This document shows positions 1-64,000 of a stretch of DNA of 64,000 nt, piece after piece; the first letter of the stretch is position 1, and every line of letters starts with the position of its first letter. Source of the stretch: a bacterium. Its GTDB lineage: Bacteria; UBA10199; DSSB01. The position numbers and the translations under genes were made by a program. Under the pieces are notes generated by a model, which saw only the letters and a program-made list of their open reading frames with translations, was not told the DNA's origin and searched no databases. Location: assembly GCA_048499175.1 (NCBI GenBank), contig JASOAK010000004.1:36373-100372 (forward strand), read 5' to 3'.

Positions 1-747
1 GCCCATCTCCTTGGCCAGAAAGGTGTGCTCGTAATAGGCCGAATTGTAGATGCCCGGCGTCAGCACGACGATCTCGCACTCTCCCTTGCCTCGCGGCGAG
101 ACGTAGCGCAGGGCTTCGAGGAGGATCGAGGGGTAGTGCTCGACGCGCCGGACGCGATACTTGGAAAAGAATTCCGACAAAATATGGCGCTCGAGGATAC
201 GGTTCTCGATCATGTAGGAGACGCCGCTGGGGGTGCGCAGGTTGTCCTCCAGGACGAGGTAGCGTCCCCGTTCGTCCCGAACCAGGTCGATCCCCGCGAC
301 ATGGGTGTAGATGTCGTGGGGCGGGACGATGTCCAAGACCTCCCGCCGAAAATCCCGACCCTGGTAGACGAGGGCCGGCGGGATCACGCCGTCTTTGAGG
401 ACGCGCTGCCGGTGGTAAATGTCCTTCAGGAACAGATTGAGCGCGCGGACGCGTTGCTTCAGGCCGCTCTCCAGGCCCCGCCACTCGGCGGCGGGAATGA
501 GGCGGGGAATGACGTCGAAGGGCAAGACCCGTTCGATGCCCTTGTCTTCCTCGCTGTAGACCGTGAAGGTGACTCCCTCGGTGATCAAAGCCAAGTGCGC
601 CTCGCGGCTTTTTTGGGCGAGGCCCGCCTGCCCGATGCGGCGGATATGCTCCCACAACAGCCGGTAGTGCTCGCGCGGCTCGAAATTGTCCTTGTAAAAC
701 TCGTGGAAAGAGCTTTCCGCGAGGGATTGTTCGGAGTTGGGCAACAT
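1..747 (-). CDS. Circularly permuted type-2 ATP-grasp protein (N-terminal ~249 aa; gene runs off the window start)
   Basis: Minus-strand translation from the ATG at 747-745 gives MLPNSEQSLAESSFHEFYKDNFEPREHYRLLWEHIRRIGQAG...VLPFDVIPRLIPAAEW...DIYTHVAGIDLVRDERGRYLVLEDNLRTP. This is typical of the COG2308 family. An AAGGA ribosome-binding site lies upstream. The plus-strand ORF 25-801 is the mirror artefact. Confidence 0.6.
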   Translation of the reverse strand, partial: MLPNSEQSLAESSFHEFYKDNFEPREHYRLLWEHIRRIGQAGLAQKSREAHLALITEGVTFTVYSEEDKGIERVLPFDVIPRLIPAAEWRGLESGLKQRVRALNLFLKDIYHRQRVLKDGVIPPALVYQGRDFRREVLDIVPPHDIYTHVAGIDLVRDERGRYLVLEDNLRTPSGVSYMIENRILERHILSEFFSKYRVRRVEHYPSILLEALRYVSPRGKGECEIVVLTPGIYNSAYYEHTFLAKEMG

Positions 748-939
748 GGTCCTTACCTACAGGCGGCCGAAAGCACCCACTCGCTGCACGCCGGCCGGTG
801 AACGACCGGATTTTCAGGCTAGCACCGCGACGCTCGGGCTATCAACCCTAAAGCGCATAATAAAGTACGCAATCGGGCCCTTAGGCTTGACGATAATCCC
901 CCAACACCGTTACAGAATCGCCGCTCACGAGGGAATCCA

Positions 940-2304
940 ATGTCGGGGAATATCGCCAAGGCCCTGGGCCTTTTTTTCGTACTATCGCTCCACGCCTGCA
1001 GCGGAGGTACCGCAAGCCCTCCGGAGAACCCGGCGCCGCCGGCACAACCCAGCTTTACCTACATCGCCCTGGGCGACAGCCTGGCCGCCGGGGTGCAAGA
1101 CGGCACCACCAACGAGCACACCCAGCCGCACAGCTACGCGGCGATCCTCGCCAAGCAGCTGGCCAAGGCCTACGGCGGCACGCTGACCATGCCCCTGCTC
1201 GCGGTCGACGGGCCGCGCAAAAACCCCGACAAGGTCCCCACCCTCCTCGGCATCTCCGGCGAGGACTCCGGAAGCCTCTATGAGACCAAGGCCACGGGCG
1301 AGCCGCTGACCTCCGCAAGCAGCCTCCACGACCGCACTTTAGCGCCGATCGCCTTTTCCGAATACCGCGGCGAAGCCACCAGCCAGCTCGACGCCGCCCT
1401 CTGGCTGGCCGAGAAGTGGAAGGACGCGGATCCCGCCACGCCCAAGATCATGACCCTTTGGCTCAACAACGACGTGCTGGGCTCGGTGGTCCAGATCGGC
1501 AACGAGAATTACACCGCCGCGGGCGTCGAGGCGGCGATGACGCCTCCGGAGGAATTCCGGGCGAATATGGATTTTGTCTTGGGGAAATTGGCCGCGACCG
1601 GCGCCGAGGTCTTCGTCGGCAACATCCCCGACATCACGCAGATCGCCTACCTGGTCTCGGGCGAGACGGTGAGACGCTGGACGAGCCTGTCCGTCCCCGC
1701 CAACCGCCTGCCGGAGGGCGCCCGGATGAGCCTGCCCGCCGCCTTGCGCATCTATACGGACTTCCTCGCGGGCCGCGAGTGGGAGGCGACGCTGGCGGAG
1801 CACCTGGTGGACAGCTCGGTCTTGACCGCCGAGGAGGCGGCGCCGATCCAGGCCCGCATCGCCGCCTTGAACCAAATTCTCGCCGAGCTGACGGCGAAAC
1901 ACTCCCTGCATCTCGTCGACCTGAACGCTTCCCTGCGAGCCCCGCAGACCGTCGAGGGCACGACCTATACCGCCGAGTGGGGCGCGGGCGGGTTCTTCTG
2001 CCTGGACGGCGTGCATTTCTCGCACAGCGGACACGCCCATACGGCGAATCTCTTTATCCGCGCGATCAACCAGGCCCTCGGCGCCGCGGTACCCGAAATC
2101 GAGGTCTCGCAGGTGCGCCTCGACGACCCCTACGTCGACGCCGACGGCGACGGATTCCCGCGCGGGCCGAGCTACGAGCCCGTCCGGCCCGTCGTGCAAC
2201 TGCTCTTTCAATTTCGCGACGCGGACGACACGGATCCCGGGGTGGGGATTGTCGGGACGCCGGAGACCATTCAGGAAATGAAGGCGCTGGCGATCGCCCC
2301 TTGA
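940..2304 (+). CDS. Secreted lipoprotein, SGNH/GDSL-family hydrolase
   Basis: Signal peptide with lipobox (LSLHAC). GDSL block IALGDSLAAG. C-terminal DGVHFS block (SGNH catalytic His). A GAGGGA ribosome-binding site precedes the ATG. Confidence 0.75.
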   Translation: MSGNIAKALGLFFVLSLHACSGGTASPPENPAPPAQPSFTYIALGDSLAAGVQDGTTNEHTQPHSYAAILAKQLAKAYGGTLTMPLLAVDGPRKNPDKVPTLLGISGEDSGSLYETKATGEPLTSASSLHDRTLAPIAFSEYRGEATSQLDAALWLAEKWKDADPATPKIMTLWLNNDVLGSVVQIGNENYTAAGVEAAMTPPEEFRANMDFVLGKLAATGAEVFVGNIPDITQIAYLVSGETVRRWTSLSVPANRLPEGARMSLPAALRIYTDFLAGREWEATLAEHLVDSSVLTAEEAAPIQARIAALNQILAELTAKHSLHLVDLNASLRAPQTVEGTTYTAEWGAGGFFCLDGVHFSHSGHAHTANLFIRAINQALGAAVPEIEVSQVRLDDPYVDADGDGFPRGPSYEPVRPVVQLLFQFRDADDTDPGVGIVGTPETIQEMKALAIAP

Positions 2305-2337
2305 CTCCCCCGCGGGGATGGGCGAGTTTTCGCGGCA

Positions 2338-4209
2338 TTGATCACGCTCCCCTTTTCCAAAAAGCCGACCCACCGCCAGCGCCACCGCGCCGCGCGCGAA
2401 ACCAAGCGCCGCGACCGCGCCAAGCGCTTCAAGAGCCTGCGCGACCAGATCTATTGGGCGCGTTTCCTGGGCTACGTCGGACGCCATAAAAAGACGATCC
2501 TAGGCATCTCCGCCCTGATCGTCCTCGGCGGCGTCCTCGGCCTCGCCCTGCCCTTCCTGTCGCGGTTCGTCCTGGATTACATCGTCCCCAAACGGGACTA
2601 CGCCCTGCTCAACTGGGTGATCCTCGGCGGACTCGGGATCTACCTGCTCCACGCCGTCCTCCGCTATTACGAGCAACGCTTGGTCACGACCTTCTCGATG
2701 GACCTGGTCACCGAGATCCGCCGCGACCTGTTCCGCTACCAGATGCGGCTGCCGCTCACCTATTTCGAAAACAACGCCGCCGGGAAGCTGGTCTCGAAGC
2801 TCACCTATAGCGTCATGATGATCAAGGTCTTGGTCGAGACCTTCGCCTACGTCTGCCTGCGCGAGTCGGTGAACATCCTTCTGCTCACGGTCGCCGCCAC
2901 GATCATCGACTGGCGGCTGACGCTGATCCTCTCCGCGCTCGCGCCCTTCGTCGTCCTCTACATCCGCCGCCTCAACCGTTACATGGCCGAGGTGGCCTCC
3001 CAGCTGCAGACCAAGAACGACCAAATTCTGAAGATCCTCGACCGCGCCTACCACTCCGCCAAGCTCTTCCAGATCTTCGGCGGCGGGCTGCGCGAAGGCG
3101 ACCGCTTCGAGGAGGTCTTGAATCAGGACAAGAAATTCCGAATCGAACGCACGATGGTCTATGCCGGCAACGCCATCCTGATCGGCTTCCTCGCCTCCGC
3201 CGTGCTGCTGGCGTCGCTGTGGTACGGCGGCCGACAAATTATCCAGGGGCAGCTGAGCCACGGCGAGGTCCTCGCCTATATGATCTGCCTGGGGCTGCTG
3301 TTTCGACCGCTCTCTCAGTTCGTCCGCGCGACGGCCTACCTGCAGGCGGGCCTGATCGGCATCCGGACCGTCTTTTCGATCTTCGAGAACACGACGCCCA
3401 TTGCCGAGCCGGAACACCCCGTCGTGCCCGAGCGCCGCGAGGGCAAGGTCGAATTCCGGAGCGTCTGGTTCCAATACGCCCGCGGAATCGGCGGGCTGCG
3501 CAACGTCAGCTTCCGCGCCGAGCCGGGACAGAAGGTCTTGATCGTCGGCCAGAGCGGCGCCGGCAAGAGCACCTTGCTGAATTTATTGATGCGCCTCTAC
3601 GACGGCAACCGCGGGAGCATCCTGATCGACGGGGTGAACATCCGCAAGATGCGTCTGGACGACCTGCGCGCCTATTTCAGCGTGGTGGCGCAGGACCAGT
3701 TGCACGTCGAGGATACCATCCTGGGCAACGTCTTCTTCGGCGAAATGGGGAGCAAGGGCCCCGACATGGAGGCCCAGCTCGAGAAGGCCCTCGACCTGGG
3801 GAGGCAGATGGAGCTCAACCGCTTCATCGCCTCGCTGGAGCGAAAATTCGGGCAGAAGGTCGGCGCGGAGGGCTTGGGCTATTCGCGCGGCGAGCTGCAG
3901 AAGCTCGCGCTGATGCGCGCCGCCGCCAAGGACGCGCCCATCGTCCTGATGGACGAGCCGACCGCCTCGCTGGACCACCGCTCGGAGCGCGGCGTCCTCA
4001 AGATCATCGCCGAGCATTTTCGAAAGAAGACGGTGCTGGTCATCTCGCACCGCCCGCTGCCGCAGCTGCGTCCCGACTGGGTCGTGGTCTTGAAGAAGGG
4101 CGCGGTGGAGGCCCAGGGCCGGCACGAGGACTTGATCGCCCGCTCGCCTTACTACCGCGAGCTGCTCGCGCAGGGCCGAGAGGAGCCTGTTCCCGCCCCC
4201 GCCCTCTGA
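2338..4209 (+). CDS. ABC transporter, fused permease/ATP-binding exporter (MsbA/type-I exporter-like)
   Basis: N-terminal six-TM permease domain. Walker A GQSGAGKSTLLNLL, ABC signature YSRGELQKL, Walker B ILMDEP. The TTG start at 2338 is uncertain. Confidence 0.85.
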   Translation: MITLPFSKKPTHRQRHRAARETKRRDRAKRFKSLRDQIYWARFLGYVGRHKKTILGISALIVLGGVLGLALPFLSRFVLDYIVPKRDYALLNWVILGGLGIYLLHAVLRYYEQRLVTTFSMDLVTEIRRDLFRYQMRLPLTYFENNAAGKLVSKLTYSVMMIKVLVETFAYVCLRESVNILLLTVAATIIDWRLTLILSALAPFVVLYIRRLNRYMAEVASQLQTKNDQILKILDRAYHSAKLFQIFGGGLREGDRFEEVLNQDKKFRIERTMVYAGNAILIGFLASAVLLASLWYGGRQIIQGQLSHGEVLAYMICLGLLFRPLSQFVRATAYLQAGLIGIRTVFSIFENTTPIAEPEHPVVPERREGKVEFRSVWFQYARGIGGLRNVSFRAEPGQKVLIVGQSGAGKSTLLNLLMRLYDGNRGSILIDGVNIRKMRLDDLRAYFSVVAQDQLHVEDTILGNVFFGEMGSKGPDMEAQLEKALDLGRQMELNRFIASLERKFGQKVGAEGLGYSRGELQKLALMRAAAKDAPIVLMDEPTASLDHRSERGVLKIIAEHFRKKTVLVISHRPLPQLRPDWVVVLKKGAVEAQGRHEDLIARSPYYRELLAQGREEPVPAPAL

Positions 4210-4228
4210 GCAAACGCCGGCCCCTTCC

Positions 4229-5785
4229 TCAGTCGAACTTGATCTCCCCGTTCAGCGCCTGCCGCACGTAGCGCAGCTTACCCTTCAAGTTGGCCCATTT
4301 TCGCGCGAGGCCCTCTTTCTTCTCCCGCCCCTGAAGGAACATCTCGAAGTTCGTGCCGAAGTAGCGCCGCCAGCCCCGGTAGGGCGCCAGGCTGCGGCGG
4401 CGCAGGATGCGGTGGTAGGCTCCGGTCAGACTCTTGTAGCCCAGCTCGCGGAACCAGGCCTCGGGGATCAGCCGCCGGTTGCGCGGCGAGGGCCGGCGCA
4501 GGATGGCGAGGCGGATGCGGTCTTTGATGAAGGCGTCCATCCGGCGGAAGCTCAAGTCGTCGTCGACCACCGGGAAGGCGCGCACCCAGGGCAACTGCTT
4601 CAGGCCCAGGGTCGCGGCGAGGCCGGTGTTGATGTCGAGGATGATTTTCTTCAGCAGGGCCCGGCGCTCTTCGTCGGTCTTGTTGGGGTAGTCGCGGTAG
4701 CGGTCGACGACCAGCTGCTCGTAGGCCCACTGCTTGAAGCGCCCCATCGCGACGCCGCCGATGTGGATCTTCCCTTCGGCGAAGCGATAACCCAGGTATT
4801 CGAAGGCCTCGCCCGGCGCCTTGCGCAAAGTTTTATGCGGCGAGGAGCGGAGCGCATGTTCCGCCAAGACCTCGGCGATGCGGCGGCTCCCGGCCTCGAG
4901 CCGCGCCGGATCCGGATCCAGCAGCAGGATATCGTCGCCGTAGCGCAGGTAATGATGGTCGCCGCGGAACATCTCGCGGTCGAGCCGCCAGAGGTAGAAG
5001 TTGGCGAAAACGGTCGACAGGCTCGAGCCCGCCGGGATGCCGCGGACGGGCGAGACGAGATGCCCGTCCCAAAACTTCCGCTGGTGGACGAAGTGCCGCA
5101 CCAGGCCCCGGACCTCGGGCTCGTCGGGCAGGACCTCGCGCAGCATGTCCAGCAGGCGACCTTGGTCGATGTTGTCGAAGTAATCCGCGATGTCGGTCTT
5201 GTAGACGAAGAGCCTGCCCGCGTGCGCCTGCAGCAGCTTGCGGACGCGGCGCGCGGCGGCGATGGTGCCGTAGGAGCGCCCGTTGCGGTAAGAAAATAGG
5301 TTCGGATAGTAGAGCCGCTCGAAGCGCTCGACCAAGGGCAGGGCCATCGCCTTCTGCACGACCTTGTCGCGCAGGGCCACCAGATAGATCTCGCGAAACT
5401 TCCCCGGCGTGTCCTTCGGCACCTTGCGCAGGATCTGCGGGTAAAAAGGCCGGTCTCCGGCAAGCAGAAAATCGCGGCAGGCCTTAAGCTGCGCCTCCAG
5501 GTCCCGATCGAAGTCGCGCAGGTCCACACCGTCGATCCCGGAGGCGAACTTCTTATAATGTTGGAGATAGGGGTCGTAGTGCTTTTCGCGGATCAGGCGG
5601 TAGGCCTCGCGAAGGTTTTCGGAAGAGACGATCTGAGCGAAGAGCTTACCCAAGGAGACCTTAAAAGGTGGTGAGGCCGGGATAGAAAAGCTTTTCCCCA
5701 TCCCGGCCTTGGCCTGCGAACGCCGCTGGAACGTCGCCATCCTGCAAGCGACAAATTGGTTGGTTGGGTGGTTATTTATTACCAC
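4229..5785 (-). CDS. Reverse transcriptase, group-II-intron/retron-like RT domain, free-standing
   Basis: RT domain 0-2 (SGIDGVDLRDF, FYPQILRKVPKD, REIYLVALRDKVVQ). Block 4/5 RGIPAGSSLSTVFANFYL. Catalytic YGDD (LRYGDDILLL). Block 7 PHKTLRKAPGEAFEYLGYRF. A ~190-aa thumb/maturase-like C-terminus follows. The annotated start is a GTG; an ATG at 5701 (MGKSFSIP) has an AAGG ribosome-binding site and may be the true start. Confidence 0.85.
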   Translation of the reverse strand: MVINNHPTNQFVACRMATFQRRSQAKAGMGKSFSIPASPPFKVSLGKLFAQIVSSENLREAYRLIREKHYDPYLQHYKKFASGIDGVDLRDFDRDLEAQLKACRDFLLAGDRPFYPQILRKVPKDTPGKFREIYLVALRDKVVQKAMALPLVERFERLYYPNLFSYRNGRSYGTIAAARRVRKLLQAHAGRLFVYKTDIADYFDNIDQGRLLDMLREVLPDEPEVRGLVRHFVHQRKFWDGHLVSPVRGIPAGSSLSTVFANFYLWRLDREMFRGDHHYLRYGDDILLLDPDPARLEAGSRRIAEVLAEHALRSSPHKTLRKAPGEAFEYLGYRFAEGKIHIGGVAMGRFKQWAYEQLVVDRYRDYPNKTDEERRALLKKIILDINTGLAATLGLKQLPWVRAFPVVDDDLSFRRMDAFIKDRIRLAILRRPSPRNRRLIPEAWFRELGYKSLTGAYHRILRRRSLAPYRGWRRYFGTNFEMFLQGREKKEGLARKWANLKGKLRYVRQALNGEIKFD

Positions 5786-5960
5786 CCCACCACTCCCCCT
5801 AAGCCTTGCGGCGAAGGGGATGTGTAAGGACGACTCCGCCCCATGTCCGCGGGTGGGGCGAACCCCGATGCGAAGCCGCCTGGGTCATTGGACATCGCGG
5901 GCGGGCCAAAACCACCTCTTTCTCGCCCGCGTGTTCCAGCCTGCGTCTTTTCAACTTAGA
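5786..5960 (-). ncRNA. Candidate structured leader/ncRNA upstream of the RT (several stem-loops incl. GGGGUUCGCCCC UUCG-tetraloop hairpin)
   Basis: Minus-strand hairpins: gggtggt-N9-accaccc (5770-5795), GGGGTTCGCCCC (5855-5866), ATGTCC...GGACAT long-range pair, CGCGGGC...GCCCGCG. A possible -10 TATGAT lies near 5968-5973 (minus-strand sense). Confidence 0.3.
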
Positions 5961-6219
5961 TCATATGATGGCCGAAAGGAAAGCTATTTCCGGCACATAC
6001 CAAAACCCACCTAGCGCTTACGGTAGGTGGGTCGCGTCGGCCTGAAAAGCCAGGCGGAAGCTTTTGGCAGCCCCGCTATCCATCCTGGATGGACCGGAGG
6101 CTTTGCGTCCTCCGATTGCTCGGAGTTTGCCTTTTTCCGCCGGACGTCCGGACTCCCGTCAACGGCGTCCGACATTGAAAAGTGTAACGCCGCCCCCGTC
6201 TTGTGACAAGACGCATTTC

Positions 6220-6258
6220 GGGGTTTTTCCGAGACCGCGCGGGGCTTGGAAAAACCCC
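6220..6258. promoter_or_regulatory. Perfect 11-bp inverted repeat GGGGTTTTTCC-N17-GGAAAAACCCC, 26 bp upstream of the ABC-F start
   Basis: Read directly from the sequence. A further 17-nt palindrome CGTCTTGTGACAAGACG lies at 6197-6213. Confidence 0.5.
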
Positions 6259-6283
6259 AAGGACATGCGAGAGATCCCCCGCC

Positions 6284-8107
<1,824 letters not shown>

Positions 8108-8234
8108 GCGTATTGGCAGATCCCTGTAAATATAACTTGGCCCTACCATTCGAATCACCTTAAAAAAAACGAAGTCCCCCCGAAAAACTTACGATTTGCC
8201 CGGCACCAAGGGTGATGCTACGACTTCTCTATCC

Positions 8235-9245
8235 ATGAACGCCGCGCCCCTCAGCTTTCGCCGCTTCGCCGCCGTCCTCTCCGGCCTGGCGCTCCTGCTC
8301 GCCGCGGCGGTCGCCCTAAGCCTCGCCTTCGGCGGCGGCCGGCTCGACTTGGCGGCGGCCTGGAGCGATCCCGCGAGCCCCGAGCACGACATCCTCTTCT
8401 ACTCGCGCCTGCCCAGGATCCTGCTCGGCGTCATCGTCGGCTTCGCCCTCTCCAGCGGCGGCGTCGCCTTCCAGAGCCTGCTGCGCAACCCGATGGCCGA
8501 CCCCTACATCCTGGGCGTCTCCGGCGGCGCCGCGCTCGGCAGCGTGGTCGCGGTCTCGCTCGGCTTGGCCTTCACCTGGGTCAGCTCGGTCGCCTTTGTC
8601 TCCGCCCTGGCTTCGCTGCTGCTGATCTACTGGATCGCGCAGACCAAGGGCCGCCTGCCCGTCTACACGCTGTTGCTCACCGGCGTCATCTTCAACGCCT
8701 TCAGCTTCGCGCTCATCATGTTCATCAACTCGCTGGTCAGCTTCGAGCAGGCGCACCGCATTTGGTACCTCATGGTCGGCTCGCTCGAGGCCGAGAGCTA
8801 CGGGAAGATCGCGGTGACGGGAGCCTTCGTCCTGGCCGGATTCCTGCTGCTCTTCCTGCACGCGGGGAAGATGAACTTGATGGCCCTGGGCGACTCGAGC
8901 GCCCAATATCTGGGCCTCGACGTCGAGAAATTCCGCCGCCACATCTTCTTCGCCGCATCGTTGATGATCGGCGCGACGGTCAGCCTCTCGGGCCTGATCG
9001 GCTTCGTCGGCCTCTTCATCCCGCACATGGTGCGGCTCAGGCTCGGTTCCGACCACCGCCTGTTGCTGCCGGCCTCGGCCCTGTTCGGCGCCGCCTTCCT
9101 GGTCTTGGCCGACCTGGCCGCGCGCACGGTCTTAAGCGGCTCCGATTACCAGACGCAGATCCCCGTCGGCGTCCTCACCGCCCTGATCGGCGGCCCCTTC
9201 TTCGTTTACCTCGTGAAAAAACCCTCGAACCGAGGTGCCTGGTGA
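8235..9245 (+). CDS. FecCD-family iron-chelate/cobalamin ABC transporter permease
   Basis: Polytopic membrane protein with typical BtuC/FhuB signatures (RLPRILLGVIVGFALSSGGVAFQSLLRNPMADPYILGVSGGAALG). Confidence 0.85.
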   Translation: MNAAPLSFRRFAAVLSGLALLLAAAVALSLAFGGGRLDLAAAWSDPASPEHDILFYSRLPRILLGVIVGFALSSGGVAFQSLLRNPMADPYILGVSGGAALGSVVAVSLGLAFTWVSSVAFVSALASLLLIYWIAQTKGRLPVYTLLLTGVIFNAFSFALIMFINSLVSFEQAHRIWYLMVGSLEAESYGKIAVTGAFVLAGFLLLFLHAGKMNLMALGDSSAQYLGLDVEKFRRHIFFAASLMIGATVSLSGLIGFVGLFIPHMVRLRLGSDHRLLLPASALFGAAFLVLADLAARTVLSGSDYQTQIPVGVLTALIGGPFFVYLVKKPSNRGAW

Positions 9246-10024
9246 CGACGGTCTACACGCTGGAAAACGTCTCCCTCTCCTATGACTCCCTGCCGGTGCT
9301 GCAGGACCTGGGCTTCGCGATCCGCGAGCGCGAGTTCGTCGGCGTCCTCGGGCCGAACGGTTGCGGCAAGACCACGCTGCTCAACCTCCTAGCCGGCGTC
9401 TTGAGGCCCACGGCGGGAGAGATCCGGCTCTTCGAGCGCGAGCTCCGCGACTACTCCCGCCGCGAGGCCGCGCGGATCGTCTCGGTACTGCCCCAGGAGA
9501 CCTTCATCGAATTCCCCTTCACCGCCTTGGAGGTCGTCCTGATGGGGCGCGCGCCCTACCTGGGCCGCTTCCAATGGGAGAGCCCCCGCGACCTCGAGAT
9601 CGCGCGCGAGGCGATGCGGCTCACCGACTGCCTGGGCTTCGCCGATCGCGATATCCGCCTGCTCTCCGGCGGCGAGCGCGAGCGCGTCCTGCTGGCCCGG
9701 GCCCTCGCCCAGGAGCCCAAGGTCCTACTGCTGGACGAGCCGACGACCCACCTGGACTTGCAGCACCAAGTCGAGATCTACAGCCTCCTGAAGCGCCTGC
9801 ACGCCGAGCGCGACTTGACCCTCGTCGTGGTCCTCCACGACCTGAGCTTCGCGGCCACGGCCTGCGGACGCCTACTGCTTTTTGCGGAAGGCCGACTCAA
9901 GGCCGACGGAGAACCGGAAGCCGTGATGCGGCCCGAGATCCTGCGGGAGGTCTTCGGCACCGAGGTCTTGAGCGGCACCCATCCCGAAACCGGCAGGCCT
10001 TATTTTTTGCCCAAGCTGCCTTGA
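9242..10024 (+). CDS. Iron-chelate ABC transporter ATP-binding protein (FecE/BtuD-like)
   Basis: GTG start overlaps the permease stop (GTGA). Walker A GPNGCGKTT, signature LSGGERERV, Walker B LLLDEPT. Confidence 0.85.
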   Translation: MTTVYTLENVSLSYDSLPVLQDLGFAIREREFVGVLGPNGCGKTTLLNLLAGVLRPTAGEIRLFERELRDYSRREAARIVSVLPQETFIEFPFTALEVVLMGRAPYLGRFQWESPRDLEIAREAMRLTDCLGFADRDIRLLSGGERERVLLARALAQEPKVLLLDEPTTHLDLQHQVEIYSLLKRLHAERDLTLVVVLHDLSFAATACGRLLLFAEGRLKADGEPEAVMRPEILREVFGTEVLSGTHPETGRPYFLPKLP

Positions 10025-10074
10025 AATTTCGTCAAAGCATTGACGACCCCGGAATCTTTCTTTACTCTGAACCG

Positions 10075-10299
10075 GTGAAGACCAAAACCCTCGGCCATAG
10101 GATCGATCCGCCAAATCCGGAGCAAGAGGCTCGCATCCTGCAAAAGACCCTCAATCGCCTGAGAGGCCGCGCGCTCGTGCCCGGCGGAGTTTACCGCTTC
10201 AATACCTTCGAGGAAGCCGACCAATGGATGATCCGTCAAATCGCACATACTCACGCGCTCCGGAGCTCGAAGACCTCCTCAAACTCTGCCAAGCCTTGA
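10075..10299 (+). CDS. Hypothetical small protein (75 aa) overlapping the start of the nucleotidyltransferase gene
   Basis: In-frame GTG ORF with a protein-like tail (QKTLNRLRGRALVPGGVYRFNTFEEADQWMIRQIAHT). No recognised motif. Confidence 0.25.
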   Translation: MKTKTLGHRIDPPNPEQEARILQKTLNRLRGRALVPGGVYRFNTFEEADQWMIRQIAHTHALRSSKTSSNSAKP

Positions 10300-10712
10300 A
10301 TCAGTCCGGCGTGCGTTACCTGCTGATCGGAGGTTTTGCCGTCATCCTTCACGGTTTCGTCCGCGGCACGAAAGATATTGACCTGTTGTTGGACGCCTCC
10401 CCGGAAAATATTCAAAAGCTCAAGCAAGCCATGTCCTTCTTGCCGGACAATGCCGTCGCCCTGATCCAAGACGATGAAATCGAAAAATATGCCGTCGTGC
10501 GGGTCGCCGACGAAATCGTCGTCGACCTGATGGCCAAGGCCTGCGGAATCGGCTATGAAGAGGCCGCAAAGGGCATGGAATGGAAAGAAATCGAAGGGGT
10601 AAGGATTCCGCTGGCCAGCAAGCCCTTGCTGATCCGAATGAAAGACACGATCCGCCCTTCGGACAAAATGGACGTCGACTATCTGCGTTGGCGGATACAA
10701 GAGGAAATGTGA
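10224..10712 (+). CDS. Nucleotidyltransferase-fold protein (MNT/AbiEii-like minimal NTase)
   Basis: YLLIGGFAVILHGFVRGTKDIDLLLD matches the hG[GS]...R.T.DID NTase core. Confidence 0.5.
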   Translation: MDDPSNRTYSRAPELEDLLKLCQALNQSGVRYLLIGGFAVILHGFVRGTKDIDLLLDASPENIQKLKQAMSFLPDNAVALIQDDEIEKYAVVRVADEIVVDLMAKACGIGYEEAAKGMEWKEIEGVRIPLASKPLLIRMKDTIRPSDKMDVDYLRWRIQEEM

Positions 10713-10715
10713 TCC

Positions 10716-11552
10716 ATGCGCCGACGCATCGCCCTCGCCGTGGCGGCCGCCGTTCTGTTACATGCCGCCCTTGCAATCTTCCTGGTTTGGCTTAGTGCTT
10801 TTCAGCAACACCGCGTCGCCACCTTGAGCGACGCCGGCGGGGTGGTGTGGTACAACCTGAATCCCGGCGGCGCGGGCAGCGGAGGCGCGGGCGGGCTGGG
10901 CGCGCCGCAGGCCGCGGATCCCCAGGCCGCAACCCCGAAATCCGAAGGAATGGCGCCGACGCCATCCAAGCCGGATAGAAAATCCGACGAGGCCTTGACG
11001 GAGCGGCCCGCCAAGGCGATCCCCGCGAAGCCGCCGCGTCTCAAGATCGTCCCCAAGCCGCCGATCGCCGAGGAAGGCGCGGAACGCCCTGCCGAAAAGG
11101 CCTCCCTCCCTCCCGGCTTGCCGGGACCCGGCGAAGGGGATTCCTCCGGCGCTAAGACCGGCCCCGGCGGCGGGGAGGGAGCGGGCCTGGGCGGCGGAGA
11201 AGGCGCCGGCAGCGGCGGCGGGAAGGGTCCCGGCGGGGTCGGCGCGCCGGGCAGCGGCGGGTCGGGGAGCGGCGGCGAGGCCTCGACGATCCTGGCGCGC
11301 ATCCGGCAGAAGATCGCGCGGGCCAAGCGCTACCCGCGCCAGGCGCGCTCCGAGGAGTTGGAAGGAGTCGCGGGCCTGCAATTCGAAATCAATGCCGACG
11401 GCTCGGTCGCCTACGTCAACCTCACCAGCAGCAGCGGGCACCGCGTCCTGGACGAGGAGGCCGTAGCGACGGTGCGGCGCGCCGCGCCTTTTCCCTATTA
11501 TGCGGGGCCGATCCGGTTTAGCCTGCGCTTCAGCTTGAAGGACAACCCGTAG
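10716..11552 (+). CDS. tonB: TonB-family energy transducer (N-terminal TM helix, Pro/Gly-rich linker, TonB C-terminal domain)
   Basis: C-terminal domain KRYPRQARSEELEGVAGLQFEINADGSV. The Gly/Pro-rich spacer is low-complexity. Its stop codon TAG lies inside the REP element. Confidence 0.75.
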   Translation: MRRRIALAVAAAVLLHAALAIFLVWLSAFQQHRVATLSDAGGVVWYNLNPGGAGSGGAGGLGAPQAADPQAATPKSEGMAPTPSKPDRKSDEALTERPAKAIPAKPPRLKIVPKPPIAEEGAERPAEKASLPPGLPGPGEGDSSGAKTGPGGGEGAGLGGGEGAGSGGGKGPGGVGAPGSGGSGSGGEASTILARIRQKIARAKRYPRQARSEELEGVAGLQFEINADGSVAYVNLTSSSGHRVLDEEAVATVRRAAPFPYYAGPIRFSLRFSLKDNP

Positions 11553-11686
11553 GGGCGAACCTTGTGTTCGCCCCCGGTGGAAAATAAGCCGGATTTGGCT
11601 TTCGAGCGGCGTCCGTAGGGGCCGGCAAAGAAGCCAACCTTGCGAAATCGCTGCCATCGCCGGGCGAACACAAGGTTCGCCCCTAC
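11549..11686. repeat. REP/MITE-like palindromic element with 25-bp terminal inverted repeats GTAGGGGCGAACCTTGTGTTCGCCC / GGGCGAACACAAGGTTCGCCCCTAC
   Basis: The two inverted repeats are perfect. The same terminal repeats recur at 31386-31487. Confidence 0.8.
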
Positions 11687-11727
11687 GAATGCGGTGTTGC
11701 CTTTTTTACCAATTTAGAACTTGAAAC

Positions 11728-12909
11728 ATGATCCGTTTTCCAAAACCTCTCGAAGACTTCCTCCTCCCCTTTCTCAAGCGCGAGTTCTACCGCGGCACGC
11801 GCCGAGCCTCCTTCGCCGAGCGGCCCTTCGGCGACGAGGACCTGCGCTTCTTCGCCAAAGGTGTTTCGCAGCTCTCCGAGCTCTTCACCTCCGACCGCGC
11901 CAACCTGCAGGCCGGCTACCTGAACCAGCCGCAGCTCCGCGCGGCCTATCTACTTTATTTTCTGCCGATCAATTACGCCAAGACCCGCTTCGTGCTGGAG
12001 AAAATCCCCGAAACATTCTGGCGGCGCGAAAAATTCCGCGTCCTCGACCTGGGCTGCGGGCCCGGCTCGGCCTCGCTGGCCTTCGCGAGGATGCTGGCCG
12101 AAAAGAATCCGAAGGCCGAGCTCGAGCTCGTCCTGGTCGAACAAAACGCCAATATCCTGAAGGACGCGCAGCGCCTCCTCGAGGCCGCCGCGCCCGCGCT
12201 CAAGCTCCAGGTCCGCGCCTTCCCGCTCTGGCTGCACGGCTTCCGCTTCCAGGGAAAATACGACTTGATCCTGATGAGCCACGTCCTGAACGAGCTGGTG
12301 CAGCTCTCGGCCCAGGAGCGCGCCGAGTGGCTCTTTCCGCGGCTCGACGAGCACCTCGCGGCGGACGGTATCGCCGCCCTCCTCGAGCCGGCGCTGCGAC
12401 GCCCGACCCGCGAGCTGATGGCGCTGCGCGACCACCTCATCGAATCGGGCGAGCTGGGCGTGCTGGCGCCCTGTCTGCACAACGAGGTCTGCCCCATGCT
12501 CGCCGCGACCCGCGGCGACTGGTGCCACTTCTACGTGGATTGGGAGGAGCCAGAATACCTGCGGGAGCTCGACCGCCTGGTGAAGAACGACAACCGCTTC
12601 CTCAAGGTCGCCTACCTCCTGCTCGGCCGAAAGGAATCTTGGCAGGAGGCCCAACCCCAGGACCGCGAGCTGTTCCGCGTGGTAAGCAACCGCATGCAGA
12701 CGCGCGGCAAGACCGAGGTCGTGCTCTGCGGCGCCCCCGGCCGGCTCAGCCTCTATCGCCTCGACCGCGAACGGCGCGCGGAAAACCAGGACCTCGATCA
12801 AGTCCGCCGTGGCGACGTGCTGCGGCTGCAAGGTTGGAAGAGCAAGGGCTTCAAGGTGTCGTGGACCCTGCGTCTGGACCCCAAATGGACGGTGAAGAAA
12901 CTTCCCTAG
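11728..12909 (+). CDS. Class-I SAM-dependent methyltransferase, Rsm22-like
   Basis: SAM motif VLDLGCGPGSAS. C-terminal Cys cluster CLHNEVCPM...DWCHF as found in the Rsm22/COG5459 family. Confidence 0.5.
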   Translation: MIRFPKPLEDFLLPFLKREFYRGTRRASFAERPFGDEDLRFFAKGVSQLSELFTSDRANLQAGYLNQPQLRAAYLLYFLPINYAKTRFVLEKIPETFWRREKFRVLDLGCGPGSASLAFARMLAEKNPKAELELVLVEQNANILKDAQRLLEAAAPALKLQVRAFPLWLHGFRFQGKYDLILMSHVLNELVQLSAQERAEWLFPRLDEHLAADGIAALLEPALRRPTRELMALRDHLIESGELGVLAPCLHNEVCPMLAATRGDWCHFYVDWEEPEYLRELDRLVKNDNRFLKVAYLLLGRKESWQEAQPQDRELFRVVSNRMQTRGKTEVVLCGAPGRLSLYRLDRERRAENQDLDQVRRGDVLRLQGWKSKGFKVSWTLRLDPKWTVKKLP

Positions 12910-13889
12910 CGACGGCGGCTCGCCCCTGAGCCTCGCGCCCGACCGGCGGAGGCCTTCGGCCGTCCGCCGGAGGGGCTTTTGATCCCGAGGGCCTCGGCGC
13001 GAAATCTCTCCTGCAAATTCTGAAAATCCTTCGGCGGCTTGGAGCGGAAGATCAGCTTCTTGTTGGTGAGCGGGTGGCGGAACTCGAGATAAGCCGCGTG
13101 CAACGCCTGGCGCGGCGCCGCGAGCTTGCCGCCGTAGAGCCGGTCGCCCACCACCGGGTGGCCCTGGCTGGCGAAGTGGACGCGCACCTGGTGGGTGCGC
13201 CCCGTCTCGAGCCGGGCCTCGACGAGCGTCGCTCCGGGGTAGCGCTCGAGGACGAAGAAATGCGTCTTCGCCCGGCCCTCCTTGGCGCCTCGGCTCAGCG
13301 CCTTCATCTTCTTCGCCTTCGCTTCCAGGTCCTTGACGATGGCCGCCTCGATCGTCCCTTCCGACTTCTTGAGCTGCCCCTCGACCAAGGCCAGGTAGCG
13401 CCGCCCCACCGTGTGCCGCTTGAACTGCTCGGAGAGCGCGTTGGCCGCGCGCGACAGGGTGTAGACCATGATCCCGCTCGTCTCGCGGTCGAGGCGGTGC
13501 ATCAGGCCGACGTACGGGTGCTCGATCTCGGGGTGGGCGCGGCGCAGGTAATCGTTGATGTCGTCGACCAGGGTGGAGCTGAGCGTCTGGGCGCTGCGCT
13601 CGCAGGCGACGCCGGGCGGCTTCTCCACGACGAGCAGGTCCGGGTCCTCGTAGTAGACCTTGAGATAGCGCTTGCGGCGCGGGAGGCTCGCCTCGTTCGG
13701 GTCCTTCAAGGCCCAAGTCTCGCCCGCCTGCACCTTCCAGGAGCCGATGATCACCTTGCGGTCGCCCAGGAAGACCTTGCCCTCGTCGATGAGCTGCTTG
13801 GCCTTCTTGCGGCTGGCGCCCATCGCCTGGGCCAGAAATTGGTCGAGGCGCATCTCGTGCTGTTCGGGCTTGACCTTGAAGCTGTCCAT
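12906..13889 (-). CDS. RluA-family 23S rRNA pseudouridine synthase (RluD/RluC-like, S4 domain plus catalytic domain)
   Basis: S4-like N-terminus (RLDQFLAQ...KQLIDEGKVFLGDRKV). Catalytic HRLDRETSG motif. The long ORF track start is not credible; start taken at MDSFKV. Confidence 0.8.
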   Translation of the reverse strand: MDSFKVKPEQHEMRLDQFLAQAMGASRKKAKQLIDEGKVFLGDRKVIIGSWKVQAGETWALKDPNEASLPRRKRYLKVYYEDPDLLVVEKPPGVACERSAQTLSSTLVDDINDYLRRAHPEIEHPYVGLMHRLDRETSGIMVYTLSRAANALSEQFKRHTVGRRYLALVEGQLKKSEGTIEAAIVKDLEAKAKKMKALSRGAKEGRAKTHFFVLERYPGATLVEARLETGRTHQVRVHFASQGHPVVGDRLYGGKLAAPRQALHAAYLEFRHPLTNKKLIFRSKPPKDFQNLQERFRAEALGIKSPSGGRPKASAGRARGSGASRRR

Positions 13890-13899
13890 GGCGGAAGGT

Positions 13900-14874
13900 A
13901 TGGCACGGATGCCGCGCCGCCGCAAATCCCTAAAGTTGCTCTTCGTCGCCGACCCCTTGGCCGGATTCCATCCCCAGCGCGAGACGACGCTCTTCCTCAT
14001 GCACGAGGCCCAGCGCCGCGGCCACCAGGTCTTCGCGACCACCCCCGAACGCCTGAGCAGCCGGGGCCGCGAGCCCGAGGCCTTCGCCGAGCGCCTCAAG
14101 ATCCTCGGCATCGGCAAAAGCCCCTGGCACCGCGTCCTCGAGGGCCGGCGCCGCGAGCTGCGCGCCTTCGACGCCATTCTGCTGCGCAAGGACCCGCCCT
14201 TCGACCAGAACTACCTGCACCACCTCTACCTCCTCGAGCTTTTATCCGAACAGGTCTACATGATGAACCACCCGCGCGGCGTCCTCGAGGCCAACGAAAA
14301 GCTCCTGCCCCTGCACTTCCCCGACCTGATCCCGCCGACGCTGGTCAGCGCCGAGTTCGCGACCTTGAGCGAGTTCATCCGCGCGCAGCCGGACGGCGCG
14401 GTGATCAAGCCCATCAACAGCAGCGGCGGGCGCGGGATCTTCTACCTGCGCAACACCCGCACCGAAAATTTCAAGGTCGTCCTCGAGACCGCCACCGACG
14501 ACTTCAGGCGCCACGTCATCGCGCAGCGCTTCCTCCCCGAGATCCGCAAGGGCGACAAGCGCGTGATGCTGCTGGGCACCGAGATCCTGGGCTCCTTCCT
14601 CCGCAAACCGGCCGAGGGCGAGCACCGCGCCAACCTCCACTCCGGGGGCTCGGCCCACCCCAGCCCCCTGACGGCCTCGGATCGCCGGATCGTCGCGGCC
14701 CTCCTCCCCAGCCTGCAGGGCCTGGGCCTCGACTTCGTGGGCCTGGACCTGATCGGAAACTACCTCACCGAGGTCAACGTCACCTCGCCGATGGGACTGG
14801 CCGAAATCAACGCGACCGGCGGCTCGCACAGCCAAAGAAAAGTCATTGATTTTATTGAGAAAAAATTAAACTGA
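13900..14874 (+). CDS. gshB: Glutathione synthetase (prokaryotic ATP-grasp GshB)
   Basis: LKLLFVADPLAGFHP...RGHQVF N-domain and an ATP-grasp C-domain (KPINSSGGRGIF...LTEVNVTSPMGLAEINATGG). A GGAAGG ribosome-binding site precedes the start. Confidence 0.85.
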   Translation: MARMPRRRKSLKLLFVADPLAGFHPQRETTLFLMHEAQRRGHQVFATTPERLSSRGREPEAFAERLKILGIGKSPWHRVLEGRRRELRAFDAILLRKDPPFDQNYLHHLYLLELLSEQVYMMNHPRGVLEANEKLLPLHFPDLIPPTLVSAEFATLSEFIRAQPDGAVIKPINSSGGRGIFYLRNTRTENFKVVLETATDDFRRHVIAQRFLPEIRKGDKRVMLLGTEILGSFLRKPAEGEHRANLHSGGSAHPSPLTASDRRIVAALLPSLQGLGLDFVGLDLIGNYLTEVNVTSPMGLAEINATGGSHSQRKVIDFIEKKLN

Positions 14875-14972
14875 CCCCGCCAGCCCCACCCCTTTGACGC
14901 CCCGCGAATATTTCCCCGACAAGGCCCTCCAAAAGCCTCTTCGAATAGGCTAAATTTAGGGTTGCGCGCGTT

Positions 14973-14988
14973 GTAGGGCTTGCCCTAT
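14973..14988. repeat. Mini REP-like hairpin GTAGGGC-TT-GCCCTAT
   Basis: Perfect palindrome TAGGGC/GCCCTA in the intergenic region. Confidence 0.5.
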
Positions 14989-15026
14989 CAGGCCGTTGAA
15001 AAATTACTGCGAAAGGACGATGCCCG

Positions 15027-15542
15027 ATGGCCGCCCGGAAGAAAAAACCGACCCGTAAAAAAACCGCCCGACGGGGGGCTAAGGGCGGCGGCGCGCGCAA
15101 GAAGCGCAGCAAGGCCGAGCTGGTCCTCAAGACCGAATTGTCCCCGCAGCTCCATTGGATTTACCCCTACCTGCGCAAGGCCAAGCTCAAGATGCCGAAC
15201 CTGGTCCTGCCCCGGCGCATCCGTTCCTTCCGCCCGATCCGCAGCAAGATCATGCGGGTCCTGGGCAACGCCTATTTCGACAACCGCACCGTGGTCATCG
15301 CGACGCACACCCAGACCACCTACATGAACCGCAAGGGCGAGCTGAAGGTGAAGAAAATCGTCCGCCTCCCCAAGGCCAGGATCCTCGACACCCTGGCCCA
15401 CGAGATCGCCCACTTCCAATACGCCGACCACGGCTACGAGCACGAAGAATTCACCCGCTCGATCTTCAAGACCTTCGGCCTCAAGGAAAAATGCCCGTAC
15501 TGCAAGGGCACCGGCAAGGTCCAGCTCGAGGGGAAACCCTAG
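15027..15542 (+). CDS. Lys/Arg-rich protein with HExxH zinc-metallopeptidase-like motif (SprT-like) and C-terminal CxxC
   Basis: LAHEIAHFQYADHGYEH (HExxH...H) and CPYCKGTG. The N-terminal 30 residues are very basic. Confidence 0.45.
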   Translation: MAARKKKPTRKKTARRGAKGGGARKKRSKAELVLKTELSPQLHWIYPYLRKAKLKMPNLVLPRRIRSFRPIRSKIMRVLGNAYFDNRTVVIATHTQTTYMNRKGELKVKKIVRLPKARILDTLAHEIAHFQYADHGYEHEEFTRSIFKTFGLKEKCPYCKGTGKVQLEGKP

Positions 15543-15545
15543 CGC

Positions 15546-16484
15546 GTGAAGCGAACCCTCACAGTCCCGCCCCTGCCCGCGCCCGAGCGTCTCGATAAAT
15601 TTCTCATTCGCCAATTCCCCGAGAGCGGGCGCGGCTATTGGCGCGAGCGTCTCGAGGAAACCGTCAGGGTGGACGGTAAGAAGGCGGCGAAGGGGCGGAT
15701 GCTTGCCGGAGGCGAAACGTTGGAGCTGAGCGAGCCGCCGCCGGCGGCCGACGCGGCCTTCGCGGCCAATCCCGATCTGTCGCTGAAGGTCCTCTTCGAG
15801 GACGAGCATCTCCTCGCCGTCGACAAGCCGGCCGACCTGCCCTGTCATCCTTTGAGAATCGGGGAGTCCCGCACCTTGGCCCAGGCCGTACTGGCGAGGT
15901 ACCCCGCACAGCGCTCCTTGCGGCCGGCCCGCGAGGCCGGGCTGGTCTACCGCCTGGACAACGAGACCAGCGGCGTCGTCCTGTTCGCGCGCCATCCGGA
16001 GGCCCTGAAGGCCCTCCGCAGGCTCAGCCGCTCGGGGGGCATGTCGAAAATTTACCTGGCGCTGGTCGAGGGAAGCGTCTCCCAAGCGGGCGTCGTTCGG
16101 TTTCCCATCGCCCACCACCCGAAGAACCCCCGGAAAATGCTGGCCGTCACGCCGGAGCGGGAATCCGAGGGCCTCCGCGCCCGGCCCGCGGAGACGACCT
16201 TCGAGCCGGTCGCCGAGCACGGCGGCAGGACCCTCTTGCGCGTCGCAATCAAGGTCGGCAACCGCCACCAGATTCGCGTCCACCTGGCGGCCTTGGGCCA
16301 CCCCATCGTCGGCGACGCGCTCTACGGCGCCGGGCCCCGGCGGGGCCTGTCGCGCCATTGGCTGCACGCCTCGGAGATCCGGTTCGAACATCCCTTTTTG
16401 GGAACCGCGATGGTCCTGGCATCGCCGATCCCCGAGGGCTTCGGCGGATCTCCGCGCTTGGCGAGACCGCGATCCATGACGTAG
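15546..16484 (+). CDS. RluA-family pseudouridine synthase (second paralog)
   Basis: HRLDNETSGVVLFA catalytic motif. GTG start 3 bp after the upstream stop. Confidence 0.8.
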   Translation: MKRTLTVPPLPAPERLDKFLIRQFPESGRGYWRERLEETVRVDGKKAAKGRMLAGGETLELSEPPPAADAAFAANPDLSLKVLFEDEHLLAVDKPADLPCHPLRIGESRTLAQAVLARYPAQRSLRPAREAGLVYRLDNETSGVVLFARHPEALKALRRLSRSGGMSKIYLALVEGSVSQAGVVRFPIAHHPKNPRKMLAVTPERESEGLRARPAETTFEPVAEHGGRTLLRVAIKVGNRHQIRVHLAALGHPIVGDALYGAGPRRGLSRHWLHASEIRFEHPFLGTAMVLASPIPEGFGGSPRLARPRSMT

Positions 16485-16485
16485 A

Positions 16486-17235
16486 ATGTCTCCGAAGGGA
16501 GGCTGCATGATCACCAGTTCCGAATCGGGGACCAATATCGAGGAAATTTCCGAGGGTATTTTCCGGATCCACACGCCGGTGCCCCCTTCCCCATCGAGCG
16601 GGGGATTTTCCTTCAATCAGTTCCTCATCGTCGACGAGGCGCCTCTCCTCTTCCATTCCGGTCCCCGCCGGATGTTTCCCCTCGTGCGCGAGGCCGTCGC
16701 CAAGATCCTGCCCTTGGAACGCATGCGCTACTTTTCCTTCTCCCACTGCGAATCCGACGAATGCGGCTCGGTCAACGAGTTCCTGGCGCTTTGTCCCCAA
16801 GCCGTGCCGCTTTGCGGGGAGATAAACGCCATGATCAACGGCGATCTCTTCGACCGGCCTCCCAAGGTCCTGCAACACGGGGAAACTCTTTCCTTAGGAA
16901 AGCATCAGGTCCAATGGTTCGACGCGCCGCACCTTCCCCACGCCTGGGAATGCGGCTATCTGTTCGAAGACGCAACCAAGACCCTTCTGTGCGGGGACCT
17001 CTTCACTCAGGGAGGGGCCTACCATCCCCCCGTCACGGAATCGGATATCCTGGAACCCAGCGAGGCCTACCGCAAGCAGTTGGACTATTTTTCCCAAGCG
17101 AAGAACGTCGTCCAGCTCATGGCCCCGCTGGCCCAAACCCGGCCCACGACGCTGGCCTGCATGCACGGCAGCGCCTGGAAGGGAGACGGAGAAAAGCTGC
17201 TCACCGAGTTGGCCCGACGGCTTTCCGGCGATTAG
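16486..17235 (+). CDS. Metallo-beta-lactamase-fold protein (H-x-E-x-D variant motif)
   Basis: FSHCESDECGS occupies the position of the HxHxDH motif. The start may instead be the ATG at 16507. Confidence 0.45.
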   Translation: MSPKGGCMITSSESGTNIEEISEGIFRIHTPVPPSPSSGGFSFNQFLIVDEAPLLFHSGPRRMFPLVREAVAKILPLERMRYFSFSHCESDECGSVNEFLALCPQAVPLCGEINAMINGDLFDRPPKVLQHGETLSLGKHQVQWFDAPHLPHAWECGYLFEDATKTLLCGDLFTQGGAYHPPVTESDILEPSEAYRKQLDYFSQAKNVVQLMAPLAQTRPTTLACMHGSAWKGDGEKLLTELARRLSGD

Positions 17236-17352
17236 CGAGAATCCTCGGCTTCCTCCCGGACGATCGAAGGGCCACGGAAAAGCCCCGGTATGGGACGACG
17301 CGTTAAAGATCTTCCTCGCCACCGGCCTCGCGAATCACGCTATAATCGGGAA

Positions 17353-18953
<1,601 letters not shown>

Positions 18954-18963
18954 ACCGCGCCGC

Positions 18964-19206
18964 TCACTGCGGCGCCGGCACCCAGCGAATCTCCATCTCC
19001 TCCCGGCCTTCCATGGCGCGACGCAGGGCCCCCATCAATTCGGGGTCGGCGCCCTCCTCTTCCAGGTAATCCAGGGTGTCGATGTTGAGGTAATAGTCCC
19101 GGTCCGAGTCGGCCTCTTCCTCGAGGTGATCCGCCAGAAAGCGGAATTGATCCTCGGTGATCTCGGCCACCAGCCGCTCGCGTTCCTTCTCGAAGAGCTT
19201 CACCAT
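18964..19206 (-). CDS. Small acidic hypothetical protein (80 aa)
   Basis: Strong AAGGAGG ribosome-binding site 6 nt upstream of the ATG. Asp/Glu-rich. Confidence 0.5.
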   Translation of the reverse strand: MVKLFEKERERLVAEITEDQFRFLADHLEEEADSDRDYYLNIDTLDYLEEEGADPELMGALRRAMEGREEMEIRWVPAPQ

Positions 19207-20479
19207 GGGAGACCTCCTTCGTTTCGGAGATTCTAACCTTCTCGGAAGGAGGAACAGAAGGGGGAATTTTTACTTTTCAGGGAAAAAGAGGGGCAGCCCC
19301 ACGACCATTGCCAATCTCTGCATCCTGACAGAGGTCCGGGTCCATAGTCGGGCCTCGCCGTGGAGACCCGACGCCAAATCATGCGATCCCACGCAGGCCC
19401 GGAACTGAAAGACCGGCCCTCCGGCGCCCTGGCGGGGAAGTCCGCGATCGTATCCCGGGTAGCGACTAGATTCCACCCGGGATCGACCCTGTCCATCGCA
19501 AGTCAAAAACACCCTTTAAAGGCGGGCTCGCAGTTTCCGGGTTTATTTTCCTGAAAAACTTCCGCGCGAACCGGGGAGACAAGTGACGATGGATCCCTCT
19601 TGAATCAGGGACCTCGAGGGGCCCGCTGCGAAACGAATTTGGGCCGAAAAAATTCGATCCACAGGGAGGTGTGTCGACCAAGACCTTCTGGCCATCGGCG
19701 CATCTTCTTGAGATCTTTTGAGTCAATTTAAGGGCGTTGGACCCCTTGCAACTTCAAAAAAGACCTTCCACGCGTTTTTCGGATCGAAGACGCCGAGTGC
19801 CCATGACCACCACCTGGATGTGCGTGGGGGCCCCGCTCAACCGGACGGCCTCCTGATAATTTTCGAGGGAGGTTCATCGAGTTCTCATCCGGATCACCTC
19901 GATATCTTGTTCATACCTAAAATGTATGCCTGTCAATTTGTCCGCTCCCGGCGTGAAAAAAGGGCCGCGGGGCCCATGGTACCACGAGGTAGTCGCAGCC
20001 GGTGTTGACCCAAAATTAATGCGAATCGGCGCCCGCGTCGTGCGTCGCACCGAGGTGCTGGATTTGCACCGCGTTCGGGAAGTTGGATCACCTGGGCCGC
20101 TGCGCGTCCTCGCTCTGGACGCAAGAAGTCCCACGCCCCGCGAAACGCAGGAGGTCGTACTTTCGTGCCGATCAGGATCTGTTTCGAGTCCTCCCCTTCG
20201 TGGAAGTGGGGGGATGCTCACTCGTCTCGCGAAATCGTGCATCGAATGGAAGACCCCACTCAAGACCCCGGGTCGCGTGACGTGGGTGCCGCTCGCGCGT
20301 CCTTGGTCCAGGTGCCGGCCAGGTGGAAGCTCTCCGGGAACGACGACAGCCGCCGCCGTGGTCCCGCCCTCGTGGTTCTTGGATCGCCGCGCCCTCCCGC
20401 GCCGGGGCCAGGGTCAGCCTCGTAGGCGCAGTAGGCGTACCTTCGGGACCTCATTCTCGCCCAGCAGGTGGCTGATCAG

Positions 20480-21676
20480 GTCCGCCTGGAGTAGTCCTGG
20501 CTGGAGTTGATCTCGAGGGTCTGATCTAGGCCCGGTTGGCATTCGGGGTCCTCGCCGTCCGAGATCAGCTTGAAGGTCTTCCAGTTCACCTTCGCCTCCG
20601 TCAGCTTCACGGTGTAGCCCAGGAGTCGTTGACGAAGCTTCTTGTTGCCGTCCGCGTCGAGCGGGGCGTTCGCCGCTGGCGCAGGTGTTGGACGACGGAG
20701 AATTGCGGTCGCCGATCTCGGCCGGGCGCCGGGGTTGCTGTCGTCGATGAGCTGTTGCCGGTCAGCCGGCGAAGCGCGGCGCAGGAGAAACAGAGGTCGA
20801 GTTTGCAGTTTCCGGTTCGCCAAGCTCGGGCGATTCCCAGCAAGGTGAAGTTGAACCCCAAGCATCGCTGAGCAGCGAGGTCGGGTCTTGGACTGGGGCC
20901 ACGCCTGGCCGACTTCCAAAGGTATCCGAAGCACGGGAGACGGGCAACCAGGGGTGATCGATGTCGTTCGCGCAGGGGTAGAGGGATGAGACCGGGGTGA
21001 CGTAGGCCTTGGTCGAGCCGCTCGTGAACCCGTCGTCGCGGATGCTGGTCGAGCCCTGGAAGGCCACGAACAGATGCAGGGGGATCTTGCCCTTGATCAC
21101 CGGGATGTTGGCGCCCACCTGGTAGTCGAGCGTGGGGCTCACCTGGTCCGCGGCCGCCAGCGTCGTGCCCACGGTGGTGTAGAAATCCACCGGGCCCAAG
21201 CCCGCCGTGTAGTTGAGGAATGGCGAGACCAGCACGTCGCCGGCGCCCAGCCCCTTGGCCTCGTCGCCGGTGGGGAAGGAGAAGCCGCCGCCGAGCGTGA
21301 GGTTCATCCGCGAGCTCGGCCGCGACCACAGCAGGCCCTTGAAGCTTAAGGCGACATCCCCGATCCCGTCCGAGCGCGGGAGGAATTTCTCCCGAATCGA
21401 GAGGAAGGGGCAGCCGCTCCGACGCTGAAAGCGGCGGTGCGCGGCCTCCCCCGCTGGTAGCGCAGGACCTCCCAGCCGTCGTCAGGGCGTCGACGTTAAG
21501 GTGAGACAAGGTTCGCGAAGGGGTTGTAAATTCCCTCCCCGCCGCCGTGGCCGGACACGTGGTGCGCCGCCGTTGCCGAGTCCCGTCGTGACGACGAGCG
21601 CGGCGCAGAGCAGCGCTGCAAAGGCGTTGCATAGCGATTCCTTTGGGACGGGGCTGAGGCGCTCGGCGATGATCAT
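20480..21676 (-). pseudogene. Degraded outer-membrane beta-barrel-like gene (multiple frameshifts)
   Basis: Signal-peptide-like start split across two frames. Beta-strand-like text (GGGFSFPTGDEAKGLGAGDVLVSPFLNYTAGLGPVDFYTTVG...) continues in another frame (NAPLDADGNKKLRQRLLGYTVKLTEAKVNWKTFKL). Confidence 0.3.
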
Positions 21677-21869
21677 GTTCGAAAAAGAAATGGAGAGGGG
21701 CTTTTAAGCTGCCCGGGCGGAGGCGGATCGAGGCCGGCGGGAACGCCGACTAAGGCAAAGGCGTCGCCCAGCTCGAAACCGAGGACGGGGTTGAAAGACG
21801 ACAAATCTTCTTGGGGAAGAAGGGCTCGCTGCGCTCAAGACCTCGCGGCGCTGCTGGCGCGAGTCGGGT

Positions 21870-22217
21870 TCACCGGGCAGGGCTTCTTCGTCGGCACGCG
21901 CCTCGACTGGGCCGACCGGCATGGCCGGCTTCGGCCATCGCGCCGTGGGCCTCGTGTCCCGCGTCCAGCTCCGCGTGGTGACCTTCGTGCCCGGAGTGGC
22001 CGGCAGGCCCGCCGTGATCCATGGCCTCGACCTTAGGACTAGGGCCCCTGGGCCGCTTCTTCAAGTCGCAGCCGTGGATGCATCGGCGCCCCGAGAGGTT
22101 ACAGCCGCAGGCCTCGTGCTGTCCCATCGCCCAGGCATAGGAGTAGGGATAAGCCTGCCCGAAGCTGATCAGGCAGAAAAACAGGGCCACAAACCACTTG
22201 TGACGGAAGCTGGGCAC
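21870..22217 (-). CDS. Small secreted His-rich protein (possible periplasmic metal-binding)
   Basis: Signal peptide KWFVALFFCLISFGQA. His-rich HGGPAGHSGHEGHHAELDAGHEAHG. The C-terminal tail looks frameshifted. Confidence 0.4.
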   Translation of the reverse strand: MPSFRHKWFVALFFCLISFGQAYPYSYAWAMGQHEACGCNLSGRRCIHGCDLKKRPRGPSPKVEAMDHGGPAGHSGHEGHHAELDAGHEAHGAMAEAGHAGRPSRGACRRRSPAR

Positions 22218-22368
22218 CTCGGTGGCACTATGCGATCTGGGAAAAGCCTGTCAAGCCATTCAGATACTTGATGAAAAATCCCTATAAATGGGATCACCTC
22301 TATTGAGGAATGATACTCTTTAAAAATATTGAATATTTTTTTAGCTTGAGTATATCTTTTATAAGCTA

Positions 22369-22647
22369 ATGGAGATTTTTCGCAGAAAAATAGCTATTTT
22401 CGTGGCGGTGGCGCTGCTTTCGTTTTCATTCGCCTCAATCGATCGGCATTCAAACCATGAACCTTGCGCAAAGTCCCCGGCTCATCATTGCTGCGTCCAA
22501 TGCTGCCCTACTCATAACCTCGCGCCGCTCGCAGAAAATACAAAGGCTTTAGCAAGCTCAGCCTCCGAACGGAAAATTCTTTCCGATCTTGCCGATTATC
22601 ATCCCGAAATTCACCTCAACCGGATTTACCGGCCTCCCATCGTTTAA
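22369..22647 (+). CDS. Small secreted Cys/His-rich protein (CzcI-like position upstream of czcCBA)
   Basis: Signal peptide plus HHCCVQCCPTH. First gene of the low-GC island, after the AT-rich promoter region. Confidence 0.4.
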   Translation: MEIFRRKIAIFVAVALLSFSFASIDRHSNHEPCAKSPAHHCCVQCCPTHNLAPLAENTKALASSASERKILSDLADYHPEIHLNRIYRPPIV

Positions 22648-22743
22648 TTCCGTTTTTTTTTCATTTTATCCGATATACGCCGGCCTCTTCCAAGGTTTGG
22701 TCGGTGCGCGCATTTAACCTGATTTTCAACTAGGCAGGATTTT

Positions 22744-24009
22744 ATGAAGATCCAACGGATATCGACGCCGAAATTTGCCGCCATGGCAACGGCGGCCTTA
22801 TGGATTTTTGGCGGAACGACCCCGACTTTCGCCGACAACGTATGTCTTATTGAAGAAAGACAAGACATTCTGAACTGCGCTCTGAAGAACCACCCGGATA
22901 TTATCGGCTTAAAATATGAGAGACTGCGGGACCAAAAACTGGTCGACATCGCCAAGCAACGGCCAAATCCGGAAATCGAAAGCCGCCTCTTGGGCGGCAA
23001 GAGCGCGGACGACACTTCCTTCAACACCGAAACAATCTTATTGACGACTTGGGAACTTGGAGGGAAACGCAAGGCGCGGATAAATCAAGCGACCGTCCTG
23101 GGCAATAAACCTATCGTCAATACCCTACAGACGAAGGAATCCATCGCCTTGCAGACGGTCTTGGCCCTTTACCGCTTGCGGCAAATCAGATCTGAGTTGT
23201 CGCAACTCGATGAAGCCATCGCCACCTTCAATAAAATTCAAAGAACCTTCCAGGCGCGGCCAAAGCTCGCTCCCGAGCAAGAAGTCTCCTCGGCATCCTT
23301 TGATTTGGCTCGCGAGGATTATCAGCTTCAAAAAACGAGCTTGATCCAAGAGCAAAGCGAACTCAAATATTTCCTCGAGCTGGCCACGGGGAACGCCTTT
23401 TCCATTTTGCAAAGGTATCTCCCGCCATTCAAGTCCCGCTGGCCGAAGCTGCAAAGCGAAGCGGACATTTCAAATATCCACAACTCAACCATCGCGCTAG
23501 CAAAACTGGACCAAGCCATCGCCCAATCCGAGATTCAGGTCGCACGATCAAAGGTCTGGCCCGACTTGAAAATCGGCCCGACCCTGGACACAGAGTCCCT
23601 AACCAACAGCACGAAGGCCATCGGGGGGGTTGGTTTTTCGATTCCACTTCCAATCTTGAATCGCAACAAAGGTGAAAAAGCTTTTGCCGAGGCCGAAAAA
23701 TTAAGGTCGGACACTAATCTCGAATTAACCTTGAGAAAAATCTCCATCGAGCGACGGACTCAACTCCAGCGATATTCGACGGCCATTCGGGCATTAAAAC
23801 AAAGCCCGGCGGTATCCCAGCTGTCCAGCAAACATGAAAGTATCGAGAGCTTATTCGAGAAAGGCCTGGTTCCAAGCACCCTCGTCATCGAGGCGCATCG
23901 TCAATTAAACGACATCGTCAAAACCCGGAACGAGCAGGAACTTACCGCCATTGACGCCCTTTGGCGAATATACATCATTGACGGTCGTCTGTCGGAGGCG
24001 CGGTTATGA
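22744..24009 (+). CDS. czcC: TolC-family outer membrane efflux protein (CzcC-like)
   Basis: 421 aa. Signal peptide and two-repeat TolC architecture. Its end overlaps the adaptor start (ATGA). Confidence 0.8.
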   Translation: MKIQRISTPKFAAMATAALWIFGGTTPTFADNVCLIEERQDILNCALKNHPDIIGLKYERLRDQKLVDIAKQRPNPEIESRLLGGKSADDTSFNTETILLTTWELGGKRKARINQATVLGNKPIVNTLQTKESIALQTVLALYRLRQIRSELSQLDEAIATFNKIQRTFQARPKLAPEQEVSSASFDLAREDYQLQKTSLIQEQSELKYFLELATGNAFSILQRYLPPFKSRWPKLQSEADISNIHNSTIALAKLDQAIAQSEIQVARSKVWPDLKIGPTLDTESLTNSTKAIGGVGFSIPLPILNRNKGEKAFAEAEKLRSDTNLELTLRKISIERRTQLQRYSTAIRALKQSPAVSQLSSKHESIESLFEKGLVPSTLVIEAHRQLNDIVKTRNEQELTAIDALWRIYIIDGRLSEARL

Positions 24010-24626
24010 AAATACGTTATTGGATAATTATTTGCGTCGTTCTTTTGGGGGGGCTTGGATTGCAGGCGAGATTCCAAGCAAAAGGACGTCCTTCCTCAAC
24101 CGATTCCCCCAAACCAGAAGCCACCCGCCATCCTCATGAAATGAAAGAAAATGAGGACCATGATCATGACAACGAGGAAGAAAAAAACGGTCATAAGACG
24201 GGGGACAAAGATGAACATGGCGAAGCAGACGAAGACCACGAGGATCACGGGGATCACGGCGAATCCGAGGAAGAATCCGTCGGCGGGGTTGGAAAAGGCA
24301 ATGCTGTAACCGCCGCGAACAAAAACAGGGGGATTCGGCTTTCGCCCAAGGCGATTGAGACAATGGGGATTAAAACCGATTCTTATAAAAATGGGATCAT
24401 TCCGGCCTCCGCCCTGGTTCGTTATCAGGACAACCTGGGGGTTTATCGCCTACGGGAAAATTGGTTCAAGCTGATCCCCATCACTATCAAAAACCAACAA
24501 GGCGATTCATTAAACATCCTGTCTCCTGATTTAGAGACAAGCGATCAGATCGCGGTGACAGGCACTGGATTGCTGCGAGCCGCCGAACTCGACGCCTTTT
24601 CGGGAGAGGCCGCCCATAGCCATTAA
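24006..24626 (+). CDS. czcB: RND efflux periplasmic adaptor (CzcB-like), internally truncated (206 aa)
   Basis: TM helix and His/Asp/Glu-rich N-terminus. The start of the membrane-proximal domain (IRLSPKAIETMGIKT) is joined directly to the C-terminal membrane-proximal strands (IIPASALVRYQDNLGVYRL...IAVTGTGLL). Only 621 bp separate czcC and czcA. Confidence 0.65.
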   Translation: MKIRYWIIICVVLLGGLGLQARFQAKGRPSSTDSPKPEATRHPHEMKENEDHDHDNEEEKNGHKTGDKDEHGEADEDHEDHGDHGESEEESVGGVGKGNAVTAANKNRGIRLSPKAIETMGIKTDSYKNGIIPASALVRYQDNLGVYRLRENWFKLIPITIKNQQGDSLNILSPDLETSDQIAVTGTGLLRAAELDAFSGEAAHSH

Positions 24627-24643
24627 GCGGATGAAAAAAATCT

Positions 24644-27600
24644 ATGATCAATAAAATTATCCACTTTTCGGTCTATCGAAGAAACATCGTTTTCTTCCTG
24701 ACCGCCCTACTGGCAATCGCCGGGTGGATGGCCTTTGAAAGGCTTCCCATCGACGCGGTCCCGGACATCACCAATGTCCAGGTTCAGATCAATACCACCG
24801 TGGAAGGGCTGGCTCCGGAGGAGATTGAACGGAATATCACCTTTCCGATCGAAACCACAATGAACGGAATTTCGGGAGTGACCCAGGTGCGATCGATTAC
24901 CCGCATCGGTTTATCCCAGGTAACCGTGGTTTTCGAGGATAACGTCGATATTTACCGGGCAAGGCAACTGGTTTCCGAGCGCCTGCAATCGATCGCGGGC
25001 CAACTGCCGGACAAGGTCCAACCCCAATTGGGGCCCGTATCCACCGGTTTAGGGGAGATTTATTATTACGCGGTAGAGGCCAAGGACGTCAAAACCGGTC
25101 CCGAGCGAATCGAACAACTAATGGAGCTCCGCGCGCTTCAGGATTGGTACGTCAAACCGCGTTTGCTGACGGTCAAAGGAGTGGCCGAAGTCAATACGAT
25201 CGGCGGGTTTGAGCGGCAATTTCATATCCAGCCGAATTCGGAGAAAATGTCCTATTATGGCTTGCATTTCGACGACATTGAGGAGGCGGTCGAGAAAAGC
25301 CATAAGAACGTCGGGGGCGGTTACATTCAGCAAACAGGCGAGCAATTCATCGTTCAGGGCTTCGGCCTTTTGCAAAATATCGAGGATATTAAGGGCCTCA
25401 CGGTCAAATCGCTCGAAACATTCAAAACCCTCACCATCGGCGACGTCGCGGACGTCCGCCTTGCCACGGAACTCAGGACCGGAGCGGCCCTAGTCGGAGG
25501 ACAAGAAGCCGTCGTGGGCACGGCCTTCATGCTGATGGGAGAGAATAGTCGAACCGTCTCCCAAAGGGTCGCAGAAAAGATTCAGGAAATAAAAAAGGAT
25601 CTCCCCGAGGGAGTGACTATTCATACCTTGTATGATCGGTCGGATCTGGTCAACGCCACGCTCGGTACCGTCGAGCACAATCTTTTAATGGGAGCCGGTT
25701 TAGTGATCGTGGTCCTGCTCCTGCTGGTGGGCAACCTCCGCGCCGCGCTCATAACCGCAGTCACCATTCCCCTCTCTCTGCTATTCACTTTCATCATCAT
25801 GAAATGGCAGGGAATCTCGGGCAACCTAATGAGCCTCGGCGCCCTGGACTTCGGCATCATCGTCGACGGAACGGTTATCGTGCTGGATAACTGCGTGCGC
25901 ATGGTCCATGACAAGACCCAGCACCTGAAACGGGCCTTATCAAAGGAAGAATTGAAGCAAACCGTCGTCGAAGCGACCGTCGAAATTCGCCAGGCGGCCG
26001 GCTTCGGAGAACTCATCATTATCGTGGTATTCATCCCTATCTTCGCCCTAACCGGCATTGAAGGGAAGATGTTCATGCCTATGGCAGCGGCGTTCATCGC
26101 CGCATTGCTCGGAGCCCTAGCCTTCTCTTTCACCCTCGCTCCGGCCCTCGCCAGTACCTTCCTATCGTCCCGAGCCGAGGACAAAGAGCCAAGGCTGATG
26201 CAGTGGATTGCCAAATTCTATGCGCCCATCCTGAAACTAAGCCTTAGATTCCGCGCCGCGGTCATCAGTATCGCCGTGGTTTCTTCGGTCGCGGGTTTCG
26301 TTCTATTCGTGCGCCTGGGCGGCGAGTTTTTGCCGCAACTCAACGAAGGGTCGATCGCCCTGCACATGATCCGCCCGGTCAACATCAGCCTGGACCAATC
26401 GATCGTTCTTCAGGGGCTTTCCGAAAAAAAGATCCGAGAGTTCTCTGAGGTCAAAACTGTCTTTTCACGCATCGGCACGGCCGAAATCGCCACCGATCCG
26501 ATGGGAGTGAACGTATCCGACACCTATATCATGCTGAAGCCCAAGGAGGATTGGCCCCTAATCGATGGAAAACGTCAAACCAAGGATCAGCTTGTCCAAC
26601 GAATCGGTAAAGAGCTCGCTTCCTCGATCGCAGGGCAGCGGCTCGTCTTCAGCCAACCTATTCAGATGAGATTTAACGAACTACTCGAAGGAACCCGCGC
26701 CGATGTCTCGGTGAAAGTTTTCGGCGACGATATGGCCAAATTGGCCGAAGCAACCCAGGAGATACAAGAAGCCATCAAAAAGGTTCCCGGCTCGGGCGAC
26801 GTGGAGACGGAGATCAAGGGGACTTCGCCGATGTTGCGCATTATCCCAAAGAAAGAGGTTCTCCATCAATACGGCATCACTCACCAGGAAATGCTTCAAG
26901 TGATCAGCACCGCCTTGGGAGGGGATGAGTTGGGATACCTATATGATGGGGTCAAAAGATTTCCGATTGTCCTTCGTTTGAATGAAAAAGATCGCTCGAA
27001 TCTCGACCAAATCCGAAAACTCCCCGTCGCGGTGGCCACAAACCTGACCGTGGCCTTATCGGATGTGGCAGACATCAAATTCGTCGATGCTTATAGCTCG
27101 GTATCCCGGGAAAATTCCAAGCGTCGCGCGGCCGTTCTGATCAACCCGCGCGGGAGGGACACGGAGAGCTTTGTTGAGGAGGCGCAACAAAAGGTCGATA
27201 CTCAGGTGAAAATGCCGGTGGGGTATTTCCTGGAATGGGGCGGTAATTTCAAGAATCTGCAGGAAGCGCGGAAGCGTTTGCTGATTTTGGCGCCCTTGGC
27301 CCTGCTCCTGGTCTTCTTCATGATTTACACCGCATTTAAGGACATCAAGGAAACCATCCTGATCTTTCTCGGCGTACCCCTGGCCTTGGTGGGAGGTGTC
27401 TTGGGATTAAAGCTGAATGGACTCCCGTTCAGCATATCGGCGGGTGTTGGCTTCATCGCACTTTCCGGTATCGCGGTCCTGAATGGTGTCGTGCTGATCA
27501 GTTATTTCAATCAATTGGTCCAAACCGGACTCTCACCGCTTGAAACAGTCAAAAAAGGGACTTTAATCCGGCTTCGCCCCGTCCTGATGACGGCCTTGGT

Positions 27601-27775
27601 CGACATCTTCGGATTTCTACCGATGATGCTGTCCACCGGCGTTGGCGCTGAGGTTCAGAAGCCCCTTGCTTCCGTCGTCATTGGGGGGATTATCTCCTCG
27701 ACGTTTCTCACCTTGTTGGTTTTGCCGACGATGTACACCTGGATAGCGAGGCAAGAAAAGGACGTGGAATTATAA
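24644..27775 (+). CDS. czcA: Heavy-metal efflux RND transporter CzcA/CusA family
   Basis: 1043 aa with HME-RND hallmarks (AIAGWMAFERLPIDAVPDITNVQVQI..., 12 TM helices, two large periplasmic loops). Confidence 0.95.
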   Translation: MINKIIHFSVYRRNIVFFLTALLAIAGWMAFERLPIDAVPDITNVQVQINTTVEGLAPEEIERNITFPIETTMNGISGVTQVRSITRIGLSQVTVVFEDNVDIYRARQLVSERLQSIAGQLPDKVQPQLGPVSTGLGEIYYYAVEAKDVKTGPERIEQLMELRALQDWYVKPRLLTVKGVAEVNTIGGFERQFHIQPNSEKMSYYGLHFDDIEEAVEKSHKNVGGGYIQQTGEQFIVQGFGLLQNIEDIKGLTVKSLETFKTLTIGDVADVRLATELRTGAALVGGQEAVVGTAFMLMGENSRTVSQRVAEKIQEIKKDLPEGVTIHTLYDRSDLVNATLGTVEHNLLMGAGLVIVVLLLLVGNLRAALITAVTIPLSLLFTFIIMKWQGISGNLMSLGALDFGIIVDGTVIVLDNCVRMVHDKTQHLKRALSKEELKQTVVEATVEIRQAAGFGELIIIVVFIPIFALTGIEGKMFMPMAAAFIAALLGALAFSFTLAPALASTFLSSRAEDKEPRLMQWIAKFYAPILKLSLRFRAAVISIAVVSSVAGFVLFVRLGGEFLPQLNEGSIALHMIRPVNISLDQSIVLQGLSEKKIREFSEVKTVFSRIGTAEIATDPMGVNVSDTYIMLKPKEDWPLIDGKRQTKDQLVQRIGKELASSIAGQRLVFSQPIQMRFNELLEGTRADVSVKVFGDDMAKLAEATQEIQEAIKKVPGSGDVETEIKGTSPMLRIIPKKEVLHQYGITHQEMLQVISTALGGDELGYLYDGVKRFPIVLRLNEKDRSNLDQIRKLPVAVATNLTVALSDVADIKFVDAYSSVSRENSKRRAAVLINPRGRDTESFVEEAQQKVDTQVKMPVGYFLEWGGNFKNLQEARKRLLILAPLALLLVFFMIYTAFKDIKETILIFLGVPLALVGGVLGLKLNGLPFSISAGVGFIALSGIAVLNGVVLISYFNQLVQTGLSPLETVKKGTLIRLRPVLMTALVDIFGFLPMMLSTGVGAEVQKPLASVVIGGIISSTFLTLLVLPTMYTWIARQEKDVEL

Positions 27776-27790
27776 TTTTAAGGAGGATCT

Positions 27791-28132
27791 ATGCAAGAGA
27801 TCAAGGCTATCATTCAACCCTTTATGCTCTCCCAGGTTATCGACGCCCTCAAAGAGATCCATGATATGCCCGGGGTAACGGTTTCGGAAGTGAAAGGTTT
27901 CGGCCGCGGACGCGCGGCAAACACCAGCAACGGGGTAACCGAGTGGGGAGTGATGTTTGTGCCCAAAGTAAAGCTGGAGACAGTCGTTCGGGATGAAATG
28001 GTGGATGAGATCGTCACTGCAATTGCAAAAAACGCTCATACCGGCAACGTCGGCGACGGCAAGATTTTTGTGTATCCAGTCTGCCGAATCGTCAAAATCC
28101 GGACCCAGGAGACTGGGGAGGGCGCTCTATAA
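27791..28132 (+). CDS. P-II superfamily protein (PII-NG type, linked to metal transporters)
   Basis: 113 aa. MQEIKAIIQPFMLSQV...VKGFGRGR...GDGKIFVYPV. Stop overlaps the ATPase start (TAATG). Confidence 0.85.
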   Translation: MQEIKAIIQPFMLSQVIDALKEIHDMPGVTVSEVKGFGRGRAANTSNGVTEWGVMFVPKVKLETVVRDEMVDEIVTAIAKNAHTGNVGDGKIFVYPVCRIVKIRTQETGEGAL

Positions 28133-30036
28133 TGAAAGAGGATGCTTCAAGGTTGGGCTATGGCGGCAAATGGTATCTCCATCCCCTCCTGCGCAATGCC
28201 ATATTGTCCGGAATCCTGACCGGGATTTCCTTCGGCTTGGCGCATCTGAATTTGATTGCCCCGAAGATTGAATTAATTCTCTACCTGATGGCCATCCTGC
28301 TCGGAGGATACCATTGGGCCCGGGAGGGAATCGAAGAGGTCTTCGAAAAAAAGAGGGTTGGCATTGAAATTCTCATGTTGGGCGCAACAATAGGTTCCTC
28401 GGTCCTGGGAATGTGGGATGAGGCCGCATTCCTCGCTTTTCTTTACGGAACTGCGGAGGGAATCGAGGAATACACCTATGCAAGAACCCGGCATTCTATA
28501 CGCAAGCTTTTGGATCTGACGCCCAGACAGGCCCTGCTTATCCAGGAGGGAAAAGAAATTTTGATACCGGCTCAACAATTGAAGATCGGAGACCTTTTTT
28601 TGGTCAAGCCGGGAGAAACCATCGCGACGGACGGAATCATTGTAGAGGGATTCTCAAGTGTAAACGAGGCTCCTATTACGGGCGAATCCATGCCTGTGGA
28701 AAAGAAAAAGGGAATGAGGGTTTTTGCGGCCACCTTTAACCAAGAAGGAGCCTTGGTGATTAGGACCACGGCTTCTTTTGAAAACAACACCCTTTCCAAG
28801 GTTATTCATCTGGTGGAAGAGGCTCAGGAACAAAAGGGCAAAGCACAACTTTTCATCGAAAAATTCGGCAATATATACAGCCCTATTGTTTTGCTGGGGG
28901 CAGTTGTCTTACTTGTTATCCCATATACCTTGGGATGGAATTTTTCTGAATGGGCGACAAGAGCGATCGTTCTCCTGGTCGCCGCCGCACCTTGCGCCTT
29001 GGTAATGTCCACGCCCATCGCCATCGCGGCGGGCATCGGCAAAGCGGGGCGATGCGGCATCCTGGTCAAAGGCGGAGCCCATTTGGAGAATTTGGGAGGG
29101 CTACGGGTCGTGGCCTTCGACAAAACGGGCACATTGACCTCCGGAAAACCTGTGGTAACCGATCTGGTTCCGCTACAAAGCGATGAGAAAGAGCTACTGT
29201 CCCTCGCCTTCAGCCTAGAAAAATTCTCGCAGCATCCTTTGGCCCAGGCCATCGTATCGAAGGCCCAATCCATGGAAATTGAAGCCGCGGAGGTCAGTGA
29301 TTTCGCATCCATGACTGGTTCCGGCGTTCGGGCCAAGCTAAGCGGTCGCTTCTTGTACGCAGCAAAACCCGAGTTTTTCAGCGAACAGGGCTATGATCTT
29401 CCCTCGCTAAAAATCGACAGGCTGCAGGAACAGGGCAAGACAGTCATCATGGTGGCAACGGAGATTTCACTATTAGGCCTCGTCGGAATACGGGACGAGA
29501 TTCGGCCTAATGCCGCGAAAACGATCCAAACCCTGCATAGGATGGGTATTAAAACCGCCATGCTGACAGGAGACAATGAGCGAACGGCCCGAGTGATCGG
29601 AAAAGAGCTGGGCTTTGACGACGTTCGGGCAGGCCTGAAACCCCAGGATAAGATTGGCGCTATCGTAGAACTGGAAAAACGATATGGCGCCGCCGCAATG
29701 ATTGGAGACGGAGTCAACGACGCGCCGGCGCTTGCGCGGGCCACCGTCGGCATAGCGATGGGGACGGCGGGGAGCGATGCCGCCATTGAGGCGGCTGACG
29801 TGGCTCTCATGGCCGACGATCTTAACAAAGTCGTCGAAGCGATATGGCTCGGAAAAAAGGCCAGAAAAATCGGCCTTCAAAACATCGTGTTCTCGTTGCT
29901 TATTCTTTCGGTACTGATTCCTTCCGCTCTTGCCGGAATACTGAGCGTGGCCCTCGCCGTATTTGCCCATGAGCTCTCCGAAATCCTAGCGGTGTTGAAC
30001 GGTCTTCGCATGGCCAAAAAAGACCCCATTTCCTGA
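28132..30036 (+). CDS. Heavy-metal translocating P1B-type ATPase (no N-terminal metal-binding domain; APC motif in TM6)
   Basis: DKTGTLT phosphorylation site, TGES actuator (ITGESMP), GDGVNDAPAL hinge, AAAPCALVMSTP metal-binding TM motif. Confidence 0.9.
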   Translation: MKEDASRLGYGGKWYLHPLLRNAILSGILTGISFGLAHLNLIAPKIELILYLMAILLGGYHWAREGIEEVFEKKRVGIEILMLGATIGSSVLGMWDEAAFLAFLYGTAEGIEEYTYARTRHSIRKLLDLTPRQALLIQEGKEILIPAQQLKIGDLFLVKPGETIATDGIIVEGFSSVNEAPITGESMPVEKKKGMRVFAATFNQEGALVIRTTASFENNTLSKVIHLVEEAQEQKGKAQLFIEKFGNIYSPIVLLGAVVLLVIPYTLGWNFSEWATRAIVLLVAAAPCALVMSTPIAIAAGIGKAGRCGILVKGGAHLENLGGLRVVAFDKTGTLTSGKPVVTDLVPLQSDEKELLSLAFSLEKFSQHPLAQAIVSKAQSMEIEAAEVSDFASMTGSGVRAKLSGRFLYAAKPEFFSEQGYDLPSLKIDRLQEQGKTVIMVATEISLLGLVGIRDEIRPNAAKTIQTLHRMGIKTAMLTGDNERTARVIGKELGFDDVRAGLKPQDKIGAIVELEKRYGAAAMIGDGVNDAPALARATVGIAMGTAGSDAAIEAADVALMADDLNKVVEAIWLGKKARKIGLQNIVFSLLILSVLIPSALAGILSVALAVFAHELSEILAVLNGLRMAKKDPIS

Positions 30037-30090
30037 AATACTGTTTGGAGGTATTATTTTCTAGTTAATTTCAAATATGAGGAAGCAGGA

Positions 30091-30546
30091 ATGAAAACAA
30101 CATTTACATTGTTGCTATTTCTTTTCGGAACCTTAGTTTCGTCTTTAAGTTATTCATGTGATTGGGACATGCGAAATTGGAGAAGAGACAGCCCCGGCCG
30201 GTGGCATGGCCAAGACTACTATGGCTGTCCTCATATGACTCCAGATTTAGAGAGAAAATTCCAGAAAATGCCGGGAGCCGAGCTGTTTCAAACCAAAGGA
30301 TGCACCGGCTGTCATACGATTGGTGAAGGGGACAAGGTCGGTCCGGATTTGTCAGGCCTTTTCAAACGAAGGGATGAAAAGTGGATTCGAGAGTTCATTC
30401 GAGATCCCACCGGCAATATCCAAACAGATTCGACGGCCGGAGCTCTTAAAGAACAGTATGGTTCTCAGATGCCCTATGTGGACCTTAGCTCCAAAGAGCT
30501 CAACCAAATTGTGAGATTTCTGAAGGTCGCCACGCAAGGAACTTAA
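30091..30546 (+). CDS. Secreted class-I c-type cytochrome
   Basis: Signal peptide. Haem-binding CTGCHT and a downstream Met ligand (GSQMPY). Confidence 0.75.
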   Translation: MKTTFTLLLFLFGTLVSSLSYSCDWDMRNWRRDSPGRWHGQDYYGCPHMTPDLERKFQKMPGAELFQTKGCTGCHTIGEGDKVGPDLSGLFKRRDEKWIREFIRDPTGNIQTDSTAGALKEQYGSQMPYVDLSSKELNQIVRFLKVATQGT

Positions 30547-30662
30547 ATTACGTCCGTTCGGTTCGAATCAGAAGTCCAAGAAAAGCTTGGACGCAGACGA
30601 TTACCGAGTAACGCGACGTCTTTGCCCAAAACCCTATACAATTCGCAAATGACCAGAGTCGC

Positions 30663-31307
30663 TCAACCCCGCCGCACCACCAGCATGACGACGTCCTCGC
30701 CCGCCTCGATCAGCTGGATCTCGTAGCCGAAGAGCTGGACCTTGACCGGGCTGGTCGGCTTGCGGTGGTTTTTGCTGGTGAGGATGATCTCGTTCTCCTC
30801 GCCGGCCTGGCTGACCTTGATGCGCATGCCGACCTCGCCCTCGCCGCCACAGTCGTAGCCGCCCTTGCACAGCGTGTTGATGAACTCGGTGGTTTGGAGT
30901 TTGAGAGGCTTGCCGGTATCTTTCAATACCGCGGTCTGATTGACCCCGATCAGAAAACTCTGGTTGAGCTCGATATGGATTTCGTTGCTGGCGAGGTCCT
31001 TGACCGGGGCGAGGTTGCCGGTGGACTTGACGCTCGTGGCGGTGAAGACGCCGGGGCCTCCCGAGCGCCCCTCGACCTCCACGCTGTCCCCCTCCTTGAT
31101 GTCCTGAAAAGTCGCCTTCCCCTGAAGGGTGCTGAAGCGGGTGCCGCCGGTGACGTAGACCCGGGTGACGGGCGGGACGTCTAGGCCGAAGCTGTGGCTG
31201 CCGTAATTGACGTTGCGGACGATCCCGCGCAGGGTCTCGGCGTGGAGCGCCGAGGCGGCGAGCAGGATCGTAAAAAACGAGAGAAATCGGAGGCAAGAGG
31301 TCTTCAT
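30663..31307 (-). CDS. Secreted hypothetical protein (DUF5666-like beta-rich)
   Basis: Signal peptide MKTSCLRFLSFFTILLAASALHA. Repeated V.V.G...F motifs. Confidence 0.5.
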   Translation of the reverse strand: MKTSCLRFLSFFTILLAASALHAETLRGIVRNVNYGSHSFGLDVPPVTRVYVTGGTRFSTLQGKATFQDIKEGDSVEVEGRSGGPGVFTATSVKSTGNLAPVKDLASNEIHIELNQSFLIGVNQTAVLKDTGKPLKLQTTEFINTLCKGGYDCGGEGEVGMRIKVSQAGEENEIILTSKNHRKPTSPVKVQLFGYEIQLIEAGEDVVMLVVRRG

Positions 31308-31385
31308 GGGGGCTCCCTATCTTGAGTTGGGGCTTATCTTACTACGCCTTGGGACTCGGGAAAAACCGGAAATGTTAGGCGGCTT

Positions 31386-31487
31386 GTAGGGGCGAACCTT
31401 GTGTTCGCCCTCCCCGGGGATGCCTCATATTTTAGTGAATTATCCGGAGCTCCGTGCTCAAGGGGCGAACACAAGGTTCGCCCCTAC
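31386..31487. repeat. REP/MITE-like element, same 25-bp terminal inverted repeats as 11549-11686 with a different core
   Basis: GTAGGGGCGAACCTTGTGTTCGCCC ... GGGGCGAACACAAGGTTCGCCCCTAC. Confidence 0.8.
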
Positions 31488-31571
31488 AAATTTCCCTTGG
31501 TCTCCTCCCCCCATGCTGATATTTTTCGCGCCGATCCGGGCTCTTCACATTCAATCCAGGCGGAGGTCCTC

Positions 31572-32429
31572 ATGAAGGCCGTCAATTTCCTCTTTTTCAT
31601 CATCTTTTTGGTCATCGGCGAGCTCATCGCCATCGCGGTGGGCGCCGCGGTGCATCCCGCCCTGGGCGGCGTGCTGGGCGTCGGGGCCTTCTTCCTCGCC
31701 CTGCTGTTGGCCATCGCCATCAAGGTGGCCTACCAGTGGGAGCGCGCGGTCATCCTCCGCCTCGGTAAATATTCCGCCACCAAGGGCCCCGGCCTCTTCT
31801 TCATCGTGCCGATCCTCGACACCGCTATTTTCGTCGACACCCGCATCCTGACCATGGACATCCCGGCCCAACAGGTCATCACCCGCGACAATGTGCCGGT
31901 CTCGATCAACGGCGTCGTCTACTTCAAGGTGGCCAAGGTCGAGGACGCCATCATCAAGGTGCAGAACTACCGCGTCGCGATGATGCAGTACGCCCTTACC
32001 GTGCTCCGCGACATCATCGGCGAGATGACCCTGGACGAGCTGCTCTCGGAGCGCCAGCGGATCAGCGACCAGATCGGCAAGGCGGTCGAGGCGCAGGCCG
32101 CGGCCTGGGGCCTGGACGTCGACACGATCAAGCTGCAGGACATCGATATGCCGGAGGAATTGAAGAAGATGATGAGCCGCCAGGCCAGCGCCGAGCGCGA
32201 GAAGCGGGCAACGATCACCAAGGCCGAGGGCGACAAGGAGGCCGCGCTCAACCTGGCCGCCGCCGCCACGACGATGGCCACCAGCCCCGGCGCCATGCAG
32301 CTGCGTACTTTGCAAACCATCGACGGCCTGGGACCGACCGCGTCCAACACGGTGGTCCTGGCCGTGCCCATCGAGCTGATGGAGCTGGCCAAGTTCGCAG
32401 GGCAGGCTTACAAGAAGCAGGCCGGATAA
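31572..32429 (+). CDS. SPFH/band-7 (stomatin/QmcA-like) membrane protein
   Basis: N-terminal TM region. SPFH core ILRLGKY...FFIVPILDT...ITRDNVPVSINGVVYFKV. A GGAGG ribosome-binding site precedes the ATG. The ORF-track start at 31401 lies inside the REP element and was rejected. Confidence 0.85.
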   Translation: MKAVNFLFFIIFLVIGELIAIAVGAAVHPALGGVLGVGAFFLALLLAIAIKVAYQWERAVILRLGKYSATKGPGLFFIVPILDTAIFVDTRILTMDIPAQQVITRDNVPVSINGVVYFKVAKVEDAIIKVQNYRVAMMQYALTVLRDIIGEMTLDELLSERQRISDQIGKAVEAQAAAWGLDVDTIKLQDIDMPEELKKMMSRQASAEREKRATITKAEGDKEAALNLAAAATTMATSPGAMQLRTLQTIDGLGPTASNTVVLAVPIELMELAKFAGQAYKKQAG

Positions 32430-32450
32430 TTCGAAAAGCAAGACATCTCG

Positions 32451-32487
32451 GGCCGCTCCCGCGTGGAAGGGGGCGGCCCTTTTTTTA
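32451..32487. terminator. Bidirectional rho-independent terminator between convergent genes
   Basis: GGGCCGCTCCC-gcgtggaa-GGGGGCGGCCC followed by TTTTTTT. Confidence 0.7.
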
Positions 32488-33750
32488 CTGTGCCAAATCC
32501 ATGCGCACGATCCGATCGCCGCCGAACAGCGTGACGCCGTAGAGCAGACCGTCCGCCGGGTTTTCGTGCAGGCCAGTCAGGCCTTCGATGTGGCCGATGT
32601 GTTGGTCACCAGTGACACGATCCAAAAAATCCAGGGTTGCCAAGCGCACCCAACCTTTAAAAAACTCATTATAAATAAGCTTATTGGTAAATACCCCACC
32701 ATATTGATCTCCCGTATAAAACGCAGAGACCATGATGGACTTGGCACTGGAACTGTTATCCTCAGGGTCCTGATCGTTGAAGGTGTTATCCCCATGCGCA
32801 TAGCCGTGGATCGGGTTTACAAAACCCAACGTGCAAGGCCCCTCACAATCCGCCCAACCGTAATTTTCATCCTGGTGATAGACGCAGTTGATCTCTTCAA
32901 AGGCACCGCTGCCTCCCGAACCGACGTCGCCCAAAAACAAATCCCCCTCGTCATCCACCACAATGGTAAAGGGATTTCTCAGGCCCAAAGAATAACCTGT
33001 AGGTAATAGGCCCAGGTCGCTCACATTGTCCGAAGTGTAACCGCCGTCCCCATCCCTATCAGGAATAATGCGATGGATTTTCCCGAGGGGGCTGGTCAAA
33101 TCCTGGGCGGTCTGGGGAGTGTCGCCACCGTCTCCAACCCCAATGGCCAAATGGTTAAAATCCATAAACACCATACTGCCACCGTTATGTCTGTCGGCAT
33201 CAGAAGTCTTGGGAAATTCGATAACCAGCGCGGGGTTACTTAGACTGAAACTCGGCGTAGCCTGACTTGTATCGACATTCACCTCGTACTGTTCAACGCG
33301 ATTGATATCGAAGGAACCAGGACGCGTGGTGTAATAAAAATAAACATACCGATTGGTCGAACCATCATAGAGGGGATCGGCAACGACATTCAACAGACCC
33401 CGCTCCCCTCCATCCACAAAGTCGCCGTTAAACGAATTGATATCTTCTGAACCAACCACCGAAAAATCGCTTCGGAGGTAATAGACAGCTCCTCCTTTAC
33501 CGATAACGATAGCCTCGCCGTTTTGTCCCGGTAAAAATTCCAAATCAATAAGGTCCATGGCGATAGGGCTTCCCACCTCGGTAAATACAACCTGTATCGG
33601 CGTATCGCCGCCACCGCCACCCCCGCCGCCTCCTCCACCGCCTCCACCACCGCCCCCGTTGTCGGCGGTGCCGCCGGAGCCGCAGGCCCCCAAGGCGAGC
33701 GAGCCCGCGGTCAGAAGACAGGTCGCGATGTATTTCCATCGATTGCGCAT
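32485..33750 (-). CDS. Lipoprotein, PQQ-dependent sugar (glucose/sorbosone) dehydrogenase family beta-propeller, with poly-Gly linker
   Basis: Lipobox LALGAC. G17 linker. The conserved PLGKIHRIIPD...LRNPF block is typical of this dehydrogenase family. Confidence 0.75.
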   Translation of the reverse strand: MRNRWKYIATCLLTAGSLALGACGSGGTADNGGGGGGGGGGGGGGGGGDTPIQVVFTEVGSPIAMDLIDLEFLPGQNGEAIVIGKGGAVYYLRSDFSVVGSEDINSFNGDFVDGGERGLLNVVADPLYDGSTNRYVYFYYTTRPGSFDINRVEQYEVNVDTSQATPSFSLSNPALVIEFPKTSDADRHNGGSMVFMDFNHLAIGVGDGGDTPQTAQDLTSPLGKIHRIIPDRDGDGGYTSDNVSDLGLLPTGYSLGLRNPFTIVVDDEGDLFLGDVGSGGSGAFEEINCVYHQDENYGWADCEGPCTLGFVNPIHGYAHGDNTFNDQDPEDNSSSAKSIMVSAFYTGDQYGGVFTNKLIYNEFFKGWVRLATLDFLDRVTGDQHIGHIEGLTGLHENPADGLLYGVTLFGGDRIVRMDLAQ

Positions 33751-33796
33751 AATTACCTCGAGATGTTTCGCGCGGAGCGCCGGGCGAAAGGTTAAG

Positions 33797-34510
33797 CTAT
33801 TTCACGAGCGAGGCAAAGCCCCGCGCCGTTTGTCGGGCGCAGCGATTCAAAACACCGATATGCCGCGCCGTCAAGGCCTCGATATCGCGCCACTTCTCCT
33901 CCAGCCCGGCGGCGGCGATCTCGGCGCGGCCCTCGCGGTGCCACTCGGCGATCATCGCGGGCGTCATCTCGGCGTGGAATTGCAGTCCGTAGGCCTTGTC
34001 CCCGTAGCGGAAGGCCTGGTGCAGGAACATTTCGGAGGAGGCGAGGAGCTTGGCGCCCAAAGGCAGCTCGAAGGTCTCGCCGTGCCACTGGAACATCTCG
34101 AGGCGCGGCGGAAAATCCCCGAAGAGCGGGTCGCCTTGGGCCTCGGGGCGCGTCCATAGCGGATACCAGCCGATCTCCTTTTGCGCCCCGGGATAGACCC
34201 GCACGCCTAGGGCCTTCGCCAAGAGCTGGGAGCCCAGGCAGACGCCCAGGAAGGGGAGATCGGACTTCAGCGTCTCCTCGATCAGGCGGAGCTCTTCGCG
34301 GAGGAAGGGAAGCCGGCCGGCGTCGTTGGCGCTCATCGGGCCGCCCATCACGACGACGCCGTCGCAGGCGCCGGAGTCAACCTTGAGGCGGCTTAGGTCC
34401 TCGCGCCAGGATTCCACCGTGCGCAGCTCGAGGCCCGCCTCGCGGAAGGCCGCCTCGAAGGCGCCGAGGCCTTCGTGCGGGACGTGTTGAAAGATCAGGA
34501 GCTTTGGCAT
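33797..34510 (-). CDS. Class-I glutamine amidotransferase-like protein
   Basis: GVCLGSQLL nucleophile elbow and the HAE catalytic pair (LQFHAE). Confidence 0.75.
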   Translation of the reverse strand: MPKLLIFQHVPHEGLGAFEAAFREAGLELRTVESWREDLSRLKVDSGACDGVVVMGGPMSANDAGRLPFLREELRLIEETLKSDLPFLGVCLGSQLLAKALGVRVYPGAQKEIGWYPLWTRPEAQGDPLFGDFPPRLEMFQWHGETFELPLGAKLLASSEMFLHQAFRYGDKAYGLQFHAEMTPAMIAEWHREGRAEIAAAGLEEKWRDIEALTARHIGVLNRCARQTARGFASLVK

Positions 34511-34563
34511 AGGACGAATCTCGCGGGCCTTATCTCTGATAAATACGGTTTTTGACCAAACCC

Positions 34564-34625
34564 GTAGGGGCAGGCCCCCGCGCCTGCCCCGCGGCGTTTG
34601 GGCGGGCACAGGGGCCCGCCCCTAC
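34564..34625. repeat. REP-like palindrome GTAGGGGCAGGCCC...GGGCCCGCCCCTAC, 5 bp upstream of the mutY ATG
   Basis: 14-bp terminal inverted repeat with one mismatch. Confidence 0.7.
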
Positions 34626-34629
34626 AAAA

Positions 34630-35703
34630 ATGGAAACTTCATTCCAACAAAATTTCCGCGAGAAACTCCTCGATTGGTACCAAAAACACAAGCGCGATCT
34701 GCCCTGGCGCCGCAGCCGCGACCCCTACGCGATCTGGGTGAGCGAGATCATGCTCCAGCAGACCCAGGTCGCCACCGTCATTCCCTACTACGAACGATTC
34801 TTGAAAAAGTTCCCGACGATCGCCGCCCTGGCCCGCGCCGAGGAAGAGGAGGTCTTGGCCCTATGGGCCGGCTTAGGCTACTACCGCCGCGCCAAGCTCC
34901 TACAGCGCGGCGCGCGGGCCGTGGCCGAGCGCCACGGCGGGAGGCTCCCCGACGACCCCGAGGCCCTGCGGGAACTCCCCGGCATCGGGCCCTATACCGC
35001 CGGGGCCATCGCCTCCATCGCCTTCCGGCGGCCCAGCCCCTTGGTCGACGGCAACGTCGTGCGGGTCCTCGCGCGGGTCTTCTCACGGAAGGGCCATGCG
35101 AAGGACGCGCGCCTGCAGAAAGAAATTTGGGCCCTCGCCGCCGACCTGGTCGACCCCGTGCACCCGGGCGACTTCAACCAGGCCCTGATGGAATTGGGCG
35201 CGACCCTCTGCCGCGTCGCCCTGCCCTCCTGCGAGCGCTGCCCCGTCCAGGGCCTCTGCGCGGCGCACCGGGGCGGCGAGCCCGAGACCTTCCCCGAGAG
35301 CCCGCCGCCGCAAAAGACCCTGCGGCTGCAACGCGCGGCGGCCGTGGCCCTGCGGGGCGGGTCGGTCCTGCTGGTCAAGCCCCGCGCCGCCCGCTGGTTC
35401 CAGGGCCTCTGGGGACTGCCCCACGAGTATTGCGCCGAGGCGCCGGCCTCCGAGGCCGCTCTGGGCGAGTGCCTGCGAAACCACCTGGGCCTGGCCCTGA
35501 CCCAGCCGCATCCCCTCCCCGCCACCACCCACGCGATCACCCAGCACCGCATCACCACCTGGGCCTGGCGGGGAGAAGCCAAGGGCCGCCTCAAGGCCGC
35601 CGGTCCCTTCTCCGAGGCCCGATTCTTCACGCGGCAAGAGCTGGCGGGGGCCGCCCTGCCCAATTTCGACCGCAAGGTCCTGGCGGCGGCAGAGCTAATC
35701 TAG
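34630..35703 (+). CDS. mutY: A/G-specific adenine DNA glycosylase
   Basis: HhH-GPD core (LPGIGPYTAGAIASIAF). [4Fe-4S] Cys cluster C-x6-C-x2-C-x5-C. C-terminal NUDIX-like domain. Confidence 0.9.
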   Translation: METSFQQNFREKLLDWYQKHKRDLPWRRSRDPYAIWVSEIMLQQTQVATVIPYYERFLKKFPTIAALARAEEEEVLALWAGLGYYRRAKLLQRGARAVAERHGGRLPDDPEALRELPGIGPYTAGAIASIAFRRPSPLVDGNVVRVLARVFSRKGHAKDARLQKEIWALAADLVDPVHPGDFNQALMELGATLCRVALPSCERCPVQGLCAAHRGGEPETFPESPPPQKTLRLQRAAAVALRGGSVLLVKPRAARWFQGLWGLPHEYCAEAPASEAALGECLRNHLGLALTQPHPLPATTHAITQHRITTWAWRGEAKGRLKAAGPFSEARFFTRQELAGAALPNFDRKVLAAAELI

Positions 35704-35821
35704 GATGGACTTTCCGGGCGGGCCTGTGGCAGGGTCAGCAACTCTTGTGGGGAAATAGGCCGAAAATAAGTACAGAGGCCATGGATTCCCCCCGAAGCCG
35801 GGCCTTCAGAAGGTAATTGGT

Positions 35822-36055
35822 ATGAGTAAAATCCCCCAACCGCCCAGCCAAGAAATCCGACCGGGCTCGGTGCTCGGCTCGGAGAGCCTCCCCTTCGAAT
35901 CGCTGATCTTCTCGAACGACGGCGAGGCCAAGCCCGCCGACCGTCCCACGGCCGAGGCCGCCCGCTCCCGCTACGTCTCGGGCGACGACCCCGCGCGCCG
36001 GGTCGCCGAGGCCCCGCGCCCGGCCTTCTCCAAGCTGTTTCGGCCGAATTCCTAG
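35822..36055 (+). CDS. Hypothetical small protein (77 aa)
   Basis: ORF with an AAGG motif upstream. No recognised motif. Confidence 0.2.
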   Translation: MSKIPQPPSQEIRPGSVLGSESLPFESLIFSNDGEAKPADRPTAEAARSRYVSGDDPARRVAEAPRPAFSKLFRPNS

Positions 36056-36182
36056 GCCTGCACCGCCTCCGAAAAAAACGCATTTTTTAACCGGCTGCTG
36101 CCAAACCGCCGGTGGCTTGGCGTGGACCGCATCCCGTCGCGTTCGCTTCCGCCCCTCCGCAGACACTGGACAGGGTTCCATA

Positions 36183-36208
36183 TTTAGGGATATAATTAGT
36201 TCCTAAAT
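36183..36208. promoter_or_regulatory. Promoter/operator of the TA operon: TATAAT box flanked by inverted repeat ATTTAGGGA / TCCTAAAT
   Basis: AT-rich sequence. The palindrome overlaps the -10 box, as expected for antitoxin autoregulation. Confidence 0.45.
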
Positions 36209-36220
36209 TAAGGATCTTCG

Positions 36221-36454
36221 ATGGCGCTTAAATTAAACATCCGCCCGGAATTAGAGGAAGAAATCGACCGGCTCCTGCCCAAGGCCCAGGTTCGCTCCAA
36301 GACGGAATACATCAACCGCGCCATCGAGCTGTATAACCGGCAACTCAAGCGGGAATTAGAGCTCAACAAGCTGAAGGAATATTTTCCCTCCTACCGCAAG
36401 GAAGCCAAGGCCGTCCTGCATGACTTCTCCAGAATCACAAATGACGGAGATTAA
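36221..36454 (+). CDS. Type II antitoxin (small helical/RHH-like) paired with MazF/PemK toxin
   Basis: 77 aa, immediately upstream of the toxin and overlapping it. Confidence 0.55.
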   Translation: MALKLNIRPELEEEIDRLLPKAQVRSKTEYINRAIELYNRQLKRELELNKLKEYFPSYRKEAKAVLHDFSRITNDGD

Positions 36455-36788
36455 GCGGGGCTTCTGTTACCTCGTGGACATGAACCCGCCGCGACGCTCC
36501 AAGCCCGGAAAGGTCCGGCCCGTCATCGTCATTCAGTCCTCGGATACCTTGAACATCGGAAGTCCCGGTGTCGTGGTGCTCCCCCTGACCACCCAGCTGC
36601 GCGAATCCAATATTCTAAGAATTCGCCTCGAGCCCTCGGCGTCGCTTCAAATCGGCAAAGCCTCGGACGCGCTGTTGGACCAGGTTCACACCATCGACCG
36701 CGGTCTATTTCTTAAAGAATTGGGTCCCGTTCCGGAGGCTCAAATGGAGGCTGTGGAGACAGGTGTGCGATTCCTACTGAATTTTTAA
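36441..36788 (+). CDS. MazF/PemK-family endoribonuclease toxin
   Basis: IKRGFCYLVDMNPPRRSKPGKVRPVIVIQSSDTLNIGSPGVVVLPLTTQ is the canonical PemK/MazF fold. Confidence 0.8.
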   Translation: MTEIKRGFCYLVDMNPPRRSKPGKVRPVIVIQSSDTLNIGSPGVVVLPLTTQLRESNILRIRLEPSASLQIGKASDALLDQVHTIDRGLFLKELGPVPEAQMEAVETGVRFLLNF

Positions 36789-36858
36789 GCGAAACTCCGA
36801 AATCGGAGGCCCGCACACGCCCGCCCGCCGGGAATTTCGACGATTTCCCCGCCCCTGT

Positions 36859-37344
36859 TCAGTAATTGAACCCGTTGCGGCGGAGATGCACCATCGGCTG
36901 CCCCTCTTCCTCGTTCCCGGCGTTCACCACCTCGGCGACGAAGATCTGGTGGTCGCCCGCGTCGTACTGATGGCGCAACTCGCATTCCAGGAAACAGAGG
37001 CAGTTTTTCAGGATGGGCACCCCCAGCGATTGCCGTTCGGTCTTGATGCCGGAGAAGGGATCCTGACCCGGCTCGAAGCCGCGGCCGAAGTGCGAAAGCA
37101 TGTCCTTCTGCCCGGTGTGCAGGATGTTGAGGGCGAGCTTCTTGGAATGCTGGATCATCTCCGCGACCGGGCGGCCCCGCTTCACCGCGAAGGAAACCAT
37201 CGGCGGCTCGAAGCTCACCTGCTGGAACCACGAGGCCAGCATGGCGCCGGGCATGTCCTTGTCCAGGGTGGTAAGGACGGCGACCCCGCTGGCGATACGC
37301 CCCAAGGCCTGGCCGATTTTGTCTTTGTGGGTGTGTTCCGACAT
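36859..37344 (-). CDS. Flavin reductase-like (NAD(P)H:flavin oxidoreductase, HpaC-like) domain protein
   Basis: GVAVLTT...SFEPPMVSF flavin-reductase core. Confidence 0.8.
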   Translation of the reverse strand: MSEHTHKDKIGQALGRIASGVAVLTTLDKDMPGAMLASWFQQVSFEPPMVSFAVKRGRPVAEMIQHSKKLALNILHTGQKDMLSHFGRGFEPGQDPFSGIKTERQSLGVPILKNCLCFLECELRHQYDAGDHQIFVAEVVNAGNEEEGQPMVHLRRNGFNY

Positions 37345-37470
37345 AAAAACGCTCCTTTACGCATCTATTTTAAGGATCTCTCCCCCTCCGTGAAAAGGCC
37401 AGAAAAATCCTTATCAAGCGCGGAAGCCCCCGGATTGACCGGCCTTCGGGATCATTATATAGCTTCCAAG

Positions 37471-38454
37471 ATGCCAAGCGCCGAAACCAAAATCCCAATC
37501 GAGGCCTCCCCGACGGCGGAAACTCTAGCCTGGGAAGAGACCCAAGAGGATCTCTACGAGCTCGGCGGGGCCGATCGAAAAAATTTTCTCAATGCCTACG
37601 TCACCCAGGACATCAAGAATTTGGCGGTCGACCGCGCGACCTCGGCCGCCTTCCTGACGCAAAAAGGGAAACTGGTCAGCACGGTCCGGGTGCTGCACCT
37701 CCCCGAACGGATCCTCCTGTTATTCCCTCAGGGCTACGGGGCGAAGACCGAGTCCCACCTGGCGACTTATTTGATGTTCGCCAACGTCACCCTGAAAAAG
37801 CTTGAAGGGGAATTCGCGCACTTCGCCTTCGCGGGCTCCAAGGCACGTTCCTTGCTTGAGGCCCGGCTCGGCCTCCCCCTCGAGCCGGCGGCCCAGGCCC
37901 TCGCGCGCGCGCAGTGGGGCGGGGCCGAGGTCCTGCTCTTCCCCCATCCCGATGATCCGGAGCGCTGGGATCTCCTGGCCCCCGTCGCGGCGACCCCGGT
38001 TCTGCGCGATCAGATCTCCGCTTGGCGGAAGACGGGGGAGCTGGATGAGGCCGCTCCGGAGGCGCTCGAGCGCCGGCGCATCGAGCTCGGCATCCCCAAG
38101 CTGGGCGTGGACATGGGCGAGGACAACCTGGTCGCCGAGGTCGGCCTCGACGAGCGGGCGACCAGCTTCAACAAGGGCTGCTATCTCGGCCAAGAGACCA
38201 CCGCCCGGGTACAGAGCCGGGGCCACGTCAACCGGAAGCTGAGCCGAGTGCGACTCGACCAGGCTTTTTCCGGGACCTTGCCCGTAGAAGTGTTTCAAGG
38301 CGATAAAAAGGTCGGGATGTTGACTTCGGCGGCGGAATCGCCGAGGTACGGCGGGTGGATCGGGCTGGCGACGGTGGCCTTGAAGGCTTGGGAGGTCCCG
38401 GAGAAGATTTTTGCGGCAGCCGGCGACGGAAAGATCCCCATCGAAAAATGGTAG
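37471..38454 (+). CDS. ygfZ: Folate-binding Fe-S cluster repair protein YgfZ (GcvT-like)
   Basis: Signature KGCYLGQE motif. GcvT-like N-terminal domain. Confidence 0.8.
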   Translation: MPSAETKIPIEASPTAETLAWEETQEDLYELGGADRKNFLNAYVTQDIKNLAVDRATSAAFLTQKGKLVSTVRVLHLPERILLLFPQGYGAKTESHLATYLMFANVTLKKLEGEFAHFAFAGSKARSLLEARLGLPLEPAAQALARAQWGGAEVLLFPHPDDPERWDLLAPVAATPVLRDQISAWRKTGELDEAAPEALERRRIELGIPKLGVDMGEDNLVAEVGLDERATSFNKGCYLGQETTARVQSRGHVNRKLSRVRLDQAFSGTLPVEVFQGDKKVGMLTSAAESPRYGGWIGLATVALKAWEVPEKIFAAAGDGKIPIEKW

Positions 38455-38469
38455 GGACGAAATGACCGC

Positions 38470-40193
38470 ATCAACCCCACAACCCTATCCTATCGACGAG
38501 GCCCGCAGAAGAAACGCTAAACTCCGGACCGACGCCTTTTCCGGGTTACTGCGAGCGGCTACCGCAAACTATTATGCGAGAATTTTCCCGGTGGGTGCCG
38601 TCCTGATCCCCTGCCGCGCTGCGGCCCTTACGTTCAAGCGATCTATGCCTTCGCGGCAAGCCGTGCCGACGCCCATTATCGCCGACGAGGAATACCTTCC
38701 CTCGGCCGAGCGCGCCCGCGCTGAACGCCTGGCAGGGGGCTGCTGGCATCTGGCTTTCGTCCCCGTCAACCACCTCCGGCGTCTTTCTCGCCCGCGAGAC
38801 GATGCGCAAGTTCCAGATCCCGACCCAGTTTGGTCGACCTCGTCACCGCCTTCAAGTGGGACGTCGAGGTTTGCCACCCCGCCTCAAGGACGTCCTGTAC
38901 TACTGCCGCCAAGCCAATCCGGTCGGGCGCCTGGTCCTGCTGCTGTTGGCTACCGCGACGAGACTCCTGATGTTGCTCTCCGGACAAGATCTGCTCGGCC
39001 CTTGCAATTGGCGAACTTCTGGCAGGACGTCTCCGTCGACCTCTTTGAAGAACCGCATCTACTGTTGGAGGACCTGAAGCGCTTGAGGTGGCCGGAGGCC
39101 GAGCGCTTCGAGAGTGGCCTCGCCGCCTGGCGAGCTGATGCGCTTCGAGTGGAGCGCACCGAAGAGATGTTCCGCGAGGGCGCCCCGCTGGTCTACGGCA
39201 CTGCGTCGGCTGCGCTCGAGCTGAAGTGCACGGTGTTGCGGATGGAAATTTTAAAGCAAAGGTGCGGCAACTGACTTCAACACGTCGGAGACCTCGCCCG
39301 ACCTTCTCGAAGCGAGACAAGGCCCGCCGGTTCTGTTTCCGGCGGCTCCTGTTGCCCAGGGCCGCCTCCCTGCTCCGCGAGACGGCGGTCGAAGTGTTTC
39401 TCCATCACCGTCCCCGCCGACGAGGGCACGCCCCCATGAAAACCCAAGCCCCTGATGCTCTATCACCGTCGCGCGCCCCCGCGACGCCCAAACGGTTTCA
39501 TTCCTTCTGGCCCTGCCGCCGGAGCGGGTGCGAAGGCATCTCTCGGCATTTACGGCCCTAAGTCGCGTGGTGGATGACGCGGTCGACGAGCACGGCCGTG
39601 AGCGCTCAAAGCTGGCTTTTTGGCGGAAGAGATCGCCGCCTCGCTATTCGCGCACCCGGTGACCCGGGCGATGCAGCAAACGATCCGGCTGCTGAAATCC
39701 CGTAGTGCTACCTCGACCTCTTGGTCGAGGCTGCGAGATGCACCTGCGCAAGAAACGCCATGAGAATTTCCCCAAGAGCTCTTACGAATACCGTTACCGG
39801 GTCGGGCGTGATCGTGGCCTGGTCTGCATGAAGCCCTGGCCTGGAGGGGAAGCGAGGCCGGAGACCTCCGCGGTGGACCTGGGCCTGGCCTTGCAGTTGA
39901 CGAACATCCTGCGCGACATCAAGGTCGACGCCGCATTGGGCCGAATTTATATACCGCAGGCCGGAAATTCAAAAAATTCGGCTTAACTGAACAGGATCTG
40001 CTTGCCGGAAAACAGCCCACCCAGCCCTGCCTTACCAGGTCGAGCGCGCCCAGGGCTATTTCGACCGGGCCTTCGCCGCGATGAAGCAGCCTCGCGCAAG
40101 CTCCCCTGATCGCGGCGTGGACTGGGGGAAGACCTACCGCCGTGATCCTGAAAATCCACGCGCCGATACGACGTCTTCAATAAAAACCCATCA
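38470..40193 (+). pseudogene. Two tandem squalene/phytoene-synthase-family genes (hpnC/hpnD-like), heavily frameshifted
   Basis: Two YAFxRxxDDxxDE-like blocks (about 38640-38690 and 39536-39580). DxxxD/LQLTNILRDIKVDAALGRIYIPQ block at 39885-39960. FGLTEQDLLAGK, QVERAQGYFDRAF and C-terminal xAVILKI segments each sit in a different frame. Confidence 0.5.
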
Positions 40194-40291
40194 AGCTCTC
40201 CAAATGGCAAAAAGTTGATCGCGAAAGATTTTCTTAATCGGAATTCGCTTTTTAGTATATATGTATTTTTTAATTTTATGACGTGTTTAAT

Positions 40292-40320
40292 TTGACATAT
40301 ACCTAAATTGTCTCATAATG
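40292..40320 (+). promoter_or_regulatory. Near-consensus sigma70-like promoter (TTGACA-N16/17-CATAAT) inside a 200-bp AT-rich block
   Basis: Read directly from the sequence. No intact ORF lies downstream. Confidence 0.35.
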
Positions 40321-41467
40321 GCTTTGTGCCGCATTTCCGGATCCCGTTTTTGAAAAAACCCTAAAGAATTCGATGGGTTGTCTCCCATCGTCGCCTTGGT
40401 GGGGGGAAGACAAACCGGCAAAACAACGTTTGAAGAAGCTTGCCGGCGATTATGTCTCCTTCTCGACGACCCGCAATTGAGATCGCTTTTCCAAGTCCGG
40501 CAAGTTTATCCTGGCCGAGGCTAAAAAAACCTTTTGGACGAAGTTCGTGGCCTCCCGGTCTTCGACCTGCCTCGCTGGTCGTCGACTTTAATTCAATATT
40601 TGATCAGCGGCTCCATCCGCTTTTCTCCAAAAAAACATCCGCGAATTTCGACGGCAGGTCCGTCACCTGGGACCGCTCCCGCCGTGACCATCGCCGAAAC
40701 GCTGGAAATTCACTTATCGAATTGGCTGGATTCCCCTGCCCAAAAAATGCGAAATCACGAATCGCTGCTTGCCGGTTCAAAGCCAAAGCCGGCTGCTTTC
40801 GCAAATCCACTCTTATCTGAAAAAGAAAGAGGCGGGATTGCCCGGTGATTGTTTCTCCTATGACGAAACCAAAGGGAGATTGGCAATCGAAAATTATTCG
40901 ACACCCTGTTGGGAAGAGACCTGTTGTCTGTGCTCAATACAAAATTGAGGCCCGCCCACTGCTTCAGCCGCAGGCTGCAGACCTGCCCAACAGCAAGGTT
41001 CTCCTCAACTTCGAACATCGCCTCGCTCCTGCCTGAGCGTGCCGATTTGCAAGCCGCTGCGGGCGCTTTGATCGTCCCCCCATGGGAAAGGATGGTATTG
41101 GAGGATCAGGGCGTCGCCACCTATTTGATGCGCGGCCGCTTCTCCCCAACCGCACCGCAAACCCAACGCTGAACTACGAGCTCAGGCCTGCATTCTGAAA
41201 AAGAGCACTGGAGTATTGTCGGAATACACCTCACAAGAGGCGCACGTCCCCTTCGTTCTCGAGAATCGCCAGCGAAATCTGGGTGTGGCGATTACAGTTA
41301 GCTAATTTTTGGGCCCTTACGGAGTAGCGTCTTCCTTGAAAAGCCTCTATTCCTTTCGAGACAAGGTTTTTGCTCTTACCTTTATCCATTTACATGCCGG
41401 AGAGGTTTTCACCTCCATAAAAACCTTTCCATGCCGGCCCTTGCCTTAATGAGCGAAATCCGGCTTT

Positions 41468-42885
41468 TCCCCTGAAGAATCGTTTAACCCTCGCACTAGC
41501 TTTTCTCCCGGCTTCACTAAAAAGCCTTGGTCGATTAACGGAAAAAGCGACGTCCTGATCGCCGGCGGCGGCTTCGCCGGTCTTCGCTGCGGCGGCCCTG
41601 GTGCGCGCGCCGCTGTCCGCCTGCGTCTGAAAAAGCGCGTTTTTCTTTCGGCGGTCGCGCCCATCCCCTTCAAAGAGCCCAAGACCGGCGAGACCCGGAC
41701 AACGGCCAGCACCTGATGATGGGCTGCTATCACGAGACCTTCGAGTTCCTGCGCGACCTGGGCACCCTCGAGCGCCTGGAGATCCAAAAAACCTTGAGCG
41801 TCGGCTTCGCCGAGGATGCCCGCCACGTCTACGAGTTGAAGTGCCCCAACCTCCCGGCCCCGCTGCACCTGGCCTGGGGCCTGCTGAGCTACCGCGGCCT
41901 CGCCTGGCCGGACAAGAAGGCGATGCTGGCCCTGATGAGGCTCAGCAGGCAGGCCCGAAACGGCCGGGCGGAAGAGCTGGACGAGCTCTCGGTGCGCGAA
42001 CTCCTCGCTCGGACCGGCCAGACGAAGGACGCGGTGGAAAAATTCTGGGAGCCGGTGGCCCTGGCGACGCTCAACGAGTCGCTCGACCTGGCCAGCGCCC
42101 GCCTCTTCGTCGAGGTCCTGCGCCGCGGCCTGCTCTCGAAGAAGTCGGACTCCAATCTGGCGACCGCCCGGGTGGGCCTAAGCGAGCTCTACGCCAACCC
42201 GATGCGGGACTACCTCGAAAGCCGAGGCGCTCCCATCTCCTTCAACGCCCAGGCGACCCGCCTCGGCCGCGATGGCACCGGCTTTCTCGTCGAAACGAAC
42301 ACCGGCGAGCGCCTGAGCGCCGACCAAGCGATCCTCGCCGTGCCGCCCAACGCCCTGGCCAAGCTGCTCGCCGCGAGCGATCCGGAATTCCAGGGCCTCG
42401 TCCCCGAGCTGGGCCGCTTCGGCAGCGCGCCGATCGTCTCGATCAACCTCTGGTTCGAGGATTTTCACCCGCGGCAGCGCATGCTAGGCCTGGTGAACAG
42501 CCCCATCCACTGGGTCTTCGACAAGGCCAAGATCCTCACCGGCGAAAAGAGCTCGCACCTCACGCTGGTGGTCAGCGGCGCCCACGCCCTGGCGCAGGAG
42601 GGCAAAGACAACCTGGTGAAGCTCGCCGTCGCCGAACTGCAGCGATTCTTCCCCGAGCTGGAAGGCAAGCGCCTGCTTCACTCGCAGGTGGTGAAGGAGC
42701 TCGAGGCCACCTTCAGCGCCCAACGCGGCCTCAACCGCTACCGCCCCGCGACGCGCACGACGCTGCCCGGCCTCTTCCTGGCGGGCGACTGGACCGACAC
42801 CGGCCTCCCCGCCACCATCGAGAGCGCCGTCTTAAGCGGCCACCGCGCCGCCGCCGAAATTTTGGAGTCGAAAAATGTCCGCTAA
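41468..42885 (+). pseudogene. hpnE: Hydroxysqualene dehydroxylase HpnE (FAD-dependent amine-oxidase family): N-terminal FAD-binding segment frameshifted, C-terminal 389 aa intact
   Basis: DVLIAGGGFAGL (GxGxxG) in one frame, AAALVRA in a second, LGGRA...DNGQH in a third, then a continuous ORF from MMGCYHETFEFLRDLG to the stop. Confidence 0.55.
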
Positions 42886-43561
42886 ACCCATCGCCTTCTT
42901 CGACGTCGACAAGACGCTCTGCGACTGCTACACCGGCTTCCCCACCACGATCGAGCTGATGCGCCGCAAGATCGTCAAGAAGCGCCGCATCCTGCAGGCG
43001 ATCTTCTACAACGCGATCGGCCGCATCTACGTCAACGCCGACGTCCGCCGGATGTACGAGATCGCCATCGCCGACATGGCCGGCACCCACATCGACTACA
43101 TATTGCAGATCGGGAAGGAGGCCTTCGAAAAATCCGTCAAGCCCAAGATGTACGTCGAGGGCATCGAGGAGATCGAGCGCCTGAAGGGCGAGGGCTTCAC
43201 CGTCGCCCTGCTCTCCTCCGCGCCCTACATGCTGGTCAAGAACATGGAAATGTTCCTCAAGATCGAGCACTCCTTCAGCAACGGACCCGAGATCGTCGAC
43301 GGGATCCTGCAGAAAAAATTCCGCGAGCCGCTCTGCTACAAGGAGGGCAAGGTCCAGGTGGCGAGGCAGTTCGCGGAGTCGCAGGGCGTGCCCCTCGAGG
43401 ACTGCCGCTTCTATTCCGATTCGGTCTCCGACCTCCCGCTGCTCTCCCTGGTCGGCCACCCCCGCGTCGTCAATCCCGACGCCAAGCTGCAAAAGGAAGC
43501 CGAGCGCCGCCGCTGGCCGATCCTGCGTTTCCAGCGCACGCTGGGACGCGCCGCGTTATAG
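42875..43561 (+). CDS. HAD-IB family hydrolase
   Basis: Motif I FFDVDKTL. The start overlaps the hpnE stop. Confidence 0.75.
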   Translation: MSAKPIAFFDVDKTLCDCYTGFPTTIELMRRKIVKKRRILQAIFYNAIGRIYVNADVRRMYEIAIADMAGTHIDYILQIGKEAFEKSVKPKMYVEGIEEIERLKGEGFTVALLSSAPYMLVKNMEMFLKIEHSFSNGPEIVDGILQKKFREPLCYKEGKVQVARQFAESQGVPLEDCRFYSDSVSDLPLLSLVGHPRVVNPDAKLQKEAERRRWPILRFQRTLGRAAL

Positions 43562-43595
43562 CCGACGATGGACTCCGCGCCGCGCATCGTCCATA

Positions 43596-44159
43596 ATGCC
43601 GCCCATGCCCCCTTATCGCGTGATCGCCCTGGGTGACTCCCTCACCTACGGTTACCCCTTCGGCAAGAACATGTCCTGGGTCGAGTACGCCTCGAAGGAG
43701 TTGAAGCTCCCGATCCTCAACCAGGGCGTGAACGGCAACACCTTTCGCGAGATGCTGCGGCGCCTGACCGTCGACGTGCTGGACTTGAAGCCCGAGCTCT
43801 GTATCGTGCTGGGCGGGGCCAACGACGTCTATCAGGGCGTGGACCCCAAGCTCATCCAATCGAACTTCGCGAAGATCACCGAGCTCCTCCTCGAGAACAA
43901 GATCCAACCGCTCGTCGGCCTGCCGCCGCCGATCGAGGACGAGGTCTTCGAGAAGGAGCTGGCCAAGTTCCGCCGCTGGCTCAAGGCCCACGCCAAGGAA
44001 CGCGCCCTTAAGACCATCGACTTCTACGCCCCCTTCATCGACGCGAAGAAAAAAAAGCCGATCGCCGCCTGCTACGAGGACGGCGTCCACCCCAGCTCGA
44101 AGGGCTACCAGGGGATGGCGAAGGCGGCGATCAAGGTGCTGCAGCAGGCCTTGGGTTAA
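43596..44159 (+). CDS. SGNH/GDSL hydrolase (arylesterase/lysophospholipase L1-like)
   Basis: GDSLTYG block I, GANDV block III, DGVHPS block V. Confidence 0.75.
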   Translation: MPPMPPYRVIALGDSLTYGYPFGKNMSWVEYASKELKLPILNQGVNGNTFREMLRRLTVDVLDLKPELCIVLGGANDVYQGVDPKLIQSNFAKITELLLENKIQPLVGLPPPIEDEVFEKELAKFRRWLKAHAKERALKTIDFYAPFIDAKKKKPIAACYEDGVHPSSKGYQGMAKAAIKVLQQALG

Positions 44160-44263
44160 GCCGCGGGGCCCGCCGGCCACCCGCTCCGCTCCGAGCCAAG
44201 AATTTAGCAACCAAATAATATTGAAATGCGCCGCGACTCTGCTACTCCTGGGGCCTAACTGAT

Positions 44264-45178
44264 ATGGCCCGCAAAAAATCCAAAAGGTCCTCGAAGAAAT
44301 CCCCCCAATTCTGGCAGTGGGTGATCGTCGCCGGCGCGGCCTTCCTGCTGTATCAGGGGCTGCAACATTATCTGAACCCGGAAAAAAAGATCCCCGATAA
44401 GAAGGCCGCCGCAGTGAAGGCGAAGGTCGAAAAGGAAAAACCGGCGCCGTCCAAGCCCGCGGCCGCCGCGCCCACGCCGGCCCCGACGCCGGCGGCAAGC
44501 CCCGCGCCCACCGGCGGGCCGGTGCCGAAGTGGAGCTTCGAGAACGCCGCCCGCTTCCTCCCCGCCGACGCCTATCCCGACAACTACACCGCGGTCCCGC
44601 TGGGCGACGCGCCCTCGGGGCTTTTGGCTTACGCCAAGGAGATCCCCGGGAAAAAAGCCGGACCACAGGGCCTGACCAACACCCAACCCGGCCTGCGCGC
44701 CCTGCATTGGGACGGCAAGAAGTACCAAAGCCAAGACCTCGACTTCGAGGCGCTCAAGCTCGCGCTGGGCGGCCTTAGGCCGGTGGGACCGCCCCAGCTC
44801 GAGCGCAAGGCCTGGATCGCGAACGGGGCCTCCGTCTTCGGCGCCAAGCTCTTCCTCACCGACGAGACCCGCTTCGTCTCGGGCTTCGTCTTGGTCGACG
44901 CCGCCGGCCCGCGCTGGGCGCCGCTGCAGGGCGAGGACGGAAAGACGGGCCTCGCCGCCTTCCTGCAGGGCACCACCGCCGCGACCACGCGCAAGATCAG
45001 CAAGCGCGACATCGGCGGCAAGCCGATGGTCGTGGTGGAGAAGGGTTCGCTGGACTTAAGCCGGCCGGAAGCGGGATACCAATGGAGGGTCGAGGCCTAT
45101 GCCTGGAATGGGAAGGCCTTTGTCTTCGACAAGGCGGTCTCGGCCAAGCTGACGAAGGATAAGAAATCCGAAATGTAG
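44264..45178 (+). CDS. Membrane-anchored hypothetical protein with Pro/Ala-rich linker
   Basis: Basic N-terminus, one TM helix (WQWVIVAGAAFLLY), PAPTPA linker, C-terminal globular domain. Confidence 0.5.
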   Translation: MARKKSKRSSKKSPQFWQWVIVAGAAFLLYQGLQHYLNPEKKIPDKKAAAVKAKVEKEKPAPSKPAAAAPTPAPTPAASPAPTGGPVPKWSFENAARFLPADAYPDNYTAVPLGDAPSGLLAYAKEIPGKKAGPQGLTNTQPGLRALHWDGKKYQSQDLDFEALKLALGGLRPVGPPQLERKAWIANGASVFGAKLFLTDETRFVSGFVLVDAAGPRWAPLQGEDGKTGLAAFLQGTTAATTRKISKRDIGGKPMVVVEKGSLDLSRPEAGYQWRVEAYAWNGKAFVFDKAVSAKLTKDKKSEM

Positions 45179-45258
45179 GGGGAAACCAAGTATCAAAGTA
45201 TTTTAGTGTCGGAGTTCTTAGAATAAGCCGCCGTAAAGATCTCCGATCCTGCCTAAAG

Positions 45259-45298
45259 AAACTTAAACACTTAGAAACTTAGACACTTAGGCACTTCC
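45259..45298. repeat. Five tandem copies of an 8-bp unit (A/C)ACTTAGA immediately upstream of the ABC ATPase gene
   Basis: AACTTAAA CACTTAGA AACTTAGA CACTTAGG CACTTCCC. Confidence 0.7.
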
Positions 45299-45305
45299 CC
45301 CAACT

Positions 45306-46262
45306 ATGCCGACCGCGATTCAAATCACCGACCTCCACAAACGCTACGGCGCCACCGCCGCGCTGCGAGGCGTCGACCTCGAGGTCCCCGCGGGCCAGTT
45401 CTTCGGCCTGCTGGGCCCCAACGGCGCGGGGAAAACCACGCTGATCAGCGCCATCGTCGGCCTGGTGCGGCCCAGCCAAGGCGAGGTGCGCGTCTTCGGC
45501 CACTCGGTGACCCAGGAACCGCGCGCGGCCAAGCGCTTCATCGGCTTCTCGCCTCAAGAGATCAACACCGACCGTTTTTTCAACCTGCGGCGCACCCTCG
45601 AATTCCAGGGCGGCTTCCACGGCCTGTCCCGCCGCGAGGCCAGGCGCCTGGCCGAGGAGCTGCTCGAGCAATTCGGCCTGACGGACAAGGCGAAGCTGCA
45701 GTTCTACAAGCTGAGCGGCGGGATGCAGAAGCGCCTGATGATCGCGCGCGCGCTGATGAGCCGGCCCAAGCTCCTGATGCTCGACGAGCCCACCGCGGGC
45801 GTCGACGTCGAGCAGCGCCACGAGCTGTGGAAGTACCTCCGCGACCTCAACAAGAACGGCACGACCATCCTGCTCACCACCCATTACATCGACGAGGCCG
45901 AGGCCCTCTGCGAACGCATCGGGATCATCGACCACGGCCGCATCATCGAGCTCGGCACGCCCAAGGACCTGATCGAAAAATACTGCGACTCCGAGGTCGA
46001 GATCGCCGTGGAGGGCGAGATGGCGCCCGGCGAGTTCGCCGACCTTCCCGGGACCTCGGTCGCGGGAAACAGGGTGCGCAGCCAAGCCAAGCGGATCGGC
46101 GTCGCCGCCGAGGCCCTGCTCGCGCGCATCCTCGCCAAGCCGGGGCGTCGGGTAGCGGACATCAACGTCAAGAAGGGCGACCTCGAGGAGGTCTTCCTGC
46201 GGCTCACCGGCAAGACCCTGCGCGAATCCGAGGACGCGAAGAACGGAGGCGCCGCCGCATGA
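45306..46262 (+). CDS. ABC transporter ATP-binding protein (ABC-2 exporter type)
   Basis: Walker A GPNGAGKTT, signature LSGGMQKRL, Walker B LMLDEPT. Confidence 0.85.
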   Translation: MPTAIQITDLHKRYGATAALRGVDLEVPAGQFFGLLGPNGAGKTTLISAIVGLVRPSQGEVRVFGHSVTQEPRAAKRFIGFSPQEINTDRFFNLRRTLEFQGGFHGLSRREARRLAEELLEQFGLTDKAKLQFYKLSGGMQKRLMIARALMSRPKLLMLDEPTAGVDVEQRHELWKYLRDLNKNGTTILLTTHYIDEAEALCERIGIIDHGRIIELGTPKDLIEKYCDSEVEIAVEGEMAPGEFADLPGTSVAGNRVRSQAKRIGVAAEALLARILAKPGRRVADINVKKGDLEEVFLRLTGKTLRESEDAKNGGAAA

Positions 46263-47023
46263 GGAGCCGCATCGCCTTCGCCACCCTGATCCTGCGCGAG
46301 TGCTATCGCTTCGCGCGCCTCTCCGGCCAGACCATCGCGCCGCCCATCGTCTCGACCCTGCTGTTCATCCTGATCTTCGGCTACTCGCTGGGCTCGCGGA
46401 TCAAGCAGATCGGCGGCTTCGACTACGTGCTCTTCATCCTGCCCGGCCTGGCGGCGATGGGCGTGGTCAACAACGCCTACGCCAACAGCTCGACCAGCCT
46501 CTTCATGGCGCGGATGGACCGCTCCATCGAGAACATGGTCGTCTGCCCCCTCTCGCCCCTCCAGCTGGTCAGCGCCTTCGTGATCGGCGGCCTGATGCGG
46601 GGCCTCGTCGTCGGCCTGCTCACCCTCGCGGTCGGCATCCCCACGGTGGGCCTCGAGGTGCACCACTGGCCGCACACGGTCTTGGTGATCGCCCTCAGTT
46701 CGGTCCTCTTTTCCAGTTTGGGGATCCTGTCGGCGCTCTGGGCCGAAGGCTGGGACCAGATCGCGACCTTCACCACCTTCTTCATCACGCCCTTCATCTA
46801 CCTGGGCGGGGTCTTCTACTCGATCCACATGCTGCCGGCCTTTTGGCAGAAGGCGAGCCTCTTCAACCCCATCTTCTACCTGGTCGACGCCACCCGCTGG
46901 GCGGTCCTGGGGCATTCCGATATACCCTATTGGTACTCCCTGGCCTTCCTCGCCGGGACCGCCCTGTCGAGCTACGGGCTCTGCGTTTATCTCTTTAAAA
47001 AGGGATACAAACTGGTACGTTAG
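46259..47023 (+). CDS. ABC-2 family transporter permease
   Basis: Six TM helices. ATG overlaps the upstream stop (ATGA). Confidence 0.8.
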   Translation: MRSRIAFATLILRECYRFARLSGQTIAPPIVSTLLFILIFGYSLGSRIKQIGGFDYVLFILPGLAAMGVVNNAYANSSTSLFMARMDRSIENMVVCPLSPLQLVSAFVIGGLMRGLVVGLLTLAVGIPTVGLEVHHWPHTVLVIALSSVLFSSLGILSALWAEGWDQIATFTTFFITPFIYLGGVFYSIHMLPAFWQKASLFNPIFYLVDATRWAVLGHSDIPYWYSLAFLAGTALSSYGLCVYLFKKGYKLVR

Positions 47024-47083
47024 GAACGGGGGCAACCCGAAAGCGCTGTATTTCCGATAAGGAAAATAAGGTAAGCTGCCCGT

Positions 47084-47785
47084 ATGACGGTCAAGGTCGA
47101 GACCAACTTAAGCAAATTGCCCACCTGGCTGAAGACCAGCAGCGCCCCCGCGGCGCCCCAAAGCCAGGCCGAAGGCGCCCAGCGCAAGACCCTGGGCGAG
47201 ACGCCGCCCATCGTCGCGCGCCTGGTCGACCACCCCGACCTAAGCCCGCTCTTCGCCCACTACGGCGCCATCCAAAAGGCGCGGCGCAAGCTACGGCTGC
47301 TCAGCGGTAAGGACGGCAAGGTGATACTGGCTAAGAACACGGTCGGCGCGGCCGACAACAAGGGCAACGTCTACTTGGGGGTGGAGTTTTTACAGGAGCA
47401 CGGCGGCAACGACGCCCTGCTCAGCGCGGTGATGGCCCACGAGTGGGGCCACCTGATCAGCAACACCTCGAAGCACGGCAACCTCGACCACTTGAGCTGG
47501 GACGAGATCTTCAAGCTGCGCCGCGACGAGGAGGCCGCCGCCGACGTCTTCTGCGGCCGCATGCTGGCGATGATGGGCTACTCGCCGGACGCGATCATCC
47601 AGTTTTTGCTGCGCGCCGAGAAGGGCAACGACACGCTGAAATACTACGCGGCCCCGATCCGCGGCGCGATCATCCAAGAGGCCCACCGCCTGCACGCCCA
47701 ACGCGACGAGCTGACGCGGCGGCTGTTCAACAAGAGCATTTATCCGAATCCTTATACTTCGCGGATCATCTTGGCGGATGAGTGA
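47084..47785 (+). CDS. Putative HExxH zinc-metallopeptidase-like protein
   Basis: VMAHEWGHLIS motif. Confidence 0.45.
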   Translation: MTVKVETNLSKLPTWLKTSSAPAAPQSQAEGAQRKTLGETPPIVARLVDHPDLSPLFAHYGAIQKARRKLRLLSGKDGKVILAKNTVGAADNKGNVYLGVEFLQEHGGNDALLSAVMAHEWGHLISNTSKHGNLDHLSWDEIFKLRRDEEAAADVFCGRMLAMMGYSPDAIIQFLLRAEKGNDTLKYYAAPIRGAIIQEAHRLHAQRDELTRRLFNKSIYPNPYTSRIILADE

Positions 47786-47793
47786 GGAGGAGT

Positions 47794-48066
47794 CTATATC
47801 CCTCGATAGACATCCTTCCGATGGCCTATTTTAATGACAACCACCGTCAATACCTGATTTCGTACTTCGTAAACGACCCGATACTCGCCGACACGGATAC
47901 GAAAAAGGCCTTCGGCCCCCTTCAATTTTTTTATCTGTAAGAATTCCGAATAAGGATTTTGGGCAAGCAAATTTAAGGCCTCGACGACCTTGTCTTGGGT
48001 CTTGGCCGGAAGCGCTTCAAACTCCTTGCGAGCGCTTTTCACGAATTCGATGCGATAAGCGGCCAT
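47794..48066 (-). CDS. RelE/ParE-family type II toxin
   Basis: YRIEFVKSARKEF...FRIRVGEYRVVYEV...IGHRKDVY. Confidence 0.8.
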   Translation of the reverse strand: MAAYRIEFVKSARKEFEALPAKTQDKVVEALNLLAQNPYSEFLQIKKLKGAEGLFRIRVGEYRVVYEVRNQVLTVVVIKIGHRKDVYRGI

Positions 48067-48071
48067 CGTGG

Positions 48072-48296
48072 TTATTTCTTTTTTCGTCCCTTGAGAATTT
48101 CCTCCAGCGAGAAGGTTTCCTCGTCCCGTCTTTGCCGAAAGGACTCCAGGTCGATGGCATCTTCAATTTGCTCGAGCAGGGCTTGTTCGACAAGGTAGCG
48201 AAGCTTGATACCCCGCCTTTTGCAAAGCTCGGTGGCGGCTTCTTTCACGCGGGCATCGATGACTGTGGATAAGGTGGTTGTTTCACTCATTTTCAA
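48072..48296 (-). CDS. Type II antitoxin (RHH-type), partner of RelE/ParE
   Basis: 74 aa, 5 bp upstream of the toxin. Confidence 0.6.
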   Translation of the reverse strand: MKMSETTTLSTVIDARVKEAATELCKRRGIKLRYLVEQALLEQIEDAIDLESFRQRRDEETFSLEEILKGRKKK

Positions 48297-48459
48297 AAAA
48301 ATAATTTATTAATCATGAAAAAACAAGATTAAGAATGAAATTGAATTATTATTTCTCTTTGACAAATAATTATGTAATTCCAAGCACTTGTATATTTGCC
48401 GCTTGAAAAATCGAGAACACTTGCTTCTTTCCAAAACCCCTGGTAGGCAGGCGGCCCCT

Positions 48460-49413
48460 ATGAAATTAAAGAAATTTTTGCCTCTTCTCCTCGCCGCGGC
48501 CTTAAGCCTCGGCGCCTCCGCCTGCGGGTTCAAAAAAGTCGCCACCAAGGCCAGCGCGCAGATCTTCTACGACGCCACCCCCGCCATCGACCGCGAGGAC
48601 GACGTCGAATTGGCCGAGCAGTCCAGCCTGGGCTTCCTCAAGATGCTCGAGGGCTTCTACCTGCAAAACCCCAAGGACAAGCAGGTCCTGCTCCTCCTGA
48701 CCAAGGCCTACTCCGCCTACGCCTTCGGCTTCACCGAAAACGAGATCCTGGCCAACAAGGGCGGCAACCAGGCCGACTACGACCGGGCCATGGCCCGCGC
48801 CAAGCGCTTCTATACCCGCGCCCGCGACTACGGCATCCAATTGCTCTCGCTCAAGCCCGCCTTCGCCAAGGCCCAGGAAGGCACGCTCGAGGAATTTCAA
48901 AAGTCCCTTAAGAAATTCGGCCCCGGCGACCTCGAAGAGCTGTTCTGGGCCGGCTTCGCCTGGGGCAACTACCTGAATTTCAACAAGGACTCCACCGACG
49001 CCATCGCCGAGCTGCCGCGCATCGAGGCCATCTTCAACCGCATCGTCGAGCTCGACGAGACCTACTACTTTGGTGGACCGCATCTCTTCTTCGGCGCGTT
49101 CTACGGAAGCCGCCCCAAGATGCTGGGCGGGGACCCGGAGAAATCCAAGATGCACTTCGACAAGGCGATCGAGATCACCCAGGGCAAGGCCCTGATGGGC
49201 CCCGTCAACAAGGCCCTCTACTACGCCGTGCAGGTCCAAGATGCCGCGCTCTACACCAGCCTCCTGGGCGAGGTGATCACGGCCGACGCGGCCGCGCTGC
49301 CCGAGCAGCGCCTCTCCAACGAGCTCGCCAAGCGGCGCGCCAAGATCTTGCTCGACAAAAAATCTTTGTTTTTTACCCAGGCCAATTCCGGCAAATCCAA
49401 AAGGAAAAAATAA
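48460..49413 (+). CDS. TRAP transporter TatT component (TPR-like lipoprotein)
   Basis: Lipobox LSLGASAC. Helical TPR-like protein directly upstream of dctPQM. Confidence 0.65.
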   Translation: MKLKKFLPLLLAAALSLGASACGFKKVATKASAQIFYDATPAIDREDDVELAEQSSLGFLKMLEGFYLQNPKDKQVLLLLTKAYSAYAFGFTENEILANKGGNQADYDRAMARAKRFYTRARDYGIQLLSLKPAFAKAQEGTLEEFQKSLKKFGPGDLEELFWAGFAWGNYLNFNKDSTDAIAELPRIEAIFNRIVELDETYYFGGPHLFFGAFYGSRPKMLGGDPEKSKMHFDKAIEITQGKALMGPVNKALYYAVQVQDAALYTSLLGEVITADAAALPEQRLSNELAKRRAKILLDKKSLFFTQANSGKSKRKK

Positions 49414-49455
49414 ACGACGGGTCCTACCCGCGGATTCCCATACGAGGAGGAAATA

Positions 49456-50457
49456 ATGCGTCCGTATTTACGTTCCCTTGCCCTTGCCTGCTTCGGCGCG
49501 GCGACGATCGCCGCGAGCGCCCAGGCCGCCGACCACGAAATCAAGCTCTCCGTCCTGGCCCCCGAAGGCTCCACCTGGGTCAAGGAGATGGAGGCCATGA
49601 ACCAAGAATTGCAGGCCAAAAGCGGCGGCAAGCTCGCTCTCAAGATCTATGCCGGCGGCGTCAGCGGCGACGAGCGGGACGTGCTGCGCAAGATGCGCAT
49701 CGGCCAGGTGCACGCGGCGGCCTTCACCGGCGTCGGCCTGGGCCAGATCGTCCCCTCGGTGCGCATCCTCGAGCTGCCCATGCTGTTCCGCAACTACCAA
49801 GAGGTCGACTACGTGAAGGGCAAGCTGCAGCCCGAGTTCGACAAGCAGTTCGACGCCAACGGCTTCATCCTGCTCGGCTGGGCCGAGGCGGGCTTCGTCA
49901 ACATCTTCAGCAACAAGCCCATCGCCAGTAAAGAAGACATGAAGGGCGTCAAGATGTGGGCCTGGGAAGGCGATCCCCTGGTCAAGGCCATGTACGAGAC
50001 CCTCGGCATCGTTCCGATCCCCCTGGCCCTCCCCGACGTCCTCACCTCGCTGCAGACCAACCTGATCGACGGCGTCTACGGCCCGCCCCTGGGCGTCATC
50101 GCCCTGCAGTGGTTCACCAAGGTCAAGTACATGACCGAGGCGAACCTGGCCAATTCCACCGGTGGGCTGCTGATCAGCAAGGCCCAGTTCGCCAAGCTGC
50201 CGCCCGACCTTCAGGCCCTGCTGAAAGAGACCGGGGCCAAGTACGGCGCCCAGTTGGTCCAAAAAATCCGCGCCGAAAACACCTCGGCCATCGCCACCTT
50301 GAAGAAGAACGGCATCCAGATGGTCGCCGTCGACCCCAAGGCCAAGGAAGAGATGATCCAGCTCTCCGAGGCGGTCTACCCCAAGCTGGCCGGCAACCTG
50401 TATCCCGCCGCCCTGCTCCAGCGGGTGAAGGGCTATATCGCCGAGGTCCGCAAATAG
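49456..50457 (+). CDS. dctP: TRAP transporter substrate-binding protein DctP family
   Basis: Signal peptide and DctP-family fold. Confidence 0.9.
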   Translation: MRPYLRSLALACFGAATIAASAQAADHEIKLSVLAPEGSTWVKEMEAMNQELQAKSGGKLALKIYAGGVSGDERDVLRKMRIGQVHAAAFTGVGLGQIVPSVRILELPMLFRNYQEVDYVKGKLQPEFDKQFDANGFILLGWAEAGFVNIFSNKPIASKEDMKGVKMWAWEGDPLVKAMYETLGIVPIPLALPDVLTSLQTNLIDGVYGPPLGVIALQWFTKVKYMTEANLANSTGGLLISKAQFAKLPPDLQALLKETGAKYGAQLVQKIRAENTSAIATLKKNGIQMVAVDPKAKEEMIQLSEAVYPKLAGNLYPAALLQRVKGYIAEVRK

Positions 50458-50576
50458 CCTTAAGGTCCTCATGCCTTCGTTTTGCAAAAAACCCGGCAAA
50501 TGCCGGGTTTTTTGTTGGAAAATGGTTGCAAGGGCTGTGGACAACGAGTAGGAGCCTCAGGCATTCCGGGACGTCT

Positions 50577-51080
50577 ATGAAGCCCCTCAAAACCCTAAGC
50601 GCGTGGTTGGAAAAATTCGAAGGCATCGTGCTCTCGCTCGCGCTGCTCTTCATGATCGGGCTCGGCTTCCTTCAAGTCATCCTGCGCAATTTCTGGGACA
50701 CCGGCATCGAGTGGGGCGACCCCATCGTCCGCGCGATGGTGATCTGGGTGGGCTTCCTCGGGGCCTCCATCGCGACGCACCAAAAGAGCCACATCCAGCT
50801 CGACCTGGTGTCGAAATTCCTCCCCGAAAAGGCCAAGAAGTTCGCCGGGATCATCGCCCATTTCGGCTCGGCGGCGGTCTGCCTGCTGCTGGCCGACGCG
50901 GCCTACAAGTTCATGGTGATGGAACGCGAAGCGCAGACGCTGCTGATCGACGGCGTCCCCAACTGGATCGTCATCGTGATCATCCCGGTCAGCTTCCTCG
51001 TCATGACCGCGCGCTTCTTCATCCACGGCTTGGACGACGTGGTGCGGCTCTTCAAGCCGGAAAACGGGGGCGCCGCATGA
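50577..51080 (+). CDS. dctQ: TRAP transporter small permease DctQ
   Basis: Four TM helices. Stop overlaps the dctM ATG. Confidence 0.8.
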   Translation: MKPLKTLSAWLEKFEGIVLSLALLFMIGLGFLQVILRNFWDTGIEWGDPIVRAMVIWVGFLGASIATHQKSHIQLDLVSKFLPEKAKKFAGIIAHFGSAAVCLLLADAAYKFMVMEREAQTLLIDGVPNWIVIVIIPVSFLVMTARFFIHGLDDVVRLFKPENGGAA

Positions 51081-52348
51081 GCCCGGCCTTCGCCATCGTC
51101 CTGGTCACCCTGGCCGGCGCCCCGCTCTTCGTGATCTTCGGGGCCATCGCCTTGGCCTGCTTTCATTCCGCGGGACTCGACTCGGCCGCGGTCGTCATCG
51201 AGATGAACCGCATGACCTCGGCGCCGGTCCTGGCCGCGATCCCGATGTTCACCTTCGCGGGCTACCTGATGGCCGAGAGCAAGACCCCCGAGCGCCTGGT
51301 CAAGCTCACCAAGGCCCTGTTCGGCTGGATGCCGGGCGGCCTCGCGCTGGTCACGCTGGCGGCCTGCGCCTTCTTCACCGCCTTCACCGGCGCCTCCGGC
51401 GTCACCATCATCGCCCTGGGCGGCCTGCTCTACCCGATCCTGATCAAAGAGGGCTACGACGAGAAGTACAGCCTGGGCCTGGTCACCACCTGCGGTTCCT
51501 TGGGTCTGCTGTTTCCGCCCTCGCTGCCGATCATCCTCTATGGCCTGGTCAGCGGCGTCAGCATCGACCAGCTCTTCATCGCCGGCATTCTGCCCGGGAC
51601 ATTGCTCATCCTGATCCTCGGCGCCCACGCGATCCGCGCCGGGGTCAAGTCGAAGGCGCCGCGCACCTCCTTCAACTTCCGCGAGCTGCTCTCGGCCTTC
51701 AAGGGCGCCTTCTGGGAGCTGCCGCTGCCGGTCATCATTTTAGTGGGCATCTACGGCGGCTACGTCACCGCCGGCGAGGCGGCGGCGGTCACGGCCTTCT
51801 ACATCTTCGTCGTCGAGGTCTTCATCTATCGCGACCTCTCGCTGACCCGCGACATCCCGCGCATCGCCAAGGAGAGCATGGTCCTGGTGGGCTCGATCCT
51901 CGTCATCCTCGCCGTCGCGATGGGCTTCACCAGCTACCTGATCGACGAGCAGGTCCCGAACAAGATCTTCCAGTTCATCCAGGGTTACGTGAGCAGCAAG
52001 TGGATGTTCCTGATCGCGCTGAACATCTTTCTTTTGATCGTCGGCTGCCTGATGGACATCTTCTCGGCGATCATCGTCGTCGTCCCGCTGATCCTGCCGA
52101 TCGCCAAGCAGTTCAATGTCGACCCGCTGCACCTGGCGATCATCTTCCTGACCAACCTCGAGATCGGCTACCTGACGCCGCCCGTCGGCATCAACCTCTT
52201 CATCTCGAGCATCCGCTTCAAGAAGAACGTCACCTACCTCTATAAAATCGCGCTGCCCTTCCTGGCGCTGCTGATCGCGGCCCTCCTGGTCATCACGTAC
52301 TGGCCCGATCTGAGCTTGTACCTCGTCCGCGTTTTCGGAGTAAGATAG
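51077..52348 (+). CDS. dctM: TRAP transporter large permease DctM
   Basis: About 12 TM helices, DctM family. Confidence 0.9.
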   Translation: MSPAFAIVLVTLAGAPLFVIFGAIALACFHSAGLDSAAVVIEMNRMTSAPVLAAIPMFTFAGYLMAESKTPERLVKLTKALFGWMPGGLALVTLAACAFFTAFTGASGVTIIALGGLLYPILIKEGYDEKYSLGLVTTCGSLGLLFPPSLPIILYGLVSGVSIDQLFIAGILPGTLLILILGAHAIRAGVKSKAPRTSFNFRELLSAFKGAFWELPLPVIILVGIYGGYVTAGEAAAVTAFYIFVVEVFIYRDLSLTRDIPRIAKESMVLVGSILVILAVAMGFTSYLIDEQVPNKIFQFIQGYVSSKWMFLIALNIFLLIVGCLMDIFSAIIVVVPLILPIAKQFNVDPLHLAIIFLTNLEIGYLTPPVGINLFISSIRFKKNVTYLYKIALPFLALLIAALLVITYWPDLSLYLVRVFGVR

Positions 52349-52353
52349 GCCCC

Positions 52354-53241
52354 ATGCTCAAAGACGACCTGATCGAGCGTTCGCGGGAAGTGAAACGGGT
52401 GCTCTGGATCACCCTCTTGCTCAACCTGATGGTCTGCGGACTGAAGCTCGGCTACGGCTACGCGACGCACACCCTGAGCATGGTCGCCGACGGCTACCAC
52501 TCGTTGCTCGATTCCACCTCCAACGTCGTCGGCTTGGTCGCCCTGGTCTTCGCCTCGCGGCCGGCCGACTCCGGGCACCCCTACGGCCACCGCAAGGTCG
52601 AGGCCCTGGGCGCCATGTTCATCTCGGCCATGCTGTTCTGGGCCTGCTACGAGATCGCCTCCAGCGCCTGGGCGCGGATTCACGACCGCCAAAACCCCGA
52701 GGTCACGGTCTACAGCTTCCTGATCATGATCGGAACGATGGCGGTCAATGCCTGGGTGAGCAAATACGAGCACCGCCGCGGGCACGAGCTGCACAGCCAG
52801 ATCCTCACCGCGGACTCCGCGCATACCCAGAGCGACGTCCTCGCCTCCCTTTCCGTCATCGCGGCCTTGATCGGCGTCAAATTCAAGATTCCCTGGGTGG
52901 ACCTCGGCGCGGCGGGCCTGATCGCGGTTTTCGTCGGCTACAGCGGCTACAAGATCGTCTTGGAGAGCCTCAACACCCTGATGGACTCGGCGCAGCTCGA
53001 CCCGCGGGAGGTTGTGAAGATCGCCATGCAGGTCGAGGGCATCGACAAGTGCCACAGCATCCGCACCCGCGGCAACCCGGCGGCGATCTACATGGACCTC
53101 AACATCCACGTGGCGCCGCAGCTTACCACCCAGGAGGCCCATCGCCTCACCCATCGGGTGATCGCCAAGATCAAGGAAGAGATTCCGGAAGTGGTCGACG
53201 TGGTGGTGCACACCGAGCCGTCGAGCCCGCATGAGGATTAG
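52354..53241 (+). CDS. Cation diffusion facilitator family transporter (CzcD/YiiP-like)
   Basis: HSLLDSTSN (TM2 metal site) and HTQSDVLASL (TM5), plus a C-terminal cytoplasmic domain. Confidence 0.85.
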   Translation: MLKDDLIERSREVKRVLWITLLLNLMVCGLKLGYGYATHTLSMVADGYHSLLDSTSNVVGLVALVFASRPADSGHPYGHRKVEALGAMFISAMLFWACYEIASSAWARIHDRQNPEVTVYSFLIMIGTMAVNAWVSKYEHRRGHELHSQILTADSAHTQSDVLASLSVIAALIGVKFKIPWVDLGAAGLIAVFVGYSGYKIVLESLNTLMDSAQLDPREVVKIAMQVEGIDKCHSIRTRGNPAAIYMDLNIHVAPQLTTQEAHRLTHRVIAKIKEEIPEVVDVVVHTEPSSPHED

Positions 53242-53654
53242 GATTGGAAGACTTCGACTCCAGCCGCACTCGCGGCCGACGCCAACTGTTTGTCCCGCGT
53301 TGCAAGGGTGTAACCCCGGTCCATGGCCAGGTAGAGGTATGCGGTATCGTAAACCGAGAGCCGGTGCGTATTCCCCATCCACAATAATAGCTCGGACCAT
53401 TCCCCGTCATTCTTATGAATAATTTCCATCGGGAGGCTCTTGATCAGCTTGAAAAAGTCCGTGGAATCCTCGCGGGTGATCTTTTTTCGCCGTTCGGCCG
53501 ACAAGAGGGTGTTGGCGGTCTCGTAGATCCAAATGCCGGGAACAAAAGCCTTGGTCGCCGAAAGCCTTTCAAGGACGGCAGAGGAATATTCGTTAGATTG
53601 CGAGGGAATCACCCAGCCCGAGGTGACCGAACAATCAACCACGAGTGCCCTCAT
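53238..53654 (-). CDS. vapC: PIN-domain toxin VapC
   Basis: Acidic residues at the conserved PIN positions (VVDCSV, YDTAYL, ATRD). Confidence 0.75.
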   Translation of the reverse strand: MRALVVDCSVTSGWVIPSQSNEYSSAVLERLSATKAFVPGIWIYETANTLLSAERRKKITREDSTDFFKLIKSLPMEIIHKNDGEWSELLLWMGNTHRLSVYDTAYLYLAMDRGYTLATRDKQLASAASAAGVEVFQS

Positions 53655-53908
53655 CGTCGACCCTCGGCTTTCATCTTTTGAATTTCTTTGAGGCTGACTC
53701 TCGCTTTAATACGGTTTCGCAAGGCTTTAAGACCCTCAATCGCCTCCCGCACCGACATCTTTTGTTCCGTTGGCACCGGAGACAAGACCGCCACGGCCCT
53801 GCCATGCTTAGTGATAGTAATGCTTTCGCCTTGAGCCACCCGCTCCAGCAAGCGCGGCAAGTGGGTTTTCGCCTCGTAAACTCCGACGGCATCCATATTT
53901 ATCCCCAA
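53651..53908 (-). CDS. Phd/YefM-family antitoxin
   Basis: MDAVGVYEAKTHLPRLLERVAQGESITITKHGRAVAVLSP. Overlaps vapC by 4 bp. Confidence 0.65.
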   Translation of the reverse strand: MGINMDAVGVYEAKTHLPRLLERVAQGESITITKHGRAVAVLSPVPTEQKMSVREAIEGLKALRNRIKARVSLKEIQKMKAEGRR

Positions 53909-54047
53909 TCAAAATTCTAGTCTGAAATAAATTTAAAATGGTCTGATCGACAAGTCAACCCTGTTTAGCACAATCCCGCAACCCTTCCGCCCTCCCGCCG
54001 ATAATAAGCCACACGCACGGGTGGCACGCCTAACGCGGAGCCACTCC

Positions 54048-56876
54048 ATGTCCGATATCGATATCTCCCTCCTTCACCGCCTCGTCCAAAGCGCCTTAGC
54101 CGGCAACGTCGAACTGCAGGCCGTCACCCTGCCGCTCATGGCCGCGGCCGACTCGGACGGGCAGCCCAACGAAGAAGACCTGGTCCTAAGCGACGCCGAG
54201 ATTCAACGCTATGTCACCCGGCTGCGCGAGGAGAGCCGCGGGAACTTAAGCGTCCTTACCCGCAATCGCGACGAGCTGGCCGGCACTCTCAGCGCGGCAC
54301 GCACTCGGTTGTCCGACGCGCACGCCTCCGAAACCGTCCTACAATACCTAGAGCTCGCCGCCTCCCAGGACGGCGACGCAGAAAACTTGAGCGCCGAAGA
54401 AATCGAAATGCTGGTCACCGAGCTGACCCAAGCCAACGAGCAGGCCGGGCAACTCAACGCCGAAACCCTGATCTCCGAGGTCAACACCCTGTTGGACCAC
54501 CTGCGCGCCATGGAGGCCGAGGTCCCGGAGGCCTTTCTCCCCACCGACGAGGCCGCCCGCCGCGCCCCCATCGACCTGAATTTCCTCAAGCACCTCCCGC
54601 CCACCGTCTTCGCGGGCGAGGACGAGCAGAGCGTCATGCTGCAGAATCTGCTGCAGATCGCCGGCGTCGACATCAACGACCGCGACGCCGACTGGAGCCT
54701 GACCTTCGACGAGCTCCAGACCTTCATCAACGACCTTCCGGAAGAGGCCCGCGCCGAATTCCCCGAGGCCGAGCTGACGATGGCCAATTTCCGCTTCCTG
54801 GCGCTCACCCTGCGCGAGGAGATCAACGCCGCGATGGGCGCCGCCGTCGCCGAGGGCGGCGACGCGGCCGAGCACGGGGTCTCCCTTCAAGCCCTGATGG
54901 AGCGCCGCTCCCAGATCTCCGACCCGCGCGTCGACCAGCTCTTCGAGCTGGCGGGCGACGACGGGGTCCTGACCAGCTTGGACGTCGAACGTCACCTGCG
55001 GCGCATGGAAGAAGAGAACCCCGGCTTCCTACAGGGCATGCTGGGCGAGGCCCCCGCCGCCGAGGGCACCGAAGAGCAGACCGATCTACAGCGCGCCACC
55101 GCCTTATTCCTAGCCGGCGCCCGCGCCCTCGCGGCCGACTACGGCGCCGAGGCGATCTCGCCGTCCACCGACGCCGCCGGACCCGTTCCCTTCGACCGCA
55201 ACCTGTATATCTCCCGCCAAGTTTTAGGCGACCTCGAGCGCATGCGCGCCGGCTTCACCCACCGCGAGCGCCAGTACGCCGAGGAGAACACCATCGTCGG
55301 CACGATCGACTTCATCACCTGGGTCTGCACCTTGGGCGGCGCCCTGACCTGGATCGGCGCCGGCGACGCCCCGCGCCAGTCCGAGGAAGACATCGCCGAG
55401 TTCGGCGAGAACATCCTGCCCCGCGTCGGCCCGACCTACCGGCACCTGGTTCGCGAATTTGTCGAGATGCACGACCGCGAGCGGGGCGAGGCCCTGCAGG
55501 AGCTGCGCCGCCTGATCGAGCATCCGCCCAGCGATTTCACCGGCGAACGAACCATCCCGAACGCCCTCGAATACTTTCGCACCCACGACGACGACCTGCT
55601 TCCCGGCCGCAACGCCCGCTACTACGAGCTCTTGACCGACGAGACCTTCCAAGCCGAGCGCCTCTGGAACATCCGCACCGAGCGCAACCCGCGCCGGGCC
55701 GAGGAGATGTGGCTCTCGCTGGCCAACGACCTGCGCGAGGGCACCACCAGCTGGTGGTCGACGGGCACCTACGCCGAAGGCGTCCGCAACCTCGACTTCG
55801 CCCGCGCCATCCTCCACGCCCTGCACCGCGAGTCGACCGACGAGGGAATGCGGAACCGCGCCCATCACGTCCTTCAGGACAGCCTGGGCACCGACATCAC
55901 CGACGACGAAGGCAACGTGGTCGAGGAGGGCGGCGGCGAATTCGGCATCTGGCCGCCCGATTGGTTCCGCAACTACAGCGACGAGAACGAGGACGGCGCC
56001 GCCAGCGACGGGGTCCTACTCGTCGCCAGCTTGGCGACCGGCGCCGGGGCCTTCTCTTTCGGCCGCGGCGCGATGACCACCGCCGGCCGCAGCGCGATCG
56101 GCGCCGGCTTCCTGAGATTCTTGGGCATCCGAGGCACCCAGGCGGTGGTGACCGCCGGGGCGGAGACCGCCGCGACCGAGGCAACCGTCGCCTCCTCCGG
56201 CTGGTTCAGCCGCCACATGGCCAGCTGGGCCGCCCGCCGCGTCGCGGCCGCCGAGGCCGAGCTTGCGGCTGCCACCACCGAGGCCGAGCTCGCCGCCGCC
56301 CGCCAGGCCCTGATCCGGGCCCAAGGCGTGCAGCGCATCCTGACCTCGCCGACCATGCTCACCACCGCCGCCGAGACCGTCGCGCCCAATGCGACCGGCT
56401 GGTGGGGCCGCATCGTCGCCGCCCATCCGCCCATTTCCGAGGCCCTGGCCCGCGCCGCCGCCGTGACCAACGCCGAGACCCGCGCCGCCGCCACCCGCGC
56501 CCTCATGGCCCGAGCCAGCGTCGCCACCCTGGAAAACATCAGCCTGCGCGGTCTCGGCCGCGGCCTGCGCTGGATGAGCTACGAGGGCATCGTCTCCTAC
56601 GGCATCGCGGGCTACGTCTTCCAGCACGCCCCGCGGCACAGCAACCACCCGCTGATCTTCGACCGCGAATACGAGCTGAGCCTACCGGAGGGCGAGGCGC
56701 CCAGCGCCCGCGCCGCCGTTCCCCCGGCCTCCGACGCCCATGCCCGCGCCCCCCGGCGGCCCCGGGATCGCGACCGGGTTCGACGGCCCAACCCCAGCGC
56801 CGCGACCGGGACCTTGGTCCCCCTTGGCGGCGATGCGGGGGCCGAGAGCCCGCTTCGGGGCGAAGGCCGGCGATAA
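54048..56876 (+). CDS. Large acidic hypothetical protein (~940 aa) with Ala/Gly-rich hydrophobic C-terminal segments
   Basis: Long ORF with a conserved upstream TCCCGCCGATAA element. No recognisable catalytic motif. An upstream GTG at 54021 is an alternative start. Confidence 0.6.
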   Translation: MSDIDISLLHRLVQSALAGNVELQAVTLPLMAAADSDGQPNEEDLVLSDAEIQRYVTRLREESRGNLSVLTRNRDELAGTLSAARTRLSDAHASETVLQYLELAASQDGDAENLSAEEIEMLVTELTQANEQAGQLNAETLISEVNTLLDHLRAMEAEVPEAFLPTDEAARRAPIDLNFLKHLPPTVFAGEDEQSVMLQNLLQIAGVDINDRDADWSLTFDELQTFINDLPEEARAEFPEAELTMANFRFLALTLREEINAAMGAAVAEGGDAAEHGVSLQALMERRSQISDPRVDQLFELAGDDGVLTSLDVERHLRRMEEENPGFLQGMLGEAPAAEGTEEQTDLQRATALFLAGARALAADYGAEAISPSTDAAGPVPFDRNLYISRQVLGDLERMRAGFTHRERQYAEENTIVGTIDFITWVCTLGGALTWIGAGDAPRQSEEDIAEFGENILPRVGPTYRHLVREFVEMHDRERGEALQELRRLIEHPPSDFTGERTIPNALEYFRTHDDDLLPGRNARYYELLTDETFQAERLWNIRTERNPRRAEEMWLSLANDLREGTTSWWSTGTYAEGVRNLDFARAILHALHRESTDEGMRNRAHHVLQDSLGTDITDDEGNVVEEGGGEFGIWPPDWFRNYSDENEDGAASDGVLLVASLATGAGAFSFGRGAMTTAGRSAIGAGFLRFLGIRGTQAVVTAGAETAATEATVASSGWFSRHMASWAARRVAAAEAELAAATTEAELAAARQALIRAQGVQRILTSPTMLTTAAETVAPNATGWWGRIVAAHPPISEALARAAAVTNAETRAAATRALMARASVATLENISLRGLGRGLRWMSYEGIVSYGIAGYVFQHAPRHSNHPLIFDREYELSLPEGEAPSARAAVPPASDAHARAPRRPRDRDRVRRPNPSAATGTLVPLGGDAGAESPLRGEGRR

Positions 56877-57189
56877 AATTCCGAGGGCCCTCCTTCGCCT
56901 TCCTTAGCAACCAATCCGCCCTTGGGACGATATTTAGTACCGAGGGCATTGTTGAATGGGACTGGACACGGGGGCAGAGAATAAATGGGGGCACAGACCC
57001 ATCCCGTTTATTTCCTTCCTGTAATTTGCGGCCAATCGTCCGCATAACGTCCAGAAATCACTGGGGATTTTAAATTCGCATCCTGCGGACCGGTTTTCTG
57101 CGTCCGAAGGGCGCGGCAACGGGACGAGACGTCTCGGCCGCGGCATGGGCCGCGTTCCGAGTCGGCAGCATAGGTACGGGAGGCACACC

Positions 57190-58926
57190 ATGACCCCACC
57201 AAAGGTCGATATTCAATCGCTCGATTCGCTCTATCTGGAGAACCTGATCCAATTGGACGTCAACGAGGCCGCCAAGCGCTTCACGGGTTCCGACCTCGTC
57301 CTCGACACCAAGACCGGCGCCCTCGCCAAGGCCGGCAAGGACGGCGCCGCCGGAGAGGCGACCAGCCTCGAGCAGGAGGCCGCCTGGGTCCAGACCATCC
57401 GCGAGGCCGACATCAACAAGGACCACTACGTCGACGTCGACGAGGTCAAGAAGCTGCTCGGCAAGCTCCCCGCCGACCAGGCCTCGGCCATCGATCCCAA
57501 AAAATTCCTCGAGAGCGTCGAAAAGCTGATGAAAGATCGCTACGATCCCCTCGCCAAGAACATGAAGGGTTGGAAGGCCGAGCTCGCCTTCCGTCCGACC
57601 TTGGACGCACTGGACCTCTACAACAAGGGCCTGCTGAGCGAAGGTTACCGCCACGCCGGCGCCACCATCGCCATGAACGGCCTGACCAAGACCCTGGCCA
57701 ACGTCGGCGGTTTCATCAGCTATCCCGTCCGCCGCATCGGCGGAAAGACCGAGGTGCTGTGGGGCGACCAAAAGGCCATGGCCGCCGCGAAGAAGGATTT
57801 CGAGACCCGCCAGGAGATCTTGAACAAGCTGCGCGACGTCATCCAAAAGGGCGTCGCCGCCAACGAATCCTGGGCCGTCGAGGGCAAACTCGACGAGGCC
57901 CTGAAGAAGCTCGACGCCAAGGACGCGGCGGTCCTCAACGACCAGCTGGCGGCCGCCAAGATCCACGAGATCCTGAATACGGCCGACCCCAAAGAGCGCA
58001 ACCAGAAGATGATGGAGTTCGCCAAGAAGGAACGCCCCGGCTTCCTCGGCTTCGGCACCGGCAACACCAGCGCGGGTTGGTTCAGCGATTTTTGGAACTA
58101 CTCCGGCCACCGCCACAACCTGTATTTCGGCCGCACCACGCTGCGCTTCCTGGGCACCAAGGCCAACTCGGGCGACGTCGGCGCGGACGACGCGATGCAC
58201 AAGGACGCCCGAGCCACCCTGGCCGACATGAACGGCGACCCGCTCGGCGGCTTCAACAACCTGGCGGCGGTGGGCCTCACCAATATCTTCTGCGTCGGCG
58301 GCAAGGCCTGCCAGCCCACCGAGTACCGCGACTGGTCCGACGAGGCGGTCATGGACGGCCTCGGCCGCGGCATCGACGGGGCTTTGATGGTTTGGGGCGG
58401 CAACCGCTTCCTCACCCGCCTGGGCGAGGCCGGCAAGCTGGCGCGCCTCAAGGGCGTCTACGGCGCCGAGGGCAGCGTGATGCAGGTGTGGAAGGCCTCG
58501 CTGGGCGAGAGCAAATTCAACATCCTCGCCGGCGGCAAGTGGGGCGAGGCCGCCCTGGCCGCGGAGAAAGAGGCCGAGCTGCTCGGATTGGCCGGCAAGT
58601 CGGCCAAGGACGGCCGCTTCTGGAAGCTCCTCGACAAATGGGACTCGGCCAAGAAGGGCATGAAGGAATGGATCTTCAAGGGCGTTCCGCTCAGCGCGGA
58701 ACAGACGGCCCTGTTGGAAAAGGGCGCCAAGATGAGCGGCAAGGGCATGGACAAGCTCACCAAGGGCGTCGTCCTCCTGGGCATCGCGCAATACGCCGAC
58801 CAGAAGCTCTCGGCCCCCTACAACCCCTTCGAGCACGGCCTGCAGGACATGAACCGCGAGGCGGAGTTCGAGCGCTATCCGGACCCGACCAAGCCCGACC
58901 CGACCCTGCACGCGCCGAAGAAATAG
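57190..58926 (+). CDS. Hypothetical protein, family B copy 1 (MTPPKVD... with EF-hand-like loop)
   Basis: GGGAGG ribosome-binding site. Paralog of 59478-61262. Loop DINKDHYVDVDE. Confidence 0.65.
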   Translation: MTPPKVDIQSLDSLYLENLIQLDVNEAAKRFTGSDLVLDTKTGALAKAGKDGAAGEATSLEQEAAWVQTIREADINKDHYVDVDEVKKLLGKLPADQASAIDPKKFLESVEKLMKDRYDPLAKNMKGWKAELAFRPTLDALDLYNKGLLSEGYRHAGATIAMNGLTKTLANVGGFISYPVRRIGGKTEVLWGDQKAMAAAKKDFETRQEILNKLRDVIQKGVAANESWAVEGKLDEALKKLDAKDAAVLNDQLAAAKIHEILNTADPKERNQKMMEFAKKERPGFLGFGTGNTSAGWFSDFWNYSGHRHNLYFGRTTLRFLGTKANSGDVGADDAMHKDARATLADMNGDPLGGFNNLAAVGLTNIFCVGGKACQPTEYRDWSDEAVMDGLGRGIDGALMVWGGNRFLTRLGEAGKLARLKGVYGAEGSVMQVWKASLGESKFNILAGGKWGEAALAAEKEAELLGLAGKSAKDGRFWKLLDKWDSAKKGMKEWIFKGVPLSAEQTALLEKGAKMSGKGMDKLTKGVVLLGIAQYADQKLSAPYNPFEHGLQDMNREAEFERYPDPTKPDPTLHAPKK

Positions 58927-59030
58927 CTTACGAAAGCACCCCGCCGCCCGATCACTCCGACACCGGGGGCACAGCGCGGCATGGCGACATGCCGCGAGAG
59001 ACGGCGGCGGGGGCGACCACACCCCCTGGT

Positions 59031-59059
59031 AACCCGGATCGGATCTTCCCTTCCGGGTT
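59031..59059 (+). terminator. Stem-loop AACCCGGA-N12-TCCGGGTT after family-B copy 1
   Basis: 8-bp perfect stem. The paralog carries an equivalent hairpin. Confidence 0.45.
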
Positions 59060-59477
59060 ATCTATTCGTGGGTTCGGAGCAAGTCCGAACCCACGAAAGC
59101 CCAGGGGGTGGCTTCCGCCCTCCCCCTTCAACCCCCAGCGGTTAGGGTACTTTCTTGATTCTTATTCCTCATTGGCTCGAAGGAGATCTGAACCCACTAA
59201 AGCGTAGGCGACGGCTTCCGCCCTCCCCCTTCAACCCCCAGCGGCTAGGGTACTAAAGTCTCATTTAAGCAACCTCTCGGGGATTCCTCCGATACCTGGG
59301 ACGATGACGTTTTTGGCGTTGTCGCCGGTCCCCGGCGGCGGCGCTTGGCTCGGGGCACAAATGGCGTCTTTCCTACCTACCGTTCCATTTGGCCTCATTT
59401 AAATCTCGCACGGGCACTCCAGGGTACGGACCGATCGTCCGCGCCTCCTGTCGTGTCTCGCGCGCACGGAGGCACCC

Positions 59478-61262
59478 ATGACCCCACCCAAGGTGGACAA
59501 GGTCGACATCCGACCTTTGGATACGCTGTATTTCGAGAATCTCCCCATGCTCGAGCCCCAGGAGGTCGCCGCGGTATTGCGGGGCTCCGACCTCACGCTC
59601 GACATGCAGACCGGCGAGCTGAAGCGCCTGCTGGCCGGCGGCCAGACCGAGCCGCGCAGCCTCGAGGAAGAGGCCGCCTGGGCCCAATTGATCCGGGAAT
59701 CGGACGCCAACGGCGACAAAATCCTCGACGTGGCCGAAGCGCGGCGGCTCCTCACGGCCAACCTCGCCGCGGAGCAGGCCTCCGGCATCGAACCGGAAAA
59801 ATTCCTCGCCAGCATCGACGAGCTGATGAAGAACCGCTACGCGCCGATCTCGGCCAACATGAAGGCCCTGCAGTCGCGCTCCGTCTTCGGCCCGACCCTC
59901 GACGCGATCAAGCTCTACAACCGAGGCATTCACGCGGACGAGGTTCACATGGCGCACCGGACCTTCGCCCTTAACGGCGTCGGCAAGACCGCCACCAATA
60001 TCGTCGGCTTCCTGCCTTCCCTGACTCGAAATATTTGGACCGACAGCCCCCTGCTGATCGGCAACGCGGCGGCGGAGAGCGCCGCGGAGGGGAAATTCCT
60101 CGACCGCGAGGCGGCGATCGCGAAGCTCGAGTCCGTCATCGACGAGGCGGTCCGCAAAAACGAATCCTGGGCCCTGGAAGGCAAGCTGGAAGAGGCGATG
60201 AAGAAGCTCGACGCCGGCACCCGCGCCCTGCTCAACGACGAGCTCTGCGCGACCCGCCTGCACCAGATCCTCACCCTGAAGGACTCGAAGGAGCGCTACA
60301 GCCAGCTCCTCGCCTTCGCCGAGGGCGAGCGCCCCGGCTTCCTCGGCTACGGCGGCGGCAACAGCAAGATGAGCGGAGGCTGGTTCGAAAGCTGGTGGAA
60401 CTTAAGCGGCCGCCGCAACAACCTCTTCTTCGCCAAGACCATCTTCCGCTTCCTGGCCGTCAAGGCGGCCACTCAAGACCCCGCCTACGACGACAGCCTC
60501 GACAAGCGCTCCCGCTCCGCCTTCAGCGACATGCTGGGCGACGGCGGCGGCTTCGGCAATATAGCGGCCGTGGGGCTCACCAATATTTTCTGCGTAGGCG
60601 GCGCCTTCTGCGAGCCCACCCAGTACCGAGATTGGTCCGACGAGGCGGCCATGGACGGCCTGGGGCGGGGCATCAACGGCGCCCTGATGGTCTGGGGCGC
60701 GCGCCGCGCCTTCAGCATCTTCGGCGAGGCCCGCCGCTTGGGCAGCGTCACGAGCTACCGCAACGTCTGGAACGTGTGGAAAAGCGAGGGCAGCATCTTT
60801 GCCCGCACCGCCCCCGACGCCGCGCGATTCAAGCCCTTCGGCGGCAATGCCTGGGCCGAGGCCGCGACCAAGGCCGAGAAGGAGGCCGAGGTCCTGGGCG
60901 AGGCCAGCCGAACCCTCGGCGAAGGCGCCAAGGGCCGCTTCGGCCGCCTGGTCGAAAAGGTCACCGCCCCCGTCTCGCGGGCGAAGAGCGCCGCCGGCGC
61001 CTGGCTCTTCAAGGGACTGCCCCCGCTCAGCGCGGGCCAGCTGGCCGCATTGAAGAAGACGGGCTCCCTCGGCAAGAACGGGCTCGGCAAGCTGGTGAAG
61101 GGCGTTCTCATCCTGGGCATCGTGCAGTACAGCGACCAGAAGCTCGCCCCCGCCTTCAACCCCTTCGAGTACGGCTTCACCGACTACGACCGGGAGGCGG
61201 ACCTCGATCCCTATCCGGACCTGACCAAGGCGCCCCTCCCGCAGGCGGCACCGGCCAAGTAA
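59478..61262 (+). CDS. Hypothetical protein, family B copy 2
   Basis: Shares conserved blocks with copy 1 (AAVGLTNIFCVGG.AC.PT.YRDWSDEA.MDGLGRGI.GALMVWG). EF-hand-like loop DANGDKILDVAE. Confidence 0.65.
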   Translation: MTPPKVDKVDIRPLDTLYFENLPMLEPQEVAAVLRGSDLTLDMQTGELKRLLAGGQTEPRSLEEEAAWAQLIRESDANGDKILDVAEARRLLTANLAAEQASGIEPEKFLASIDELMKNRYAPISANMKALQSRSVFGPTLDAIKLYNRGIHADEVHMAHRTFALNGVGKTATNIVGFLPSLTRNIWTDSPLLIGNAAAESAAEGKFLDREAAIAKLESVIDEAVRKNESWALEGKLEEAMKKLDAGTRALLNDELCATRLHQILTLKDSKERYSQLLAFAEGERPGFLGYGGGNSKMSGGWFESWWNLSGRRNNLFFAKTIFRFLAVKAATQDPAYDDSLDKRSRSAFSDMLGDGGGFGNIAAVGLTNIFCVGGAFCEPTQYRDWSDEAAMDGLGRGINGALMVWGARRAFSIFGEARRLGSVTSYRNVWNVWKSEGSIFARTAPDAARFKPFGGNAWAEAATKAEKEAEVLGEASRTLGEGAKGRFGRLVEKVTAPVSRAKSAAGAWLFKGLPPLSAGQLAALKKTGSLGKNGLGKLVKGVLILGIVQYSDQKLAPAFNPFEYGFTDYDREADLDPYPDLTKAPLPQAAPAK

Positions 61263-61359
61263 TTTACGAAAGCATCCCGTCCCCGCCGACCTGGGGCTGG
61301 GGCCGGCCGCGAGGTAGGCCCTACCGCGAGGCGGGGTGGGACCGACCACACCCCCCTTT

Positions 61360-61399
61360 AGCCCGGATCCGATCTCCCTGGTCCGGGCTAAAGTTTTTA
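61360..61399 (+). terminator. Rho-independent terminator AGCCCGGA-N14-TCCGGGCT followed by AAAGTTTTT
   Basis: Perfect 8-bp stem followed by a U-run. Confidence 0.65.
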
Positions 61400-61450
61400 A
61401 GTATATAAAATTATTATATTTTTTAATAGACCGTGCCTGTTGCGGCCTCC

Positions 61451-61546
61451 GTAGGGGCCGTTCGCGCTTGTCCCCCGACTGAGGGGGGAACGGCCCCTAC
61501 AGCGCTTGTGACGAGGCCAGACTCTTGAATGGTTCGCCCCTACACC
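61451..61546. repeat. REP-like palindrome GTAGGGGCCGTTC...GAACGGCCCCTAC plus a half-site TTCGCCCCTAC
   Basis: 13-bp perfect stem. Near-identical copy at 63627-63674. Confidence 0.75.
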
Positions 61547-61645
61547 TAACGCACAACTCTTTTCCCTTGGTGCCGATAACCCCCACTGGAAGATGGGGAT
61601 AAAAGTCCTCGCCGCTCGGGCGAGGCAGGTACGGGGGTACTTAAG

Positions 61646-63559
61646 ATGTCAGGGCCGATCAAAGCCGTTCCAGCCGGAGCGGAGCAAACACAATCGTTTC
61701 AATTTTTCCGCGACACCGTCCAAGCCGAACTGGACAAGGCCGCGAAGGCCGCCGGCAAGGCGCCGGTGAAATTCGACCTGGAGAAGGCGAAGGTCTGGAA
61801 CCGCGTCGACGGCGACGGCAGCTTCGAGCTGGTCTACAACGACGAGTCCCTGGATTTCTTCTGCGGCGCCCAGGTGAACTGGCGAAGCCACGAGATCCTG
61901 ATCCGCAGCGGCAAAATCAGCCGAGCCAAGGAAGAGAGCTCCCAAGGCAAGCTGCCCGGCAAACCGGTCGCCGGCAAGTGGATGGACGACGCCTGCACCG
62001 CCACCGAGAAGCTCGCCGGCAAGGAAGAGCTGACCGTCGTGGACGGCCAAGGGAAGAGCGTTCCCCTCGCCTGCCAGGACGGCGTCGGCGACCCGAAGCT
62101 GGTCGGCGCGGACAAGTACACCAGCATCCAAGAGTTCCAAAAGCAGTGCAAGGGCCTCTTCGACGACTACGGCCGCCGCAAGTTCGGCGAGAAGATGGGC
62201 GACCGCTTCGACCTGAAGCGCACCCGGCTCTTCAACCCTTTCCCCGGCGACGGCAACTACAGCGTCCTCTTCGAGAACCGCGCCAACAACTTCTTCTGCG
62301 AGGGCATCGTCGACAGCAGCATGCACACCATGTTGGTCCGCTCCGGCAGCATCCAGGACATGCTGAAGGAGGAAGGCGAGATCGGGACGCCGATCCCGAT
62401 GAACGACGCCTGCTCGATGACGACCGGCCTGCTCGGAAAGAACGAGCTGATCGATCCCGACAAGTGCAAGGACGTCACCGCGGCGGAGCGTTCCCAGCAC
62501 AACTACCTCTCCTATGCCTGGCACGGATTTTTGACCGCCTCGGCGGTTTGGGGCGGCGTCAAGCTCTACCGCAAGCTGGCCGCGATGCCTCGAATGCAGG
62601 CCCTGTTCCGCCTTCCCCTGATCCGCAACCTCGGTTGGGGCGCCTTGGCCTATCTGGGCTACGACACGGTCGCCAGCAACTTCGTGAAGGAAGACCATTG
62701 GGCCCGCAAGTACGGGAGCCCGATCGCCGGCGGCCTCGGCGTGGCCGCCCCCGAGATCGCGCGCGCGACCGGACTGGCCACGCGGCTCTCCGCGGTCCCC
62801 GCCGTCAGCCGTGTCGCCCCGATCGCCTCGCGGGCCACCGCCGGCCTCGCCGCGGTGTGGGTGATGAACAAGGCCTTCCAATGGGGCATCGGCAGCGACT
62901 ACGAGGCCTCGGTGAACCGCCGCGTCACCGACCAGATCTACGACAAACACGTCTACGAGCTGGACGGTTGGGATTTTCTGGTGGTTCCGCTAGCGGTGAA
63001 GGGCCTGCGCGCCGGCAGCCGCTTCCTGGCCCCCGACGCGATGGAGTGGGCGGTCACCATGGACAACGACGATCTCAAGGCGAAGGTCTACGAAGAGGAC
63101 AAAACCAATTCGGAGCAGGGCGAGGCCTTCTTCCGCGAGGTCCTGCCCCACTTCCTCCACGCCGAAAATCCGGCCGACCGCGACGCCTTTCTCGAGATGC
63201 TGCGCAAACCCTCCGAAATGTCGGTGACCGACCTCCCCAAGGCCTTGGTCTTTTTCGACAAGGGGGCCGAAGGCCTGAAGTCGAGCTACCCGAGCCTGAG
63301 CGACGAGGACATCGAGCTCTTCGCCCGCAAGGCCCTCGCCTACAAGATCCAGGAGTGCGCCAAGTTCCTGGTCTTCGTCGAGCAGCCGGTCAACGACTGG
63401 GCCCGCGAGCTCTTCAACGCCGACGGCACCCTCAAGTCCGGCGAAGACGCGGTGAAGAAGCTGCAAGACCGCTGGCCCAAGCCCGGCAGCCTGCCCAAAA
63501 AGGCCTCGCTCGATTCGCACGACATCGAGCTTTCCGAGAGCATGTCCAAGTACGGATGA
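61646..63559 (+). CDS. Hypothetical protein, family C copy 1 (internal duplicated FFC-x-G...RSG-I module, hydrophobic C-terminal region)
   Basis: Internal repeat FFCGAQVNWRSHEILIRSGKI / FFCEGIVDSSMHTMLVRSGSI. The N-terminus is shared with the 63861 gene. Confidence 0.65.
   Translation: MSGPIKAVPAGAEQTQSFQFFRDTVQAELDKAAKAAGKAPVKFDLEKAKVWNRVDGDGSFELVYNDESLDFFCGAQVNWRSHEILIRSGKISRAKEESSQGKLPGKPVAGKWMDDACTATEKLAGKEELTVVDGQGKSVPLACQDGVGDPKLVGADKYTSIQEFQKQCKGLFDDYGRRKFGEKMGDRFDLKRTRLFNPFPGDGNYSVLFENRANNFFCEGIVDSSMHTMLVRSGSIQDMLKEEGEIGTPIPMNDACSMTTGLLGKNELIDPDKCKDVTAAERSQHNYLSYAWHGFLTASAVWGGVKLYRKLAAMPRMQALFRLPLIRNLGWGALAYLGYDTVASNFVKEDHWARKYGSPIAGGLGVAAPEIARATGLATRLSAVPAVSRVAPIASRATAGLAAVWVMNKAFQWGIGSDYEASVNRRVTDQIYDKHVYELDGWDFLVVPLAVKGLRAGSRFLAPDAMEWAVTMDNDDLKAKVYEEDKTNSEQGEAFFREVLPHFLHAENPADRDAFLEMLRKPSEMSVTDLPKALVFFDKGAEGLKSSYPSLSDEDIELFARKALAYKIQECAKFLVFVEQPVNDWARELFNADGTLKSGEDAVKKLQDRWPKPGSLPKKASLDSHDIELSESMSKYG

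Positions 63560-64000: not shown

Follow-up and report, generated by a model that had tools for sequence, protein, structure and literature searches.

A chromosomal reverse transcriptase and its pseudoknotted upstream RNA look like a domesticated pair, with a putative c-di-GMP riboswitch in one subclade

The window, a 64,000-nucleotide stretch of bacterial DNA (contig JASOAK010000004.1, positions 36,373 to 100,372), carries on its minus strand a free-standing reverse transcriptase (RT) gene preceded by a structured noncoding RNA (ncRNA), and this module has the appearance of a domesticated pair of enzyme and RNA, more than that of a retron or of a mobile gene for phage defence. The explanation that we favour, and to which we give somewhat more belief than doubt, is that a chromosomal, apparently vertically inherited RT works with a dedicated pseudoknotted ncRNA to make RNA-templated cDNA, under the control of a cyclic dinucleotide in the subclade of the window. 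An earlier note, made from the DNA letters of the window, had recognized here the layout of an RT that depends on a structured RNA; what stood of this was a free-standing enzyme, outside any intron or DGR, with an upstream RNA as in the class 2 UG/DRT systems, and what fell was the retron assignment and the defence role.

The RT coding sequence occupies positions 4229..5653 of the minus strand and encodes 474 aa from a TTG start, an assignment based on the starts of homologues, tblastn and the Pfam RVT_1 match. The frame is open up to 5785 (ORF 4229..5785, minus strand), but the extension beyond 5653 showed no conservation, and in close relatives it lay in another frame or contained stops. All 39 homologues (470-476 aa) begin with MGxLF, which corresponds to the TTG at 5653 in the window, and tblastn placed residue 1 at the same position. 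The protein is thus shorter than the 490-518 aa given before, and the non-coding region, earlier put at about 500 bp, becomes the 630 nt of 5654-6283, a composite stretch. The AlphaFold2 model (pLDDT 82) consisted of an RT and a thumb/D-like tail; residues 1-43, counted on the long ORF, were disordered in it. RVT_1 was found with an E value of 1.6e-19, and the Pfam search of the protein returned no other domain. The motifs SGIDGV, RGIPAGSSLS, YGDD and KT..FEYLGYRF were all present, as first described, and the catalytic Asp residues were invariant in the alignment (37/37 homologues). Since the X of YXDD is G, C, A or I within the family, YGDD is not diagnostic, although it had been called atypical for retron and group II RTs. 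The dN/dS values of 0.05-0.13 indicate that the family is under strong purifying selection.

The closest solved fold for the RT model was the GsI-IIC group II intron RT, with a target TM-score of 0.79-0.80 and a match that spans fingers, palm, thumb and D-like domain; G2L4, DRT9 and DRT2 were among the other structural matches. In agreement, group II intron RTs gave the best match in a PDB profile search (E about 5e-41), and the GIDG motif in RT0 is common to them and the window RT. In the same search, retron RTs were matched at merely E about 1e-9 to 1e-11. Despite the group-II-like fold, assignment to the group II RT/maturases was rejected, as the cutoff of TIGR04416 (group_II_RT_mat) is 300 bits and the window RT reached 125.9. 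Rfam searches with E <= 1 detected no Intron_gpII or group-II-D1D4 element, and none reached the gathering threshold in the whole window; hence, the window RT differs from the group II introns in lacking an intron RNA, and the original view that it is not inside such an intron was upheld. The adjacent ABC gene is convergent and, as had been stated, intact to its end at 4209; as its stop and that of the RT are just 19 nt apart, there is no room for 3' intron domains. The retron assignment was rejected with 52.9 bits for NCBIfam retron_St85_RT against a cutoff of 235. A DGR was rejected too, in line with the earlier reading: the direct-repeat search of positions 1-12000 found no TR/VR-type repeats, and the direct repeats detected there came solely from Walker-motif likeness between ABC genes and from a Gly-rich tandem repeat.

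The earlier note had proposed profile searches against the known RT families to place the enzyme. The best PADLOC profiles were RT_UG26 and RT_UG17 (DRT10), followed by UG4 and Drt9; the profiles of the DRT families stayed under their cutoffs (Drt2 with 54.6 bits against 390), and the G2L4 match in the PDB search (E 3.5e-24) was weaker than that of the intron RTs. Membership in UG26 was rejected, because the window RT scored 169 bits (E 3e-50) against 487 bits (E 1e-146) for the bona fide UG26 protein P0090, with which it shares 26% identity over 360 aa. On these profile scores, the family has no name, and its nearest named group is UG26 (class 2 UG/Abi), of which it is not a member. Like UG26, the window RT is stand-alone with no extra known domain, and the two align collinearly into the C-terminal region as far as the GY(K/Q)SL..AY motif, but the window RT continues for about 55 aa more in a basic C-terminal segment. 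We are not aware of an ncRNA reported for UG26. The neighbours also differ: the conserved one of the window RT is an ABC exporter, while a Vsr-like endonuclease adjoins 9/35 UG26 members (Mestre et al. 2022, PMC9226505).

The upstream ncRNA spans about 216 nt (5725..5940, minus strand), as delimited by covariation and by matches to a covariance model, and is predicted to consist of eight helices including a pseudoknot. The closing helix P1 pairs 5940-5933 with 5732-5725 and encloses P2 (5931-5896; the CGCGGGC/GCCCGCG hairpin), the pseudoknot helix P3 (5895-5890 with 5848-5843; ATGTCC/GGACAT), P4 (5879-5870 with 5839-5830), P5 (5866-5855; GGGGUUCGCCCC), P6 (5819-5796), P7 (5791-5762; gggtggt/accaccc) and P8 (5752-5733), all on the minus strand. 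The hairpins quoted in the earlier note therefore all exist as P2, P3, P5 and P7, and covary across homologues; the three palindromes or inverted repeats reported further upstream are also present in the sequence. Structure prediction of the minus-strand region bore out the highly structured leader, with a fold of -146.6 kcal/mol (z = -5.97 vs shuffles). Between P7 and P8 lies the G-free stretch CCAACCAACCAAUUU (5767-5753, minus strand). A hypervariable module, formed by P7 and the P7-P8 linker, sits inside the conserved core of the RNA. The RNA 3' tail and the RT 5' UTR (5654..5724, minus strand) fold with -34.6 kcal/mol (z = -4.2) and contain a 16-bp hairpin (5709-5674, minus strand) and the segment CCACCUUU (5671-5664, minus strand); a weak SD (AAGG) and then the TTG codon come next. 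The segment CCACCUUU is complementary to the P2 loop AGAGGUGG (5919-5912), and compensatory changes were read by eye in L001, L005 and both L006 copies (L numbers denote the loci of relatives).

In the ncRNA alignment, 94.8% of the cells were paired and 29/38 pairs showed double changes (range 92-95%, 25-29 pairs); none of 500 shuffles was as good, and slid controls gave 31-48%. Five to six helices covaried, the pseudoknot among them, and RNAalifold independently recovered P1, P2, P4 and P8. The covariance model R1, which covers the 5' core of the ncRNA only, found a match ahead of each RT whose upstream flank is long enough; these matches include three copies outside its training set, the divergent L001 paralogue and the L025 copy among them. 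Across the family the RNA measures about 220-360 nt, and its nucleotide identity among relatives is at least that of the RT coding sequence. In searches of the window and its relatives, this RNA matched no Rfam family, and its architecture of closing helix, pseudoknot and eight helices matched no Rfam model. Two RT-RNA modules, diverged from each other, lie on one contig in L001, and L006 carries two RNAs with different variable regions. One of these is an intact, covarying orphan copy with no ORF behind it; downstream of it stand a hairpin, a U7 terminator and, beyond these, a promoter-like site, and its loop-tail pairing is kept though nothing is translated there. Such a free-standing RNA gene with its own terminator indicates that the RNA is a partner, not merely an mRNA leader. 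Collectively, covariation and model matches show the ncRNA to be a genuine, conserved structure that accompanies the RT copies having enough upstream flank.

The MsbA-like ABC exporter (2338..4209, plus strand), convergent with the RT, has a membrane domain and an ATPase (Pfam ABC_membrane and ABC_tran); its best NCBIfam match was MsbA_lipidA, with 337 bits, under the cutoff of that model. No other neighbour of the RT is conserved; the exporter was found beside it in 14/14 distinct loci extending far enough. The orientation was convergent in 13/14, among them L002, where about 1 kb lies between the genes; in L025 the exporter is upstream and divergent. The claim that no partner effector gene is present is therefore doubtful. 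The more similar an exporter is to that of the window, the more similar is its RT, and both genes diverge in step with the same low dN/dS. From this adjacency, a role connected with the cell envelope or with export seems more probable than one in phage defence; the linkage could also be inherited gene order without function.

Further upstream is a separable module, overlooked in the earlier note, in which a riboswitch and a terminator account for about a quarter of what had been called the leader. The segment 6062..6140 (minus strand) is a full-length match to RF03167 (c-di-GMP-I-GGC), the best Rfam model, with 66.7 bits vs a gathering score of 59 and an E value of 7.7e-15, and is predicted to be a c-di-GMP-I-type (GEMM-I) aptamer. 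The type is given by the model score and the ligand is putative: the GGC-variant consensus has G in GACGC[G/A]AAG, where the window has A. The window motifs GGCAAAC, GACGCAAAGCC and AGCGGGG presumably resemble the canonical Vc2 aptamer, though the GGC-variant model scores best. Among relatives, the aptamer was found in L003 (66.7 bits), L017 (69.7 bits), and L001 and L004 (47.4 bits, with a long insertion); the majority of the RT family is without it. The expression platform would be a terminator-like hairpin (5999..6033, minus strand), ACCCACCUA..UAGGUGGGU followed by UUUGGU, with a fold of -23 kcal/mol. With a loop of more than 8 nt, it was passed over by a consensus terminator scan; its stem is conserved in the alignment of L001 and L004 with a different loop. 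Inspection of the riboswitch-terminator region revealed no convincing antiterminator. A sigma-70-like promoter, TTGTCA-17-TACACT (6181..6209, minus strand), which overlaps the palindrome CGTCTTGTCACAAGACG, would drive the riboswitch transcript. This was the sole promoter-like site in 4100-6400 (0.2 expected by chance), and hexamers and spacing are both kept in L003 and L017. The next features on the same strand past the aptamer and the hairpin are the ncRNA and then the RT. In L003, an insertion breaks this link: the riboswitch lies 1.8 kb from the RNA and RT, and the stretch between them includes an opposite-strand gene; together with the riboswitch-less majority, this indicates that riboswitch control of the RT is not obligatory. 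The element resembles the known GEMM-I riboswitches (clan CL00126; RF01051/RF03167) in its full-length match and terminator-type platform, but differs in its cargo, an RT-ncRNA module. No report of a c-di-GMP riboswitch tied to an RT or an RT-ncRNA module was found in the searchable literature.

For the mechanism we draw on DRT2, DRT9 and DRT10 (UG2, UG28 and UG17), which likewise have a structured ncRNA that directly precedes the RT gene in the same orientation and co-varies with the enzyme. In class 2 UG RTs, the upstream ncRNA is the template, and the template loops lie 3' of a stable stem-loop with short A-B-A' repeats (PMC12632851, PMC9226505). By analogy, the window RT may bind the upstream ncRNA as a ribonucleoprotein and copy a segment of it into DNA. 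It speaks against this that, in sequence and in fold, the solved structures nearest to the RT belong to group II intron RTs and not to DRTs. In the window clade, the best template candidate would be the G-free CCAACCAACCAAUUU between the stable hairpin P7 and P8, which resembles the DRT10 template: it is short, single-stranded and repeat-bearing, and a stable stem-loop lies on its 5' side. We make this assignment tentatively, from its sequence and position: the G-free, repeat-like stretch is clear in just two clades, that of the window and that of L006-L008, and short or absent elsewhere, so it is kept as a candidate only. The RNA differs from that of DRT9 in having no poly-U template, and the module differs from DRT2 in that no frame was consistently open across members when whole-RNA concatemers were searched for an endless ORF; shorter sub-templates could still hold one. 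In the window subclade, transcription would begin at the sigma-70-like promoter, pass the aptamer and the terminator hairpin, and reach the RNA and RT, with read-through depending on a cyclic dinucleotide, whether in the on or the off sense. A second, riboswitch-independent promoter is likely to lie just upstream of the ncRNA.

Three other explanations were weighed against this domesticated pair. The module could be a DRT-type anti-phage defence, in which RT and ncRNA make cDNA on infection and the ABC exporter, or nothing, acts as effector, and we regard this as possible, if unlikely. The PADLOC ranking and the ncRNA-then-RT order shared with DRT2, DRT9 and DRT10 speak for it, membrane effectors (SLATT) pair with some UG systems, and the diverged modules of L001 and the variable RNAs of L006 resemble defence diversification. 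The context, unlike that of the three DRT systems, does not fit: no defence genes were found in about 14 loci, where the neighbours are transporters and metabolic genes, and no family member was found in the 2.9 million viral contigs of IMG/VR or the 72,556 plasmids of PLSDB. In addition, the family is rare, with 39 of 5.8 billion clusters (90% identity), the in-step divergence and equally low dN/dS of RT and exporter are at odds with a defence gene, and the convergent exporter shares no operon with the RT. The defence role once proposed is thus unsupported. An unlikely explanation is that the upstream RNA does no more than regulate in cis, as an autoregulatory RT-binding site or a translational control element, next to an RT that acts without an RNA template, for example in DNA repair like G2L4. 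The RNA does lie within the 5' UTR, where a strong terminator is not obvious ahead of the start codon, and its P2 loop is able to pair just 5' of the SD; moreover, G2L4 is among the closest solved structures and, like it, the window RT is chromosomal and free-standing; the window RT is also stably inherited. Nevertheless, G2L4 has been described without a dedicated RNA partner, which the window family has, and the orphan RNA of L006 remains intact and covarying, with its own terminator and its loop-tail pairing, where there is no ORF to regulate. A large pseudoknotted RNA with a hypervariable module in a conserved core is also more than expected for an operator site.

That the module is a retron, a decayed group II intron or another retroelement remnant is very improbable. 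The RT fold is of the group II intron type, and the end-joining helix P1 superficially resembles the a1/a2 repeats of retron ncRNAs. JGI calls several homologues 'retron-type RT', and NCBI calls one 'group II intron RT domain-containing'. Against such an origin are the retron and group II profile scores below their cutoffs, the lack of domain V/VI or D1-D4 in Rfam at E <= 1, and the spacing that leaves no place for 3' intron domains. The RT also has EYLGYRF after YXDD and not VTG, the motif found there in retron-type enzymes, and strong purifying selection at a fixed chromosomal position argues against a remnant.

A bolder version of the preferred explanation, which we consider distinctly unlikely, is an RT-RNA enzyme for housekeeping and not for defence, a prokaryotic counterpart of telomerase in its architecture, that would make short tandem-repeat DNA such as (TTGG)n in the genome of the window, switched by c-di-GMP, the second messenger of biofilm formation and motility, and coupled to the MsbA-like envelope exporter. 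Such a reading picks out the closing helix, the pseudoknot and a candidate C/A-rich template beside a boundary helix. By analogy only, telomerase also combines an RT with a dedicated RNA, here with G-free CCAA repeats by a stable helix, and is likewise stably and vertically inherited. On the other side, repeat synthesis is hypothetical for the window RT, the C/A-rich stretch is not conserved family-wide, and TERT is a more distant relative of the enzyme than the group II intron RTs are. A link between class 2 UG RTs and telomerase has been argued in the DRT10 paper (PMC12632851).

The RNA is a well-supported structured class of about 220-360 nt, pseudoknotted and new to Rfam, and the whole module is compact, held in the 2-kb fragment 4229-6209. 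To our knowledge, the characterised bacterial RT-ncRNA pairs, i.e., retrons, DRT2, DRT9 and DRT10, are all mobile, fast-evolving defence genes. The family described here has the same two-part design but behaves otherwise, with deep divergence in step with an MsbA-like exporter, strong purifying selection, and one clade wired to a riboswitch of the second-messenger type. If the RT copies its own RNA, this would be RNA-templated DNA synthesis serving cell physiology, and the first link known to us between c-di-GMP signalling and reverse transcription.

The reverse transcriptase (RT) open reading frame reported in the earlier note was confirmed on the minus strand at 4229..5785 (Pfam RVT_1, E 1.6e-19), and all the motifs listed there were found (SGIDGV, RGIPAGSSLS, YGDD and KT..FEYLGYRF). 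In the alignment, the motif A Asp and both Asp residues of YXDD were invariant across 37 homologues; at the level of sequence, the enzyme is catalytically intact and under selection. Its neighbours are on the plus strand: an ABC exporter of 623 aa, convergent with the RT and ending at 4209, and an ABC-F ATPase (Uup/EttA-like), divergent from it and starting near 6283. The protein had been given as 490-518 aa, with a leader of about 500 bp. The RT and its structured leader stood, but both lengths had to be revised, because each of the 39 homologues (40-96% identity, 470-476 aa) starts at MGxLF, which is the TTG at 5653 in the window, and the N-terminal extension is disordered in the AlphaFold model and not conserved, being in another frame or stopped in L003 and L017 (homologous loci 85-96% identical). 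The RT is therefore a 474-aa protein, and the non-coding region spans 5654-6283 (630 nt). Within it, ATGGGGAAAAGCTTTTC at 5700 (window 5660-5700) resembles the family start-codon region (ATGGGnAAGCTnTTC), which suggests that the start region was duplicated ancestrally in the window clade. The segment can also be read as a short uORF, interrupted by a stop in L003 and L017, and the first bases of ATGGGGAAAAGCTTTTC are the 5' arm of a 16-bp tail hairpin.

The stable hairpins claimed for the leader are all in the sequence, and the fold computed for the RNA strand of 5654-5950 has an energy of -146.6 kcal/mol, with z = -5.97 relative to dinucleotide shuffles. The RNA from 5940 to 5725 is conserved at every homologous RT. 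Inspection and alignment gave, from 5' to 3', the P1 5' strand GCUGGAAC, hairpin P2, the P3 5' strand, the junction AAGGCG, the P4 5' strand, hairpin P5, the P3 3' strand, GGG, the P4 3' strand, hairpin P6, the hypervariable long hairpin P7, a linker, hairpin P8 and the P1 3' strand GUUCCAGC, with P3 and P4 crossing as a pseudoknot. Covariation was analyzed on 13 diverse sequences, with 500 shuffles and slid partners as controls. Standard pairs filled 94.8% of the cells, versus 77.6% in the shuffles (none of the 500 was as high) and 31-48% with slid partners; both sides changed in 29 of the 38 pairs, and the covariation score was 0.544, compared with 0.06-0.14 when partners were slid. Every helix, the pseudoknot helix too, contained 4-8 covarying pairs. 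A second alignment of 15 sequences gave the same picture and added P5, and RNAalifold independently predicted P1, P2, P4 and P8. Among close relatives, nucleotide identity of the RNA core equalled or exceeded that of the CDS (96.9 vs 91.6%, 82.9 vs 75.2%, and 72.8 vs 73.3%). A segment immediately before the Shine-Dalgarno sequence, CCACCUUU (5671-5664), is the complement of the P2 loop, AGAGGUGG (5919-5912), in the window clade, and as read from the sequences the corresponding pairs appear to change in a compensatory way in L001, L005 and both RNA copies of L006. No match to this RNA was found in Rfam, even among those of the motifs RT-1 to RT-19 (reportedly from Weinberg et al. 2017) that Rfam contains.

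With R1, a covariance model built on the 5' core of the RNA, matches of 45-98 bits were obtained upstream of every RT with enough upstream flank, three of them outside the model-building set: L025, the RNA of the second L001 paralogue, and an additional, free-standing copy in L006. That second L001 RT is 50% identical and has its own RNA in front of it (62 bits). On contig L001 (JAIOPF010000003.1, from a MAG), two RT-RNA modules that have diverged from each other are separated by about 3.5 kb, 16-785 (-) and 3615-5683 (+), one with a riboswitch and an RT 76% identical to that of the window, the other about 50% identical and running off the contig end. Locus L006 has two tandem copies of the RNA at 1097-1715, which differ chiefly in P7 and the P7-P8 linker. 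The first copy (1097 to ~1310) is intact, differs from its neighbour in a compensatory way, and is followed by a hairpin and U7 terminator (1375-1408; -20.8 kcal/mol) and a promoter-like site, and only after these come the second copy and the RT. This free-standing RNA with its terminator indicates that the RT-linked RNA can be a gene of its own; as far as the loci can be compared, a dedicated pseudoknotted RNA goes with each RT copy and can stand alone.

Upstream of this RNA, on the RT strand, Rfam placed a c-di-GMP-I-type riboswitch aptamer at 6140-6062 (RF03167, c-di-GMP-I-GGC; full length, E 7.7e-15, 66.7 bits against a gathering score of 59), the sole match above gathering threshold within the 64-kb window. 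Its ligand is probably c-di-GMP, judging from the retained GGCAAAC, GCAAAGCC and AGCGGGG elements, which are like those of the canonical Vc2 aptamer; the best-scoring model is nevertheless the GGC variant. About 40 nt upstream of the aptamer lies TTGTCA-17-TACACT (6209-6181), the only sigma-70-like promoter in 4100-6400, where 0.2 were expected by chance, with hexamers and spacing kept in L003 and L017. On the 3' side, a hairpin (ACCCACCUA..UAGGUGGGU, then UUUGGU; 6033-5999, -23 kcal/mol), whose stem is kept and whose loop differs in L001 and L004, was read as a putative terminator-type expression platform. The window clade thus has the apparent order promoter, cyclic-dinucleotide-type aptamer, terminator, RNA and RT. 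A TATGAT box at 5965-5960, kept in L003, probably gives riboswitch-independent transcription too. The RT is preceded by the same riboswitch in L017 (69.7 bits), as well as in L001 and L004 (47.4 bits), where the element contains a long insertion. The RTs of these three loci are 75-85% identical to the window RT, and the Rfam search of the loci found the riboswitch absent from all those more distant. In L003, which has an RT of 96% identity as well as an intact aptamer and terminator, a 1.8-kb insertion (2033-3700) separates the latter two from the RT-proximal RNA. This split and the absence in distant loci make the riboswitch a separable, clade-specific addition to the RT module. The insertion encodes a CarH-like MerR/B12-binding regulator on the opposite (minus) strand and a fasciclin-domain protein, and riboswitch read-through would run antisense to the former. 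The claimed 11-bp inverted repeat (GGGGTTTTTCC..GGAAAAACCCC, 6212-6250) and palindromes, including the perfect CGTCTTGTCACAAGACG at 6195-6211, are also present. The repeat sits between divergent promoters in the ABC-F gene leader and is kept in L003, not in L017. As for CGTCTTGTCACAAGACG, it overlaps the riboswitch promoter at the -35 hexamer, and an operator role is doubtful because only its TTGTCA part is kept in relatives.

The PADLOC matches of the window RT were RT_UG26 (3e-50, 169 bits), RT_UG17 (1.6e-34), UG4, Cas1-fused RT and Drt9, and the best NCBIfam match was a group II RT/maturase at 126 bits, below the cutoff of 300. Against the PDB, the family profile hit group II intron RTs best (~5e-41), followed by Cas6-RT-Cas1, G2L4 (3.5e-24), DRT9, Drt2 and retron Ec86. 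The full-length GsI-IIC group II intron RT gave the best superposition with the AF2 model (pLDDT 82, pTM 0.75), at a target TM-score of 0.79-0.80 over 455 columns, followed by DRT9, G2L4, DGR RT and DRT2. A bona fide UG26 protein, P0090, scored 487 bits on RT_UG26 versus 169 for the window RT and is only 26% identical to it, yet collinear into the C-terminal domain; the window family has an extra basic C-terminal segment of about 55 aa. On these profiles and the predicted structure, the family is best described as an unnamed sister of UG26 with a group-II-intron-like fold. It fills only a few 50% clusters among 1.84 billion cluster representatives, and its next relatives are RTs of 410-470 aa and proteins of about 850 aa with two tandem RT domains. 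Four tandem proteins of the UG26-like superfamily (P0068, P0069, P0070 and P0072; ~800-860 aa) have halves each 27-29% identical to the window RT.

Gene order was compared in 14 distinct loci extending past the RT. An MsbA-like ABC exporter (582-631 aa) was convergent with the RT in 13, the two genes mostly overlapping at their 3' ends but lying about 1 kb apart in L002, and in L025 it was directly upstream and divergent. Exporter identity to the window copy tracked RT identity across loci (97 and 96%, 86 and 85%, 78 and 76%, 66 and 60%, 63 and 60%, 61 and 58%, 51 and 40%, respectively), and dN/dS lay at 0.05-0.13 in the RT gene and at 0.06-0.17 in the exporter gene. No family member was found in IMG/VR or PLSDB, and no defence genes flanked the RT in the loci examined. 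Together, these features mark the RT as a chromosomal gene with stable inheritance rather than a mobile defence cassette. Carriers were only 2 of 185,579 species-representative genomes, and the named sources are uncultured 'Deltaproteobacteria' MAGs, e.g., strain PRO3. Since the linkage survives the L025 rearrangement while all other neighbours vary, a functional partnership with the exporter is favoured over frozen synteny. In several distant clades, the gene immediately preceding the RNA, in the same orientation, encodes a member of a secreted/lipoprotein-like family of ~180-230 aa without a Pfam match (L020 4191-4736; L024 264-812; L019 3976-4668; L022 2175-2876). The window clade lacks this family, which may be a third component or reflect synteny alone. 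Elsewhere in the window, GGC-rich 24-nt tandem repeats (10860-11250, ~74% G+C) inside an ORF probably encode a Gly-rich repeat protein.

The earlier note had proposed a retron/defense-RT-like module, of which the RT with an upstream structured RNA held. The retron and intron-remnant readings failed their defining tests: the NCBIfam retron profiles, like Drt2 and Drt3a, left the window RT far below cutoff, and it is not an intron RT because no intron RNA was detected and only 19 nt follow its stop before the exporter gene. The absence of TR/VR repeats excludes a DGR. The relatedness, the arrangement of RNA and RT, and the paralogous modules of L001 and L006 make a DRT-like defence role possible, but neither genomic context nor evolutionary behaviour supports it. 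The orphan RNA gene of L006 contradicts the view that the upstream RNA is solely a cis-regulatory leader and points to a partner acting in trans. Bacterial RTs paired with a cognate ncRNA upstream are already known as a kind of system; what is new here, with no report found in the searchable literature, is the family to which the RT belongs, the class of RNA, the exporter as invariant neighbour, the slow evolution without mobility, and the c-di-GMP-type riboswitch before the RT module.

For this RT and its RNA, a candidate template is the G-free stretch CCAACCAACCAAUUU (5767-5753), 3' of hairpin P7, although this role is speculative. Its length differs between close relatives by CCAA units; the L006-L008 clade has comparable short repeats built of CAAA or AAC units, but in other clades the stretch is short. 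By analogy, RT and RNA would form an RNP, and the RT may copy part of its RNA, as modelled on class 2 UG systems (PMC9226505; PMC12632851). In the window clade, terminator read-through would depend on the aptamer ligand, which would hence set the dose of both RNA and RT.
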